DNA from: Octopus sinensis | Taxonomy: Eukaryota | Assembly: GCF_006345805.1 (NCBI RefSeq) | Contig: NC_043007.1 | Location: 66,836,001 to 66,900,000, forward strand | Direction: 5' to 3' | Length of the DNA stretch: 64,000 nt | Shown here: in pieces, positions 1 through 64,000 of the stretch | How the letters are laid out: every line of letters begins with the position of its first letter | Numbering within the stretch: the first letter of the stretch is position 1 | The notes under the pieces: generated by a model | The model's input: only the letters and a program-made list of their open reading frames with translations | Database searches by the model: none | What the model was told of the DNA's origin: nothing | Program-made: the position numbers and the translations under genes

Positions 1-244
1 CCTTGTGGCCAATAAAGTAAAGAACGTCTATATTATTCAACTCGTTCTAGTGTTACGAACTGTTTTGTCCGTATGCTACGCTTACACTAAGGGAGATAAT
101 AACTGAATGGGCTATATATATGTATATGTATGTATATATATATATATATAATATATATATATATATTATATATAATATATATATTATATATATTATATAT
201 ATATATATATTATATATATATATGTATATGTATATATATATAGT

Positions 245-390
245 GACGCATATTTGCCGTTTGAATATGGCTAACCCATAAGGGTGGATGCTACTGTAGT
301 TTGTAGCCCCAGGAAGATATCTCCTCCAGCTGGCTACAGACACACTATCTGTGTCCTCTCAGTATTGTGAAGGGGAGTCATAAGATTTAT
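245..390 (-). mobile_element. Diverged repeat related to the repeated part of the 57991-58447 unit
   Basis: Minus strand ccagctggaggagatatcttcctggggctacaaac...agccatatt resembles 58366-58425 ccagctggaagaagctcttcttggggttaaaaac...agccatatt. Confidence 0.4.
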
Positions 391-405
391 CATTATTATA
401 TATAT

Positions 406-448
<43 letters not shown>

Positions 449-461
449 ATATATATATATA

Positions 462-586
462 TGAATATAGGGAGAATTCACAAAAAAACAAAAGACGCAG
501 ACAGGTGGTGTAGACAACAAATAGATGTATTAGTATAATGCTCGGGAAGTGAAAAAGTTTTTAACGTTTCGAGCCTACGCTCTTCC

Positions 587-590
<4 letters not shown>
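462..590 (-). mobile_element. Short PLE-like repeat (family HH-B), HHR-like motif truncated by microsatellite
   Basis: Homologous to 10430-10595 and 35712-35890; minus strand gaagagcgtaggctcgaaacgttaa. Confidence 0.55.
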
Positions 591-625
<35 letters not shown>

Positions 626-1440
626 AAGAGAGAGAGTGGGGAGGGGGAGAAGGAGAGAAGAGAGTACTAAGAGAGAGGAGGAGAAGTTCTCTATTATTCT
701 GCATTTGTATTATCAAATCGCAGAAGCAGTCGAATGTTTAACGTAGTGATACAATGTCATGAAGATTTATAAATTAATGCATTAAAAGATATATAGATAA
801 ATAGTTAAATTAAAGTGAAAGAACCTTAGTTAGCAAATAGCTGCGGATGCTACACTTTTATCTTTTATATGTGCCAGGCCAAAGGCCGTAGCTATGCTGG
901 GGCACCGTAATTGTTCTTATTTTGTTATTTGGTTTAAATATTTATGCGTATTATGAGAGTAGGCAAATACACAAGGGAATGCAGACATAGCTAATTAGCT
1001 AGTTAGCAAGATTGATATCTCAAGATTGTACGGAGATGAATCTATAGATATATCAGCAGATATGCAGACAGAGAGATATTAATAGATATGTAAGTAGATA
1101 TGTAAGTGAACTGAACAGAAATGAAAAGAAGGTCGCGATTGGACAGCAAAAAGCGTAGATTTTTTTGATACATATATGAATAAGTTTTATAACTTTAATT
1201 AATTTGTTATTTCTTTAAACTATAAAGCATATCGTATCTGTCAAACATATAAAAAAAAATGGAAAATAAGCAATACGTTCTAAGTTCTACTTAGTTATAT
1301 TTCGAAGTACAATTTTGATTAAATGTCAGGATTTCAAAAGAATTTTTATTTTAATTCCTTGCTTGTGTTTAATATAACAATGTTTTCAAATATGCTGACT
1401 TACACAGTGGAATTTCCACAGGTCCTGCTAGTAAAAGATT

Positions 1441-1519
<79 letters not shown>

Positions 1520-1553
1520 GTTGTTGTTGTTGTTGTTATTATTGTTATTATTA

Positions 1554-1637
<84 letters not shown>

Positions 1638-1638
<1 letters not shown>

Positions 1639-2001
1639 TTGCCTCCGCCTTTGCCAAGGCGGAGGTATGTTTTCAGTTGTGTTTGTTTGTCCGAGGACAA
1701 GATATCTCAAGAACCGCTTGATGGATTCGAATGAAACTTTCAAGGATGTTTGGCATCGTGACTGGCACAAACTGATAAGATTTTGGGATCGATCCAGGGC
1801 CGGACAGGGATTCGGGATTATTTTTCATTATTTTTTAAACTTAATATTTAAGAGTGGTTGGGTTTATCTTTAGTATTCTCGTTTGTGAGAGCAATCGAGA
1901 TTATTTCAGATATTCTCATGTTGAAATTTATCTCTGGCTAATCGTTGAGAGGACGTTGGTGTTGCACTGGCGGTGGTTTGCGCTCTCTGAGTGCACTTGT
2001 T
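1638..2001 (+). mobile_element. Non-autonomous Helentron-type (HINE-like) element
   Basis: 5' cctccgcc...ggcggagg palindrome, subterminal ggcggtgg, 3' gcgctctctgagtgc...tt end, T-rich insertion site; second copy at 42818-43174. Confidence 0.6.
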
Positions 2002-2352
2002 ATGATTGTGTTGGATTGGTAGAAACGTTAGAGCGTCAGATAATTACTGCTTCTTATGTTCTAAATTCCAATTCCACGTCAACTTTGCCTTTCATCAACA
2101 GAGGGACGTTGAAATAAAATACCACTCAAGAACTGAGGTCGGTTTAATTGATTGATCCCACTCCTCAAAATGACTGACCTTGCGCCAAAATTGAAAAAAA
2201 ACATTATCGTCATCATCGTCATTACGGTCATTATCATAATCATAACAACAATGACATTATCATTATCATCATTACCATCAGCAGCAGCAGCAGTAGAATT
2301 ACCATGTTATCAATAATTTCGACAGTACATCCTGATGCATCATTATATTCTC

Positions 2353-2558
2353 ATTTCTTTATTGCCCAGAAGGGGCTAAACACAGAGAGAACAAACAAGG
2401 ACAGACAAACGGATTAAGTCGATTATATCGACCCCACTGCGCAACTGATACTTAATTTATCGACCTCGACGGAATTTGTACTCAGAACGTAACGCCTGAC
2501 GAAATACCGCTAAGCATTTCGCCCGGCGCGCTAACGTTTCTGCTAGCTCGCCGCCTTA
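2353..2558 (-). mobile_element. tRNA-derived SINE family S1 (Tx1-like tail), ~27-bp internal deletion between tcgacc repeats
   Basis: Matches intact copies at 29151 and 29987; head aaggcggcgagct, tail gggcaataaagaaat. Confidence 0.85.
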
Positions 2559-2560
2559 GA

Positions 2561-2724
2561 ATAAACCTCTCGACCGGACGGGGCCCTGGGACGATGGGAT
2601 CCCGGGGCCCGCAATGTGCGTTCGAGGTGTCGATGTTCACTGAGTCCTGCAATTCGCATCAGTTCACGCGGATAGCCGCACTCTTCATCGACGGAAAGGC
2701 CGAGTGATCCCCCGTCCGTTATAT
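2561..2724 (-). pseudogene. 5.8S rRNA: Dispersed, essentially full-length 5.8S rRNA copy (retroposed), fused to a SINE
   Basis: Minus strand has ggatcactcggc, cgtcgatgaaga, gaattgcaggac, gaacatcgac and cgaacgcacattgcgg in 5.8S order; no ITS, 18S or 28S nearby. Confidence 0.9.
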
Positions 2725-2885
2725 TCATTATATTCTCGAGGAGAGTTCTGCATCGGTATCTCTTTTGGTATAGTATTCTGCATGCTGCATCTATTATGCT
2801 TTGTTGTGGATTTTTAATTTGTAAATTCTAATGTTAATTTAATGTTTCGTCCCGTTTGTTTGGCGATTCTTAGGATGATGTTTGT

Positions 2886-3216
2886 GCATCATCGAATATG
2901 TTAATTCTCATTGCCTCGTCGCCGTAAGCTTGATGAAGAGTGCTCAATTTCTCTGTAGCAGACTTCCCAAGTTTAACGCAAAATTTCATGCTGGCGCTTT
3001 GTGCCAACTTCCTGTCCATGACAAAAATTACAAACTACAGCATACACGTGATCGCAAAACCACAAATTTCACAACTTGCGAAGTAAACACAGCGATATCC
3101 CTCGGCACACTGCCTCATGAAGGCCACTGCTAGCTCTCACTGCGCACGCAACCATGTGCTGCCATCAGTTGGCGCGCTACAGAACTAGCCCGGGAACGTT
3201 TTGACACCACCTCGTA
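2886..3216 (-). mobile_element. Mariner 5' end with transposase N-terminus (truncated)
   Basis: TA followed by TIR cgaggtggtgtcaaaacgttcccgg; ATG at 3019 gives MDRKLAQSASMKFCVKLGKSATEKLSTLHQAYGDEAM, typical of mariner N-termini. Confidence 0.75.
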
Positions 3217-3984
3217 TGTATTTTAGTGTTCGTCGGCGGATTGGGTAGAGCAGTCCGGTACACAATAATTTTGTAGCTCAGAACTTCCTTTTATTGAATT
3301 TCATTTTAAAAACGCTCTTTCTCATGTTTGCCGCAAGAAAAATAATAGAATTGTTAACTATTTCATTGTGGAAACTAGACACATCCACCCAAAATTTCGA
3401 TGTGCTTAACTGCGAAAAGCAGTCTTATGAACCAATTTACATATTTTTGAGGAATGCCATGTTTGAGACTATTTTTTGTTGCGATAACTCAAGTTTACCG
3501 AGGCAATGTGACTTGCAAAAATTACCAATTCTATTTTTGGTGCATAATCATAAAATTTAATTTCGCGGTTAAAGGTTAATGAAGCAGAAGTTTATTTTAC
3601 GCATTAGCATCATTAGTCATTTGCCATTAGTCATATTTCTCCTGCCTCATAACACAGTGCTTTGTTCGTACGTTAAACTCGATAAAGGAATTCATGAACA
3701 TGTTTAAACACAGGTATTTTACCTCCGTTAAATATTTTCTTTCTAAGAAAATTTATGACTTCTCTCAACATCCGGAAATCCTAATAAGACTTCCCTGTTA
3801 TCTGCCGCCTCACCCTTTTTTTGTATGCTTGCAACGCCCCCAGGAGGCTAGTTTGAGAACTAATAGTCTAGATGTTCCATGTTGGGTGATTTTTTAAAAA
3901 AAATTATTGCATGGTACTTTTTAGCAAGTTGCAATTTTGGGAGGTTATTAACGCTGCGTAATTATTACAAGCCCAGATGTGGCT

Positions 3985-4130
3985 GCGTGGCCAAGGAGCT
4001 TGCTTCTCAACCGTGCAGTCTTGGGTTCAGTTTCACTGTACAGCACATTGAGCAAGTGTTTCTACTAAGGCTCCGAGCCGACTAAAGCCTTGTAAGTAGA
4101 TCTTGTAGAAGGAAACTGAAAGTAATTTAT
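3985..4130 (+). mobile_element. SINE family S2, head half
   Basis: Degenerate match to 48451-48610. Confidence 0.6.
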
Positions 4131-4187
4131 AGCATAAATATTTGTGTGTGTGCGCTGAATCTGGCCAATTTGACCATAAAACAAGTG

Positions 4188-4675
4188 AAATATTTTGGCC
4201 GGATACGGCAGGTTTAAATAAAAAGTTACCTTCTCGTTTCATTCGACTAATAAGGGCTAATTTCCCGGTTTCCATGGCGTATATATTCCGCCAGTCCATC
4301 GCAGAATCACTTATTTTTACCAGCTGAGTGGACTGGAACGATGTGCAATGTAGTATTTTGCTCAAGAACACAACGCATCGCCTGGTCCAGGAATCGAAAC
4401 CACAATCATGAATTCAAGACCCTAACCACTAAGCCACGCGACTCCACAATGCTAATTCATAGTTTTGCGATTTCGATGATATGATTGTATATTTTTAGAA
4501 TGACATTGTAGGGTAGGTGTGAGAGGCTGAATCTGGCCAGTTTGAACATACACCATGCATTCCAGGTGGGGAATATATACGCCACCAAACCGGGAAACCA
4601 GCCCTCATGAGTCGACATGACTTCAAAAGGTAACTTTTTCTTTATTTAAACTGGCCATATCCGGCCAAAATATTT
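4188..4675. mobile_element. Rearranged composite of S3 SINE and MITE-like pieces with ~100-bp inverted arms
   Basis: 4188-4289 is approximately the reverse complement of 4570-4675. Confidence 0.5.
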
Positions 4676-5119
4676 TACTAAATGCTAAACGGTTAAGCGT
4701 CATTTCGAAACCGAGTCACCGATTCAGACCGTTGGGAGGATCTACGTTTTGATCACTTCTCAGTGATACTAGATTGCACTAATCTAAAAAGCGCAAAGAA
4801 AAAAATATGAAGGTTTGATAGGATACACTGACAGATGCTGTGAGACTTCCGGTTGTCAGTATTAAACCGTGTTAGCCACTGACGCCTCTTAAATGGTATC
4901 ATTGTTCCGTCGTACTAAGGCTGTGGTTAATCTCACATTATAACAAAAGGCTTATTTCAGCTAAACGAAGATTATCTGATTTATGAAAAGCTTACATCTA
5001 CAGCCTAAATACACAAACACACTCTTACATACACTCGCACGCACACACACATACACACAGCAAAAATATATACATATATAACTATTCATGTACATAAAAA
5101 ATATACATACGCGATATTT

Positions 5120-5160
<41 letters not shown>

Positions 5161-5673
5161 CGCGCGCACAGACATACATATACAAAAACATACATACGCG
5201 ATGTTTACATATATATATATACATGCATATATATACATGCATACATACATACATACATACATACATACATACATACATACATACATACATGTGTATGTGC
5301 GCGTGCATGTGTGTATAGTTTTTGAAATGTTTATCCAGATGTAAGTGGGATGTGGAAGCTGAAGCTAATTTTAATGTATTAAAGAGAATTAATTATAAAA
5401 CAAATATTTTTTTCCTCTTGCCACACTTACCGATGTAAATAAATAAAGTGATTTCTGAAAACAAAAGGCTTATTTCAAACATGTCCGTGCAAAAAATAAA
5501 GAAGGAAAAGAAAAACACAGTATAGTAAGAGTTTACAGAATTTTATTTTTATTTTATTTTATCACGAATTAGTCAAGTTTATAAGTTTATCAGCTGTTCC
5601 CCTACATAGAAGTAGGGTCAGCTGTCACGCGCCAAAGCATTTGACATTTTATTTAAATTGCGTTGTTATTATT

Positions 5674-6156
5674 GAGTGAGGGAACAGCACATGCCATCAA
5701 AGTAACACTGGGGTACAAATATACGAAACCCAGTATACCCATCATTACTACCTGTCTGATAAGGGTACACCAGGCACATGCAACACAACCAGATGTACAC
5801 GACATGGTGATCTCATATCAAGATAAACAGCGCATGACCTTGCAGGTGGGGCCCAGTTAGAGATATTTTCATGTTGAGTAGCCCATCCTGAATAAGGTTT
5901 GTTTAAGGATGATAAACGAAACACCCATGTTTCCAGGATGAATTGCTCAAACCCCCAAGAATTCCACTCAACACATGGTTATGATGCTCTCTCACTACTT
6001 CTGCTCGTGTTCAGAGATGCACATATATTGGCATCCACTAAGGGAGATGCTCAACTGATTAAGGTCAAGCAACAGACAAGCAAATCTGTGGTATTGAGCT
6101 GAATATTTGTTGTAGCCCATCTTTTATACAAATGATCAGAGATTCACGTATCGTCA

Positions 6157-6157
<1 letters not shown>
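5674..6157 (-). mobile_element. Non-coding (TAA)n-embedded element (NC-TAA), copy 1 of a tandem triplet
   Basis: Homologous to the full copy at 40735-41308; flanked by tta repeats. Confidence 0.85.
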
Positions 6158-6203
<46 letters not shown>

Positions 6204-6222
6204 TACTACTACTACTATTATT

Positions 6223-6703
6223 GAGTGAGAAAGCAGTGCACTCCATCAAAGTGACACTGGGGTAAAATATACGAAGCCCAGTATACCCATCATGACAACC
6301 TGTCTGATAAGGGTACACAGGCACATGCAACACAACCAGATGTACACGACATGGTGATCTCATATCAAGATAAACAGCGCATGACCTTGCAGGTGGGGCC
6401 CAGTTAGAGATATTTTCATGTTGAGTAGCCCATCCTGAATAAGGTTTGTTTAAGGATGATAAACGAAACACCCATGTTTCCAGGATGAATTGCTCAAACC
6501 CCCAAGAATTCCACTCAACACATGGTTATGATGCTCTCTCACTACTTCTGCTCGTGTTCAGAGATGCACATATATTGGCATCCACTAAGGGAGATGCTCA
6601 ACTGATTAAGGTCAAGCAACAGACAAGCAAATCTGTGGTATTGAGCTGAATATTTGTTGTAGCCCATCTTTTATACAAATGATCAGAGATTCACGTATCG
6701 TCA

Positions 6704-6704
<1 letters not shown>
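6223..6704 (-). mobile_element. NC-TAA copy 2 (hybrid of copies 3 and 1)
   Basis: Left part identical to copy 3, right part identical to copy 1; identical ORF-track peptides at 5899 and 6446. Confidence 0.85.
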
Positions 6705-6762
<58 letters not shown>

Positions 6763-6778
6763 TACTACTACTATTATT

Positions 6779-7237
6779 GAGTGAGAAAGCAGTGCACTCC
6801 ATCAAAGTGACACTGGGGTAAAATATACGAAGCCCAGTATACCCATCATGACAACCTGTCTGATAAGGGTACACCAGACTCATGCATCACAACCATATAT
6901 TCGCGATATGGTGATTTCATATCACAATAAACAGCGCATGACCTTGCAGGTGGGGCCCAGTTAGAATTTTCTTCTGGTCGAGTAGCCCATCCTGCTCAAA
7001 AGGTCCCTAAATAAGGATTGTTTAAGGATGTTGAACCAACCACCATGTTTCTATAGGTGAATTATCCAAACCTCCAAGAATTCCTTTCAACAGACGGCTA
7101 TGATGTTCCCCCACTACTTCTGCTCATAATCAGAGATGTACATATCGTCAGCCACTAAGGGACTTTCTCAACTGGTTATGGTCAAACAACTGACAAGCAA
7201 ATCTGTGGTATTGAGCTGAATATTTGTTGTAGCCCAT
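6779..7237 (-). mobile_element. NC-TAA copy 3
   Basis: Same family, 5'-truncated, flanked by tta repeats. Confidence 0.85.
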
Positions 7238-7275
7238 TATTATTATTATTGTTGTTGTTATTATTATTATTATTA

Positions 7276-7510
7276 CTTTTTTTTTCTTCTTTCAAATTTG
7301 CTTCCATTTCTTGTCGAGTGTCTTCCCGACTCCTAGGGCAAAGAAACTCATAGTATACATTGGTAGGCCATTAAACCAAATTCAATAGTTCGTTCATTAA
7401 AAAAAAAAAAAAAATTTTTTTTTTTTCAAGTTAAATTAAAATACATGAGCAGCAACAGTTCTCACATCGACAATGCTCTTCTCAATACGTGTGATGTACC
7501 AGTTAAGACA

Positions 7511-7512
<2 letters not shown>
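7276..7512 (-). mobile_element. R4/Dong-like retrotransposon extreme 3' end in (TAA)n
   Basis: Minus strand IVLTGTSHVLRRALSM* then 3' UTR and (taa)n; C-terminus resembles that at 23277-23690. Confidence 0.55.
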
Positions 7513-7580
<68 letters not shown>

Positions 7581-7648
7581 ATTATTGCTGTTGTTATTAT
7601 TATTATTATTATCATCATCATCATCATCACCATCATCATCATCATTAT

Positions 7649-7856
7649 TGCCTTTGCACAGCTTCTAGCGCTGGAGATGTACTACAGTGTCAACTGTTCA
7701 CTACCAGTGAACTAAGGTAACACCTCTTATTTTTCGAACACTTTCCAGAGTATTCGAGCGGTTCCAAGCAGTGCTGTTTTCTGCAAGTGCTCCATCCTTA
7801 TTGCAGCCCCTATTTGTTCCACGTACTTCTCAAGGTGTTTGCTCACTGTTCCTGAG
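7649..7856 (-). mobile_element. R4/Dong-like retrotransposon 3' end in (TAA)n
   Basis: Minus strand GTVSKHLEKYVEQIGAAIRMEHLQKTALLGTARILWKVFEK*, the typical C-terminus after the RLE domain. Confidence 0.7.
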
Positions 7857-7867
7857 TATTATTATTA

Positions 7868-7942
<75 letters not shown>

Positions 7943-8599
7943 ATGGCCGCCATACTGGGGAGACTTACTAAGTTGGAGCTCCGTAATTTGTGTTTAATCA
8001 AGCGTTTCGGTTAGTTGCAGCCCGTTCATTCAAAATTTTATGCATTGTTTGAATCGTGGTGGTAACATTTTGTGTAATTGCACCCTCTTTCTTTTTTAGG
8101 TGGGGGGAGTAGTAATTGTTTTGCATTTTTTGTGCAGACAGGATTTTATTCATATTTCCCATTTTAAAAAATGTCGGATTACGAAACAATAATAATAATA
8201 ATCGACCACGAGCAGCATTCTGTTGTAACTGCGAAAACAAACGCAGCCGAAGTGAAATTAATTTCTCGACAAAGAGAAATATAATTTCCTCTTGTTGCTA
8301 CGAAGACAGTAACAAGTGCAAAAGTACCAACAGCAACGATAATGAAGACGACGACTACAGCAGCAGCAACAATGTGAACAGCAGCACCATCACCACCACC
8401 ACCACAAACAGCAAAAACAACAACAATAACAGCAACTGTATCAATAACACCAGCAACAAGATGAACAAGATCGTAAACAAGAAAGTACAAGATTGAAAAC
8501 AACAACGGTGATAACTGTGTGGAAAACAAGAACGACGACGACGACAACACCAATAACAACAACAGCAGCAGCAGCAGCAGCAGCAGCGGCAATAATAAC

Positions 8600-9360
8600 A
8601 CTATGAACAAAACTAATTCCTTTTCTAAAGCTGTTAGCAATTGGACAATTTTTTCAGTGGATGACTTGAAAAATAAGGCACTGAAATACAAGAGTGACAT
8701 TGTGAAACCAGGTGTTATGTGCCTTAATGAGGAGAAAAAAAAACTCCGAGAAAAATACCTCGATGTGTGGCCCTCGGTGCTACACATACAGAAAGGTAAA
8801 CAATATGGGATGGTTGCTGCTATATGCAGCAGTGAGCAAGAAGCTAGAAGAATGGCTACTATAACTTGCACGTCCTTGGCTTTTGTAATGATTCCCCATT
8901 ATATGGGCAAAAGGTTGACTCGAATTCAAGTTAAGAACGTGCCGGTTCACCGTAATCCGGCGAGGGTTTTAGCCATTCTGGGGGAACATGGGAAGATTGT
9001 GGAGATGAAGTCCACTCCACAACTCAATAGGACTGGATTTCGTATGGAGTTCCAGATACTAGTTTCTCCCGATTTTTTCTGTTTCGAGGAATGCGAATAA
9101 ATGCCAGTTTCTATAGAGGTTAAAAATAGAAGTGTTATGTGTGTGGGAATTCGAACTACCTCAAAGCCTTTTACCTCGCGATGAAGAAAGCACGAAACTC
9201 TCCACCGTTACTACCAACTCTTCAAGGTGGGGACAAAACTATTACTTTGCATCTGCCTCCTTCCGACTCAGGCCTCGCAAAATCCAATTCGTCATTGACT
9301 TTGCACCAAAATGCCTTTGTCGGAGATAAAAGAAAGACTGAATATGAACCAAATTGAAGG
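8600..9360 (+). pseudogene. Decayed L1/Tx1-like ORF1 (RRM-like region plus degenerate CCHC knuckle)
   Basis: YMGKRLTRIQVKNVPVHRNPARVLAILGEHGKIVEM; stop at 9100; frameshifted CYVCGNSNYLKAFY at 9133 (Cx2Cx4Hx4C with H and C replaced by Y). Confidence 0.5.
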
Positions 9361-9389
9361 CCATAAGACATTACGGTAAAAAAATAAAA

Positions 9390-10110
9390 TCCGTCACAAC
9401 ACAAATTTAAAAACAAATCAACGTGACATCGAGGAAATTAGTCACTTTGGAGTTGATATCGAAAATGATATCAAGGTTAAAGAAATCCTTACAAAATTTC
9501 CTTAATTTTTTTACCCTATCAGCGGCGGGATTTGACAGTCGTGTGCAATAAATAGGGCATCGTTCCTATATAAAACCCCAGACAGATTAGGGAAGCTACT
9601 TTTTATTTTCTCAAGGAGGTACAAGCCAACAAAATCCGTAATCTGTGCTGAGTCTGATGAGCCCATTGTTATATCGAATAGGCCCGTGGAATCAGCCCTT
9701 ACCCAATTTTGATCATTGTAATTGATCAAGCTCATCCTGGCAGTCAGAATGATATACATATCCGACATAGGGACGTTAGTAAAATTCCCGCCAACGTTAA
9801 TGCTTTGTTAAACAAAATAGGAGAGATCGGCGCATAGTAACTTGAAATATCGAACTGTATAAATCTAGTGGATTGTTTATCCTTCCTGGAATGGAACCAA
9901 AAGATCACATCTCCGGTAGAGTTCCATAAGGGTAATGCAACATTATTCCTAACCGAAGGGACAATTCTGTCAATTATGGATTTGCTGATTCTGCCCAAAT
10001 CAGGTTTTGTGGGGACAAATCATTCTAATAGAAGGTTTCCACTAGAAATCTATTTTGTGGTCCCTAAGGGCACAGTGGGGGATTTTTGGCGAGTATTGTC
10101 AAGATCTAAC
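9390..10110 (-). pseudogene. Penelope-like RT fragment, Naiad/Chlamys-type motifs
   Basis: LRDHK, GRISKSIIDRI, LWNSTGDVIFWF, FIQFDISSYYAPIS, FDITMGSSDSAQITDFVGLYLL, VLYRNDAL; several frameshifts. Confidence 0.7.
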
Positions 10111-10123
10111 ATTCCTGTATGTA

Positions 10124-10161
<38 letters not shown>

Positions 10162-10266
10162 CATATATATATATATATATATATATAATGTATGAATGTA
10201 TGTATGTATGTATGTATATATATATGTATATATGTATGTGTGTATATGTGTGTGGGGGGTGCGTGT

Positions 10267-10650
10267 ATAGGCGTAGGTGTGACTGTGTAATAAGAAGCTT
10301 GCTTCCCAACCACATGCGTGGCACCTTGGGCAATTGTCTTCTACTATAGCCTCGGGCCGACCAAAGTCTTCAGTGGATTTAGTTGATGGAAACTGAAAGA
10401 AGCCCGTTGCGGTGGACCGCTGAAATCTAAAAGTTTATTTTTTTTCATTCTCTCTATTTTCTCTTATTCCTTTCTGTTGAAGAGCGTAGATTCGAACGTA
10501 AAAGACTTTTTCATTTTTCTCGAGCCTCAAATTAATACACTTGCTTGTTGTTCATACACCTGTCCTCGTCTTTTGCTTTTCTATAAATTTCAACTATATA
10601 TATATATCTATATATATATATATATCTATATATATATATATATATATATA

Positions 10651-10719
<69 letters not shown>

Positions 10720-10910
10720 GTGTCTGTGTTTGTCCCTCCCACCATCGCTTGACAACTGATGTTGTTATATTTACTTCCCCGTAACTCGGCGGATCAGGAA
10801 AAGTGACCGATAGAATAAATACTAGGCTTACAAAGAATAAGGTCAATTGTTCGACTAAAATCGATACTCCAGCATGGCCGCAATAAAATGACTGAATCAA
10901 GTAAAATAAC
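10267..10910 (+). mobile_element. SINE S2 interrupted by an HH-B element and (TA)n
   Basis: Head at 10267-10410 and tail at 10720-10910 match 48451-48857. Confidence 0.7.
10430..10595 (+). mobile_element. HH-B short element with decayed HHR-like motif (10470-10504)
   Basis: cttt-ctgttgaa-gagc gtag attc-gaa-c-gta-aaag; homologous to 35712-35890. Confidence 0.55.
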
Positions 10911-10963
10911 AAAAGAAATATATATATGTATATATTATATGTTTCTGTGTGTGTGTGTCTCCC

Positions 10964-11021
<58 letters not shown>

Positions 11022-11059
11022 AGGAATTGAGACATCCCAAATCAAAGAAAAACTTACAA

Positions 11060-11687
11060 CCAAAAGCCTTACCATACATCTCCACACACAACCCTCTCAA
11101 TAACGAAGCCTTCGACACCATCCTCCACAACATACCCCTCCTAAAAAAAGACCACAGAATGAACACAATCCTCCAAACACACACGATCATAAAAAGCAAA
11201 AGACAGCCTAGATCCATGAAAAGTCTCCTAACACAAGCCCGAATTCACTCTTCAACACAGAAGCCGACAGTAAAAAAAATGTGGAAGACCCAATTGCGGG
11301 ATATTCGACTATCTAATTGAGGGATCAGAGTTCTCCTTCAAACAGGGACAACGGTTTACAGTGAAAAGCAACTTCACATGTGCTTCGGAGAACCTAATAT
11401 ACTCACTAACCTGCTCCGGGTGTCAAGAGCAGTACATAGGCCAAACAAAAAATGGTTTGCGTAAACGAATGGCCCTGCACAGATCCCAGATAAATATTCC
11501 CCAAAACAGAAAAATAGCTTTTAGCCAACACATAGATACTTGCGCCAACAAACAAACACCAAACTTCAGGATTTTCCCCCTCTACCAATTTAGGGACGAT
11601 ACAACCTCGAGACAACGAATAAGTAAAGAAAATCTCTTTATTACAAAATACAAGCCACTTCTTAACGGGTCTACGACAAACAATTAA
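11060..11687 (+). pseudogene. PLE RT thumb, linker and GIY-YIG endonuclease, one +1 frameshift in the A8 run at 11272-11279
   Basis: KKCGRPNCG linker after correcting the frameshift; FTCASENLIYSLTCSGCQEQYIGQT...KENLFITKYKPLLN. Confidence 0.85.
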
Positions 11688-12314
11688 TATACCTCAACTT
11701 TAGAATAAAAGAAATATATACACACACAAATATTATACTCCATAGAATCCATTACTAATCAGCCCCATCACAGCTATACTTTCACCCATTCATATTCTCC
11801 CTTCTCTGTTTTTTTCTTCTTCTTCTTCCTCTTCTTCTTCATCATCATCATTATCATCATCATCGTCGTCATCATCATCACCACCATCATCACCACCATC
11901 TTCTCCTTCTCCTTCTTCTTCTTCTTCTTCTTCATCATCATCATCATCAACATCGTCATCTTCTTCTTCTTCTACTTCTCCACCTTCCACCCCTTAACCT
12001 TGTCACTAATGTCTTTCAGTATAACGCCTACGCAAATTCCATAAACAATTCCTGAATTGAACTGCGACTACTGTCAGCCACTGACCATTCAAAATACGAC
12101 AATTAAGGCATTCCCAGATTTCCCCACCCCCTCTCCACATCAGCCTCCTTATTCTTCACCTATCCTACCAAGAACTCAAAACGACCTCGAACACACAAGT
12201 GCAAACAAGGGAGTCAGAGAAAGGCAGAATGCTACTTATATCTGAACACTACTACAGAAATATTCTTTTAAAAAAACTTTTCTTCTAATTTTTCTAAATT
12301 TAATTATTTAATCG

Positions 12315-12358
12315 TTACAGTTGAAAAGGTCTCAAAATGACCGAAACCGGTACTGAAA
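12315..12358 (+). ncRNA. Degenerate minimal type I hammerhead in the PLE 3' end
   Basis: cag-TTGAAAA-ggtc/gacc-GAAA-c-cg-GTA-ctg; palindrome ACCGGT in place of helix III; core differs from CUGANGA at C3 and G8. Confidence 0.55.
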
Positions 12359-12464
12359 GATTCACTATAAAATTATCTTAGCATTTTCTATTTTTGACTT
12401 GTTTTTTCATATATATATATATATATATATTTATATTGTATCTCTGTATATTTATGTGTAATAA

Positions 12465-12715
12465 GGTAAAGAACCCCTTTGGCCATGAATGACCATGAAA
12501 TTGCGTCTAGAACGATACCCTCCGAGCCACATGTCCGGGCAATGTTGTTTATGGAAGCCCATGCGTACCAACTTCTCCTCTCCACTAAAGAAAGGGCAAA
12601 TGCCGATACAGCTTGGCACAAGTGACGTCGCAACTCATTTCTACAGCTGAGTGAACTGGAGCAACGTGAACTAAAAGGTTTTCCTCAAAAACACAGCATA
12701 CAACCCAGTCCGGAC
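12465..12715 (-). mobile_element. tRNA-derived SINE (S3-like), decayed
   Basis: Shares cagctgagtgaactggagcaacgtgaa...aacaca with other S3 copies. Confidence 0.5.
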
Positions 12716-13222
12716 AAACCTACTGATTGGAATCGAAGCACATTCTGTTTGTTTACGGACGCGGAGAACGTATAATCTTTTACTTCACAATGAGATCATA
12801 TGTTTCTTTTCCAAAACTGCCTTCATATATCTGTCTATATACTACACTGGACACCGTGTCAATATAACGAAAATATCCTTTCGCTAATTTCGCAAACTTC
12901 CGCACACAAATGTCTCCCACATTTGGACAAATAATGGAAATACCTTGCTAAATGTATGTTCCATTATGATGTTAGTCCGCCTTTAACATCAGTCAAAGAT
13001 TTAATATTTCGAGAAACTGGTTGGAACCGGATTCGCAAAATATAGGCTTAGCTCTCCTGTCACTTTTGCTGCTTTAGTTCCATGGTTTTTAGATACAATA
13101 TCTTTCCCTATACTCTGCGAGTTTTGCTCTTGCGCATGGAATTATGCATGTCAGGGCTAGTTTGATCTTGGTTTTAATGCCAATAAGATTTTAGACTCTA
13201 AACTCTCGAAAATTTAGAGACT

Positions 13223-13327
13223 AAGGCGGCGAGTGTCAAAATCGTTAGCACGCCGGGAAAAATTCTGAGCGGCATTTCGTCTGTCTTTATGCTCTGCGTT
13301 CCGCCGAGCTTGACTTTGCCTTTCATC
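13223..13327 (+). mobile_element. SINE S1 head, truncated by microsatellite
   Basis: aaggcggcgag...ttgactttgcctttcatc. Confidence 0.65.
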
Positions 13328-14070
13328 ATGTATGTATGCATGTATGTATGTATGTATGTATGTATGTATGTATGTATGTATGTATGTATGTATGTGTATA
13401 TATATGTATATGTGTATGTATGTATGCATGCATGTATGTATGTATGTGTATATATATGTATATTTGTATGCATGTATGTATGTATGTATGTATGCATGCA
13501 TTTATGTATGTATGTATGTATGTATGTATGTGTATATATATGTATATTTGTATGCATGTATGTATGCATGCATGTATGTATGTATGTGTATATATAAGTA
13601 TATTTGTATGCATGTATGTATGTATGTATGTATGTATGTGTATATATATGTATATTTGTATGCATGTATGTATGTATATATGTATGCATGCATGTATGTA
13701 TGTATGTATGTATGTGTATATATATGTATATCTGTATGCATGTATGTATGTATGTATGTATGTATGTGTATATATAAGTATATTTGTATGCACGTATGTG
13801 TGTATGTATGCATGTATGTATGTATGTAGTATGTATGTGTATATATATGTATATTTGTATGCATGTATGTATGTATGCATGTATGTATGTATGTATGTAT
13901 GTGTATATATATGTATATCTGTATGCATGTATGTATGTATATATGCATGCATGTATGTATGTATGTATGTATGCATGCATGTATGTATGTATGTATGTAT
14001 GTATGTATGCATGTATGTGTATATATATGTATATTTGTATGCATGTATGTGTGTATGTATCTATGTATGT
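13328..14070. repeat. Compound (GTAT)n microsatellite with higher-order unit
   Basis: About ten recurrences of gtgtatatata(t/a)gtatat(t/c)tgtatgcat between (gtat)n runs. Confidence 0.9.
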
Positions 14071-14076
14071 ATTCTT

Positions 14077-14290
14077 TCTTTTTATTCTTTTACTTGTTTC
14101 AGTCATTTGACTGCGGCCATGCTGGAGCACCACCTTTAGTCGAGCAAATCGACCCCAGGACTTATTCTTTGTAAGCTAAGTACTTATATTCTATCGGTCT
14201 CTTTTGCCGAACCGCTAAGTTACGGGGACGTAAACACGCCAGCATCGGTTGTCAAGCGATGTTGGGGGGGACAAACACAGACACACATAC
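14077..14290 (-). mobile_element. SINE S2 3' half
   Basis: cttttacttgtttcagtcatttgactgcggccatgctggagcacc... Confidence 0.8.
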
Positions 14291-14408
14291 ATATGTATAT
14301 ACATACATATATATATATATATATGATATATACATACATATATATATATATACGAGAGAGTGGATAAACGAAAGAAGGGCACTCAACATAATTATTGCAA
14401 GTTGCATG

Positions 14409-14574
14409 TATGGATCGAAACAGCTTGATTCAAATTTTGTGGTACTTAAAGTTTCAAAGTATAAGACAATGCTTATCTTCAACCACTAGAAATTTGAATC
14501 GGCTGAGGATAAGCATTGTCTTATGCTTCGAAACTAAGTACCACGGAATTTGAATCAAACTGTTTTGATCCATA
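14409..14574. ncRNA. Palindromic element of two divergent HHR-like units
   Basis: Arms 14409-14484 and 14501-14574 with a 16-nt loop; HHR-like folds at 14501-14544 (+) and 14439-14486 (-). Confidence 0.6.
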
Positions 14575-15721
14575 TATATATATATGCAAAACTGAAAAAT
14601 AGAGAGCTATATCATAAAAGTACAAGGCACACATTCTACAAATGAACACATGTTCAGACAAAACAAATTTGTATTTGTCACATTGCCAATAGAAAAATAT
14701 ATGTAAATAAAAAACATATTCCCATTATTTTGTTCAACCTCTGTATACAACCTTGTCACCAGATGCCAACGCTGCTATGACGCTATGAAGAGAGGCCTCG
14801 AAAACATTTTTTAATGGGGTCAGAACAATTGTGCTTCTCAATGGCTGAAAGGGACAATCTTCATTCATCTCAAAGAAACAGAGTCGTGTTAAATAACAAG
14901 AAATTGTCTATTTTTATTGACTTTTGCATATCTTATCGAAGAGCGAAAACTGGACCTTGATTTGAACTCAGAATTACAGGTAACCAGATACCATTTATAT
15001 TTTATACAACGTTCTACTGATTCTAACATCTTTTTTCTTTTCTTTTTTTTTTTTTTGTTTTTCATTTCCACATTTGTACTTAATTTACTCTTTTATTAGT
15101 CTCCAGTCAGTGGGTCGTGAACATGCTGGGAAACCGCCATTTTGTCTTTTGTGTCATTGTTATAAGTTTTAGATATCTCATTATTCTCTTTTTTTCTTTG
15201 TTTTGTTAATTTTATTTTTATGCAAAAATGTCTCTAAAACTGATAGAACAGCTGTAATATGCCCACATATTCAGTAGAAAGCTCTATGTGTGTCTTCTTA
15301 ACAAAGCCCTTACCCAAGTCGATAAAATCATACATGCGACATGGTTCAGTGGTTTGAGATATATTAAGCATATGCTGATTTTCTAAATGACGTGGCGCTC
15401 TTAATTGAATACAAGGCATACGTGCGTAAATACTCACACACGCACACATACACATATTCGTGCACACACATACACACCTATACATGCAGACTCGTACAAA
15501 CATGCAGACGCATACACAAACCAGTTTATTTTCTTTATTATCAAGGTAAATTTTCAACAAGTTACTCGGGTACCTTCTTTTTTTATCGGCTGGAACAAAT
15601 TTAACCGTTTCTAATCAAACATTATTTACAATTTAGGAAACATGAAGTTTTATGTAACTTATATTCAATATAAATATATTACTCAGGAAGAATAATAAAT
15701 TAACAAATTTAAAAGTAACAT

Positions 15722-15880
15722 ATAGGCGCAGGCGTGGTAAGAAGCTTACTTCCTGGCCACATGGTTCCGGGTTCAGTTACACTGCGTGGCACCTTAGGAA
15801 AATGTCTTCTACTATACTCTTGGGTTGACAAAAACCTTTTGAGTTGATTTAGTAGACGTAAACTGAAAGAAGCCCGTCAT
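15722..15880 (+). mobile_element. SINE S2 head half
   Basis: ataggcgcagg...aactgaaagaagcccgtc. Confidence 0.7.
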
Positions 15881-16249
15881 ATATATATATATATTTAAGA
15901 AAGAATACAAAATAAACTCTCATTTTCTCTCAGATTAAAGGTTGCACCTAAAAGTCCTCAAGAAATTCAGATAAAAAGATAAATATATAAGTGGGGATAA
16001 CACCAGTTAATTCAGTCCACAAACAATAATCCAACTCGTTTTCATCAAAAGAATTGATACAGAAGAATCACGACAAGCACATACTTGATTATTATATAGA
16101 ATATACTAAAATGAAATGAAATATTTAAAAATATTAAGTGTCCTACGGCCGTTTCTGAGGTAAATTGCTCGTAAAAGTAAATGGTATATATACCCATTAT
16201 TGAATGGTCAGCATTGTCTTCAACGCTGCCATTGTTTTCCCTATTTCCG

Positions 16250-16420
16250 TATTTTCTGCACGCTGGTTCAAACTGTCCTCCACAGCGCTGAAACCTGAAC
16301 CATCCTCAAGTGGGAACTGAACAGCTCAAGATATTCCAAATGCGGTGTCTTCGTCAGATCTTTGGTATCTCTCTACGTGTCCGAACCTCAAACAACAACT
16401 TCCGAGAACAATGCCATACA
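16250..16420 (+). pseudogene. RTE-clade LINE RT C-terminal fragment
   Basis: LVQTVLHSAET*T and, frameshifted, KIFQMRCLRQIFGISLRVRTSN. Confidence 0.6.
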
Positions 16421-17187
16421 GTGCATCTATATATATGACCGACAAACGTTGAAGCCTCATCATAATCGCTCACCTTTCTTAGCAGCCGAATTTTCTTCGG
16501 ATCACATACTCCATTTTTTTTTTAAACGACATATTGAATTATGTAGTACTAGATGCATAGTGTTTAATTTAAAATATATGGCCTTAGCTGCAACAGCAAC
16601 CACAAGCTAAAAAACATTACAAGAGAATATCATAGATGAAAATAAACTACAGATTAAAAGGCGATTTATTTTAAACACAAAAATGGATACAGTAGTAACA
16701 ACAGCAACATATATACAATTAGTGAACAGACTAATGCTTCACGATGAGTCGATATAAACCCTGGTGGTGGGTTAAAATTTGTCAAGGGGTGAATAAATTC
16801 TTACTTGTCCACAGAAAGTGGTGTATTTCCCATGTAAAATATCCCAAACTTTGATCGACTGTTCAGTTCATTTCACTTTTCTCCACGTTCGTATATGGTT
16901 GAATTTGGGCTTAACCATTTGCCTTTTTTACCAAGCAAACACAGAGTCGCATTGAATGCAGACCGTGAAGATTTGCGTTTTAAACTCATAAACTTGCAAC
17001 TTAATATTCATGATCAATCCTAAACAAGCAGACCTGTTTTCAGAGACACCTTGACCATTTCGGATCTTTTTCTTAACTAAACACTGTGTATCTAGAACTA
17101 CATTGCCCAATGTTGTTCTTTTAAAAATACTGAGTATGATTTCAGAAAAATTCTACTATATCAGACTTGTTGAGCAACCGTATAGAT

Positions 17188-17538
17188 CAATGGTTCTCAA
17201 CCGAGGTTCATATGGCCCCTGAGTATCCATATAAGATTTTTAGGGGTCCACGCAACAAAATAATAAATTGGGGATCCTCAATAGTTTTTTTAAGGACACC
17301 TGAAAAAAAATTGCTTTAGATATATGTATTGGTATGTATTGCAAGAAACAGCTAGGTTTTTTTCCTCCGACATTTCACATAGTCCAACCTACTCAAGTTA
17401 ATGTAGGAAAAACAAAATAGGAATTTTAAAAGAAATATCTATAAAACTAGATTTTAAACATCGAATTGCTATGGAGGCCCACCAGAATAAAATAGTATTC
17501 AAAGGAGGTCCAAAGTTAAAAATAGTTGAGAATCCCTG
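17188..17538. mobile_element. hAT (Buster/Charlie-type) MITE
   Basis: TIRs caatggttctcaac / gttgagaatccctg; 8-bp TSD gtatagat at 17180-17187 and 17539-17546 (nnnTAnnn). Confidence 0.8.
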
Positions 17539-18049
17539 GTATAGATGCTTCCTCGTTTCTTCGTTTGTATATAGATGTGTTGTATGGCAAGAAGCGAAAT
17601 TCTGAAACCCATAACTATATATAATACCTTATTGAATCAAATATTAGTTATTTTTTTTTTCGTTTTTCTTTTAATTGCTAAGTTAATTGTGTTCTTGCGC
17701 AATAAGATATAATTATGGCCTACGTTAGTTAATAAAGCCTCATACTGCTTAAGTCCTCTTCTCCCAAACAAACCCAACCTTTCTATTAAAAAGGTACGTT
17801 TGTATTATAGCTAACAGATTATTTTTTTATACAAATTGTATTAACAATGATAAATTAGTTATGCTTTATATTTTAATATGCAGTTAATTTATTAGTAAAG
17901 TGAATGGAAATGTAATGTTGTCACGTAAGTGGGATGAATCAAGTAAAAAAAAGTTTGAGAAACCCTGGTTTAGACAGTGAAAACAAAAAATTCCTATAAA
18001 CATTACAAACATAACAAGGATACATCAAACGAAGATAGAAATCTTGATA

Positions 18050-18590
18050 GAACAATATGAAACCACGTAAAAAAACAACTCGATACAAAGCTGGATAAAT
18101 ATAACAACAGCAGATGTCACCAAAGTTCTGAAGTCAACCAGCAACTAGAAATCCTTGAAGGCAGATAAAATTATAAGCCTCTAGCTTAAGCATTTGACAA
18201 GTATAGAGAAAATATTTGGAAAAATTCTTCAATGTTATTATCGCAGAAAAGAAGAAACAATGCCGTATTGGATCACTGAGACTAGAATGCACATACAGAC
18301 AAATTGGAGATTTACCATTTTTCATCTGCTTATCGACCACACAGAACAATCATATCAAAGATCTAGTACATGGTAAATGTATAACTAGAGGAGAATAATA
18401 CCTTAACAGGAAAATAAAAAGGCTTGTCGACATTGTGATTATTGATATAAAGATCTGCGACTTGAAAAGCGAAGCCTTAAAGATAGATTGTAAGAACAGC
18501 ATGAAATGTATGAATGTACGGCATGGATTTATGACTAAAAAGAATTCGGCACAATTCCACTTACATGGATTCTGAAAACAATAACCACGA
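18050..18590 (+). pseudogene. R4/Dong-like RT N-terminal fragment, decayed
   Basis: WINITTADVTKVLKSTSN*KS...LKHLT...FNVII...MPYWITETR and FGTIPLTWILKTI across frameshifts. Confidence 0.6.
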
Positions 18591-18791
18591 GTAAAGGCGC
18601 GTCAATCATAACAAAATACATCAAACACACCATAGTAAAGTCGACAAGAATGATATGTATACAGAATAAAGAAATATAAAATAAATAAACATAAATAAAT
18701 TCAATAAATATCCACCAGTAAAGATATATTTCAAGGAGGTTCGTTACTTTCACCATGGTAATTTGGGGTCGTTTTTAGACTTCTCGGTGTT

Positions 18792-19021
18792 CATGACTCA
18801 ACATGACTCAGCATGGCTCAACATGACTCAGCATGGCTCAACATGACTCAACATGGCTCAACATGACACAGCATGACTCAACATGTCTCAGTATGACCCA
18901 ACATGATTTATCATGACTTATCATGATTCAGAATAACTCAGTGTGACACAGCATGATTCAGCATGACTCAGTGTGACCCAATATGGTTCCTCATGACTCA
19001 ACATCACTCAACATGGTCCAG
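18792..19021. repeat. 10-bp minisatellite, ~23 units (catgactcaR)
   Basis: Exact 10-bp register throughout; seven perfect TGACTCA. Confidence 0.9.
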
Positions 19022-19461
19022 CTTAACCTGGCATTAGGGGCTTACCTGGTCGAGCTTGCTCAGATGCATACGATCGATCACACCGGCCATCATTTTTCTG
19101 TATAACATTCGGGAGATCAGTTGGCCAATATCCCGTGACTGTACAAAACTGATCAATAAAAGCTATTGCTATACAACCAATTTATGTCTACGTCGAGATA
19201 TCCATAAGTATGCGTCAGTAATATGCTTTCGCTTAGACCATGGTTATATCCTGGAAAACGAAGTCTTCCCCTTATAGTAACATCGATGATAACAAGAAGA
19301 CTGCCTTACAAGCTTTGATTGATTAGATAGTTCTCTCGCGAGATACTCAGAACACTCCTGTATGTGATTGCAACATATATCAAAAGTTGCCCCCAGTGAT
19401 TTGTGAATGTTCGATCAATAAATTTGTACAATAACACCGATTCCACAGTTACGCAGAAAGT

Positions 19462-19681
19462 TACTCTTTTACTCTTTTACTTGTTTCAGTCATTTGACTG
19501 CGGCCATGCTGGAGCACCGCCTTTAGTCGAGCAAATCGACCCTATGACTTATTCTTTGTAAGCCTAGTACTTATTCTATCGGTCTCTTTTGCCGAACCGC
19601 TAAGTTACGTGGACGTAAACACACCAGCACTGGTTTTCAAGCGATGTTAGGGGACAAACACAGACACACAAACATATACAC

Positions 19682-19756
<75 letters not shown>

Positions 19757-19942
19757 TATATATATATATACGTATACGACGGCTTTTTTTCAGTTTCCAT
19801 CTACTAAATCCACTCACAAAGCTTTGGTCGGCCCAAGGCTATAGTAGAAGACATTTGCCCAAGGTGCCACGCAGTGCGACTGAACCCAGAACCATGTAGT
19901 TGGTAAGCGCGCTATTTACCACACCGCCACTCTTGCGCCTAT
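19462..19942 (-). mobile_element. SINE S2 full length
   Basis: Both halves, internal (TA)n, (ctctttta)n tail. Confidence 0.85.
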
Positions 19943-20121
19943 TTTATGATCATTAGGTATTGATGACTTCCAACTGATACAATTGAAGAATAGCGTGTAT
20001 TTTCGCAGGATGATCTTTCTTCCGACAGCTGAGACTACATATTTCAATTGACAGAATAACGAACTCGGTTTTAGTCTAACAAAATCCACTACTCCTTGTT
20101 GCCCAGACCCAAATATTATAT

Positions 20122-20350
20122 ATTTCTTTACTACACACAAGGGGCTAAACATAAAGAGGACAAACAAGGACAGACAAACGGATTAAGTCGATTACATCGA
20201 CCCCAGTGCGTAACTGGTACTTAATTTATCGACCCCGAAAGGATGAAAAGCAAAGCCGACCTCGGCGGAATTTGAACTCAGAACGTAACGGCAGACGAAA
20301 TACAGCTATGCATTTCGCCCTGCGTGCTAATGTTTCTGCCAGCTCTCCGT
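20122..20350 (-). mobile_element. SINE S1 full length
   Basis: Matches 29151-29383. Confidence 0.85.
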
Positions 20351-20399
20351 ATTATAAACGTACATACTATAAACGTACATCATACTGTTGATATTGCAT

Positions 20400-20635
20400 T
20401 TTTCCAGACATCACCTCAGACGTTATCACCTTCCTGCACGATCTAGAAAAAGTGGGCAGTAAATATTAAAACAATTTGAGTTGAAGAAACAGAACTATAA
20501 AAGAATTATACCCTGCAACCAGCAAACACATTTGCCCAATCCCAGGCAAAACAAAATCACCAGTGTCCCCATTGTGACTTCATAGCAACACCCATACTTG
20601 GACTCAAATTACATTCACGCATCCATCGCAAGTAG
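20400..20635 (+). pseudogene. Probable LINE (RTE-like) C-terminus with a single C2H2 finger
   Basis: 20558-20635 HQCPHCDFIATPILGLKLHSRIHRK* (Cx2Cx12Hx3H, then stop, no TGEKP linker); upstream frame broken. Confidence 0.4.
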
Positions 20636-20814
20636 AAGTAGCCTGAAATTTTCGATTCCCAAGTTTTTATTAATGCGACTGTTTCCGGCGATTTTTTTTT
20701 CCGTGATTTTTTGCAACGAATTTTTTGTACAGTAACAACTTTTATAACTTGGAAATAAATTTTGAGAATAACCGAAATCCGGCGATTATTTTTCGGCAAT
20801 TTTTTAAAGTAATT

Positions 20815-20990
20815 TTTTGCGACGAATATGAGCATCATTGGGATATGACTCTGGAGGAAGCAATTGCAACAAATTCTCCAAAACAAGTCAGAGATCTGTT
20901 TGTAGATCTTCCCATTCGGGATCAGTAGCTTAAAAGCTATACACTAGCTTAAAATTCGCCCTATCGGGTGGCTTTTAAGCGAGTATTATT
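20815..20990 (+). mobile_element. Helitron-like coding scrap with downstream hairpin
   Basis: DEYEHHWDMTLEEAIATNSPKQVRDLF resembles the Helitron Rep-helicase linker; cttaaaa...gccc tatc gggt...ttttaag hairpin. Confidence 0.4.
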
Positions 20991-22380
20991 ATATATTAAA
21001 TCTGACCATGATACTAACAAGTACTAGCAATGCAAACATCAATAAAGCTACTTGAAACGTGACATCATAACCATTACCATAGCCACAACTGTTATCATCA
21101 TCATTATCATCGTCATCATCATCACCACCACTAATTCATCAAGTAGACTGCATGGACTATCATGATAGCTTTTGCTTTTTTATAGCAGCAATTGCGGGTC
21201 GGGCGCTCACGGCTCCTACTCTTCAAAAATCCCGCAGGATGGGACGCTAGTCAATCGCAGGGTTAACCTCCTGCTGATACAACAATCGGTTTTAGCTGAG
21301 CGGACAAGAACAACGTAAAATAAAATGCCTTCCCAAAAATTCAATACGCTGCTTGGTCTGTGGATTGAGCCTACCTTCTTACGATCGTGATACCAAAATA
21401 CTGAGCTCCTAGGCCAGATACTTTTATACTTTCCGACATTGTGACGAACACCATCAAAAATTGCCTGCCGCACAATTTATCATAGAGTGTCTGCTCTTAC
21501 CTTCGACGCACTCCCTTGGATGGGACGCCAGTCCATTACAGAGTAACTCACACATGATTTTGTTTCTGCTACTTTATATTTTTTGAGTAGACAGGAACAA
21601 CATAAAAGGAAATACCTTGCCCAAAGACATGCAGTGTATAGCCCTGATTTTAACGTGTATAACTATAATTTTGGGGGGCTTAAAATTTGGAAAAAAAATT
21701 TTGTATAAGCAACTCCCATCATTTTTAAACTTAATTTTTGACAAAAAAGGGTTCCTTATGTTAAAATGCGGTAATGTATGAGAATCTAACCAACGATGAG
21801 CCCAACAACTTAATTACTAGGTCAGGTGCTTTCATACATAACAACCATTGTGACGAACATTGCCAAAGATTACCTGCTGTTTTACATAACAATAATGACG
21901 GTCGCCTTCTGTTGTCGCCATCTGTTGCCATCAGCAGAAGTCTGATTGCACTAGAGTCGAATCTACTATCGCTACGACTAACGATATCCTCGAACAACAT
22001 CTTCGGGACTATCACCGCTATCGCAAACAACACCACTGTAATACTATCACAGTCACATTACTATCTGTTACCACTGCAAATACTAGTTACGCTATATACA
22101 TTACGACACATAGTTAAACATTAAACCAACATGCTCACATACTACCGGACGCATATTACAAGCTGCAATGACGACAGGCAGTCATTGTATATAACACACG
22201 CATGCATATTATATAATACCATTTGATTACACCTTGTAGTAAACATTCCCTCCACAATTAAATAGAGGGCGCCAAAGCAGTTGTGCCAAAACACCTCGTA
22301 TGTATTTATATATGCATATGTATGTATATGTATGTATATATTATGTATGTATTATGTATGTACAATATGTATGTGTATAT

Positions 22381-22412
<32 letters not shown>

Positions 22413-22673
22413 ATATATATTATATATGTATATATATAATATGCATATGTATGCATATATACGTATGTATACGTATACAAAAGTATGTATATATGTATAT
22501 ATATATATATATATATATGTATTATATATATTATATATATATATATATGTATGTATGTATGAATCTATATATATTATGTATGTATATATGTATGTATATA
22601 TATATGTATGTATTATGAATCTATATATATATGTATGTATATATATATATACCTATCTCTCTCTCTCTTCTAT

Positions 22674-22708
<35 letters not shown>

Positions 22709-22827
22709 GATATGTATAGGTAGTGCTCCGCAGTCAAATGATTGAAACAAGTAAAAGAATAAATAATACATGTATATATATATATATATGAATAATAATA
22801 AATAATAATATAATAATAATAATAAGA

Positions 22828-22883
<56 letters not shown>

Positions 22884-22911
22884 TAATAATATAATGATAA
22901 TAATAATAATA

Positions 22912-23127
22912 AAATGTCCTGATGCAATACCAGGCAGTGGCTCTCATGGCTTCTGATCTTAACTGATTGGAAGTGTTATCATATACATTGTTTTATCTTG
23001 GAAACATGGGTGTTTCGTTCATCATCCTTAAGCAAACCTTATTCAGGCACAGTCATGATGGGTATATTAGGTTTCGTATAATTGTACCCCAATGTCACTT
23101 TGATTGCATACGCTGATCTCTCATTCA
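22912..23127 (+). mobile_element. NC-TAA mini copy with two internal deletions, both ends retained
   Basis: 5' aaatgtcctgatgcaatacc and 3' ctctcattca(g)taataa match the 40735-41308 termini. Confidence 0.8.
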
Positions 23128-23276
23128 GTAATAATAATAATAATAATAAAATAATAATATAATAATAATAATAATAATAATAATATAATAATGATAATAA
23201 TAATAATAATAATAATACATAATAATAATAATATAATAATAATAATAATAATAAGATAATAATAATAATAATAATA

Positions 23277-23690
23277 AGACCAGATATAGTTGTCAGAGAT
23301 CATGAAGAAAAAAAATGCTTTCTAATTGATGTATCAATACCGCAGATGACAACGTGTCTCTAAAAGAAATGGAAAAACTCTCAAAAATACAAAGACCTGG
23401 AAATAGAGGTAACTAGAATGTGGAACCTGAAAACAGAAACAATTCCTATCATAGTAGGTGCATTAGGCATGATAAAAAAATATTCAGACAAATACATAAC
23501 AAAACACCAGGACTTACAAACACATATAACATACAGAAAATTGCACTACTAGGCACTATGCACACATCTACGCAGAACACTTTCCATACAATAACCATCA
23601 GAGCATCACAACAAATCACAGCACATCCAAGGCACACAGAGCTGCGCTCGGTAGTGAAGTGAAAGCACGCTAAAAAATAAAACTACTGAA
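23277..23690 (+). mobile_element. R4/Dong-like 3' end encoding a restriction-like endonuclease, in (TAA)n
   Basis: RPDIVVRDHEEKKCFLIDVSIP...KYKDLEIEVTRMW...PIIVGALG...QKIALLGT (PD-(D/E)xK type); begins and ends in taa repeats. Confidence 0.85.
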
Positions 23691-23707
23691 TAATAATAAT
23701 AATAATA

Positions 23708-23754
<47 letters not shown>

Positions 23755-23806
23755 TAATAATAATAATAATAAAATAATAATAATGATGATAATAAAATAA
23801 TAATGA

Positions 23807-23858
<52 letters not shown>

Positions 23859-23859
<1 letters not shown>

Positions 23860-24406
23860 TCTGGAACTTCACCATTCCAACCGACAGAAAGATAGACGCG
23901 AATAGGCCAACATCATAGTTAAAAGACTTCAGACAAAAAATCATGCCTCCTCATTGATATGACTGTCCCAATCGATATAAACGTATCTGTCAAGACCTAC
24001 CAAAAACTGAGCAAATATAAAGATCTGGAAATAGATATCAACAAAATGTGGAACCTGAAGACTAAAGCCATGCCTGTTGTCATAGGTGACCTGGGAATGA
24101 TAGTAAAAGGGGCTGATTGCTACCTGACTGATACCAGGAAACCCCAAAATGGCAGAAATTCAAAAGATAGTGCTCATGGGAACTGCTCATATCCTATGCA
24201 AAATACTTTCTATGTAATCTCCAGTTTTAAAACAAACATAATTTTCGTATGGTTTTTTAGGCATTCACTAGTACAACACTAAGTACAAAACCAAATATAT
24301 GACACCCTAGGCATAACACCAACATGAACTTCCAACTTGTTGTATCTTAAGGTCTCTGGGTGAGACTTGGAGCCAGCTTGTGCAAATGTAAAGCAAAAGT
24401 CAAACA

Positions 24407-24408
<2 letters not shown>
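23859..24408 (+). mobile_element. Second R4/Dong-like family 3' end (RLE domain) in (TAA)n
   Basis: LWNFTIPTDRKIDANRPNIIV...LLIDMTVP...KLSKYKDLEIDINKMW...PVVIGDLGMI. Confidence 0.85.
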
Positions 24409-24441
<33 letters not shown>

Positions 24442-24446
24442 TAATC

Positions 24447-25170
24447 CATGGATGGAATTTATAAATATTTTAATTCATCTCTACGCGCGTTTCCACGTAT
24501 CACATGTTTCTTACAATCTTAGTCCTTATTCCTGGGATGATTGCACTACAGTCCATACTATCCATGGACTTCCACAAGAGAAGTACACATAAACAAACTA
24601 AACAAAATATCCATTTTTCCCATAGCTATATACTATACGTACCACCAAAATTGAAAGGACATTTTAAGAGAACATCATTTGTCAACTCAGATAATAAACG
24701 TCAATGACAGAATAACTGTCCTTCCTGACCCTACTACATTGAGGAGGCTCCTGTTGTGACTAAGATCAAACCAATGAACTATACTACTCACCCCATCTGC
24801 ATACACAAATAACAGAAGTCTAACATCACCACACACTCCTTCCTCTCCTTTATCATTACCATTCCTTTCTCTCTTTCCATCACCTTCTACTCCAACCCGC
24901 CAAATACACACAGTACTGCACACATACCCCAATCAAGCTTTTCATTGGTGAAAATTGATAAACAACCTTCAGTTATACATTCGTTGCTTCCTACATTAAT
25001 GTCATATCGTCTGAAGAAATGAACACATGAACTATGATCCACCCAATGTCCATGAATACTACGAACTGTATTGTAATCATACCAGGGGTACGGACTATGA
25101 TCGTATGACACAAGTGACTTGTGGAAACGCGCGTAGCGATGCGTTACAATATTTATAAATTCAATCCCTG
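24447..25170 (+). mobile_element. Probable PLE 3' remnant with inverted terminal copy (alternative: MITE with 50-bp TIRs)
   Basis: 24447-24496 inverted to 25121-25170; both carry GAAA-cgcgc-GTA with palindrome ACGCGCGT after a hairpin; interior has weak similarity to the GIY-YIG C-terminus at 11560-11687. Confidence 0.5.
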
Positions 25171-25382
25171 AATTATTATTATCATTATTATTATTATTAT
25201 TATTATTACATTTATCCAACATTATATCGGCACAGCTCGATACAACCCCTTAAAGCTTCTATTGCAAGTTGGCATCATTAGGCTGCAGCCTACAAAATAA
25301 AATATTACGTTTTATATGCCTACTCAAATACGTTTCCTCTAAACGAACTTAAAGGATATATATATGTGTGTGTGTGTGTGTA

Positions 25383-25416
<34 letters not shown>

Positions 25417-25417
<1 letters not shown>

Positions 25418-25810
25418 TCTTTCTCTCTTTTACTTGTTTCAGTCGTTTGACTGTGGCCATGCTGGAGCACCGCCTTTAGTCGAATAGATCGACCCCAGGA
25501 CTTATTCTTTGTAAGCCTAGTACTTATTCTATCGGTCTCTATTACCGAACCGCTATGTTACGGGGACGTAAATACACCAACATCGGTTGTCAAGCGATGC
25601 TGGAGGGACAAACACAGACACACAAATACACATACATATATATATACGATGGGCTTCTTTCCGTTTCCGTCTACCAAATCCACTCACAAGGCTTTGGTCG
25701 GCCCGAGCTATAGTAGAAGACACTTGCCCAAGGTGCCCGCCAGTGGGACTGAACCCGGAACTATGTAGTTGGTAAGCAAATACTTACCACACAGCCACTC
25801 CTGCGCCTAT
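25417..25810 (-). mobile_element. SINE S2 full length
   Basis: Matches 48451-48857. Confidence 0.85.
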
Positions 25811-25829
25811 ATATATAAACACACACACA

Positions 25830-25876
<47 letters not shown>

Positions 25877-25938
25877 CATACATACATACATACATACATA
25901 CACACATACATACATACATACATACATACATACATACA

Positions 25939-25972
<34 letters not shown>

Positions 25973-25973
25973 A

Positions 25974-26037
<64 letters not shown>

Positions 26038-26040
<3 letters not shown>

Positions 26041-26393
26041 CAGAAGTATATACGTCACTAAAGTGAACAAAGGCACTAATCAGCACCAGTATTGCTAAAA
26101 ATAAGAGTCAAAACAACTCAATAGCCACCAAAAGCACTATCTTAATAAGCTGACAAGGGAGAAAAACGCCTGCGGTCGCAGATTGAGCTACATCACCAAT
26201 GATTCCGCATTCTGATGCTTAACGCATCTTAATGCTCATCAGTAGCTCTCACCGTGCCTAGGGTTATACTTATTTCGTCAGCTCATGAAGATAATGCTTT
26301 TTGTGGCTATTGAGTTGTTTTGACTTTTATTTCTAGCAATACTGGTGCTGATTACTGCCCTTGTTCACATTAGTGACGTATATATTTCTGCCT
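26038..26393. mobile_element. Foldback element, 117-bp inverted arms around a 122-bp spacer
   Basis: 26038-26154 versus reverse complement of 26277-26393, about 10 mismatches, no gaps. Confidence 0.85.
26185..26248 (-). ncRNA. Type I hammerhead-like fold with two core A>G changes
   Basis: gagcta-CTGATGA-gcatt(aa gatgc gttaa gcatc ag)aatgc-GGAA-tca ttgg tga-TG-tagctc. Confidence 0.6.
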
Positions 26394-26432
26394 TTAGGTT
26401 ATAAAATTGCGAATTAGCTACCCATGTTATAT

Positions 26433-26506
<74 letters not shown>

Positions 26507-26515
26507 ATAAATACC

Positions 26516-26566
26516 TATTTCTTTACTACCCACAAGGGGCTAAACACAGAGGGGACAAACAAGGAC
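26516..26566 (-). mobile_element. Tail-only S1/Tx1-type retroposition with TSD
   Basis: ataccataaata at 26502-26513 and 26567-26578. Confidence 0.7.
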
Positions 26567-26937
26567 ATACCATAAATATACCATAAATACCAGTTGATCA
26601 TAGCGTTCATGGTCGGCCCAAATCAATCGCAGTACTTATTTGTAAATCTGGTTTTCAGCTCTTTTACTGAACCATTAAGTTATGAGGACGTCAGCCAACT
26701 AACATCGGTTGTAGGAGAATACGACGTAAATGCAAATACACTTAACGAAGATGCCGCTGAGTGGGATTGAACCCTAGTCCACATAGTTGGGAAGCAAGAT
26801 TCTTAGCCACACAGCCATACCTACATAAATAGCTAAAAAAAATAAAAGACGGGATGATCAAGGTTTTGAACGTCGTAGGTCTTGGTAGATCAACGTTAAC
26901 CCTGGGACGAAAGAACAACAACAACAATAATAGTAAC

Positions 26938-27172
26938 CTATTTCTTTATTACCCATAAGGGGCTAAACATAGAGGGAACAAACAAGGACAGACATAGGTA
27001 TTAAGTCGATTACATCGGCCCCAGTGCGTAACTGGTACTTAATCTATCGACCCCGAAAGGATGAAAGGCAAAGTCGACCTCGGCGGAATTTGAACTCACA
27101 ACGTAACGGCAGACGAAATACCGCTAAGCATTTCGCCCGGCGTGCTAACGTTTCTGCCAACTCGCCGCCCTT
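26938..27172 (-). mobile_element. SINE S1 full length
   Basis: Matches 29151-29383. Confidence 0.85.
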
Positions 27173-27192
27173 TTTTAAGAGTCAGCAGAAGT

Positions 27193-27330
27193 TTACCATT
27201 ACCTTTCTGCCAGAGCCTCGTGGAGTTTAGGTGTTTCGCTCATAAACACACACATCGCCCGGTCTGAGATTCGAACCCGTGATCCCTCGACCGCGAGGTC
27301 CCTTGCTCTAACCATTAGGCCATGTGCCTC
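27193..27330 (-). mobile_element. tRNA-headed SINE S3b, 5' part
   Basis: Matches 51665-51795. Confidence 0.65.
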
Positions 27331-28249
27331 CCGAATAATAACAGTAACCAGAAGAGCAACAACTACATCAGCAACACCACCAACCCAACAACAACAACAA
27401 CAAGAATACCACCAACAGCAAAAACAACAAAGGTACGCCACAAACAAAGCAACACCAACAATAACAATAACGATTATAGATACGCAGTTAGATATAAACA
27501 GGATTTCTGAAAGGGGGATAAAAGGATTATCTGTCGGCCACGTGCCGGCTTATTATTAAAAGTGGCTTCTTCTAAAATCTGACCACCACCACCACTACCA
27601 CCACCCCGCCGCGACCACCAACCATCTGAAAGTGTCGCGTCTCGCTCTGCCTCACCGCGCCACCAACCCCAGTCCCTTCGTCAATCGGTCCCCATTCCCA
27701 TTCTATCCACCTTTAGTAAATAAACCGTAAACAAAGCAATGTTTGTCTTTTTGTCTCTTTCTTTGTTGCATCAGATAGTTGTTGTTATTGGTAGTGGTTG
27801 TGGTGGTAGTGGTGGTGGTCGTCGTCGTCGTCGGGGGTGAAGCGGACTGATGTGGGGGGTTACGATGAGATAGATTGTAGAGGGTGTTACTCGCATGTAA
27901 GTAGGTGAGTGGCTGGAGTGCTTAGTGTTTAAACGTTACACCTGGACTGGAAACTGGGGCTCGGCTTTCTTTGTATTGTTTATTATTATTTTTTTTTGTT
28001 TCAACAAGCTATTTAGTTAAGTTAATTATTTAATTGTTTGTTACTGTCATGGTAGTTGTTGTTGTTGATGTTTAGCCCTCAGTCAAATTTAAACCAACAG
28101 GCAGACAGACAGACAAACATGACCAACTGCCGTATGCTCATCCTGTGGATTACACTATATACCTCAATACCTATTTTCTTCATTTCTAAGAATGTGATTA
28201 AATAGTAATTCACCTGGTCCGTGGCTATATTAGTCAAATTAGCCTGCTT

Positions 28250-28655
28250 AATTATTGATTTCAAATTTTGGCACAAAGCCAGCAATTTCAGGGGAGAGAT
28301 TAAGTGGATTACAGCAACACCGAGTATTCAACTGGTATTTATTTTATCGACCCGAGAGAATGAAAAGCAAAGCCAACCTCGGTGGGATTTGAACTCAGAA
28401 CGCAATGACAGACGAAATACCTATTTCTTTACTACCTTACAAGGGGCTAAACACAGAGAGGACAAACAAGGACAGACAAACGGATTAAGTCGATTATATC
28501 GACCCCAGTGCGTAACTGGTACTTATTTAATCGACCCCGAAAGGATAAAAGGCAAAGTCGACCTCGGCGGAATTTGAACTCAGAACGTAGCAGCAGACAA
28601 AATGCCGCTAAGCATTTTGCTCGGTGTGCTAACGATTCTACCAGCTCGTTGCCTC
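28250..28655 (-). mobile_element. Two abutting S1 SINEs (alternative-tail copy 28250-28420, Tx1-tail copy 28421-28655)
   Basis: Shared core, different tails. Confidence 0.75.
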
Positions 28656-29150
28656 AGACTACTGAATTATTAATAGTTTTTTAGCCACAGGCAAGCCTTG
28701 AATGAGTATGCCTATGATCAAACATACGCCAAGCATGACCTTCTGTCATTTTTCAGATAGTGTATCGATGTCTACTAGATAGAATATAGCATCTAAGATA
28801 TTTTTATCCAATGTGTCATTTTTTCAGTCAGTAGGATATGATTTGACTGGTATTTGCCAGCTATTTCTAGCATGTAAAGCGACCAAAACAAAACAACAAA
28901 ACGCACGAATGTTCACCCACCCCAAACTCACATATATACAAACGCATACAAATATACATGATGTATACATATATGTGTGAGTGCTCCTTTCAACTTTTCC
29001 CTGAACAAGGACACTGTGCGAAACGTTGGATTTTCTATTCCTCACTGCAAGTTCATTGTATTCTTATCACCAATTTTACTAGATAATATATGTCTTGCCG
29101 ACGCAAATCAACACTAACCTCATTGGTGTCTGACATATATAAATGTGTGT

Positions 29151-29383
29151 TAAGGCGGCGAGCTGGCAGAAATGTTAGCGCGCCGGGCGAAAAACTTAGC
29201 GGTATTTCGTCTGTCGTTACGTTCTGAGTTCAAATTCCGCCGAGGTCGACTTTGCCTTTCATCCTTTCGGGGTCGATAAATTAAGTACCAGTTTCGCACT
29301 GGGGTCGATGTAATTGACTTAATCCCTTTGTCTGTCCTTGTTTGTCCCCTCTATGTTTAGCCCATTGTGGGCAATAAAGAAAT
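29151..29383 (+). mobile_element. SINE S1 reference copy with 16-bp TSD
   Basis: atatataaatgtgtgt at 29135-29150 and 29384-29399. Confidence 0.9.
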
Positions 29384-29392
29384 ATATATAAA

Positions 29393-29456
<64 letters not shown>

Positions 29457-29475
29457 GTGTGTGAATACTCACACT

Positions 29476-29712
29476 GGAGGCGCGTGGCTTAGTGGTTAGG
29501 GTGTTGGACTCATAATCGTAAAATTGTGATTTCGATTCCTGGACCGTGCGACGCGTTGCGTTCTGAAGTAAAACACTTCATTTCTCGTCGTTCCAGTCCA
29601 CTCAGCTGGCAAAAATGAGTAATCCTGCGATGGACCGGCGTCCTATCCAGGTGGAGAATTTGTATGCTGTGGAAACCGGCCCTTATGAGTCGACATGGCC
29701 CAAGAAGGTAAA
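29476..29712 (+). mobile_element. tRNA-headed SINE S3
   Basis: A-box tggcttagtgg, B-box-like tttcgattcc. Confidence 0.75.
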
Positions 29713-29986
29713 TTTACCAAATACACACACTCATACGTACATATATGGTGATTGCTCCACCTTCACAGACGATTGCCGTCTCTTTGTGCTTCCCGTCAGT
29801 GACATTTCTGAGTTCAAATTCAAAGTTGACCTTGCCTTTCATTCATTCGGGGTCAATAAAATAAGCACCAGTTGAGTACTGGGGCCGATGTAATTGACTA
29901 AAACTCCACTCTCCTAATATATTTCAGCCTTGTGTTAATAGTAAAAAGAATTATTACATGCAATGTACTGCATTACAAGATGTAAC

Positions 29987-30221
29987 CTGAAGGCGGCGAG
30001 CTGGCAGAAGCGATAGCACACAGGGTGAAATGCTTAGCGGTATTTCGTCTGCCGCAACGTTCTGAGTTCAAATTCCGCCGAGGCCGACTTTGCCTTTCAT
30101 CCTTTCGGGGTTGATTAAATAAGTCCCAGTTACGCACTGGGGTCAATATAATCGACTTAATCTGTTTGTCTGTCTTTGTTTGCTCCCGCTGTGTGTAGCC
30201 CCTTGTGGGCAGTAAAGAAAG
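29987..30221 (+). mobile_element. SINE S1 with 10-bp TSD
   Basis: aagatgtaac at 29977-29986 and 30222-30231. Confidence 0.9.
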
Positions 30222-30229
30222 AAGATGTA

Positions 30230-30590
30230 ACTTCGTGTACGCATTCTTGATAGATCAGTTTTGCCAGCGTGCATATATTGTTGCCGGGTGGGGAATGAAT
30301 CTCAGACAGATATTTTCTCAAGTAAGGTCCAGTATTTGCCAGCCGTTTAGTCCTTTCTTTTACATGACCGGACAGATAGCACCAATGATTCTGTCGGGTA
30401 ACCACGGCTGCATTAGAAAACCAGTGCTGCGGCTAGAGATGTTAACACTCGTTAAGTGTTTATTACTAAACCTGTACCTCATAAAGAATATTGGATAGCC
30501 GTTATCCATTAACACCCTTTGAAATTGCTTAGTGTTGACGGTTCTCAATGAAACTTTACAGATGCCGTAGCGTGATCATTTTAGGTAATT
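30230..30590 (-). pseudogene. Possible Penelope/Poseidon-type RT thumb fragment
   Basis: RVLMDNGYPIFF and VKERTKRLAN...LRKY...PGNNI in different frames. Confidence 0.4.
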
Positions 30591-30618
30591 TTGTTAACTA
30601 TGAGACAGAATTATTTCC

Positions 30619-30737
30619 AGTTCTATATTTAAGAGATGAAGAATTATGTACATTATTTACCTTTATTTACAATTTGTGTTAACAACAAACAAAATGAGGA
30701 CAAATATCCGTCAATTGTAAATAATGTAAATAATGTT
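30619..30737 (-). mobile_element. 5'-inverted insertion of the post-cleavage part of the HH-A element, 11-bp TSD
   Basis: gaattatttcc at 30608-30618 and 30738-30748; 30676-30736 matches the reverse complement of 37265-37326. Confidence 0.75.
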
Positions 30738-31679
30738 GAATTATTTCCCTTCGTCTGAAGAGAGATTTATGAGATCCTTAAGTTATGGGTTTCGTAAGGA
30801 GAGAATGGTGACCTGGAAAATCTGGAGGATGAACGGAGTATTACTGTAAAATGGTGAAGATATGCTTAAGTCTAGTCTAGTGTTTCACAATGAGGGCGGT
30901 GGAAAGTTTTATATGTGTATTGAGAACAAAAAGGGTGAGCGGGGGCGATGGGGGCGATGGAGGTAATAGATGCCTCTGTACAGTTTTCTTCAGTCTTTGA
31001 CTCCTACTGAACTATTATCTGAAAAAAATTGCTTGTTAGCCACAATCACAACAACGACAATAACAGCAACATCAACAAGAATAATAGACTTTGAACAAGT
31101 AAATAAAGCATAACCGAATACATACGACCTATGCTTCCAGTAGTCACTTAAAGTGTCGTAACGTGGTGATGAGTAGTCACTTGCACCAAGCTAGTGCTTA
31201 AATCATTCTGGTGCAACGGTACGTGCGTGTACATTAAAAATGTGATGACCTTGAAAATGCGTTGGTAAGAGAAAAGGAACAATTGTTAAAAAAATCTTTC
31301 AGAAACACTGTTATGGAGGGTTAATTTCGGAGTTGTCTAGGGAGATTGCAGCAGGTTATCTATGTGGTAAGTATTCTAGTTTAAGGTAAACGTAGGTTTT
31401 AGATCCGATACCCATTTTAACTGGTTTTGCCACTCATTTCACACCGATGAGTTTAAAACTCTCTTTAACGGTGTTTGAAATAGAAAAAATACAACAATCA
31501 AGGGAGATACCTCCAATATAATCAATTCGTATTGGGAAAAGGAGAAATGCAGTTTGAGAATAGAATTGTCTTTTTTTTCCTTGGTCGGTCTGATTGGTTT
31601 AATCAATCTGAACGATCAAAGCAATATAGTTTGTCTTTTAACTCCTTATATTACATCGAGGCCAGCACTTCAATTGGCA

Positions 31680-32100
31680 ACCGTATGAAGATCCTGCGGT
31701 ACTAGGGCATGGTCCTGCCAGCAGCAGTCCATGCAGATGAAACTTGGGAAAATGACTGTCTAGATTACTCAGAGGTTGACTGCATTCTACCAACGGAGTC
31801 TATGCAGAATACTCAGGATCATCTACAAGGACAGAATCACAAACTCTGAAGTCTTGAGAAGAGTCTAACTGCACAGCATGCAGGAGATAGTGACAGACAG
31901 AAGAGTGAGACTGTTCATCTTTTCAGACTGGCGTACAATGGGTACCACCACGGGTATGAAGAAAGACAGGAGGACTCAAGTAGACATAGTGTGCCACCTT
32001 CAGGAAAACCTAAAGCAACTGAGCTTCACCAGGAAAGATGATGCAGGTGGCAATGCTCAAGACTGAGATTACAGGAGATGGTCTTGCTGCTCCATAGACT
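31680..32100 (+). pseudogene. RTE-clade LINE fragment
   Basis: LTAFYQRSLCRILRIIYKDRITNSEVLRRV. Confidence 0.7.
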
Positions 32101-32295
32101 TATACTATGATCACATCTGTGAGATTCTGCTGTACTTCTAGTTAGTTAGCGAACAGAATATGCTCCTCTGGCCTCTGAAACTCATAAACAAAGAAATAAA
32201 AACAAATATGTCGTAAAATGACAGAACGCTGACAAAACATTTTCATCTAGCACAAACCACAAAACAAACAGTAAAATACTATGTTTATATATATA

Positions 32296-32695
32296 CTAGC
32301 AGTATCGCCTGGCGTTGCTCGGATTTCTTTCGACCCGTTAGAATTGGAATTTTTGAAAAGTAAAAATTTTGCATTATGTAGCTTGTTAAATCTGAAATAC
32401 CTCTTTAAGTGAACATTTTTCTGGCTGAAATACACCGAAAAATGGCAACACAGCAGTCAAAAAATCGTAAAAAAATAGGGATTTTCATAGAAAAAAAGCA
32501 CCTTTTTGATATAAATAATTTTTGGTTTTAACATGGTGCGATTTGAATTTTTTCTTCTACGGAAGGAAGAGCAAGCCTTCTATCATACTCTCAATTTTGG
32601 TCAACTTGCGCCGCAGGGTCTCGGAGGAGATAGTGTTAGTAGAAGGCTATCAAACCTGCCACACACAGACAACTTCAGCTTGATATATATATAGA
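32296..32695 (-). mobile_element. Non-autonomous Helitron
   Basis: Minus strand A|TC start, imperfect subterminal hairpin, CTAG|T end. Confidence 0.65.
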
Positions 32696-33562
32696 TATAG
32701 ATATATATTACAGAGTTTGGTGGTGGAGAAAGAATACCATCACTACCACCACCATCATGATCACCAGCATAATTATCATCATCATCATTACCCCATCATC
32801 ATCACCATCGCCATTGATGTCGTCAACACTACACTTCATGCATTGGTAACCGATTCTATTTCTACCACCATCGTTGCTACCTTTTTCTTTTAACCCTCTT
32901 GAGATACCCAGGCCGAATGATCGGCCTAGGTGATACAAGCTGAAAGGACTTTGAGGGCGATCTATCATCCTGATGGTACAAATGTTGTGAATGGTTGGTT
33001 TTGAAGTGTAATAGCTGATCAGAGTTCATCTTTCAGTAGATATATCTCAATATAAAAAAAATTTTTGGTCTTTTTGTCTACACATACCAAAGAACTGTGT
33101 GTCTCGAAAGGGTTAAACTTTGTTTACAATTTTATCATAAGAAAAGAGAAAGTACGTTTAATATCGATCTATGAGGGCCTAGTAAGTGTTTCGAGGGTCG
33201 TGAGTTCGATAAAAGGTTACGTCGGTGGTAATAGACTTCACTTTAAAATGTTATTAATAACACTCAACAAGTGGTAAGCACTTGGGCCCACCTCAAGTGA
33301 GAAAACATATAGCGCTGTGGCACAATGTTTCATCGTCTTTTGTTCTTTTTTTAGATGTTATGGTGTAGTTTAAGGAAAATTGTTCTGTTATTTCGAGCAG
33401 GTCGAGTGACCACCCAAAAGTTTTATTTTCATAGTGTTTGTCCTGTTCTCACAGAGACGCACGGGCACGACTTCCATTATGTTGGTAACTGGGGCTTCCT
33501 ATTGGCTAAAGTTACATAATTTTAAATGCTAGTAACATTATTATTATTATTATTATTATTAT

Positions 33563-33602
<40 letters not shown>

Positions 33603-33639
33603 GGTGGTGGTGGTGGTGGTGGTAGTAGTAGTAGTAGTA

Positions 33640-33686
<47 letters not shown>

Positions 33687-33983
33687 ATTTCTAGAAGACG
33701 GTATTTCGTCTGCCATTACGTTCTGAGTTCATATTCCGCCGAGGTCATCTATGCTTTTCGGGGACCATAAAATAAGTAGTACCAGCTGAGCACTGGGATC
33801 GATACAATCTAATTGTCACCCATCCCCTAAAATTACTGGCCTTGTGCCAAAATTGGAAAGAATTATTTATTTCTAAGAGAAACTGAATGTGATTTTCGTT
33901 ATCAGCATGCAAAAGCTATATCAGCGTAGAAATTTGAAAATAATCTAATGAAAATCTGAAATACCTCAAATGGTTGAAGGGAA

Positions 33984-34400
33984 TTAAACAAGTCCCACTA
34001 TCACTACAGCTACCATTTTCACCATCATAACTACCACCGCAACCACAACCACCACCAAAACCACAACCACAACCAAAACAACAACCAGCACTGCCACTAC
34101 CACCACAACCACCGAAACCACATCCACCAAAACCACAATCAAAGCCACAACGACCAACAAAACCACAACCACCAACAAAACCACAACCACCACCAAAACC
34201 ACCAAAACCACCACAACCACCACAACCACAACTACCACCGCTACCACTACCACCGCCACAACTACAACAACCGTCACTACCGCAGCCAGCACAATGACAA
34301 TCACCACTACCACATTCACCACTACTACTACTACAACCACCACCACCACCACTACCACCACCACCACCATCACCCCTATAACTATCACCTTGCCACCACT
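33984..34400. repeat. Degenerate (ACC/AAC)n trinucleotide tract
   Basis: Direct reading. Confidence 0.9.
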
Positions 34401-35283
34401 ACCCTCCTGATTATTCTCAACGAAACAACAGACGGCGTGTGCCAGAGATTAATAAACTCCGTGACCTCCGACGTCTAACCACTACCAAACACTTTTATCT
34501 ATTGTTATGGTGTTTGTGATGTTAGAGGTGGTGGTGGTGACGGCGGTAGTATCACTGTTGCTATCTTTGTAGTGGTATTACAAGAGGTGGTGGTGGCGGT
34601 GGTGATTACCATAGCTTTATGGTATATATATTGGCTTTATGACGAGTAATTATAATTTTTTTATCGCTTATTTGTTTCAGTCATTCGACGGCGGCTCGAG
34701 ATGGGGGGTACCGTTTTCAAGGGTTGGAGTCGAAAGAATCAACCCCAGGACTTCTTTCCTTACCTTTTTTTTTTTTTAGTTTGGTACTTATCCTATCGGT
34801 CTTTTACGCCGAACCGATAATTTGCGGGGATGTACACAAACCAACATCGATCATGAAGTAGTGACGGAGCAGACACAAGCTCACACACTCACAGGCACAC
34901 AAGTGTGTGTGTGTGTGTGTGCATGTATAACGTCTCTATATACATATATATATGTATATACATATATGTGCGTGTACATATGTATGTGTAAGTGTATATA
35001 TATATATATATATACAGAGAGAGAGGTTATGAGAGCTAATGGTGTCAATAAGACACAAAGGTGTCAGGTAATGCTTAGTAAGTGCTATGGATAGACCATA
35101 GTTAAGTTCCAGGTTCGGTGATTATGCGAATAAAAGAGTCCAATGTATCGGCATGTGTATATATATATATTTTTTTTTTCAGAATGAGATAAAAGACCAA
35201 GGCTGTGAAGATTTTTTCTATATATAAATGTTCCAAAATCTTCACAGCCTTGGTTTTTTTATCTCATTCTGAGAAAAAAAGAT

Positions 35284-35330
<47 letters not shown>

Positions 35331-35333
<3 letters not shown>

Positions 35334-35709
35334 AATCACATGGTTCCAGGTTCAGTCCCACTGCGTGGCACCTTGGGCAAGTGTCTTCTACTATAGCCTC
35401 GGACCGACCACAGCCTTGTGAGTGGATTTGGTCGACGGAAACTGAAAGAAAGCCGTCGTATATATGTATATGTATATATGTGTGTGTGTGTGTGCTTGTG
35501 TGCCTGTGTTTGTCCCCCCTCCCCAACATCACTTGACAGCCGATGCCGGTGTGTTTACGTCCCCGTAACTTAGCGGTTCGGTAAAAGAGACCGATGGATT
35601 AAGTACAAGGCTTACAAAGAACAAGTCCTGAGGTCGATTTCCTCGACTAAAGGCGGTGCCACAGCATGGCCGGAGTCAAATGACTGAAACAAGTAAAAGA
35701 GCAAAAGAG
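35331..35709 (+). mobile_element. SINE S2
   Basis: Matches 48490-48857. Confidence 0.8.
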
Positions 35710-35711
35710 TA

Positions 35712-35890
35712 TATAGGGAGAATAATTTTTAAAAAATTAAAACGGGTAGTGTAGACAATGAACAGATCTACTAGTTTAACGCTCGTGAAGTGAAAAAGTC
35801 TTTAACGTTTCGAGCCTACGCTCTTCTACAGAAAGGAGCACAGAAAGAAACAAGGAGAGAAAATAAAGAATGTGTAGTGGCTAGCGATCT
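35712..35890 (-). mobile_element. HH-B element with best-preserved variant HHR (35800-35835)
   Basis: cttt-CTGTAGAA-gagc gtag gctc-GAAA-c-GTT-aaag; palindrome AACGTT. Confidence 0.6.
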
Positions 35891-35948
35891 ATATGTGTGC
35901 GTGTGTGTGTCTATTTTTGTATGTACATACACACGCACACTCACCCGC

Positions 35949-36010
<62 letters not shown>

Positions 36011-36154
36011 ATATACATATATATATGTATATATATATAATATATATTTATATACGTTTAAATATTTGTTGTGCAAGATTTTTTATGTGAAGTCGTGTAT
36101 TGGCTAAACTGGCAATATGACCATTCCGAAATATAACAATATTATATATATATA

Positions 36155-36284
<130 letters not shown>

Positions 36285-36365
36285 TATATATATATATATA
36301 TATGAAGCGGGGTGAGTGTGCGTGTGTATGTACTTAAAAAAATAGACACACACACACATATGTAT

Positions 36366-36410
<45 letters not shown>

Positions 36411-36619
36411 CATACATATGTATGTATTATGTATGTATGTATGTATGTATGTTTGTACTGTATACCTGTTGCAGTAACGTTGACAACGCAAGCTAAAGCT
36501 GTTGTATCTGGTGACATTGTTGCCGACGGTGTCGGGATGGCGCGGCTGTTAAGGAATACTTTATATAAGCCCAAAATACCTTTCTTTATCCCTCGCTTTC
36601 TCCCTCTCTATCACCCCCC

Positions 36620-36666
<47 letters not shown>

Positions 36667-37260
36667 CCTATCTATCTATCTATCTATCTCCCTTACGCTT
36701 CATGTAATACCACTTACCAAGCAACTAAGCAACTATTCTTTTTGACTTTACTTTTTGACCGTGAAAGCAGCTGCCTTTATGGAAGCGAAGGGCGGGGGAG
36801 GATGAAAGTAGTAGTAGTAGTAGTAGTAGTAATAGTAGTAGTAGTAGGAGGAGGAGGAGGAACGAAATGCCAGCTGATTATGGTGGTGGTGGTGGTGGTG
36901 GTGGGATTGTTGTTGCTGTTGTTGTTGATTTTTAGCCACAGGTCATCCGCGTCCGGGCAGTCCTATGATCAAAGGCACTCCGGCCCTAACCATCCCGTCA
37001 TATACCCTGGTGCAAGCGAACGCAGAACTACATCAACCACTGAACGTATCCATTTTTTTTTTTTTTGATAACACCATTAGGGTGTGGTTTCCTTTTTGTT
37101 ATTTCTTGCAATTCGAGTAAGTGTAGTTACCATGATAATCGTGGTGGTAGTTGTGGAGAAGGTGGATAGCATGATGATGATGATGATGATGATGATAGCG
37201 GTGACCGCGGCCGCAGCGGTGGCGGTGGTGGTGGTGGTGGTGACGGCAACAATAAGACTG

Positions 37261-37509
37261 ATTTACATTATTTACATTATTTACATTTGACGGATATTTG
37301 TCCTCATCTTATTTGTTGTTAAACACAACGTTTCGGCTGATATACCCTCCAGCCTTCATCAGGTGTCTTGGGGAAATTTCGAACCTGGGTTCTCATCCCT
37401 TAGGTATTTTTCGATGTTGTTGTTGTTGTTATTATATTATTAATTATTTATTATTATTATTATTATTTTATATTATTCTCATTATCATTATCATATTATT
37501 ATTATTATA

Positions 37510-37558
<49 letters not shown>

Positions 37559-37667
37559 TCTATTATTATATTTCAGTCAATGCCTGGAATCGAACTCGGC
37601 TATATGGCGTAGTGGTTAAGAGTGCGGGCTACTAACCCCAAGATTCCGAGTTCGGTTCCAGGCAGTG
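37261..37667 (-). mobile_element. HH-A element: tRNA-like head (inverted), (TAA)n spacer, hammerhead, (tgtaaataa)n tail
   Basis: A-box TGGCGTAGTGG at 37605-37615, B-box-like at 37648-37659; 19-bp inverted repeat 37581-37599 / 37646-37664. Confidence 0.65.
37321..37368 (-). ncRNA. Minimal type I hammerhead ribozyme, canonical core
   Basis: agacac-CTGATGA-a-ggctg(gagggtatat)cagcc-GAAA-c-GTT-gtgttt; helix III replaced by palindrome AACGTT. Confidence 0.8.
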
Positions 37668-37758
37668 CATTATAATACTATATTATATTAATTTTATTTT
37701 ATTTTACTTTATTTTTAACTTTATATAAGCCCAAAATACATCTATCACTCCCTCTCTC

Positions 37759-37797
<39 letters not shown>

Positions 37798-38265
37798 TCT
37801 TCGTGATGTATAATCATGGAGATAAGAAATTTATCGATCAATTAATCACAGGAGAGAAAGTGAGTGAGACAGAAATAGATTACAAAAAAAGAATGAAACA
37901 AGTTTCACCTAGAAATCGAACCCGTGTTGCATTTCCCGCTTTTTTTTTGTCTTCTTTTTCACAACTAGTAATGTAAGTAAGTAGCCTTACTTCTTGCACG
38001 TTGGTGCTCCTCCTCCCGTGCAAACATCACCACCAGCCAATTCACTATCTCCTCCCACTCACACCCCGAAGCTACAGGTGGTTAATAGTTTAACTCGGCT
38101 TACGACGACGTACGTAGAGTGTCGTGTGGCAGGCTTTACATGCTCCTTTCTTTTGTTTGAGCAGATCTTAACCCCAACCACCCACCCCGCAGCTCCTCTT
38201 AGCTCCACCCTCTTCTACCTCTACACAACCTTCACGCGTCTACGTCCCCTCTCTCAGTCTGTCTG

Positions 38266-38316
<51 letters not shown>

Positions 38317-38407
38317 CTACCAGAAACGCCCACGCCAGATGCTGGCAATACTCGACTACCACCACCACTACTACTACTTATACTGGTAATGCTGCTCTTT
38401 TCGCTGA

Positions 38408-38446
<39 letters not shown>

Positions 38447-39779
38447 AGCGCAGTTTTATTATTACTATAAGTATTGTTGCTGTTACTACTACTACTACTA
38501 TTGTTGCTGCTACAACTGCTGCTACCACTATTACAACTAGTAATACTTCTGCAAGTACTACTACTTTTGGTGGTACTATTACTACTTCTACTACTATTGT
38601 TGTTGCTACGAATGCTACTAATGCTGCTGCAGCTTCTTTTTCTTCTACTACTACTAATATTAATACTACTACTACTGCTAATACTAATATTACTACTACT
38701 ACTACTACTACCCTTGTTGCTGCAACTACTACTAATACTACTATCAAGAATGCCTACTCCCCCTCCCCCACCCCCCGCTCAACCACACACAACTCCACGA
38801 CCAATATCACTTTTATCTCTGCAAGCCACCACCACCACCGCCTATACACCACCACCACCATCGTTACCATTAGAGAAAAAGGCTACCACAAATCCCCCCC
38901 CCACTGCCAGGTGACATGGTGCAGTAAGGAGAGATCATCTGAGCGCTCCCCCTCTTCCACCTTCTTTTACTCCTTCAGACTTATATTTAACGACACGTGC
39001 CACCTGTGTGTGTGTGTGTGTGTGTGTCTACTTAATCACCTGTCACTCCACCTCCACCTCCACTGGCCACCCTGTCTTTCCCCATAAAACCTACCCGCCA
39101 CCCTGTCCTGGTCCTCTTTCTCTAGTTGACTGGAAAAGCCATCTTTAAGACTGAAGACGGGTTGTTCAGGTCGTGTAAAAAGAAAAGATCTACAGATTAG
39201 TGTATGGCGGCGGCGGCGGCAGTGGCCGTGGTGGTGTTGGTAGTGTTGGTCGTCGTTGTGTACTCGTGGTTGTGGTGATGGTAGTAGTGAAAGTGTGGGT
39301 GGTGGTCGTGTGGAAATGTGTTGTAGTATTTGGTGGGGAGGGGTTGAAGGTGGTAGTGGTGGCGCTGATGTGATGGTAGTGGCGGAGATGGTGGTAGTGA
39401 TAGTGGTGATAGTGGCAATGGGGATGGTAGTGGTGGTGGTAGTAGTGGTGGTGGTGGTAGTGAGGGTGGTGGTAATGATAGAAAGGGTGATGTCCATATG
39501 GTTGAGATTGGAGATGTTATTGGGAGTGATGGTGGTGGTGGTGGTGGTGGTTGTGGTGGTGGTGGTGGTGGTGGTGGTGGTTGTGGTGGTGGTGGTTCTG
39601 GTGGTAATAATAGTGGAAGTGATGGTGTTATGTTACTGCAACGTGGCAGTTTCGGTAGAAGTACTGGCAGTGGTGACTGTTTAGATAATGAAATAATTTT
39701 AATAGTGATGTTTTTGTTGTAATTACAGTAGTAGTTTTGGTTGTGGTTGTGGTTTTGGTAGTGGTGGTGGTTGAGCTGG

Positions 39780-40440
39780 ACGTTGTAATACAATAGTCAT
39801 AGCGACTACTGTTGTTGTTATTGCATTCGTACAGTGCCCGAGTATTACTGACATATGGAGTTATGTCAAACAGATGTTGCGTGTAGGATGGATGCACTTA
39901 TCAGCCGGCTCCATCGTGAAGATCTCCCCACCACCCTCCTCAGGCCGAGAAGGACAGATAGTGTTTCTCTCTTTGGTGGCTAGTACGAAAGCAGTGATAT
40001 GGTGAACGAGACCTAAAAGATCTGAACACACACTAAAAGAAGATCTTTAATTTCATTCTTGTTTTTTATGTTCCATTAAAAAAAGAAGGTGATGATGGAG
40101 AGAGAGAGATACTGCCCCTTGTCCCCAGTAAACTTGTTAAATGGTGGGTGAATGTAGCGGGAACGGCCCGAGTGAATGGTCCTATTCTAAGAATGCACCT
40201 GTTGGCTGAAAAGTACAGAAGAGAGAGAAGCACTTAGCATGGTCAGCAGGGTGACTTAGGATATGTGGGGTTCTTTGGCTATACCTGGATAGCATTTCCC
40301 CACTATTAACGAACTTAGTTCTTATAATTCTCTTGGTGATATTGTTTTCCCATTGTTTATACGTGTAAAATCCCTACTGTCCTTTGCCTTTGTATTGTCT
40401 TAAATGTCTTTTATTGCACCCTTTGTGGCCAATAAAGAAA
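39780..40440 (+). mobile_element. L1/Tx1-like LINE 3' end and 3' UTR
   Basis: AFVQCPSITDIWSYVKQML...SIVKI...REGQIVFLSLVASTKAVIW; ends ccctttgtggccaataaagaaa. Confidence 0.65.
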
Positions 40441-40461
40441 GTAGTATTACTAATATAATTA

Positions 40462-40680
40462 TGAAGGCGGTGAGCTGGCAGAATCGTTAGCACGCCGGGC
40501 GAAATGCTTAACGATATTTTTCTGCCGCTACGTCATTCTGGGTTCAAATTCCGCTGAGGTAGACTTTGCATTTCATCCTTTCGAGATTGATTAAACACGA
40601 ACCAGTTACGCACTGGTTCAATGTAATCGACTTACCCCTCACCCAAAATTTCAGGTCTTTTGCCTATACTAGAAAGGATT
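40462..40680 (+). mobile_element. SINE S1, alternative tail ending in (TTA)n
   Basis: Head and core as 29151; tail ccctcacccaaaatttcaggtc...gaaaggattatt. Confidence 0.8.
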
Positions 40681-40684
40681 ATTA

Positions 40685-40734
<50 letters not shown>

Positions 40735-41304
40735 GAGTGAGAGAGCAGTGCATGTCATCAAAGTGACACTGGGGTAAAATATACGAAGCCCAATATACCC
40801 ATCATGACTACCCGTCTGATAAAGGTACACCAGGCACATGCATCACAACCATATGTGCGCGACATGGTGATCTCATATCAAGATAAACAGCACATGACCT
40901 TGCAGCTGGGGCCCAGTTAGAATTTTCTTCAGGTTGAGTAGCCCATCCCGCTCAAAAGGTCCCTGAATAAGGGTTGTTTAAGGATGTTGAAAGAACCACC
41001 CATGTTTCCAGAGGTGAACTATTCAAACCCCAAAGAATCCCTCTCAACACATGGCTATGATGCTCCCCCACTACTTCTGCTCGTGATCAGAGATGCACAT
41101 ATCGTCAACCACTAAGGGACATGCTCAACTGGTTAAGGTCAAACAACTGACAAGCAAATCTGTGGTATTGAGCAGAATATTTGCTGTAGCCCATCTTTTA
41201 TACCAAGACAAAACAATGTACATGATAACACTTCCAATCACTTAAGATCAGAAGCCATGAGAGCCACTGCCTGGTACTGCATCAGGGCATTTACTGCATC
41301 AGGG

Positions 41305-41308
<4 letters not shown>
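40735..41308 (-). mobile_element. NC-TAA full-length copy with 17-bp 5' tandem duplication
   Basis: Embedded in (TTA)n on both sides; tactgcatcagggcatt twice (41275-41291, 41292-41308); no ORF. Confidence 0.85.
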
Positions 41309-41367
<59 letters not shown>

Positions 41368-41398
41368 CATTACCATTATTATTATTATTATTATTATA

Positions 41399-41449
<51 letters not shown>

Positions 41450-42035
41450 GACAGTGAGATGACAGATTCGTCAAACTGACGGGAAAATGACTTTGTAGTA
41501 TTAGTTTCGGCCCTTTACGTCGTGAGTCCAAATTCTACTGTGGTCAACTTTACTTTTCGCTAAAACAATACAGCACTCAGGGACTGGGATTGATAGCATC
41601 GTCTCCCTCCCTCAAATTGCGCCTAACCCAGAAGTATTGTAGTTGTTGCAGCTGCTGTTTATTAGAAGATCAAATTGATTACCTCTGGAGTAGAGCGAGT
41701 CACAAAGTTAGTTGGGAAAATGTTATGAAACAGATCCACTATAAACACAGGCAGTCAATAATTTGACAAGTAAAACCGTTAACTCACACAACATTAACAG
41801 AAACACTACCAACGACAAAATCGACAGCAACTCATTTATTGTTAGTCGTGCAAACCAAAGATCAAACCACTAAACATTGATCGACTATAGACAGAGGAAT
41901 AAGGCAGGAAGTAAAGTGTTACAAAAAAGAATGCTTCGTTGCCCGAGGAATATATTTAGGAACGGGCGAAGATGAAATAATTATATTCTTCGTAAGAAGT
42001 GTAAGTGAAAACAATGAGGCATGGAAGAATATATC

Positions 42036-42141
42036 TTAGTTAAGTTAAGTTAATTTTTTGGTTCAAAAAGCAAAAAGCAAGGCCATGTAGGGGGACATGG
42101 AGTTATGTACGGGGAGGGTGTTCATGCAAAGAGTTCAGGCC
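42036..42141 (-). mobile_element. Probable LINE 3' end with (cttaa)n tail
   Basis: Short tandem tail ttaagttaagtt next to unique sequence. Confidence 0.3.
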
Positions 42142-42175
42142 TTGTGCCTATAATAGATAGGATTATTAACTGCTT

Positions 42176-42395
42176 GAAGGACGACAAGCTGGCGATACCA
42201 TTAGCACACAGGACAAAAGGCTTAGCGGCATTTCTTGTCTTCGCGTTCTGAGTTCAAATTCTGCCGAGGTCTACTTCACCTTACATCCTTTCGGGGTCGA
42301 TAAAATAAGTACCAGTTGAGCACTAGGGTCGATGTAAACAACTTAACCCCTTACCTCGAAATCGCTGGTCTTGTGCCGAAATCTGAACCCAGCTA
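42176..42395 (+). mobile_element. SINE S1, alternative tail
   Basis: Core catcctttcggggtcgataaaataagtaccag. Confidence 0.7.
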
Positions 42396-42418
42396 TTAAC
42401 TGCTTGGATCGTTTAGAG

Positions 42419-43278
42419 CAGGGGTCACCAAACTACGGCCTGCGAAGTCAATTCATCCGGTCCGCCATCGCTCTGTACCTTTTGTGCAAGTACCTGCATT
42501 TGCCTCCGGTATGGCATCAGTGTTTGTCACACATTATGTCTGTGAGCAAACATTTTCAAAAATGAAAAATGTGAAGTCAGCACATCGAACGAGGTTGACT
42601 GATAAACATTTGAAAACAATTCTTTTGGTTGGATGCAGCAACTCTAAAGCAAATATTGATATCTTAAAACCTAAACACTAGTTTCACAGATCTCACTAAA
42701 CTTTTTTGCTGCTTAGTTTGTGAGAGTCGGATATGTGCATACTAGGTGTGATATAACTATCTTATTGCTAATGTCACCGTCTTTAATAACTGGTAAATAA
42801 ATATGTTGGTTGTCTTTATTACCTCCTCCTTCGCTAAGGCGGAGGTATTGTTTTCAGTCGCCTTTGTTTGTTTGTTTGGCCGTGGATAAGATATCTCAAA
42901 AACCGCCGGATGGATTCGGATGAAACTTTCAGGGATGTTTGGCCTCGTGGCTGGAACGAACTGATTAGATTTTGGGATCGATCCGGTACCGGACAAAGAT
43001 TCTGGATTATTTTTCTTGTTCTTTGACTTAATTTTTGAGAGTGGTTGGTTTATCTTTTAGAGAGCAGCCGAGTTTATTTCAGATATCCTCATTTTAAAAA
43101 TCATCTCTGGCTAATCGTTGAGAAGACTTTGGTGTTGCCTTGGCGGAGGCTTGCGCTCTCTGAGTGCTCTCGTTTTTTATGCATTCACTGTATTGCATGA
43201 ACAAAATGGTTATGCAACCTGCGTTCGTCACTCTCTCAGTTATCTGGCCCGTCGTGAAAATACTTTGGTGAGCCCCTG
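42419..43278 (+). mobile_element. Internally deleted hAT (Buster/Charlie-type) element with transposase C-terminus
   Basis: TIRs caggggtcaccaaa / tttggtgagcccctg; TSD gtttagag at 42411-42418 and 43279-43286; YVCEQTFSKMKNVKSAHRTRLTDKHL dimerisation motif. Confidence 0.85.
42818..43174 (+). mobile_element. HINE-like element nested in the hAT
   Basis: Homologous to 1638-2001; inserted in a T-run. Confidence 0.7.
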
Positions 43279-44087
43279 GTTTAGAGCGTCGGGAAGTAAA
43301 TGCCTTTGCAGTACTTCTTTCGGCTCTTAAAATTTTCGAGTTCAAATCCAACCGAGCTCAACATTGCCTTTCATTCCTCCGGGGTTAGAGAAAATTAAGT
43401 GCAGTAATCGACGATATCGACTCTTCCCCTCCAAAATTGCTGGCCTTGTGCCTAAACTAAAATGTTGTAGTAAGAAGAGAAGGGAAGAAGAAGGAAAAGG
43501 AGGAGGAGGAGGGGTGGAGAAGGGGTGGAGGAGGGGTGGAGGAGGGGTGTGGGAGGGGTGGGGAGGAAGAGAAGGAAGGGAGGAGAAGTAGGGGAGAGGA
43601 GGAGAGGAAAATGAGGGAAAAGTAGCATGGGTAGCAGTAGTTGTTGCTGTTGTTATTGTTGTCCACAAAGGCATATACGAAATTGTTGAATTAGAGCTGG
43701 TTACATTCTAACAAAGAAAAAAATGACAGTCATTCTGTCTCGCTCTCTCTCTCTCTCTTTCTCTCTCTCCTCTCTCTTTCGTTCCTTTCTCTTTCTACCC
43801 CTTTGCCTCTCTTCACCCTATATATTTCTCCTCAGCTGTTTCCTTATGCTCCTTTCCTTTCAACCTTCTTTTCCTCCTTTCACCCTCTTCTAACATTTTC
43901 TACACCAATCGCTCTTTTGTTCCCTACATTTTCACCTGGCTTCCCCTCAAACCTGAAATTTTACACTCCTGGGTGGAATGTCAAAGTAACTGTTCAACCT
44001 AATACAGAAGCGCGTGTATGTAAGCGTGCGTATTCATATACACAAGCTCACGCACGCCAACTGTAAGCAAGCACACTCACGCACGTA

Positions 44088-44126
<39 letters not shown>

Positions 44127-44543
44127 TTACACACATACATGCATAAATACATACACACATACACATATAAATGCGCATGTAAGCTAGTTACTAGTGAAAC
44201 ACGGAAACACAAAGAAAGGAATATATAGGAATATACACACACACACACATATATGTATGAATGTATATGTATGTATGTATGTTTGTATGTATATATGTAG
44301 GTACGTATTACCCACTTGCATATATATTTACAGAAATATATATATATAAACATATATACATATATATATACACTAACATGTAAAGCCATACATGATGCTC
44401 ACACACACATACACTCACACTCTCATATATATGTGTGCATATATGTTTGTTTATATATATATGTATGCACACCTATATAAACACACACATATATATACAC
44501 ACTCTCTCATATATTCACATGCACATACATATGTATATATATG

Positions 44544-44636
<93 letters not shown>

Positions 44637-44663
44637 TTTATTTAAAGCAGCAGAAAATTCAAC

Positions 44664-44710
44664 AAAACCTGTTACTCTGAGTTTCGCGTTGCCGTTCATC
44701 GGACAGTTTT
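44664..44710 (-). ncRNA. Type I hammerhead-like fold in a ~95-bp island
   Basis: aaaactgt-CCGATGA-acg GCAA cgc-GAAA-ct cag a-GTA-acag(g)tttt; followed by aataaa. Confidence 0.65.
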
Positions 44711-45200
44711 TGCTAGAATATATGTGTTTATATATACATACATACATACATACATACATACATACATACATACATACATACATACGCGTTACTCGGGCAC
44801 TCAGCTATGAGACCATTGCATCATTATGTCGGAAACAGCTGTAAGCTGATGAAATTCATAAGATAATCGTTAATTCCTTTGTCATCTCTTCTAATATATT
44901 GCATGTATGTAGATATATACACATCTGTCTGTATCTCCCTCTCTATATAGACCCACACACATACACGTGCATATCTATGCACACACACATATATACATAC
45001 ATACACACACACACAAACATACGCACACTCAGACACACACAGACATACACATACATATATATATACATACACAAACGTATATAGATACATATACAAAAAA
45101 CATGTAAATATATACGACATGCATACTCATATATATATATATATATATATAAAACACACACACACAAAAACACACACACACAAGCAAATAGATGCAAACA

Positions 45201-45373
45201 CAGGCGCAGGGGTGGCTGTGTGATAAGAAGCTTGCTTTCCAACCAACTGGTTCTGGGTTCAGTCCCACTGCGGGGCACCTTGGGCAATTGTTTTCTACTA
45301 TAGTCTCGGACCGACCAAAGCCCTGTGAGTGGATTTGGTAGACGGAAACTGAAAGAAGCCCAAAGTATGTGTG

Positions 45374-45461
<88 letters not shown>

Positions 45462-45660
45462 TTGTATGTCTGTGTTTGTCCTACCACCATCGCTTAACAA
45501 CTGTTGGCGTGTTTACGTTCCCGTAACATAGCGGTTCAGCATAAGACACCGCTAGAATAAGTACTACGCTTACAAAGAATAAGCCCTAGGGACGATTAAA
45601 TGTTCGACTAAATGCAGTGCTCCAGCATAGCCGCAGTCAAATGACTGAAACAAGTAAAAA
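45201..45660 (+). mobile_element. SINE S2 full length
   Basis: Matches 48451-48857. Confidence 0.85.
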
Positions 45661-45766
45661 GTAAACAGAAAAAAAGAATATCACAAAGATGGCTGATCGT
45701 AGCCTTCGCATGTGTGGGACTTTCGATCAGGTGGTGGCAATACTCGAACACGAGTTTTCAGCCATC

Positions 45767-45769
<3 letters not shown>

Positions 45770-45799
<30 letters not shown>

Positions 45800-46310
45800 T
45801 GTATGTATGTATGTATGTATGTATGTATGTGTGTGTGTATGTATGTATGTATGTATGTATGTATGTATGTAGTATGTATGTATGTAGCTGTATAATGTTG
45901 ATGTGGTATGAATGTATGTGTGTATGAATGTATGTATGTGTATGAATGTATGTATGTATGTGTGTATGAATGTATGTGTGTATGTATGTATGTATGTATG
46001 TATGTATGTGTATATATATGTATGTACGTATGAATGTATGTGTGTATGTATGTATGTATGTATGTGTGTGTGTATGAATGTATGTTTGTATGTATGTATG
46101 TATGTGTGTATGTATGTATGTATGTATGTATGTATGTGTGTATCTATGTGTGTGTATGTTTGTATGTGTGTATGTATGTATGTATGTGTGTATGTGTGTA
46201 TGTATGTATGTGTGTATGTATGTATGTATGTATGTGTGTGTGTATGTATGTATGTATGTATGTATGTATGTATGTATGTAGTATGTATGTATGTATGCAT
46301 GCATGCATGG
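45770..46310. repeat. (GTAT)n/(GT)n compound microsatellite
   Basis: Direct reading. Confidence 0.9.
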
Positions 46311-46449
46311 ATAAAGTAGAAGTCGTCTCGTGTCCGAGTAAGACCGACCGCTTTCTAGACCCATTTCACTCAAAGAAACATCTCACATTTGATCTCCTCA
46401 CCGTTGATAACGTCTTATATGGTTCCTAAGGTCTGCAAGGGATTTGCAG

Positions 46450-47455
46450 GTCATTCCATAGCAACCACAATAAACATTTTTTTACCCAGCAGCAGCCCGC
46501 CCATCTGAATGTTGAAACCTACAATGCCGAGTGAGTCCACTGGCCGATCCACACGCTCTTCTAAACAAGATACATGCGAGATCATGCTGGTTATCTCCTT
46601 CACAGACAGGGATGCCTTCGCAGACACGAGCATGGTCACACAAAAGAGATCTGTTCCTTCTTAAGAACTAAGTTTACATCCTCCATATATTTACCAGTAA
46701 TTTTGAACCCGGTGCATACAATCCTGTTGTTCTCGAATTCTCTAACATTATACTTCTCCACTGCTCCTATCTGATGTAAAATCTTCCCATGTGTTGGTAT
46801 TGATATCGATCTTTTCAAGAGTGTCTTTATCATTGTCTTCCAAACACTTGCACGGCTTGCACTGGAGACGTCTTCCTTGCTCCAATCCCATGCGAGTGTC
46901 TTCTAAATGGGCATAATGACCACACCGTCTAAGTTGGTGTTTCACAATCTTGGACTTGATACTCGCCATTTTCGCCAACTGCAGTACTCTTGTATCTGAT
47001 ACATGAGATCGCCATGAGATCTTCAGGATATTACGCAAGCATCGCTGGTTGAATCGCTGTACATGTTGGACATGCTTGTTGTAGGTTGTCCATGTCTCGC
47101 ATCCATACAACAACGCTGTTGTGATTTATGCTTGACAGACTTCAACTTTTGTAACTGCTTTGATGTCCGATTGTGACTAGAGTCTCGATTCAAGCTTTCC
47201 CAAATGCATCAGAAGCCTTAGAAAATTCTATACCAGACCTTCTCGTCGAGTGAATTAAATATAGATAGTATGCGACCAAGGTAGACAAATGCATCCGCGA
47301 CTTTAAACGTTTTGCCCTTGACGTGTGTCGACGGTGGGGTATATGACTTGCCTAGAGCAGTTTGTAAGATAATTATATTCCTAAAATTGATTATAAGTTC
47401 AAACTCAACATACGCGGCTGAAAAGCAGTCCATCAAGAGCTGCAGGTTTTCTTCA
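46450..47455 (-). pseudogene. RTE/BovB-like LINE RT 3' fragment
   Basis: LQLLMDCFSAAY...FVYLGRILS and LYGCETWTTY...RFNQRCLRNILKISWRSHVSDTRVL. Confidence 0.85.
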
Positions 47456-48005
47456 TACATACATACATACATACAGACTGACAGACAGACAGAGAGCCAG
47501 ACAGACAGTCATTCATGCATATATATACACATACGTTCATACATAAATGCATACATACATACATACATACACGCATACGTACATACATATTTCTCATGAT
47601 CTCAAGTGAGCGGTGGAGTGGATACAAATACAACCCTAAAACAGAAACAAAAACACATACACAGATACAAACGCACACACACATACACGCACAATATGTA
47701 TATATACGACGAGATTCTTTCAGTTTCATTCTACTAAATTTTCTCACAGGGCATTGGTCGGCTTGGGACCACAGTAGAAGACGCTTGCCCAAAGGCTGTA
47801 CAGTGGGACTGAACCTAAGACCAGATGGTTGAGAGGAAAGCTTCATAACCACACAGCTACGTCTGATGTTTCTTCAACCACACACACACACACACACACA
47901 AACAAACACAAATATATGTGTGTGTCTGTTTGTGTGTCTAGGTGTGTGTGTGTGCCTGTGTCTACGTGTGTGAGTGTGTGTCTACGTGTGTGTGTGTGTG
48001 TGTGT

Positions 48006-48069
<64 letters not shown>

Positions 48070-48450
48070 CTAGGCGTGTGTGACAATGAACAACTGAACC
48101 AGAATCCATTTCGGTAGTTCATCATGTGAAGTGTGAAGTAATGTAAACATGGTCGATACTGAACAATGAGCTTAAAAGCAGAGGTATGGAAATGTCTACA
48201 CGTATTGATCGGAGTTATTGATCAACTACCACGATTTCATATGAACAGCTGTGCGTAACTGAAAGATAAATTTTAATGATGTGCAGTGAAACAGAACTGT
48301 GTCACATGGCGAGCGTTTGATTTTTGCTTATTTCTGAGAAATCTATACGGGTTCGATACTGCTAAAGAGTTATTCATTTCAATAGAGTATATGTGTATCG
48401 ATATATTTGCTCCTTGAGATCTAGTACCAAACATAACTAACTAAAATTAT

Positions 48451-48857
48451 ATAGGCGCAAGAGAGGCTGTGTGGTAAGTAGCTTGCTTACCAACCACATG
48501 GTTCGGGTTCAGTCCCACTGCGTGGTACCTTGGGCAAGTGTCTTCTACTATAGCCTCGGGCCGACCAAAGCCTTGTGAGCGGATTTGGTAGACGGAAACT
48601 GAAAGAAGCCTGTCGTATATATGTATATATATATGTGTGTGTGTTTGTGTGTCTGTGTTTGTCCCCCCCCCCAACATCGCTTGACTACCGATGTTGGTGT
48701 GTTTACGTCCCCATAACTTAGCGGTTCGGCAAAAGAGACCGATAGAATAAGTGGTAGGCTTACAAAGAATAAGTCCTGGGGGTCGATTTCCTCGACTAAA
48801 GGCGGTGCTCCAGCATGGCCGCAGTCAAATGACTGAAACAAGTAAAAGAGTAAAGAG
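48451..48857 (+). mobile_element. SINE S2 reference copy
   Basis: tRNA-like head (tgtgtggtaag, ggttcagtcc), internal microsatellite, gtaaaagag tail. Confidence 0.9.
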
Positions 48858-49851
48858 TAGAGTAACAATGGTGGAGAAGCTGCGGCCCAGGGGAACTTTC
48901 TGAATGGCACACCTAACGAAAAATTACCTGAAAGTTTTTTTTTTTTAGTAGTGCGGCCCGCCTAGTGAAGGTATATTTCTCACCCGACCCACTACTTGAA
49001 AAAGGCCGCCCTTGCCTGTTGAATAACAGAATTAAGCGATGTGACGGTGAAGGTTAGATAACAGAATTAATCTAAATAACGAGTGCTTTTTAACCCGAGG
49101 ATGTCTGTTTGCTGCTATCAGAATAAACTGTCGATGGAAAAATTAGAACACAGAGCATCTACTTGCAAAAAGTGAAATCCAAATCTCCTTCGACTCGCAT
49201 TCAATCGCCTAAGAGTATGCAGGTCACTTCACTACCGCGATGCTCGTAGACTAAAAAGACATACGTGTGGTTTCGAATTGGAAGCCTATGATCACAAATC
49301 TTGCTCCATCAAGGCTAACAAGAGAATAAATAACAATGAGAAGTAACAATGACAACAACCAACAACAACAGCTAACAACAATATGTAACGTTCAGAAACC
49401 AGATTAGTTCAAATAACAGGAATGATTTCCAAACAGATGGCGATTACATAATTTATAAACTTATGTCACATTCAATAAATACCTGTGTAATACCAGTGAC
49501 CACTTTGCCGATTTCTGAATGGCACACCTAACGAAAAATTACCTGTTTAAGAGAAGCAAATCACTATAAGTGTAAAAATTAGATGAAATGGAAAAATAAT
49601 GTCAGTGTTTTTATGTAAGAATGTTTTTGTAGTGCATATATTCTTTTTTCTTTTATTTGTTTCAGTCATTTGACAGCGACTTTAGTCGAACGAATCAACC
49701 CCGGGACTTATTATTTTTAAGCCTAGTACTTATTCTATCGGTCCCTTTTGGTGAACTGCTAAGTTACGGGGATGTGATCACACCAACATCGGTTGTCAAG
49801 CGATGGTGGGGGACAAACACAGACACACGAACAGATAATATATACACACAC

Positions 49852-49879
<28 letters not shown>

Positions 49880-49903
<24 letters not shown>

Positions 49904-50220
49904 AAAAAGTAAAAAATATATACAAAAACGGGACAAGAACGTGAAACACCTAGAAGACGACACAAGAACCACAGGACAGGACATTCGAAGCCCTCAGTCA
50001 TCAGTCAAGAACCGGATCATCTTCGCAATTTCGGCTGATTAATCTTGAGATTGCTCCGACCTGGGCAGCCACCAAGGGAAATCTAAGCCAAGCGCATTAG
50101 ATCCCTTGGAAGAAAGCCTCGAATGTATACAACACAAGGACGGAAAACGGACGATGTACACGGATAAAAATACAAAAATACGTGAAAACAATAAGGAAAG
50201 CACGAATAAGAATACAAAAA
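49880..50220 (-). mobile_element. Unclassified dispersed repeat (also 50690-50750 and, on +, 58550-58715)
   Basis: Shared gccgaaattgc...gactgaNga...gttcttgtccc. Confidence 0.55.
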
Positions 50221-50756
50221 CGTAAAAACAATAATGGTAAAGATAAAAACAAAAACAGGACGTAGGACAAGGGTCTTTCGACAGGACGAGTTGAGTTTGG
50301 GGTTGGCTTGTAGAGGAGTGCCTTATGGCCACGGGAAACAACAAATACGTGTTGCTACAACGACTGCTGGATGCGAAAAGGCAAAACGGCAGTGGCTAGC
50401 TGGTCACGTGAGAACAAAAGAGAGAAGAAAGGGACAGATGAGGAGAGAGAGAAGGTGAACAGGGGAGGAGAAGAAAGAGACAGATCGAGGGAAGTGTAAG
50501 GTATGAGAGGCAGAGAAGCGTAGGAGGGGGGGCGGATGAAGAGAGAAAGAAAGAAAGAAAGAAGGGGAATAAGGGAGGAGAAGAGAGAGAGAGAAAGAGA
50601 CAGAGACAGAACAAGAGTCGTACCAATGTTAGAGAATATATACTTACGTATAAGGACAAAAGTGTGGGTACGGAGTCGCCATTATATATGTAAAAAGTAA
50701 AAAATATATACAAACTGGGACAAGAACGTGAAACACCTAGAAGGCGACATATATAT

Positions 50757-51245
50757 GTATACGACAGGCTTCTTTCAGTTTTCATCTACCAAATCCACTG
50801 ACAAGGCTTTGGTCAGCCCGAGGCTATAGTAGAAGACAGTTGCCCAAGGTGCCATGCAGTGGGACTGAATCCGGAACCATGTGGTTAGTAAGCAACCTAC
50901 TTACCACGAAGCCAATATAGGTGCAGGCGAGATTGCGTGGTAAGACGTTTACTTCCTAACCACATGGTTCTGGGTTCAGTTCCACTGCCTGGCACCTTAG
51001 GCAAGTCTTCTACTAAAGCCTCGGGCTGACCAAAGCCTTGAGGGTGCATTTGGTAGAGAGGAAACTGAAAGAAGGTCTTTCTTCCTACACCTCGATGCTT
51101 GGATTTTACATATACATACATGTGTGTGTGTGTATACTGTATTTGTCCCACCTCTACCGCTTGAAAACCGGTGTTGGTGTGTTTGCGTTCCCGTAACATA
51201 GCGGTTTGGGAAAAGAGAGCGACAGAATAAGTATCAGGCTTAAAA
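50757..51245. mobile_element. Head-to-head S2 SINE pair
   Basis: 50757-50912 (-) and 50917-51245 (+). Confidence 0.75.
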
Positions 51246-51485
51246 TAAAATAAGTGCTAGAGCCTTACATGACTATATGCATGCACATATACTTATCTAA
51301 TGCAATACAGTGCTTCTCAGAACTAGACGTCAGTCTGAGAGGATTACTCCAGGCGAACAGCGCAGTAATACGGCATTCTAACCACACATCCACGTCAAGT
51401 AGAACATAGAGATTGGCAAACACATGTATGCATGCATGTGCACATGTGTGTTTGTTTGCGTACACACACACACACACATATATAC

Positions 51486-51543
<58 letters not shown>

Positions 51544-51604
51544 ATACATAAAGAGACCGATAGAATAAGTGGTAGGCTTACAAAGAATAAGTCCTGGGGT
51601 CGAT

Positions 51605-51664
<60 letters not shown>

Positions 51665-51950
51665 CGAGGAGACGCATTGGCCCAGTGGTTAGGACAGCGG
51701 ACTCGCAGTCGGAGGATCGCGGTTTCGATTCCCAGACTGGGCGTTGTGTTTGTTTATTGAGCGAAAAAGCCTAAAAGCTCCATGAGGCTCCGGCAGAGGG
51801 TGACCCCTGTTGTACTCTTTGGCCTCAACTTTCTCTCACTTTCTTTCTGGTTCTTGAGTAACGCTGCGATGGACTGGCTGGGGGGAACACATACGCCATA
51901 GAAACCGGGAAACCGGGCTCATGAGCCTGGCTAGGCTTGAAAAGGGCGCA
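51665..51950 (+). mobile_element. tRNA-headed SINE S3b
   Basis: A-box tggcccagtgg, B-box ggtttcgattcc; second copy at 56340-56610 (-). Confidence 0.75.
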
Positions 51951-52110
51951 TAAATAAAAAAAAATGTATGTATGTATGTACGTACGTATGTATACATATT
52001 TACGTATATATATGTATCCGTATGTATGCAATTATTAATGTAGAAAAATCATCAGAAAACCCATTTCTATTCATTCTTTCAAATGTATATACATATATAC
52101 TCTCTCTTTC

Positions 52111-52326
52111 TCTCTTTTACTCTCTTTTACTTGTTTCAGTCATTTGACTGCGGCCATGCTGGAGCACCGCCTTTAGTCGAGCAAATCGACCCCGGGACTT
52201 ATTCATTGTAAGCCCAGTACTTATTCTATCGGTCTCTTTTGCCGAACCGCTAAGTTACGGGGACGTAAACACACCAGCATCGGTTGTCAAGCAATGCTAG
52301 GGGGACAAACACACACACATACACAC

Positions 52327-52368
<42 letters not shown>

Positions 52369-52533
52369 GACGGGCTTCTTTCAGTTTCCGTCTACCAAAT
52401 CCACTCACAAGGCATTGGTCGGCCCGGGGCTATAGCAGAAGACACTTGCCCAAGATGCCACGCAGTGGGACTGAACCCGGATCCATGTGGTTGGTTAGCA
52501 AGCTACTTACCACACAGCCACTCCTGCGCCTAT
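52111..52533 (-). mobile_element. SINE S2 full length
   Basis: Matches 48451-48857. Confidence 0.9.
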
Positions 52534-52803
52534 ATATGCATAAATGTATATATAAACATTAGTGTGGGTATGAAATTTTATTATGAATCACCCAGCACAC
52601 AGAAACAGCTGTTTGACTTATAACACCCTTCTCCCCTTTAATTTTCCCTGTACTTTGAACCTATTAATATAAATATCTAATTTTCATTCTTAGAAATTAA
52701 TCATCTGGAAGTATCCACCTTTTGCTTTCTCTCGTTTGGCCTGTATATACATATTTTTGTATTTCATACCTAAACTATTTACATTTAATATATTTGATGT
52801 ATT

Positions 52804-53028
52804 TAAAGGCAGCGAGCTGGCAGAAACGTTAGCGAGCCGGGCTAAATGCTTATCCGTTACGTTCTGAGTTCAAATTCCACCGAGGTCGACTTTGCCTTTC
52901 ATCCTTTCGGGGTCGATAAATAAAGTACTAGTTTGGCACTGGGGTTGATGTAATCGACTTAATCCCTTTGTCTGTCTTTGTTTGTCCACCCCCCCCCCCC
53001 GTGTTTAGCCCCTTGTGGGCAATAAAGA
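52804..53028 (+). mobile_element. SINE S1 with 17-bp TSD
   Basis: aatatatttgatgtatt at 52787-52803 and 53029-53045. Confidence 0.9.
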
Positions 53029-53381
53029 AATATATTTGATGTATTCAATTTGTTTGTCCGCATAATTGCCTCTATACCCGCTCAACTTGATCCCAAACTA
53101 ATATACTTAATATACTTAAATGTATATATACACACACACATATATATATATACATGTGTGTGTGCACATATATATGTGTGTATATGTATGTGCGCGAGTG
53201 TGTGTGTGTGTGTGACTGTCATAAAATGAGTGTTTTAACGTTTTCAATAATTAGCTTTAAAAACAAGAAAAAACTAACCATTACAAAACATACCCTCTTT
53301 TACAATGTGTCTGTCCTCCCTTCCCAGTCTCTCTCTCTTTCTCTCTCCCTTTCTCTCCCTCTTTCACTCTCACTCCCTCTA

Positions 53382-53422
<41 letters not shown>

Positions 53423-53761
53423 TTGCTCTATTTTCTTTTCTTTCTTTCCTTTACACCTTGCTTACAACTTGCCATCAGTCCAAATTTGGGAATTTGACCG
53501 CAGTAACATATTTCTATAAAATGTTCCTTTGTTGATACGTCGTTTTTAAGCATTTAATTGCACTTTCAAAATCCAATACTCTGGTTCCAAACAACCTGAA
53601 TGGTGAAACGTGCGTAGGATGCAAATATAGAAATTGTTGTTTATCATAACTTCTATATGTGCATATATAAAAAAAATGTATCAATACATATAAGCATATA
53701 TCTATGAATATATGTGTACGTACGTATAATGTGTGTAATATATATATATATATATATATAT

Positions 53762-53805
<44 letters not shown>

Positions 53806-54084
53806 AATATATATATATGTGTGTGTGTGTGTATACATACATATATATGTATATATATTTATACATACACACTCACACACACATATGTATAAGTGTTTTT
53901 TTTTTCTTTGTAGTCTAGTATGTATTCTATTGCACCCCATCCTAATGACGAATCGCTAAATTACAGGAACGCAAACAATGAGACACCGGTTATCCAGTAG
54001 TAGGAGGACAGCCAAACACATACACACACAGAGACTCGTATACAAACACATACATATCATAAACCCGCTTACATACATACATAC

Positions 54085-54525
54085 ACGGGTGACTGTGTGG
54101 TAAGAAGCTTGCTTCCTAACCACATGGTTCTAGATTCAGTCCCACTGCGTGGCACCTTGGGCAAGTTTCTTCCACTATAGCCCCGGGCTGATTAAAGCCT
54201 TATGACCGGATTTGGTAGATGGAAACTAAAAGAAGCCCGTCCTCTGTGTGAGTGTGTGTGTGAGTGTGTCTGTGTCTGTGTTTGTGTGTGCGCGTGTGTG
54301 TGTGTGTGTGTTCGTGTCTGTATTTGTCCGCCACCACTGCTTAACAACCGGTGTTGGTGTGTTTGTATTCCCGTAACATAGCAGTTCATGAAAAGTGAAT
54401 GATAGTAAAAGTACCAGGCTTAACAAAATGTAAGTACTGGGGTCGATCATTCGACAATAAAAATTCTTAAGCAGTGCCCCCAGCATGACCGCAGTCTAAT
54501 GGATGATGAAACAAGTAAAAAGAGA
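54085..54525 (+). mobile_element. SINE S2, older copy
   Basis: Both halves recognisable. Confidence 0.7.
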
Positions 54526-54531
54526 TAAAGG

Positions 54532-54581
<50 letters not shown>

Positions 54582-54642
54582 AAGATAGATAGATAGATTT
54601 ATATATGTACATATGTTATGTATGTGTATATATATGCATAAG

Positions 54643-54674
<32 letters not shown>

Positions 54675-55543
54675 ATTATATATATATATATATATATATG
54701 TACATATATATATATATATATAATATATATATATATATCTATATAATATATATAATAGATATACACGCACACATTAAACGTGTTTTGTTCGTGTTTTATT
54801 CATTGCATGTAAGTACGGACATGAGCAAAACACTGCAGTTTTTTGTTATATTTTGTACATGTGTGTGTATGCGCGCACACACACACACACATACACACAC
54901 ACACATACATACACACACACACAGTTGTTGTCCGATTGTCCGACGGTTCTTTGAACTCGTACGCAGTAGCCTATTGATTTAAAGCGACATTTGGCTTTTA
55001 TTTCTAGCATGTCCAACGAACACATAGAGAATCTCCCGTTGACAGGGTGTGTATTTTAAAAAAGATAAAATAAAATAAAATGAAAGAAAAAAAAGTACAT
55101 AAAAATTCCCTAAAGTCACAGTGACCTAAATCGTACAGATAGCTAGATACTATCACTCGAATATAACAATGCAAAAGAGTTGGTTCACATAATCATGATA
55201 TCGCCCCAACTTTCAAGATGGTGTCCTGCTCATTTATATATTGATGTATTTGTGTAATGTCCAATCAAAATAACGATTATTTTTTATTTATTTATTTATT
55301 TTATTCGTAATGCCTGACTTCTTAATCACACAATAACATTGCTTTGTGTGTTATTACAATCAGTCAAAACCTGGAGTAGCATATGTTTATTGTATTTGAA
55401 AAAATGTATAATTAAAATAAATATGCTAGTAAAAAAAGAAGGATAAAATGGGAAAAGGTCTTTGGTTTCACTTATACAAGCATAAAATAACACACAGAAG
55501 TATGCACATATACACTTCACATATTTGAGCAAAATTTACAAAT

Positions 55544-55910
55544 ATAGGCGCAGGAGTGGCTGTGTGGTAAGTAGCTTGCTAACCAACCACATGGTTCCGG
55601 GTTCAGTCCCACTGCGTGGCATCTTCGGCAAATGTCTTCTGCTATAGCCCCGGGCCGATCAATGCCTTGTGAGTGGATTTATATATATATGTGTGTGTTT
55701 GTGTGTCTGTGTTTGTCCCCCTAGCATCGCTTGACAACCGATGCTGGTGTGTTTACGTCCCCGTCACTTAGCGGTTCGGCAAAAAAAAGACCGATAGAAT
55801 AAGTACTGGGCTTACAAAGAATAAGTCCCGGGGTCGAGTTGCTCGATTAAAGGCGGTGCTCCAGCATGGCCGCAGTCAAATGACTGAAACAAGTAAAAGA
55901 GAAAGAGAGA
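55544..55910 (+). mobile_element. SINE S2
   Basis: Matches 48451-48857 with a short internal deletion. Confidence 0.9.
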
Positions 55911-56255
55911 ATCTCTAAATAAATAGGCGTTACATAACTATGCATAAACACACAAACATGTGCAAGCACGATACGTAAGAAGTCTGCGAAACTGTTAGTC
56001 GTATACAGCCGAATCAAACTTTTAAATAGTAATACATTTAGCTCCTAGTAAATGTGTTCTTCACACACTCATATCATATATACTTGAATGTATGTATGTA
56101 TGTATGTATGTATGTATGTATGTATGTATGTATGTATGTATGTATGTGTGTATGTGTGTATATATATGTTTGTATATATGTATGTATTTTTGTTGTTTGT
56201 TTATATGTATATGTATGAATGTGTATATTATATATATATGTATATATATATATAC

Positions 56256-56330
<75 letters not shown>

Positions 56331-56339
56331 ATTATTTTC

Positions 56340-56610
56340 GCCTTTTCGAGCCTAGCCAGGCTCATGGGCCTGGTTTCCCGGTTTCTGTGGTGTATGTGTT
56401 CCCACCAGCTGGAGGAGACGCCAGTCCATCGCAGCGTTACTCAAGAAACAGGAAGAGAGTGAGAGAAAGCTGTGGCGAAAGTGTACAACAGGGGTCGCCA
56501 CCACCTCCTGCTGGAGCAGGATGTGTGTGTTTTCGCTCAATAAACACACACAACGCCCGGTCTGGGAATCGAAACCACGATCTTAACCACTAGGCCATTG
56601 CGCCTCCACA
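56340..56610 (-). mobile_element. SINE S3b
   Basis: Matches 51665-51950. Confidence 0.75.
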
Positions 56611-56675
56611 CATGCACGCACACACAACACACACACACACCACACACCACAACCACACACACACAACACAACACA

Positions 56676-56716
<41 letters not shown>

Positions 56717-57759
56717 GTATATAAATATATCATATAATTGAATAGGATATTTAAAATTTTTTTCTGGGAAAATTTTTTATCAATGGCCAGCATATCAAAA
56801 TACCTTTAAAGGTACAAAAAATTATACATAATTACATTTGTAGATTTTTCGTATGGCCTTATCTTGTAAATTATATATATATAGTTCGTTTTTGTTTTGG
56901 TGTGAATTTTATATTTATGTGAATTCGTGTGTTGAAGTATATTCTGTTGTTTCTGGAGAGTCATTCTCTTTTAGTACCTTATTATCTAACACACTCACCG
57001 GTAAAATTTCGACTTATTTCTTTTTTATTTTTCTAAAATTTTCGTTGCGTTTTGCAGCCTTTTCAATAGTTTTGACTCTGTCCGTTATTCACACTGCGTT
57101 CCTTTTTGTTTGTTTGTGCGCATGTGTGTGGATTATTGTGTGTGTCTATACATGCATGTGTGTATGTATGTATGTATGTATGTATGTATGTATGTATGTA
57201 TGTATGCATGCATGCATGCATGTATGTATGCATGTGTGTATGCATGTATGGGTGTGTGTGCATATGTATATATATATGTATATGTGTATATTTGTATGTA
57301 TGTATTCTGCATATACATGCTTGCGTGTCTGTGTTTGTGTATTTTTATGTATGTGTGTGTGCGTGAGTGTGTTTTTTGTATATGTGTGCGTGTACGTCTG
57401 TCTCCTTGTGTGCATGTCTGAGTATGTGTGTGTATGTATGAAGTTTGCACATACCGTTGTACCGTTTTGTATGTAGATTTGCTAAGGGATGATTGGGGAA
57501 AAGTTTGTTAAGTGTGTGCATATATATGGTCATGTGTTTCATCTTCATTTGTGTATGTGTGATTGTCTGTTCACATAACCTATGTACCTATCCATCTGTA
57601 TTGTTAATCTGTTTACTTTATATCCATATGCTTACATGCATGTGCATATACATATATATACATACACCCCCAAAATCACACATACATCAATCTCCATAAC
57701 AGCCCACTAACTATTTTACTCTGCTTGTGTAAACTGTGGGTATGGTGGTATGATATCTA

Positions 57760-57944
57760 CTATATATATTTCCTATTTAGTATTGGGTAAGTTTCATTTA
57801 TGAGGATGTACTTCTGTATTTGTCTGAGTGTTAGGTCCTTTGTGCGCTTGGATAAAATGCGGATGTGAAGTTGACCCAGGTTGCCTCCATGTTGGTAGAG
57901 TATGGGGAACTGTTTTTTGTCGTCATATTGTCTCAAATATTCAT
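57760..57944 (-). pseudogene. Probable PLE GIY-YIG C-terminal fragment
   Basis: HGGNLGQLHIRILSKRTKDLTLRQIQKYILINETYPILNRK. Confidence 0.5.
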
Positions 57945-57990
57945 TTAGTAGTATATATATAAGTAAAGTAGCTAGTTAGGAAATCTTTAT

Positions 57991-58447
57991 ACCGGGTGTA
58001 GACTGCATCGATAACCAGCACGAGGAGGCTCTTCCTGGGGTTAAAAATATTAGTAACGTCGAACAGCCATATTGATATGGGGATAAACATTACTTCTCAG
58101 TATATTTTCTACGTTCACCTCTTATAGAGATTTTCTAACACGCTGCTTTGCTTGCTGCAAGGTCAGTGACTAATAGTCGTTTGGTTTTCTATATATTGCG
58201 AGCTGGAGCGAATTCCTCTTATTTCTAACGGCCGGGTGTTCACCACTGATGATGGACACAAATAGCCCGAAACCGTTCGGTCTGGTGATCCCGTCGTATG
58301 ATAAAAGATGGTAGGGTTTAGCTCCCCTGCTTGCAATATATGCCGGATACAGATTGCATAGATAACCAGCTGGAAGAAGCTCTTCTTGGGGTTAAAAACG
58401 GTAGTAGCTTCAACAGCCATATTGATGCGGCGATAAATATTACTTCT
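57991..58447 (+). mobile_element. Retrozyme/pLTR-like unit: ~1.3 tandem copies, period 350-351 bp
   Basis: 57991-58097 repeats at 58342-58447 (gataaccagc 58010/58361; tacttct 58091/58441); HHR lies between. Confidence 0.75.
58228..58297 (+). ncRNA. Type I hammerhead ribozyme, predicted cleavage 3' of C58282 (GUC)
   Basis: tcacca-CTGATGA-t-ggac(acaaata)gccc-GAAA-cc(gttc)gg-TC-tggtga; distal helix I acgg(c)cggg/cccgtcgt beyond a tgt/t internal loop; one A.C mismatch in helix II. Confidence 0.85.
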
Positions 58448-58511
58448 TTCTATGTGTGTGTGCTCACATACGAATATTTACGCATATATATATATAATAA
58501 TATATATATAT

Positions 58512-58545
<34 letters not shown>

Positions 58546-59010
58546 CTATAAACTAGCCGAAATTGCAAAGATAATCTGGAACTCGACTGAGGAAAGAAAA
58601 CTGGGAATGACCCGTCCTTGTTTTCTTTGTATCGTCTATCTGGATGTTTTGTTGTCACCTTTTTTTTTAATCACCTAACTGTCTGGATGTTTTGCGTTCT
58701 TGTCCCATTTTGTATTTTATATATATAGCGGCGTACGTACACTTTGGTCTCTTATATGTAAGTATATATTTATCTAAATCTTGTACGACTCTGTTCTTCC
58801 TTCCTTTCGTTATTCTTTCCTTCTTTCTATCAGCCCTTTCACACTTACTTCGTTCATTCCATACTTCGTTCTTTCTTTCCCCCTCTCTCACATGTTCTTG
58901 CCTTCTCTTCATGCTAACTTTCCCTCCTCTTTTCACTTCACTGTGTCTCTGCCATTTTTCTCGCCCTTCCTTATTTCTTCTTTTTCCTCTCCTCTACCTC
59001 TCTCTCTTCT

Positions 59011-59110
59011 NNNNNNNNNNNNNNNNNNNNNNNNNNNNNNNNNNNNNNNNNNNNNNNNNNNNNNNNNNNNNNNNNNNNNNNNNNNNNNNNNNNNNNNNNN
59101 NNNNNNNNNN
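59011..59110. other. Assembly gap (100 N)
   Basis: Direct reading. Confidence 1.
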
Positions 59111-59223
59111 TACATACATACATACATACATACATAATACATACATACATACAAATATGCATGCATGACTGCATGCATAACAGACATACGTACATGCATA
59201 CACATGTACTCATATAATATATA

Positions 59224-59279
<56 letters not shown>

Positions 59280-59361
59280 CATATGTAAACACGTGCTTGC
59301 ACACACACACACACACACAACACACACAAGCGCGCGTACTATGATGAATGAATGGATAGAC

Positions 59362-59395
<34 letters not shown>

Positions 59396-59437
59396 GCAGG
59401 CAGGCAGGCAGGCAGGCAGACAGACAGACAGACAGAC

Positions 59438-59479
<42 letters not shown>

Positions 59480-60305
59480 ATCGGACCAAAGAGATTCTCA
59501 GAGATTTCGTTCTCAATTAAAGGGGCGAACTTTAAACTTCTGATTCACCTTCTTCTTTTCCGAAACAAACAAGATAGAACAAAGCAGTTCTTCCTTTACC
59601 ATTTTTTTTTTTTTTTGGTTCCTTTTTTGGTTCCTTTTCTTCCCTATCCCCTTTTCCTTTCGTGAATGCCGGTTCATTAGGTAATAACCCGTCTCTAAAG
59701 TATATTTAATCACACCAACATCGACGCTTCCTTCACCTCAACGTCAAACCTTCGCATAGCAAAGCCGAACAGTTATCAAACGGCATAACTCTTTCGAGTT
59801 CTCTGCCTCTCTATATCAGACTCTCTCTCTTTCTCCCTCTCTTTCTTTCTTTCTTTCTTTCTTCCTCTCTCTCCCTCACGTATACACACACACATGCACG
59901 CATACAAGTATTTTATATATGTAATATGTATCTACATATATATATATCCACATTATATATATATATATATATATATCCACATATATATCCACATATATAT
60001 CCACATATATATGTATGTGTGTATGTATGTATCTATGTATGTATGTATAATATATATCCGCAACATACATACATATATGTATGTGTGTGTATGTGTGTGT
60101 GTATTTGTTTGTGTATATGTGCGTATGTATACGTGGTGTGTGTGTGTCTGCGTAATATATATATATATATATATAATATATATATATATATATACATACA
60201 CACACACAGTTATATTTCCATATACACATACTTACATTTGGGTATACATAATTGTCTGCTTCCACGTATATGTGTGCGCGTCGGTGCACGCATGCGTGTG
60301 TCTAT

Positions 60306-60346
<41 letters not shown>

Positions 60347-60464
60347 CACATACACATACACTCACATACAGCGACACACATAACACACTCATACACGACA
60401 ATGCACGCGCGCGCACGAACATAGACACCGTCCCACCATGACTTGTATGTCGTTATACTCTCCC

Positions 60465-60513
<49 letters not shown>

Positions 60514-60917
60514 ACCATTTTTCTCTGGCTGCCCCAGGGCGTGAATGGAATGGTCACTCACCAGAAATAGCCAAGTCTTTTGATATAGTGTTGACTAATC
60601 GCTGTTATTTGTAATAATGCTTTGTCGCTATCGCCACCGACGGGTTGAGATGAAAAATGGGGGAGGAGGGAATAAGGTTCGAAGACAATGCATGTGCAGG
60701 AAGAGAAGGAGGAGGAGGAGGAGGGAGAGGAGGAAGAAGAGGATGAGGAGAATGAGGGGTAGGAGTTTGAGAGTGTCGAGCGAAAAGTGGAAGAAAATGA
60801 AAGGATAATGATGTGAAGTAGTAGTTGTAGTAGTTAGTAGTAGTAGTATAGTAGTAGTAGTAGTAGTTGGCGGTAGTAGTGGTGGTGGTTGTAGCTGTAG
60901 TAGTTGTTGATGTGAAC

Positions 60918-60975
<58 letters not shown>

Positions 60976-61147
60976 CACTAAGCAAGATTTTGGTACGTTA
61001 AAAATCTGGAACTACAACATTTATATGGATTCTTTGCACGATTTATGGCCAAAGTAATTTGCATATATGAAGCGAAAATAAACTAAAAGGTATAACACAG
61101 AGTGGTCAAAATAAGTATTATTATATTCATGATGATGGTGATGATAC

Positions 61148-61672
61148 TTAACTGATTGGAAGTGTTATCATGTATATGTTTTGTCTTGGTGTAAAAGATG
61201 AGCTACAGCAAATATTCTGCTCAATACCACAGGTTTGCTTGTCGGTTGCTTGACCTTAAACAGTTGAGTGTGTCCCTTAGTGGCTGGTACTATGTGCATC
61301 ACTGATCACGAGTAAAGGTAGTCGGGGAACATCATAGCCATGTGTCGAGAGAAGTTTTGGGGGTTTTAATAATTCATATCTGGAAACATGGGTGTTTCGT
61401 TCATCATCCATAAACAACCCTTATCCAGGGACCTTTTGAGCGGGATGGGCTACTCGACCTGAAGAAACTTCTAACTGCAAGGTCATGCGTTGCAAGGTCA
61501 TATTTACAAGGTCATGCGTTGTTTATCTTGACAGATCACCATGTCGTGCAGATATGGTAGTGATGCATGTGTCTGGTGCACCCTTACCAGAGTAGTAGTC
61601 ATGAAAGGTATACTGGGCTTCGTATACTTCTACCCCAGTGTTACTTTGATGGCATGCGCGGCTTTTTCTCAA
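61148..61672 (+). mobile_element. NC-TAA older copy
   Basis: Homologous to 40735-41260. Confidence 0.8.
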
Positions 61673-61821
61673 AAGTAATATCAAGATCGATGTAACTCTT
61701 CAAAAAGTAAATAAACAATAAGAAGCAGTCAAAATAATGCTCAATTCGTTCAATTCAATAAAGAGTCGATCTCGATCACAAGTCGCCTCGCACCTTCCAT
61801 ATTGTTTAATAATAGTAATAA

Positions 61822-62193
61822 CTAGCACTATAACCCGGCAACGCCGGATTATAGTGCTAGTGCATGCATATACAGCTGTGTGCGTGCGCACATACACGCG
61901 AGTACTGTCCAAATCTCCGACCAATCACATACAGCTAGCTGGCATTCAATTGGCGTATCAAGTTTCGGGCATTTTGATTGGGTTTTGGATAGAAAATTCA
62001 GAAAAAAGTCACTTCTATTGAATTTTTAATGGCTTTGTGGAGTGACTGGGGAAATGTAAAGATGTGCACGACCACCCTTGGACGGTTTTGAATGACCATA
62101 GAAAGTGCGAGCCCTCTAACTGAAAAATTGTGGATTTGTATAAAGGACACACACACACACACACAAACATTTTGCCGTTTATATAGAGAGAGA
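61822..62193 (-). mobile_element. Non-autonomous Helitron
   Basis: A|TC start, ccggc-gtt-gccgg hairpin about 10 nt before CTAG|T. Confidence 0.75.
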
Positions 62194-62274
62194 TGATGGA
62201 CTCTCCCGTCAAAGACGACATATGGGCGTTCAGCTTTTGCCGAATGACCTGCACAAATGATTTGTTTATAGTGG

Positions 62275-62460
62275 TCAAAAGTTCATGCAGCACAGAGGTT
62301 CACTCCATCAAATCGACACTGTCTGAACAGGTGCACGGTGTGACTGGCGTCAAGTGACGAAGTGATTGCAGAGCAACGTGAGATGAAGTGTTTTGCTCAA
62401 GAACACAACGCACCAGTCTAGGATTTGAAACCACGATATCACAACACCCTAACCACTAGG
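62275..62460 (-). mobile_element. SINE S3-like, decayed
   Basis: gagcaacgtgagatgaagtgttttgctcaagaacacaacg...ccctaaccacta. Confidence 0.6.
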
Positions 62461-62470
62461 CAAGAATAAT

Positions 62471-62916
62471 AGGCTACAGCAAATATTCTGCTCAATACCA
62501 CAGATTTGTTTGTCAGTAGTTTGACCTCAACCAGTTGAGCATGTCCCTTAGTGGCTGACGATATGTGCGTCTCTCATCACGAGTAGAAGTAGTGGGAGAG
62601 TATCATATCCATGTGTTGAGATGAATTCTTTGGGGTTTGAATAATTCACTTCTGGAAACATGGGTGTTTCGTTCAACATTCTTAAACAAACCTTATTCAG
62701 GGACCTTTTGAGTGGGATGGGCTATTCGACCTGAAGAAAATTCTGATTGGGGCCCCACCTGCAAGGTCATGCGTTATTTTGATATGAGATCACTATTTCA
62801 CGCGCATATGATTGTGATTCATATGCCTGGTGTACCCTTATAAGACGGGTAGTCATTGGGCTTCGTATGTTTGTACCCCAGTGTCACTTTGATGGTATGC
62901 ACTGTTCTCTCACTAA
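62471..62916 (+). mobile_element. NC-TAA, 5'-truncated
   Basis: Ends ctctcactaaataataataat. Confidence 0.8.
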
Positions 62917-62929
62917 ATAATAATAATCC

Positions 62930-63138
62930 TTTCTTCTATAGGTACAAGGCCTGAAATTTAGGGGAAGGGGATAGTCGATTACATTGACACCAGTACTCAA
63001 CTGGTACTTATTTTAGCAAACCGAAATGATGAAAGGCAAAGTCGACCTCGGCGGAATTTGAACTCAGAACGAAAAGACGGACGAAATGCCGCTAAGCATT
63101 TTCCCCAGCGTGCCAACGATTCCGCCAGCTCGCTGCCT

Positions 63139-63141
<3 letters not shown>
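62930..63141 (-). mobile_element. SINE S1, alternative tail; followed by (GAA)n 63140-63246
   Basis: Core and head match S1. Confidence 0.8.
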
Positions 63142-63169
<28 letters not shown>

Positions 63170-63609
63170 AAGAAGAAGAAGAAGAAGAAGAAGAAGAAGA
63201 AGAAGAAGAAGAAGAAGAAGAAGAAGAAGAAGAAGAAGAAGAAGAATGGTACGAGACCTTGAAATTTTGTGGGAGAGGATAAGGGATCAACTGGTACCTA
63301 TTTTATCGATTCCGAAAGGATGAAAGGCACAGACGAATCTGAATTCAAAATGTAAAGCCAGACGAAATGCCTTTAAGCATTTCGAGTTACTTCTCTAATC
63401 TAATTTTTGCTTCATTCATACAAATTAACTAAGCCATAAATGTTTCCTATTCTTTTTGGTATTTGTCTAATCGTCCTTTCTGTGAGTGATAATGTATGAC
63501 AACTGCTGTGCTGATGACGTCTATTGAGGTGGAATGTCGTATCCACAGCTGTTCCCTTGCCTCCTGATAATCAGACTGTCTTTTGTAAATTTTGGAGAAT
63601 TCTTGATTA

Positions 63610-63995
63610 TCTTTTATCTTTTACTTATTTCAATCATTAGATTGCGGTCATGCTGGGGCACCGCCTGGAAGAAACTTTCGTCGAATGAATCGACCCCAGT
63701 ACTTTTTGGTACTTATTCTATCAGTCACTTTGGCCGGACCTTTAAGTTATGGGGGCATAAACAAACCAACATCGGTCGTGAAACGGTTGTGGCGGACAGA
63801 CACAGACACAAAAATACACAAACAAAGATATATAGAGAGATATATAGATATATCTTTCATTTTCTATTAGTTTCCAACTTTGGTTGGACCGAGGCTATAG
63901 CAGAAAACATTTACTTGCCTAAGGTGTCACGCAGTGGGACTGAACTTGGTACCATGTGGTTGGGAAGCAAACCTCTTACCACGCTTGATTAGCTT
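63610..63995 (-). mobile_element. SINE S2, decayed
   Basis: Both halves recognisable. Confidence 0.7.
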
Positions 63996-64000
63996 CCATT

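What the first reader, a model, noticed from the sequence alone, without database searches (positions are those of the whole stretch)
2340..2737. 5.8S rRNA-SINE chimera inserted as one event (13-bp TSD)
Seen: tcattatattctc occurs at 2340-2352 and 2725-2737. On the minus strand it encloses a complete 5.8S rRNA (2724 to 2561) joined directly to the 5' end of an S1 SINE (2558 to 2353), with no ITS sequence. Established: U6-L1 type chimeras arise from template switching or RNA ligation by L1-clade machinery, and described SINE heads come from tRNA, 7SL, 5S, U1/U2 or 28S. Inference: this is either a one-off chimera of mature 5.8S and a SINE, or a member of a 5.8S-headed retroposon family, which I do not know to be described. 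The ~27-bp deletion in this SINE is a diagnostic tag.
Basis: partly seen in the sequence, partly recalled or inferred. Interest (0 to 1): 0.75.

Follow-up and report, generated by a model that had tools for sequence, protein, structure and literature searches.

The report
5.8S rRNA–SINE chimeric retrocopy
A complete copy of 5.8S ribosomal RNA fused head-to-tail to a full-length SINE was pasted into this animal genome in one retroposition event, a known kind of accident (reverse transcriptase hopping from one RNA to another) with an RNA partner I found no published report of.

Summary
An exact 13-bp direct repeat (tcattatattctc, 2340-2352 and 2725-2737) lies flush against a 372-bp insert. On the minus strand the insert is a full-length 5.8S rRNA copy (Rfam model 1-154, 90 bits, 2723-2564), up to 6 ambiguous junction bases (2563-2558), and a full-length copy of the window's abundant SINE (2557-2353). 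Neither half has its own target-site duplication. Five other copies of this SINE in the window carry flush duplications of 7-17 bp, so 13 bp is typical. No internal transcribed spacer is present beyond a possible 2-6 bases.

Best reading: one target-primed reverse transcription event. The partner LINE's enzyme copied the SINE RNA to its 5' end, then jumped to the 3' end of mature 5.8S rRNA and copied that too.

The "5.8S-headed family" reading could not be tested, because no collection available here holds the host genome. It is disfavoured: about 20 SINE copies or fragments in the window lack the head, and 5.8S has no Pol III promoter.

This is a new member of a known kind. Interest is moderate to low.

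The parts
2340..2352 (.). Target-site duplication, copy next to the SINE 3' end (tcattatattctc on +; GAGAATATAATGA in element sense)
   Evidence: Exact 13-mer present only at 2340 and 2725 in the window. It is flush with the SINE 3' end AAAGAAAT.
2353..2557 (-). Full-length copy of the window's abundant SINE ('S1'). It is 7.7% from the local consensus and carries a unique 27-bp internal deletion.
   Evidence: Aligns from the consensus 5' end (AAGGCGGCGAGC) to the 3' end (GGGCAATAAAGAAAT) with six other full copies. The deletion lies between the CCGAGGTCGA and CGGGGTCGA repeats.
2558..2563 (-). Junction bases TATTCT (element sense). Assignment is ambiguous: the last bases of 5.8S, the first bases of ITS2, non-templated additions by the reverse transcriptase, or (the last T) the first base of the SINE.
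   Evidence: They lie between the end of the Rfam 5.8S match (2564) and the shared SINE start AAGG.
2564..2724 (-). Complete 5.8S rRNA retro-copy (pseudogene), with both ends within about 1-3 nt of the mature termini and no ITS1
   Evidence: Rfam RF00002, model 1-154/154, 90 bits, E=4e-21, with only two non-standard pairs. One base (2724) separates it from the TSD. A 5.8S in rDNA context (L001) scores 128 bits.
2725..2737 (.). Target-site duplication, copy next to the 5.8S 5' end
   Evidence: Identical 13-mer.

Best explanation
This is a bipartite chimeric retrocopy made in one target-primed reverse transcription (TPRT) event.

Proposed sequence of steps:
1. The reverse transcriptase of the LINE that mobilises this SINE nicked the target at GAGAATATAATGA.
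2. It primed on the SINE RNA's 3' tail and copied the SINE RNA to its very 5' end.
3. Instead of stopping, it jumped end to end onto the 3' end of a mature (or a-few-nt 3'-extended) 5.8S rRNA molecule.
4. It copied that RNA to its 5' end.
5. Second-strand synthesis and repair then produced one 13-bp target-site duplication around the whole 372-bp insert.

Shown here: the anatomy, the sense-sense orientation, the full-length ends of both RNAs, the single flush TSD, and that this TSD length is typical for the SINE family.

Inferred: the template jump itself (as opposed to RNA ligation before reverse transcription), the identity of the LINE, and that the copy is inert. The 5.8S part cannot be carried along by Pol III transcripts that start at the SINE's internal promoter. 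The locus is therefore most likely a dead-on-arrival, one-off pseudogene.
For: - Full-length 5.8S (model 1-154) on the same strand as the SINE, and immediately 5' of it.
- The SINE is full length, and its 5' end coincides with the 5' ends of the other copies.
- At most 6 unassigned bases sit at the junction, within the range of non-templated additions reported for R2 template jumps (PMC3414825).
- An exact 13-bp TSD is flush with the outer ends only. There is no repeat of 6 bp or more around the SINE alone or at the ends of the 5.8S alone.
- Other copies of the same SINE have flush TSDs of 7-17 bp, including a 54-bp 5'-truncated copy. The family therefore moves by TPRT, and 13 bp is typical.
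- The chance expectation of such a flush repeat is at most about 5e-4.
- In vivo template jumps from the 5' end of a retroelement RNA to small stable RNAs are documented: U6, U3, U5, 5S, tRNA, 28S, 7SL, Y and 7SK with L1, and U12 and tRNA with R2.
- About 20 SINE copies or fragments are in the window, and only this one has a 5.8S head.
Against: - The copy number in the host genome could not be measured, so descent from an older chimeric master copy is not excluded.
- No orthologous or paralogous empty site was available.
- The host's own rDNA 5.8S and ITS2 could not be retrieved. It is therefore unknown whether the junction bases TATTCT are ITS2-derived, and whether the 5.8S part matches the host rRNA.
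- The 5.8S part looks more diverged than the SINE part. The SINE part is 7.7% from its consensus. I attribute this to a lineage-specific 5.8S sequence but did not show it.
- Template switching and prior RNA ligation cannot be told apart from a single locus.
Confidence: 0.72

Rival explanations
1. The locus is one member of a multi-copy, 5.8S-headed retroposon family. A chimeric master copy is transcribed and repeatedly retroposed using the SINE tail.
For: - The insert has the layout of a composite SINE: an RNA-derived head, a body and a LINE-recognised tail.
- rRNA-derived SINE heads exist for 5S and 28S.
- An R2 subfamily that kept a U12 head after a template jump has been proposed.
- The unique 27-bp deletion could mark a subfamily.
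Against: - No second 5.8S-like sequence exists in 64 kb that holds about 20 copies or fragments of the SINE.
- 5.8S is a Pol I product cut from a precursor and has no internal promoter (established knowledge).
- The SINE's internal promoter would start transcription downstream of the 5.8S part, so daughter copies would lose the head unless an outside promoter read through (inference).
- Nothing of this kind turned up in the searched literature.
- Copy number itself was not testable.
Confidence: 0.1
2. The two RNAs were joined before reverse transcription, and the chimeric RNA was then retroposed through the SINE tail. One route is an RNA ligase, as proposed for U6/L1. The other is a co-transcript: a pre-rRNA fragment from an rDNA unit that carries this SINE in ITS2 just after 5.8S.
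For: - It predicts the same anatomy and the same single TSD.
- The junction bases TATTCT could be the first bases of ITS2.
Against: - The SINE part is full length. A primary Pol III transcript carries a 5' triphosphate, which is a poor substrate for the RtcB-type ligation invoked for U6 (established knowledge, inference).
- The 5.8S 3' end is made by exonucleases and has no cyclic phosphate.
- The co-transcript route needs an unobserved SINE insertion at a very specific rDNA position.
Confidence: 0.12
3. Two independent insertions (a 5.8S retropseudogene and a SINE) landed side by side, and the 13-bp repeat is coincidental. Alternatively the arrangement is an assembly artefact.
For: - The region is repeat-dense. 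An older SINE-like fragment lies 190 bp away at 2054-2159.
- The assembly has a gap elsewhere, at 59011-59110.
- The 5.8S part looks more diverged than the SINE part.
Against: - The 13-mer is flush with the two outer ends, unique in the window and non-periodic. Its chance expectation is at most about 5e-4.
- Neither part has its own TSD.
- The two parts abut within 6 bp at the exact termini of both RNAs and in the same orientation.
Confidence: 0.04

Closest known systems
U6/L1-type bipartite chimeric retrocopies of mammals (small RNA + L1 or Alu 3' part)
   Same: - A full-length small stable RNA is fused in sense orientation to the 5' side of a retroelement sequence.
- One TSD surrounds the whole insert.
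- It is explained by a template switch of the LINE reverse transcriptase.
   Different: - The 5' partner is 5.8S rRNA, which is absent from the lists I could read: U6, U3, U5, 5S, tRNA, 28S, 7SL, Y, 7SK.
- The 3' partner is a complete SINE rather than a 5'-truncated L1.
- There is no poly(A) tail, so the enzyme is probably not an L1-clade LINE.
- The host is an invertebrate-like genome. I recall this SINE from octopus genomes, but that is memory and was not verified here.
R2 template jumps to U12 snRNA and tRNA in Drosophila (PMC3414825)
   Same: [quoted passage not shown]
- A few non-templated bases sit at junctions.
- The LINE involved recognises a specific 3' tail.
   Different: R2 inserts site-specifically into 28S rDNA and is an autonomous element. 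Here the first template is a dispersed SINE and the acceptor is 5.8S.
Chimeric retrogenes of Magnaporthe (WEIRD RNA + MGL LINE / Mg-SINE; PMC2104539)
   Same: An abundant non-coding RNA is fused directly to a LINE or SINE copy by template jumps during LINE reverse transcription (abstract).
   Different: The Magnaporthe elements are a recurrent, multi-copy class in a fungus with a different RNA partner. Only one locus is seen here.
rRNA-headed SINEs (SINE3/AmnSINE1 and other 5S-derived; SINE28, 28S-derived)
   Same: An rRNA-derived 5' part is joined to a LINE-dependent 3' part.
   Different: Those are propagating families, and the 5S heads supply a Pol III promoter. 5.8S supplies none, and no second copy was seen.

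Membership tests
Template-switch chimeric retrocopy (U6/L1 type) | Two unrelated RNAs fused in the same orientation, with the retroelement part at the 3' side | tested here: met
   5.8S (2723-2564) and SINE (2557-2353) are both on the minus strand, with 5.8S at the 5' side.
Template-switch chimeric retrocopy (U6/L1 type) | A single target-site duplication around the whole chimera, none around either part | tested here: met
   The 13-bp repeat is flush at the outer ends only.
Template-switch chimeric retrocopy (U6/L1 type) | The junction lies at RNA termini (acceptor RNA 3' end joined to donor RNA 5' end), with no genomic spacer | tested here: met
   The 5.8S model end (154) and the shared SINE 5' end are at most 6 nt apart. 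There is no ITS beyond that.
Template-switch chimeric retrocopy (U6/L1 type) | The two parts are not adjacent in their source loci (made at RNA/cDNA level, not copied from a genomic arrangement) | not testable with these tools
   Host genome and rDNA are not in any reachable collection.
Template-switch chimeric retrocopy (U6/L1 type) | L1 hallmarks: poly(A) tail and TT/AAAA-like target | tested here: not met
   The element ends in AATAAAGAAAT with no A-run, and the TSD is GAGAATATAATGA. It therefore works like the L1 chimeras but was probably made by another LINE clade.
SINE family with a 5.8S-derived head | Multiple dispersed copies sharing the head-body junction | not testable with these tools
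   Only one copy exists in 64 kb, among about 20 SINE copies or fragments.
SINE family with a 5.8S-derived head | The head supplies an internal Pol III promoter, so the whole unit is transcribed | not tested
   By established knowledge 5.8S is processed from a Pol I precursor and has no A/B or 5S-type promoter. No transcription data were available.
5.8S rRNA (Rfam RF00002), functional gene | Matches the covariance model above the gathering score over its full length | tested here: met
   90 bits against a gathering score of 42, model 1-154. This is lower than the 128 bits of an rDNA copy.
5.8S rRNA (Rfam RF00002), functional gene | Lies between ITS1 and ITS2 in an 18S-5.8S-28S unit | tested here: not met
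   It is flanked by a TSD and a SINE, and there is no SSU or LSU match anywhere in the window. It is therefore a retro-pseudogene.

The most novel reading that the evidence does not exclude
The locus is the founder or a member of a propagating 5.8S-headed composite retroposon, which would be a head type I found no report of. More modestly, it is the first evidence that a non-L1 LINE of a mollusc-like genome recurrently uses mature 5.8S rRNA as a template-switch acceptor. Recurrent use would imply that reverse transcription happens close to ribosomes or pre-ribosomes.
Probability: 0.1. Interest if true: 0.6.

Novelty: new member of a known kind. Interest (0 to 1): 0.35.

Why it matters
Chimeric retrocopies are natural records of which RNAs a LINE reverse transcriptase meets and can jump to, and they are the raw material from which new SINEs are assembled. 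A clean, complete 5.8S-SINE fusion with an intact TSD has three consequences:
- It extends the list of acceptor RNAs to 5.8S.
- It shows the process outside the L1/mammal and R2/Drosophila systems.
- It gives a precise junction sequence that can be used to count such events genome-wide.

As a single, probably inert locus it has no obvious functional consequence.

Tried and rejected
1. Protein-proxy searches for other copies. The junction-spanning ORF (2482-2652, minus) found nothing. The 5.8S ORF (2543-2728, minus) found only P0001, a spurious ORF on the rDNA of an unrelated eukaryote (L001/L002).
2. Exact look-ups of window ORFs in the assembly index returned 'not on record'.
3. DNA pattern scans for the SINE core, a 5.8S-variant pattern and a 5.8S internal stretch in viral, metagenome and prokaryote-genome collections all returned 0 hits. 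Copy number, an orthologous empty site and the 5.8S/ITS2 ends could therefore not be tested.
4. Host identification through the LINE RT fragment gave one unnamed ENA hit and no Pfam hit.
5. A search of paper texts for SINE sequence strings gave no relevant hit.
6. Paralogous empty site: the flanks are not repeated in the window, apart from an old SINE-like fragment in the left flank at about 2017-2159 and a repeat of the distal left flank 1840-2001 at 43027-43174.
7. tRNA origin of the SINE head: ARAGORN on the window found none and Rfam at E<=10 found none. Only a weak cloverleaf appeared at a relaxed threshold. I make no claim about the origin of the head.
8. Separate TSDs for each half were rejected.
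9. I first read the differences from the canonical 5.8S as a compensatory helix change around GAAUUGCAG. Against the Rfam structure only one pair in the first hairpin is a clear double change (A:U to G:C), so I do not lean on covariation.

Full report
**Check of the observation**

The + strand carries tcattatattctc at 2340-2352 and again at 2725-2737. This 13-mer occurs nowhere else in the window on either strand. The bases next to it differ on both sides, so the repeat is exactly 13 bp.

Rfam's 5.8S rRNA model matches 2723..2564 on the minus strand over its whole length (1-154/154). The score is 90 bits against a gathering score of 42, with only two non-standard pairs. It is the only Rfam match at gathering score in the 64 kb.

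Directly 3' of it on the same strand lies a copy of a repeat with six other full-length copies in the window (29151-29383 +, 26940-27169 -, 20122-20349 -, 28423-28656 -, 29990-30220 +, 52803-53031 +). A further dozen or so fragments are also present.

The alignment fixes the ends of this SINE at (T)AAGGCGGCGAGCTGGCAG... and ...GGGCAATAAAGAAAT. The copy at 2557-2353 reaches both ends. It lacks 27 bp that every other copy has. The missing stretch lies between the imperfect direct repeats CCGAGGTCGA and CGGGGTCGA.

**One event or two**

A boundary scan finds the 13-bp repeat flush against the outer ends of the composite. It finds no repeat of 6 bp or more around the SINE alone, and none at the ends of the 5.8S alone.

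The same scan shows flush target-site duplications around other copies of this SINE:
- 16 bp at c29151.
- 14-17 bp at c52803.
- 10 bp at c29990.
- 7 bp at c20122.
- 14-16 bp at a 54-bp 5'-truncated copy (26517-26570).

The family therefore inserts by target-primed reverse transcription, and 13 bp is typical.

The window is rich in repeats, so I measured the background. There are 260 non-periodic direct repeats of 13 bp or more at 200-600 bp spacing, or about 1e-5 per position-distance pair. With +/-3 bp of slack at each boundary this gives an expectation of at most about 5e-4. Composition alone gives about 3e-8 per 13-mer match. A single insertion of the whole 372-bp unit is well supported.

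**The junctions**

In element sense the insert reads: TSD GAGAATATAATGA, then A, then TATAACGGACGGGGGATCAC..., the 5.8S body...GGTCGAGAGGTT, then TATTCT, then AAGGCGGCGAGC..., the SINE body...AATAAAGAAAT, then TSD GAGAATATAATGA.

- The distance from the 5' end to the conserved GGATCAC is 14 nt. This is the same as in human 5.8S as I remember it, which is a lead rather than a database record.
- By the same length comparison the 3' end would fall near 2561.
- Both 5.8S ends are therefore within a few bases of mature termini. There is no ITS1, and at most 2-6 bases could be ITS2 or non-templated.
- The SINE begins where the other copies begin.

**Mechanism**

The layout is a mature small RNA in sense orientation on the 5' side, a complete retroelement RNA on the 3' side, one TSD, and a few extra bases at the joint. 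This is what an end-to-end template jump during TPRT produces.

Such jumps are documented for L1 onto U6, U3, U5, 5S, tRNA, 28S, 7SL, Y and 7SK RNAs. They are also documented for R2 onto U12 snRNA and tRNA, with non-templated bases at junctions (PMC3414825). The R2 enzyme is reported to do this in vitro (Bibillo and Eickbush 2004, cited in PMC3414825).

I therefore propose the following. The SINE's partner LINE primed on the SINE tail and reached the SINE RNA's 5' end. It then continued on the 3' end of a 5.8S rRNA molecule up to that RNA's 5' end. This step is inferred, not shown.

RNA joining before reverse transcription gives the same product and cannot be excluded from one locus. The joining could be by ligation, or by a pre-rRNA co-transcript from an rDNA unit with the SINE in ITS2. 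Ligation seems less likely for a full-length Pol III transcript with a 5' triphosphate.

The 27-bp deletion could be a slip of the enzyme between the two GGTCGA repeats, a feature of the source RNA, or a later replication slip. No other copy in the window shares it.

**Which enzyme**

The SINE has no poly(A) tail and ends in AATAAAGAAAT.

No LINE in the window shares the tail. The one RT fragment present (46748-47113, minus) has a different 3' region.

**Family or one-off**

I could not count copies in the host genome. The junction ORF and the 5.8S ORF used as protein proxies found nothing relevant. Exact look-ups failed. DNA scans of the viral, metagenome and prokaryote collections with SINE and 5.8S patterns all returned zero.

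Within the window about 20 SINE copies or fragments lack any 5.8S head, and there is no second 5.8S-like sequence.

5.8S is cut from a Pol I precursor and has no internal promoter. Pol III transcripts driven from inside the SINE would begin downstream of the 5.8S part, so daughters would lose it (established knowledge plus inference). I put the family reading at about 0.1.

**Age and an unexplained point**

The SINE part is 7.7% from a consensus of six local copies. The 5.8S part scores 90 bits, against 128 bits for a 5.8S in rDNA context from an unrelated eukaryote (L001).

Several differences sit at positions that are usually conserved. One hairpin pair is changed on both sides (A:U to G:C), and one stem mismatch looks like CpG decay. 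The simplest account is a lineage-specific 5.8S sequence plus about 8% decay. Without the host rDNA this remains unshown.

**Host**

The window is AT-rich, crowded with microsatellites and SINEs, and has one 100-N gap. I recall this SINE sequence from octopus genomes. That is memory only, and none of my attempts verified it.

**Comparison and novelty**

The locus works like the U6/L1 and R2/U12 chimeras. It meets their structural criteria except the L1-specific ones (poly(A) tail and L1 target motif).

The searchable literature I consulted lists no 5.8S partner and no 5.8S-derived element. That library is incomplete; for example Buzdin et al. 2003 was not held.

I class it as a new member of a known kind. 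It is a neat, well-preserved example, moderately interesting to mobile-element specialists, and probably without function.

Noticed in passing
window 26700-26850 (minus); also about 55557-55638, 47802-47857, 54090-54166, 10273-10310: A second, unrelated SINE-like repeat with a tRNA-like head (GGCTGTGTGGCTAAGAA...GGGTTCAATCCCAC). ARAGORN at a relaxed threshold gives a Gly-like cloverleaf.
   Followed up: partly
window 26517-26570 (minus): A 54-bp 5'-truncated copy of the main SINE, flanked by a 14-16 bp TSD (GGTATTTATGGTAT...). This is direct evidence that the family moves by TPRT with 5' truncation.
   Followed up: yes
window 2054-2159 (+): An old fragment related to the same SINE (72% to the consensus), in opposite orientation and about 190 bp from the chimera.
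   Followed up: partly
window 46748-47420 (minus): A degraded LINE reverse-transcriptase C-terminal fragment (YGCETW motif). It has no Pfam hit and only one unnamed ENA homologue. Its 3' region does not resemble the SINE tail.
   Followed up: partly
window 59011-59110: A run of 100 N, which is an assembly gap, so the window comes from a scaffolded assembly.
   Followed up: no
window 13200-14130, 45760-46370 and many others: Very dense imperfect microsatellite arrays (TATG/CATA-type, GT, CT). They create long spurious ORFs in several frames.
   Followed up: no
window 2564-2724 (minus): The 5.8S copy differs from the Rfam consensus at several normally conserved positions (e.g. GGCCUUUCCGUCGAUG instead of GGCUCGUGCGUCGAUG). 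It scores 38 bits below a 5.8S in rDNA context. This may reflect an unusual host 5.8S and could not be checked.
   Followed up: partly
L001 566-724 and 1691-5214; L002: Protein P0001 in the public collection is a spurious ORF called across the 5.8S gene of a eukaryotic rDNA contig (GCA_009772315.1 and an ENA metagenome). It is an example of rRNA mis-annotated as protein.
   Followed up: partly
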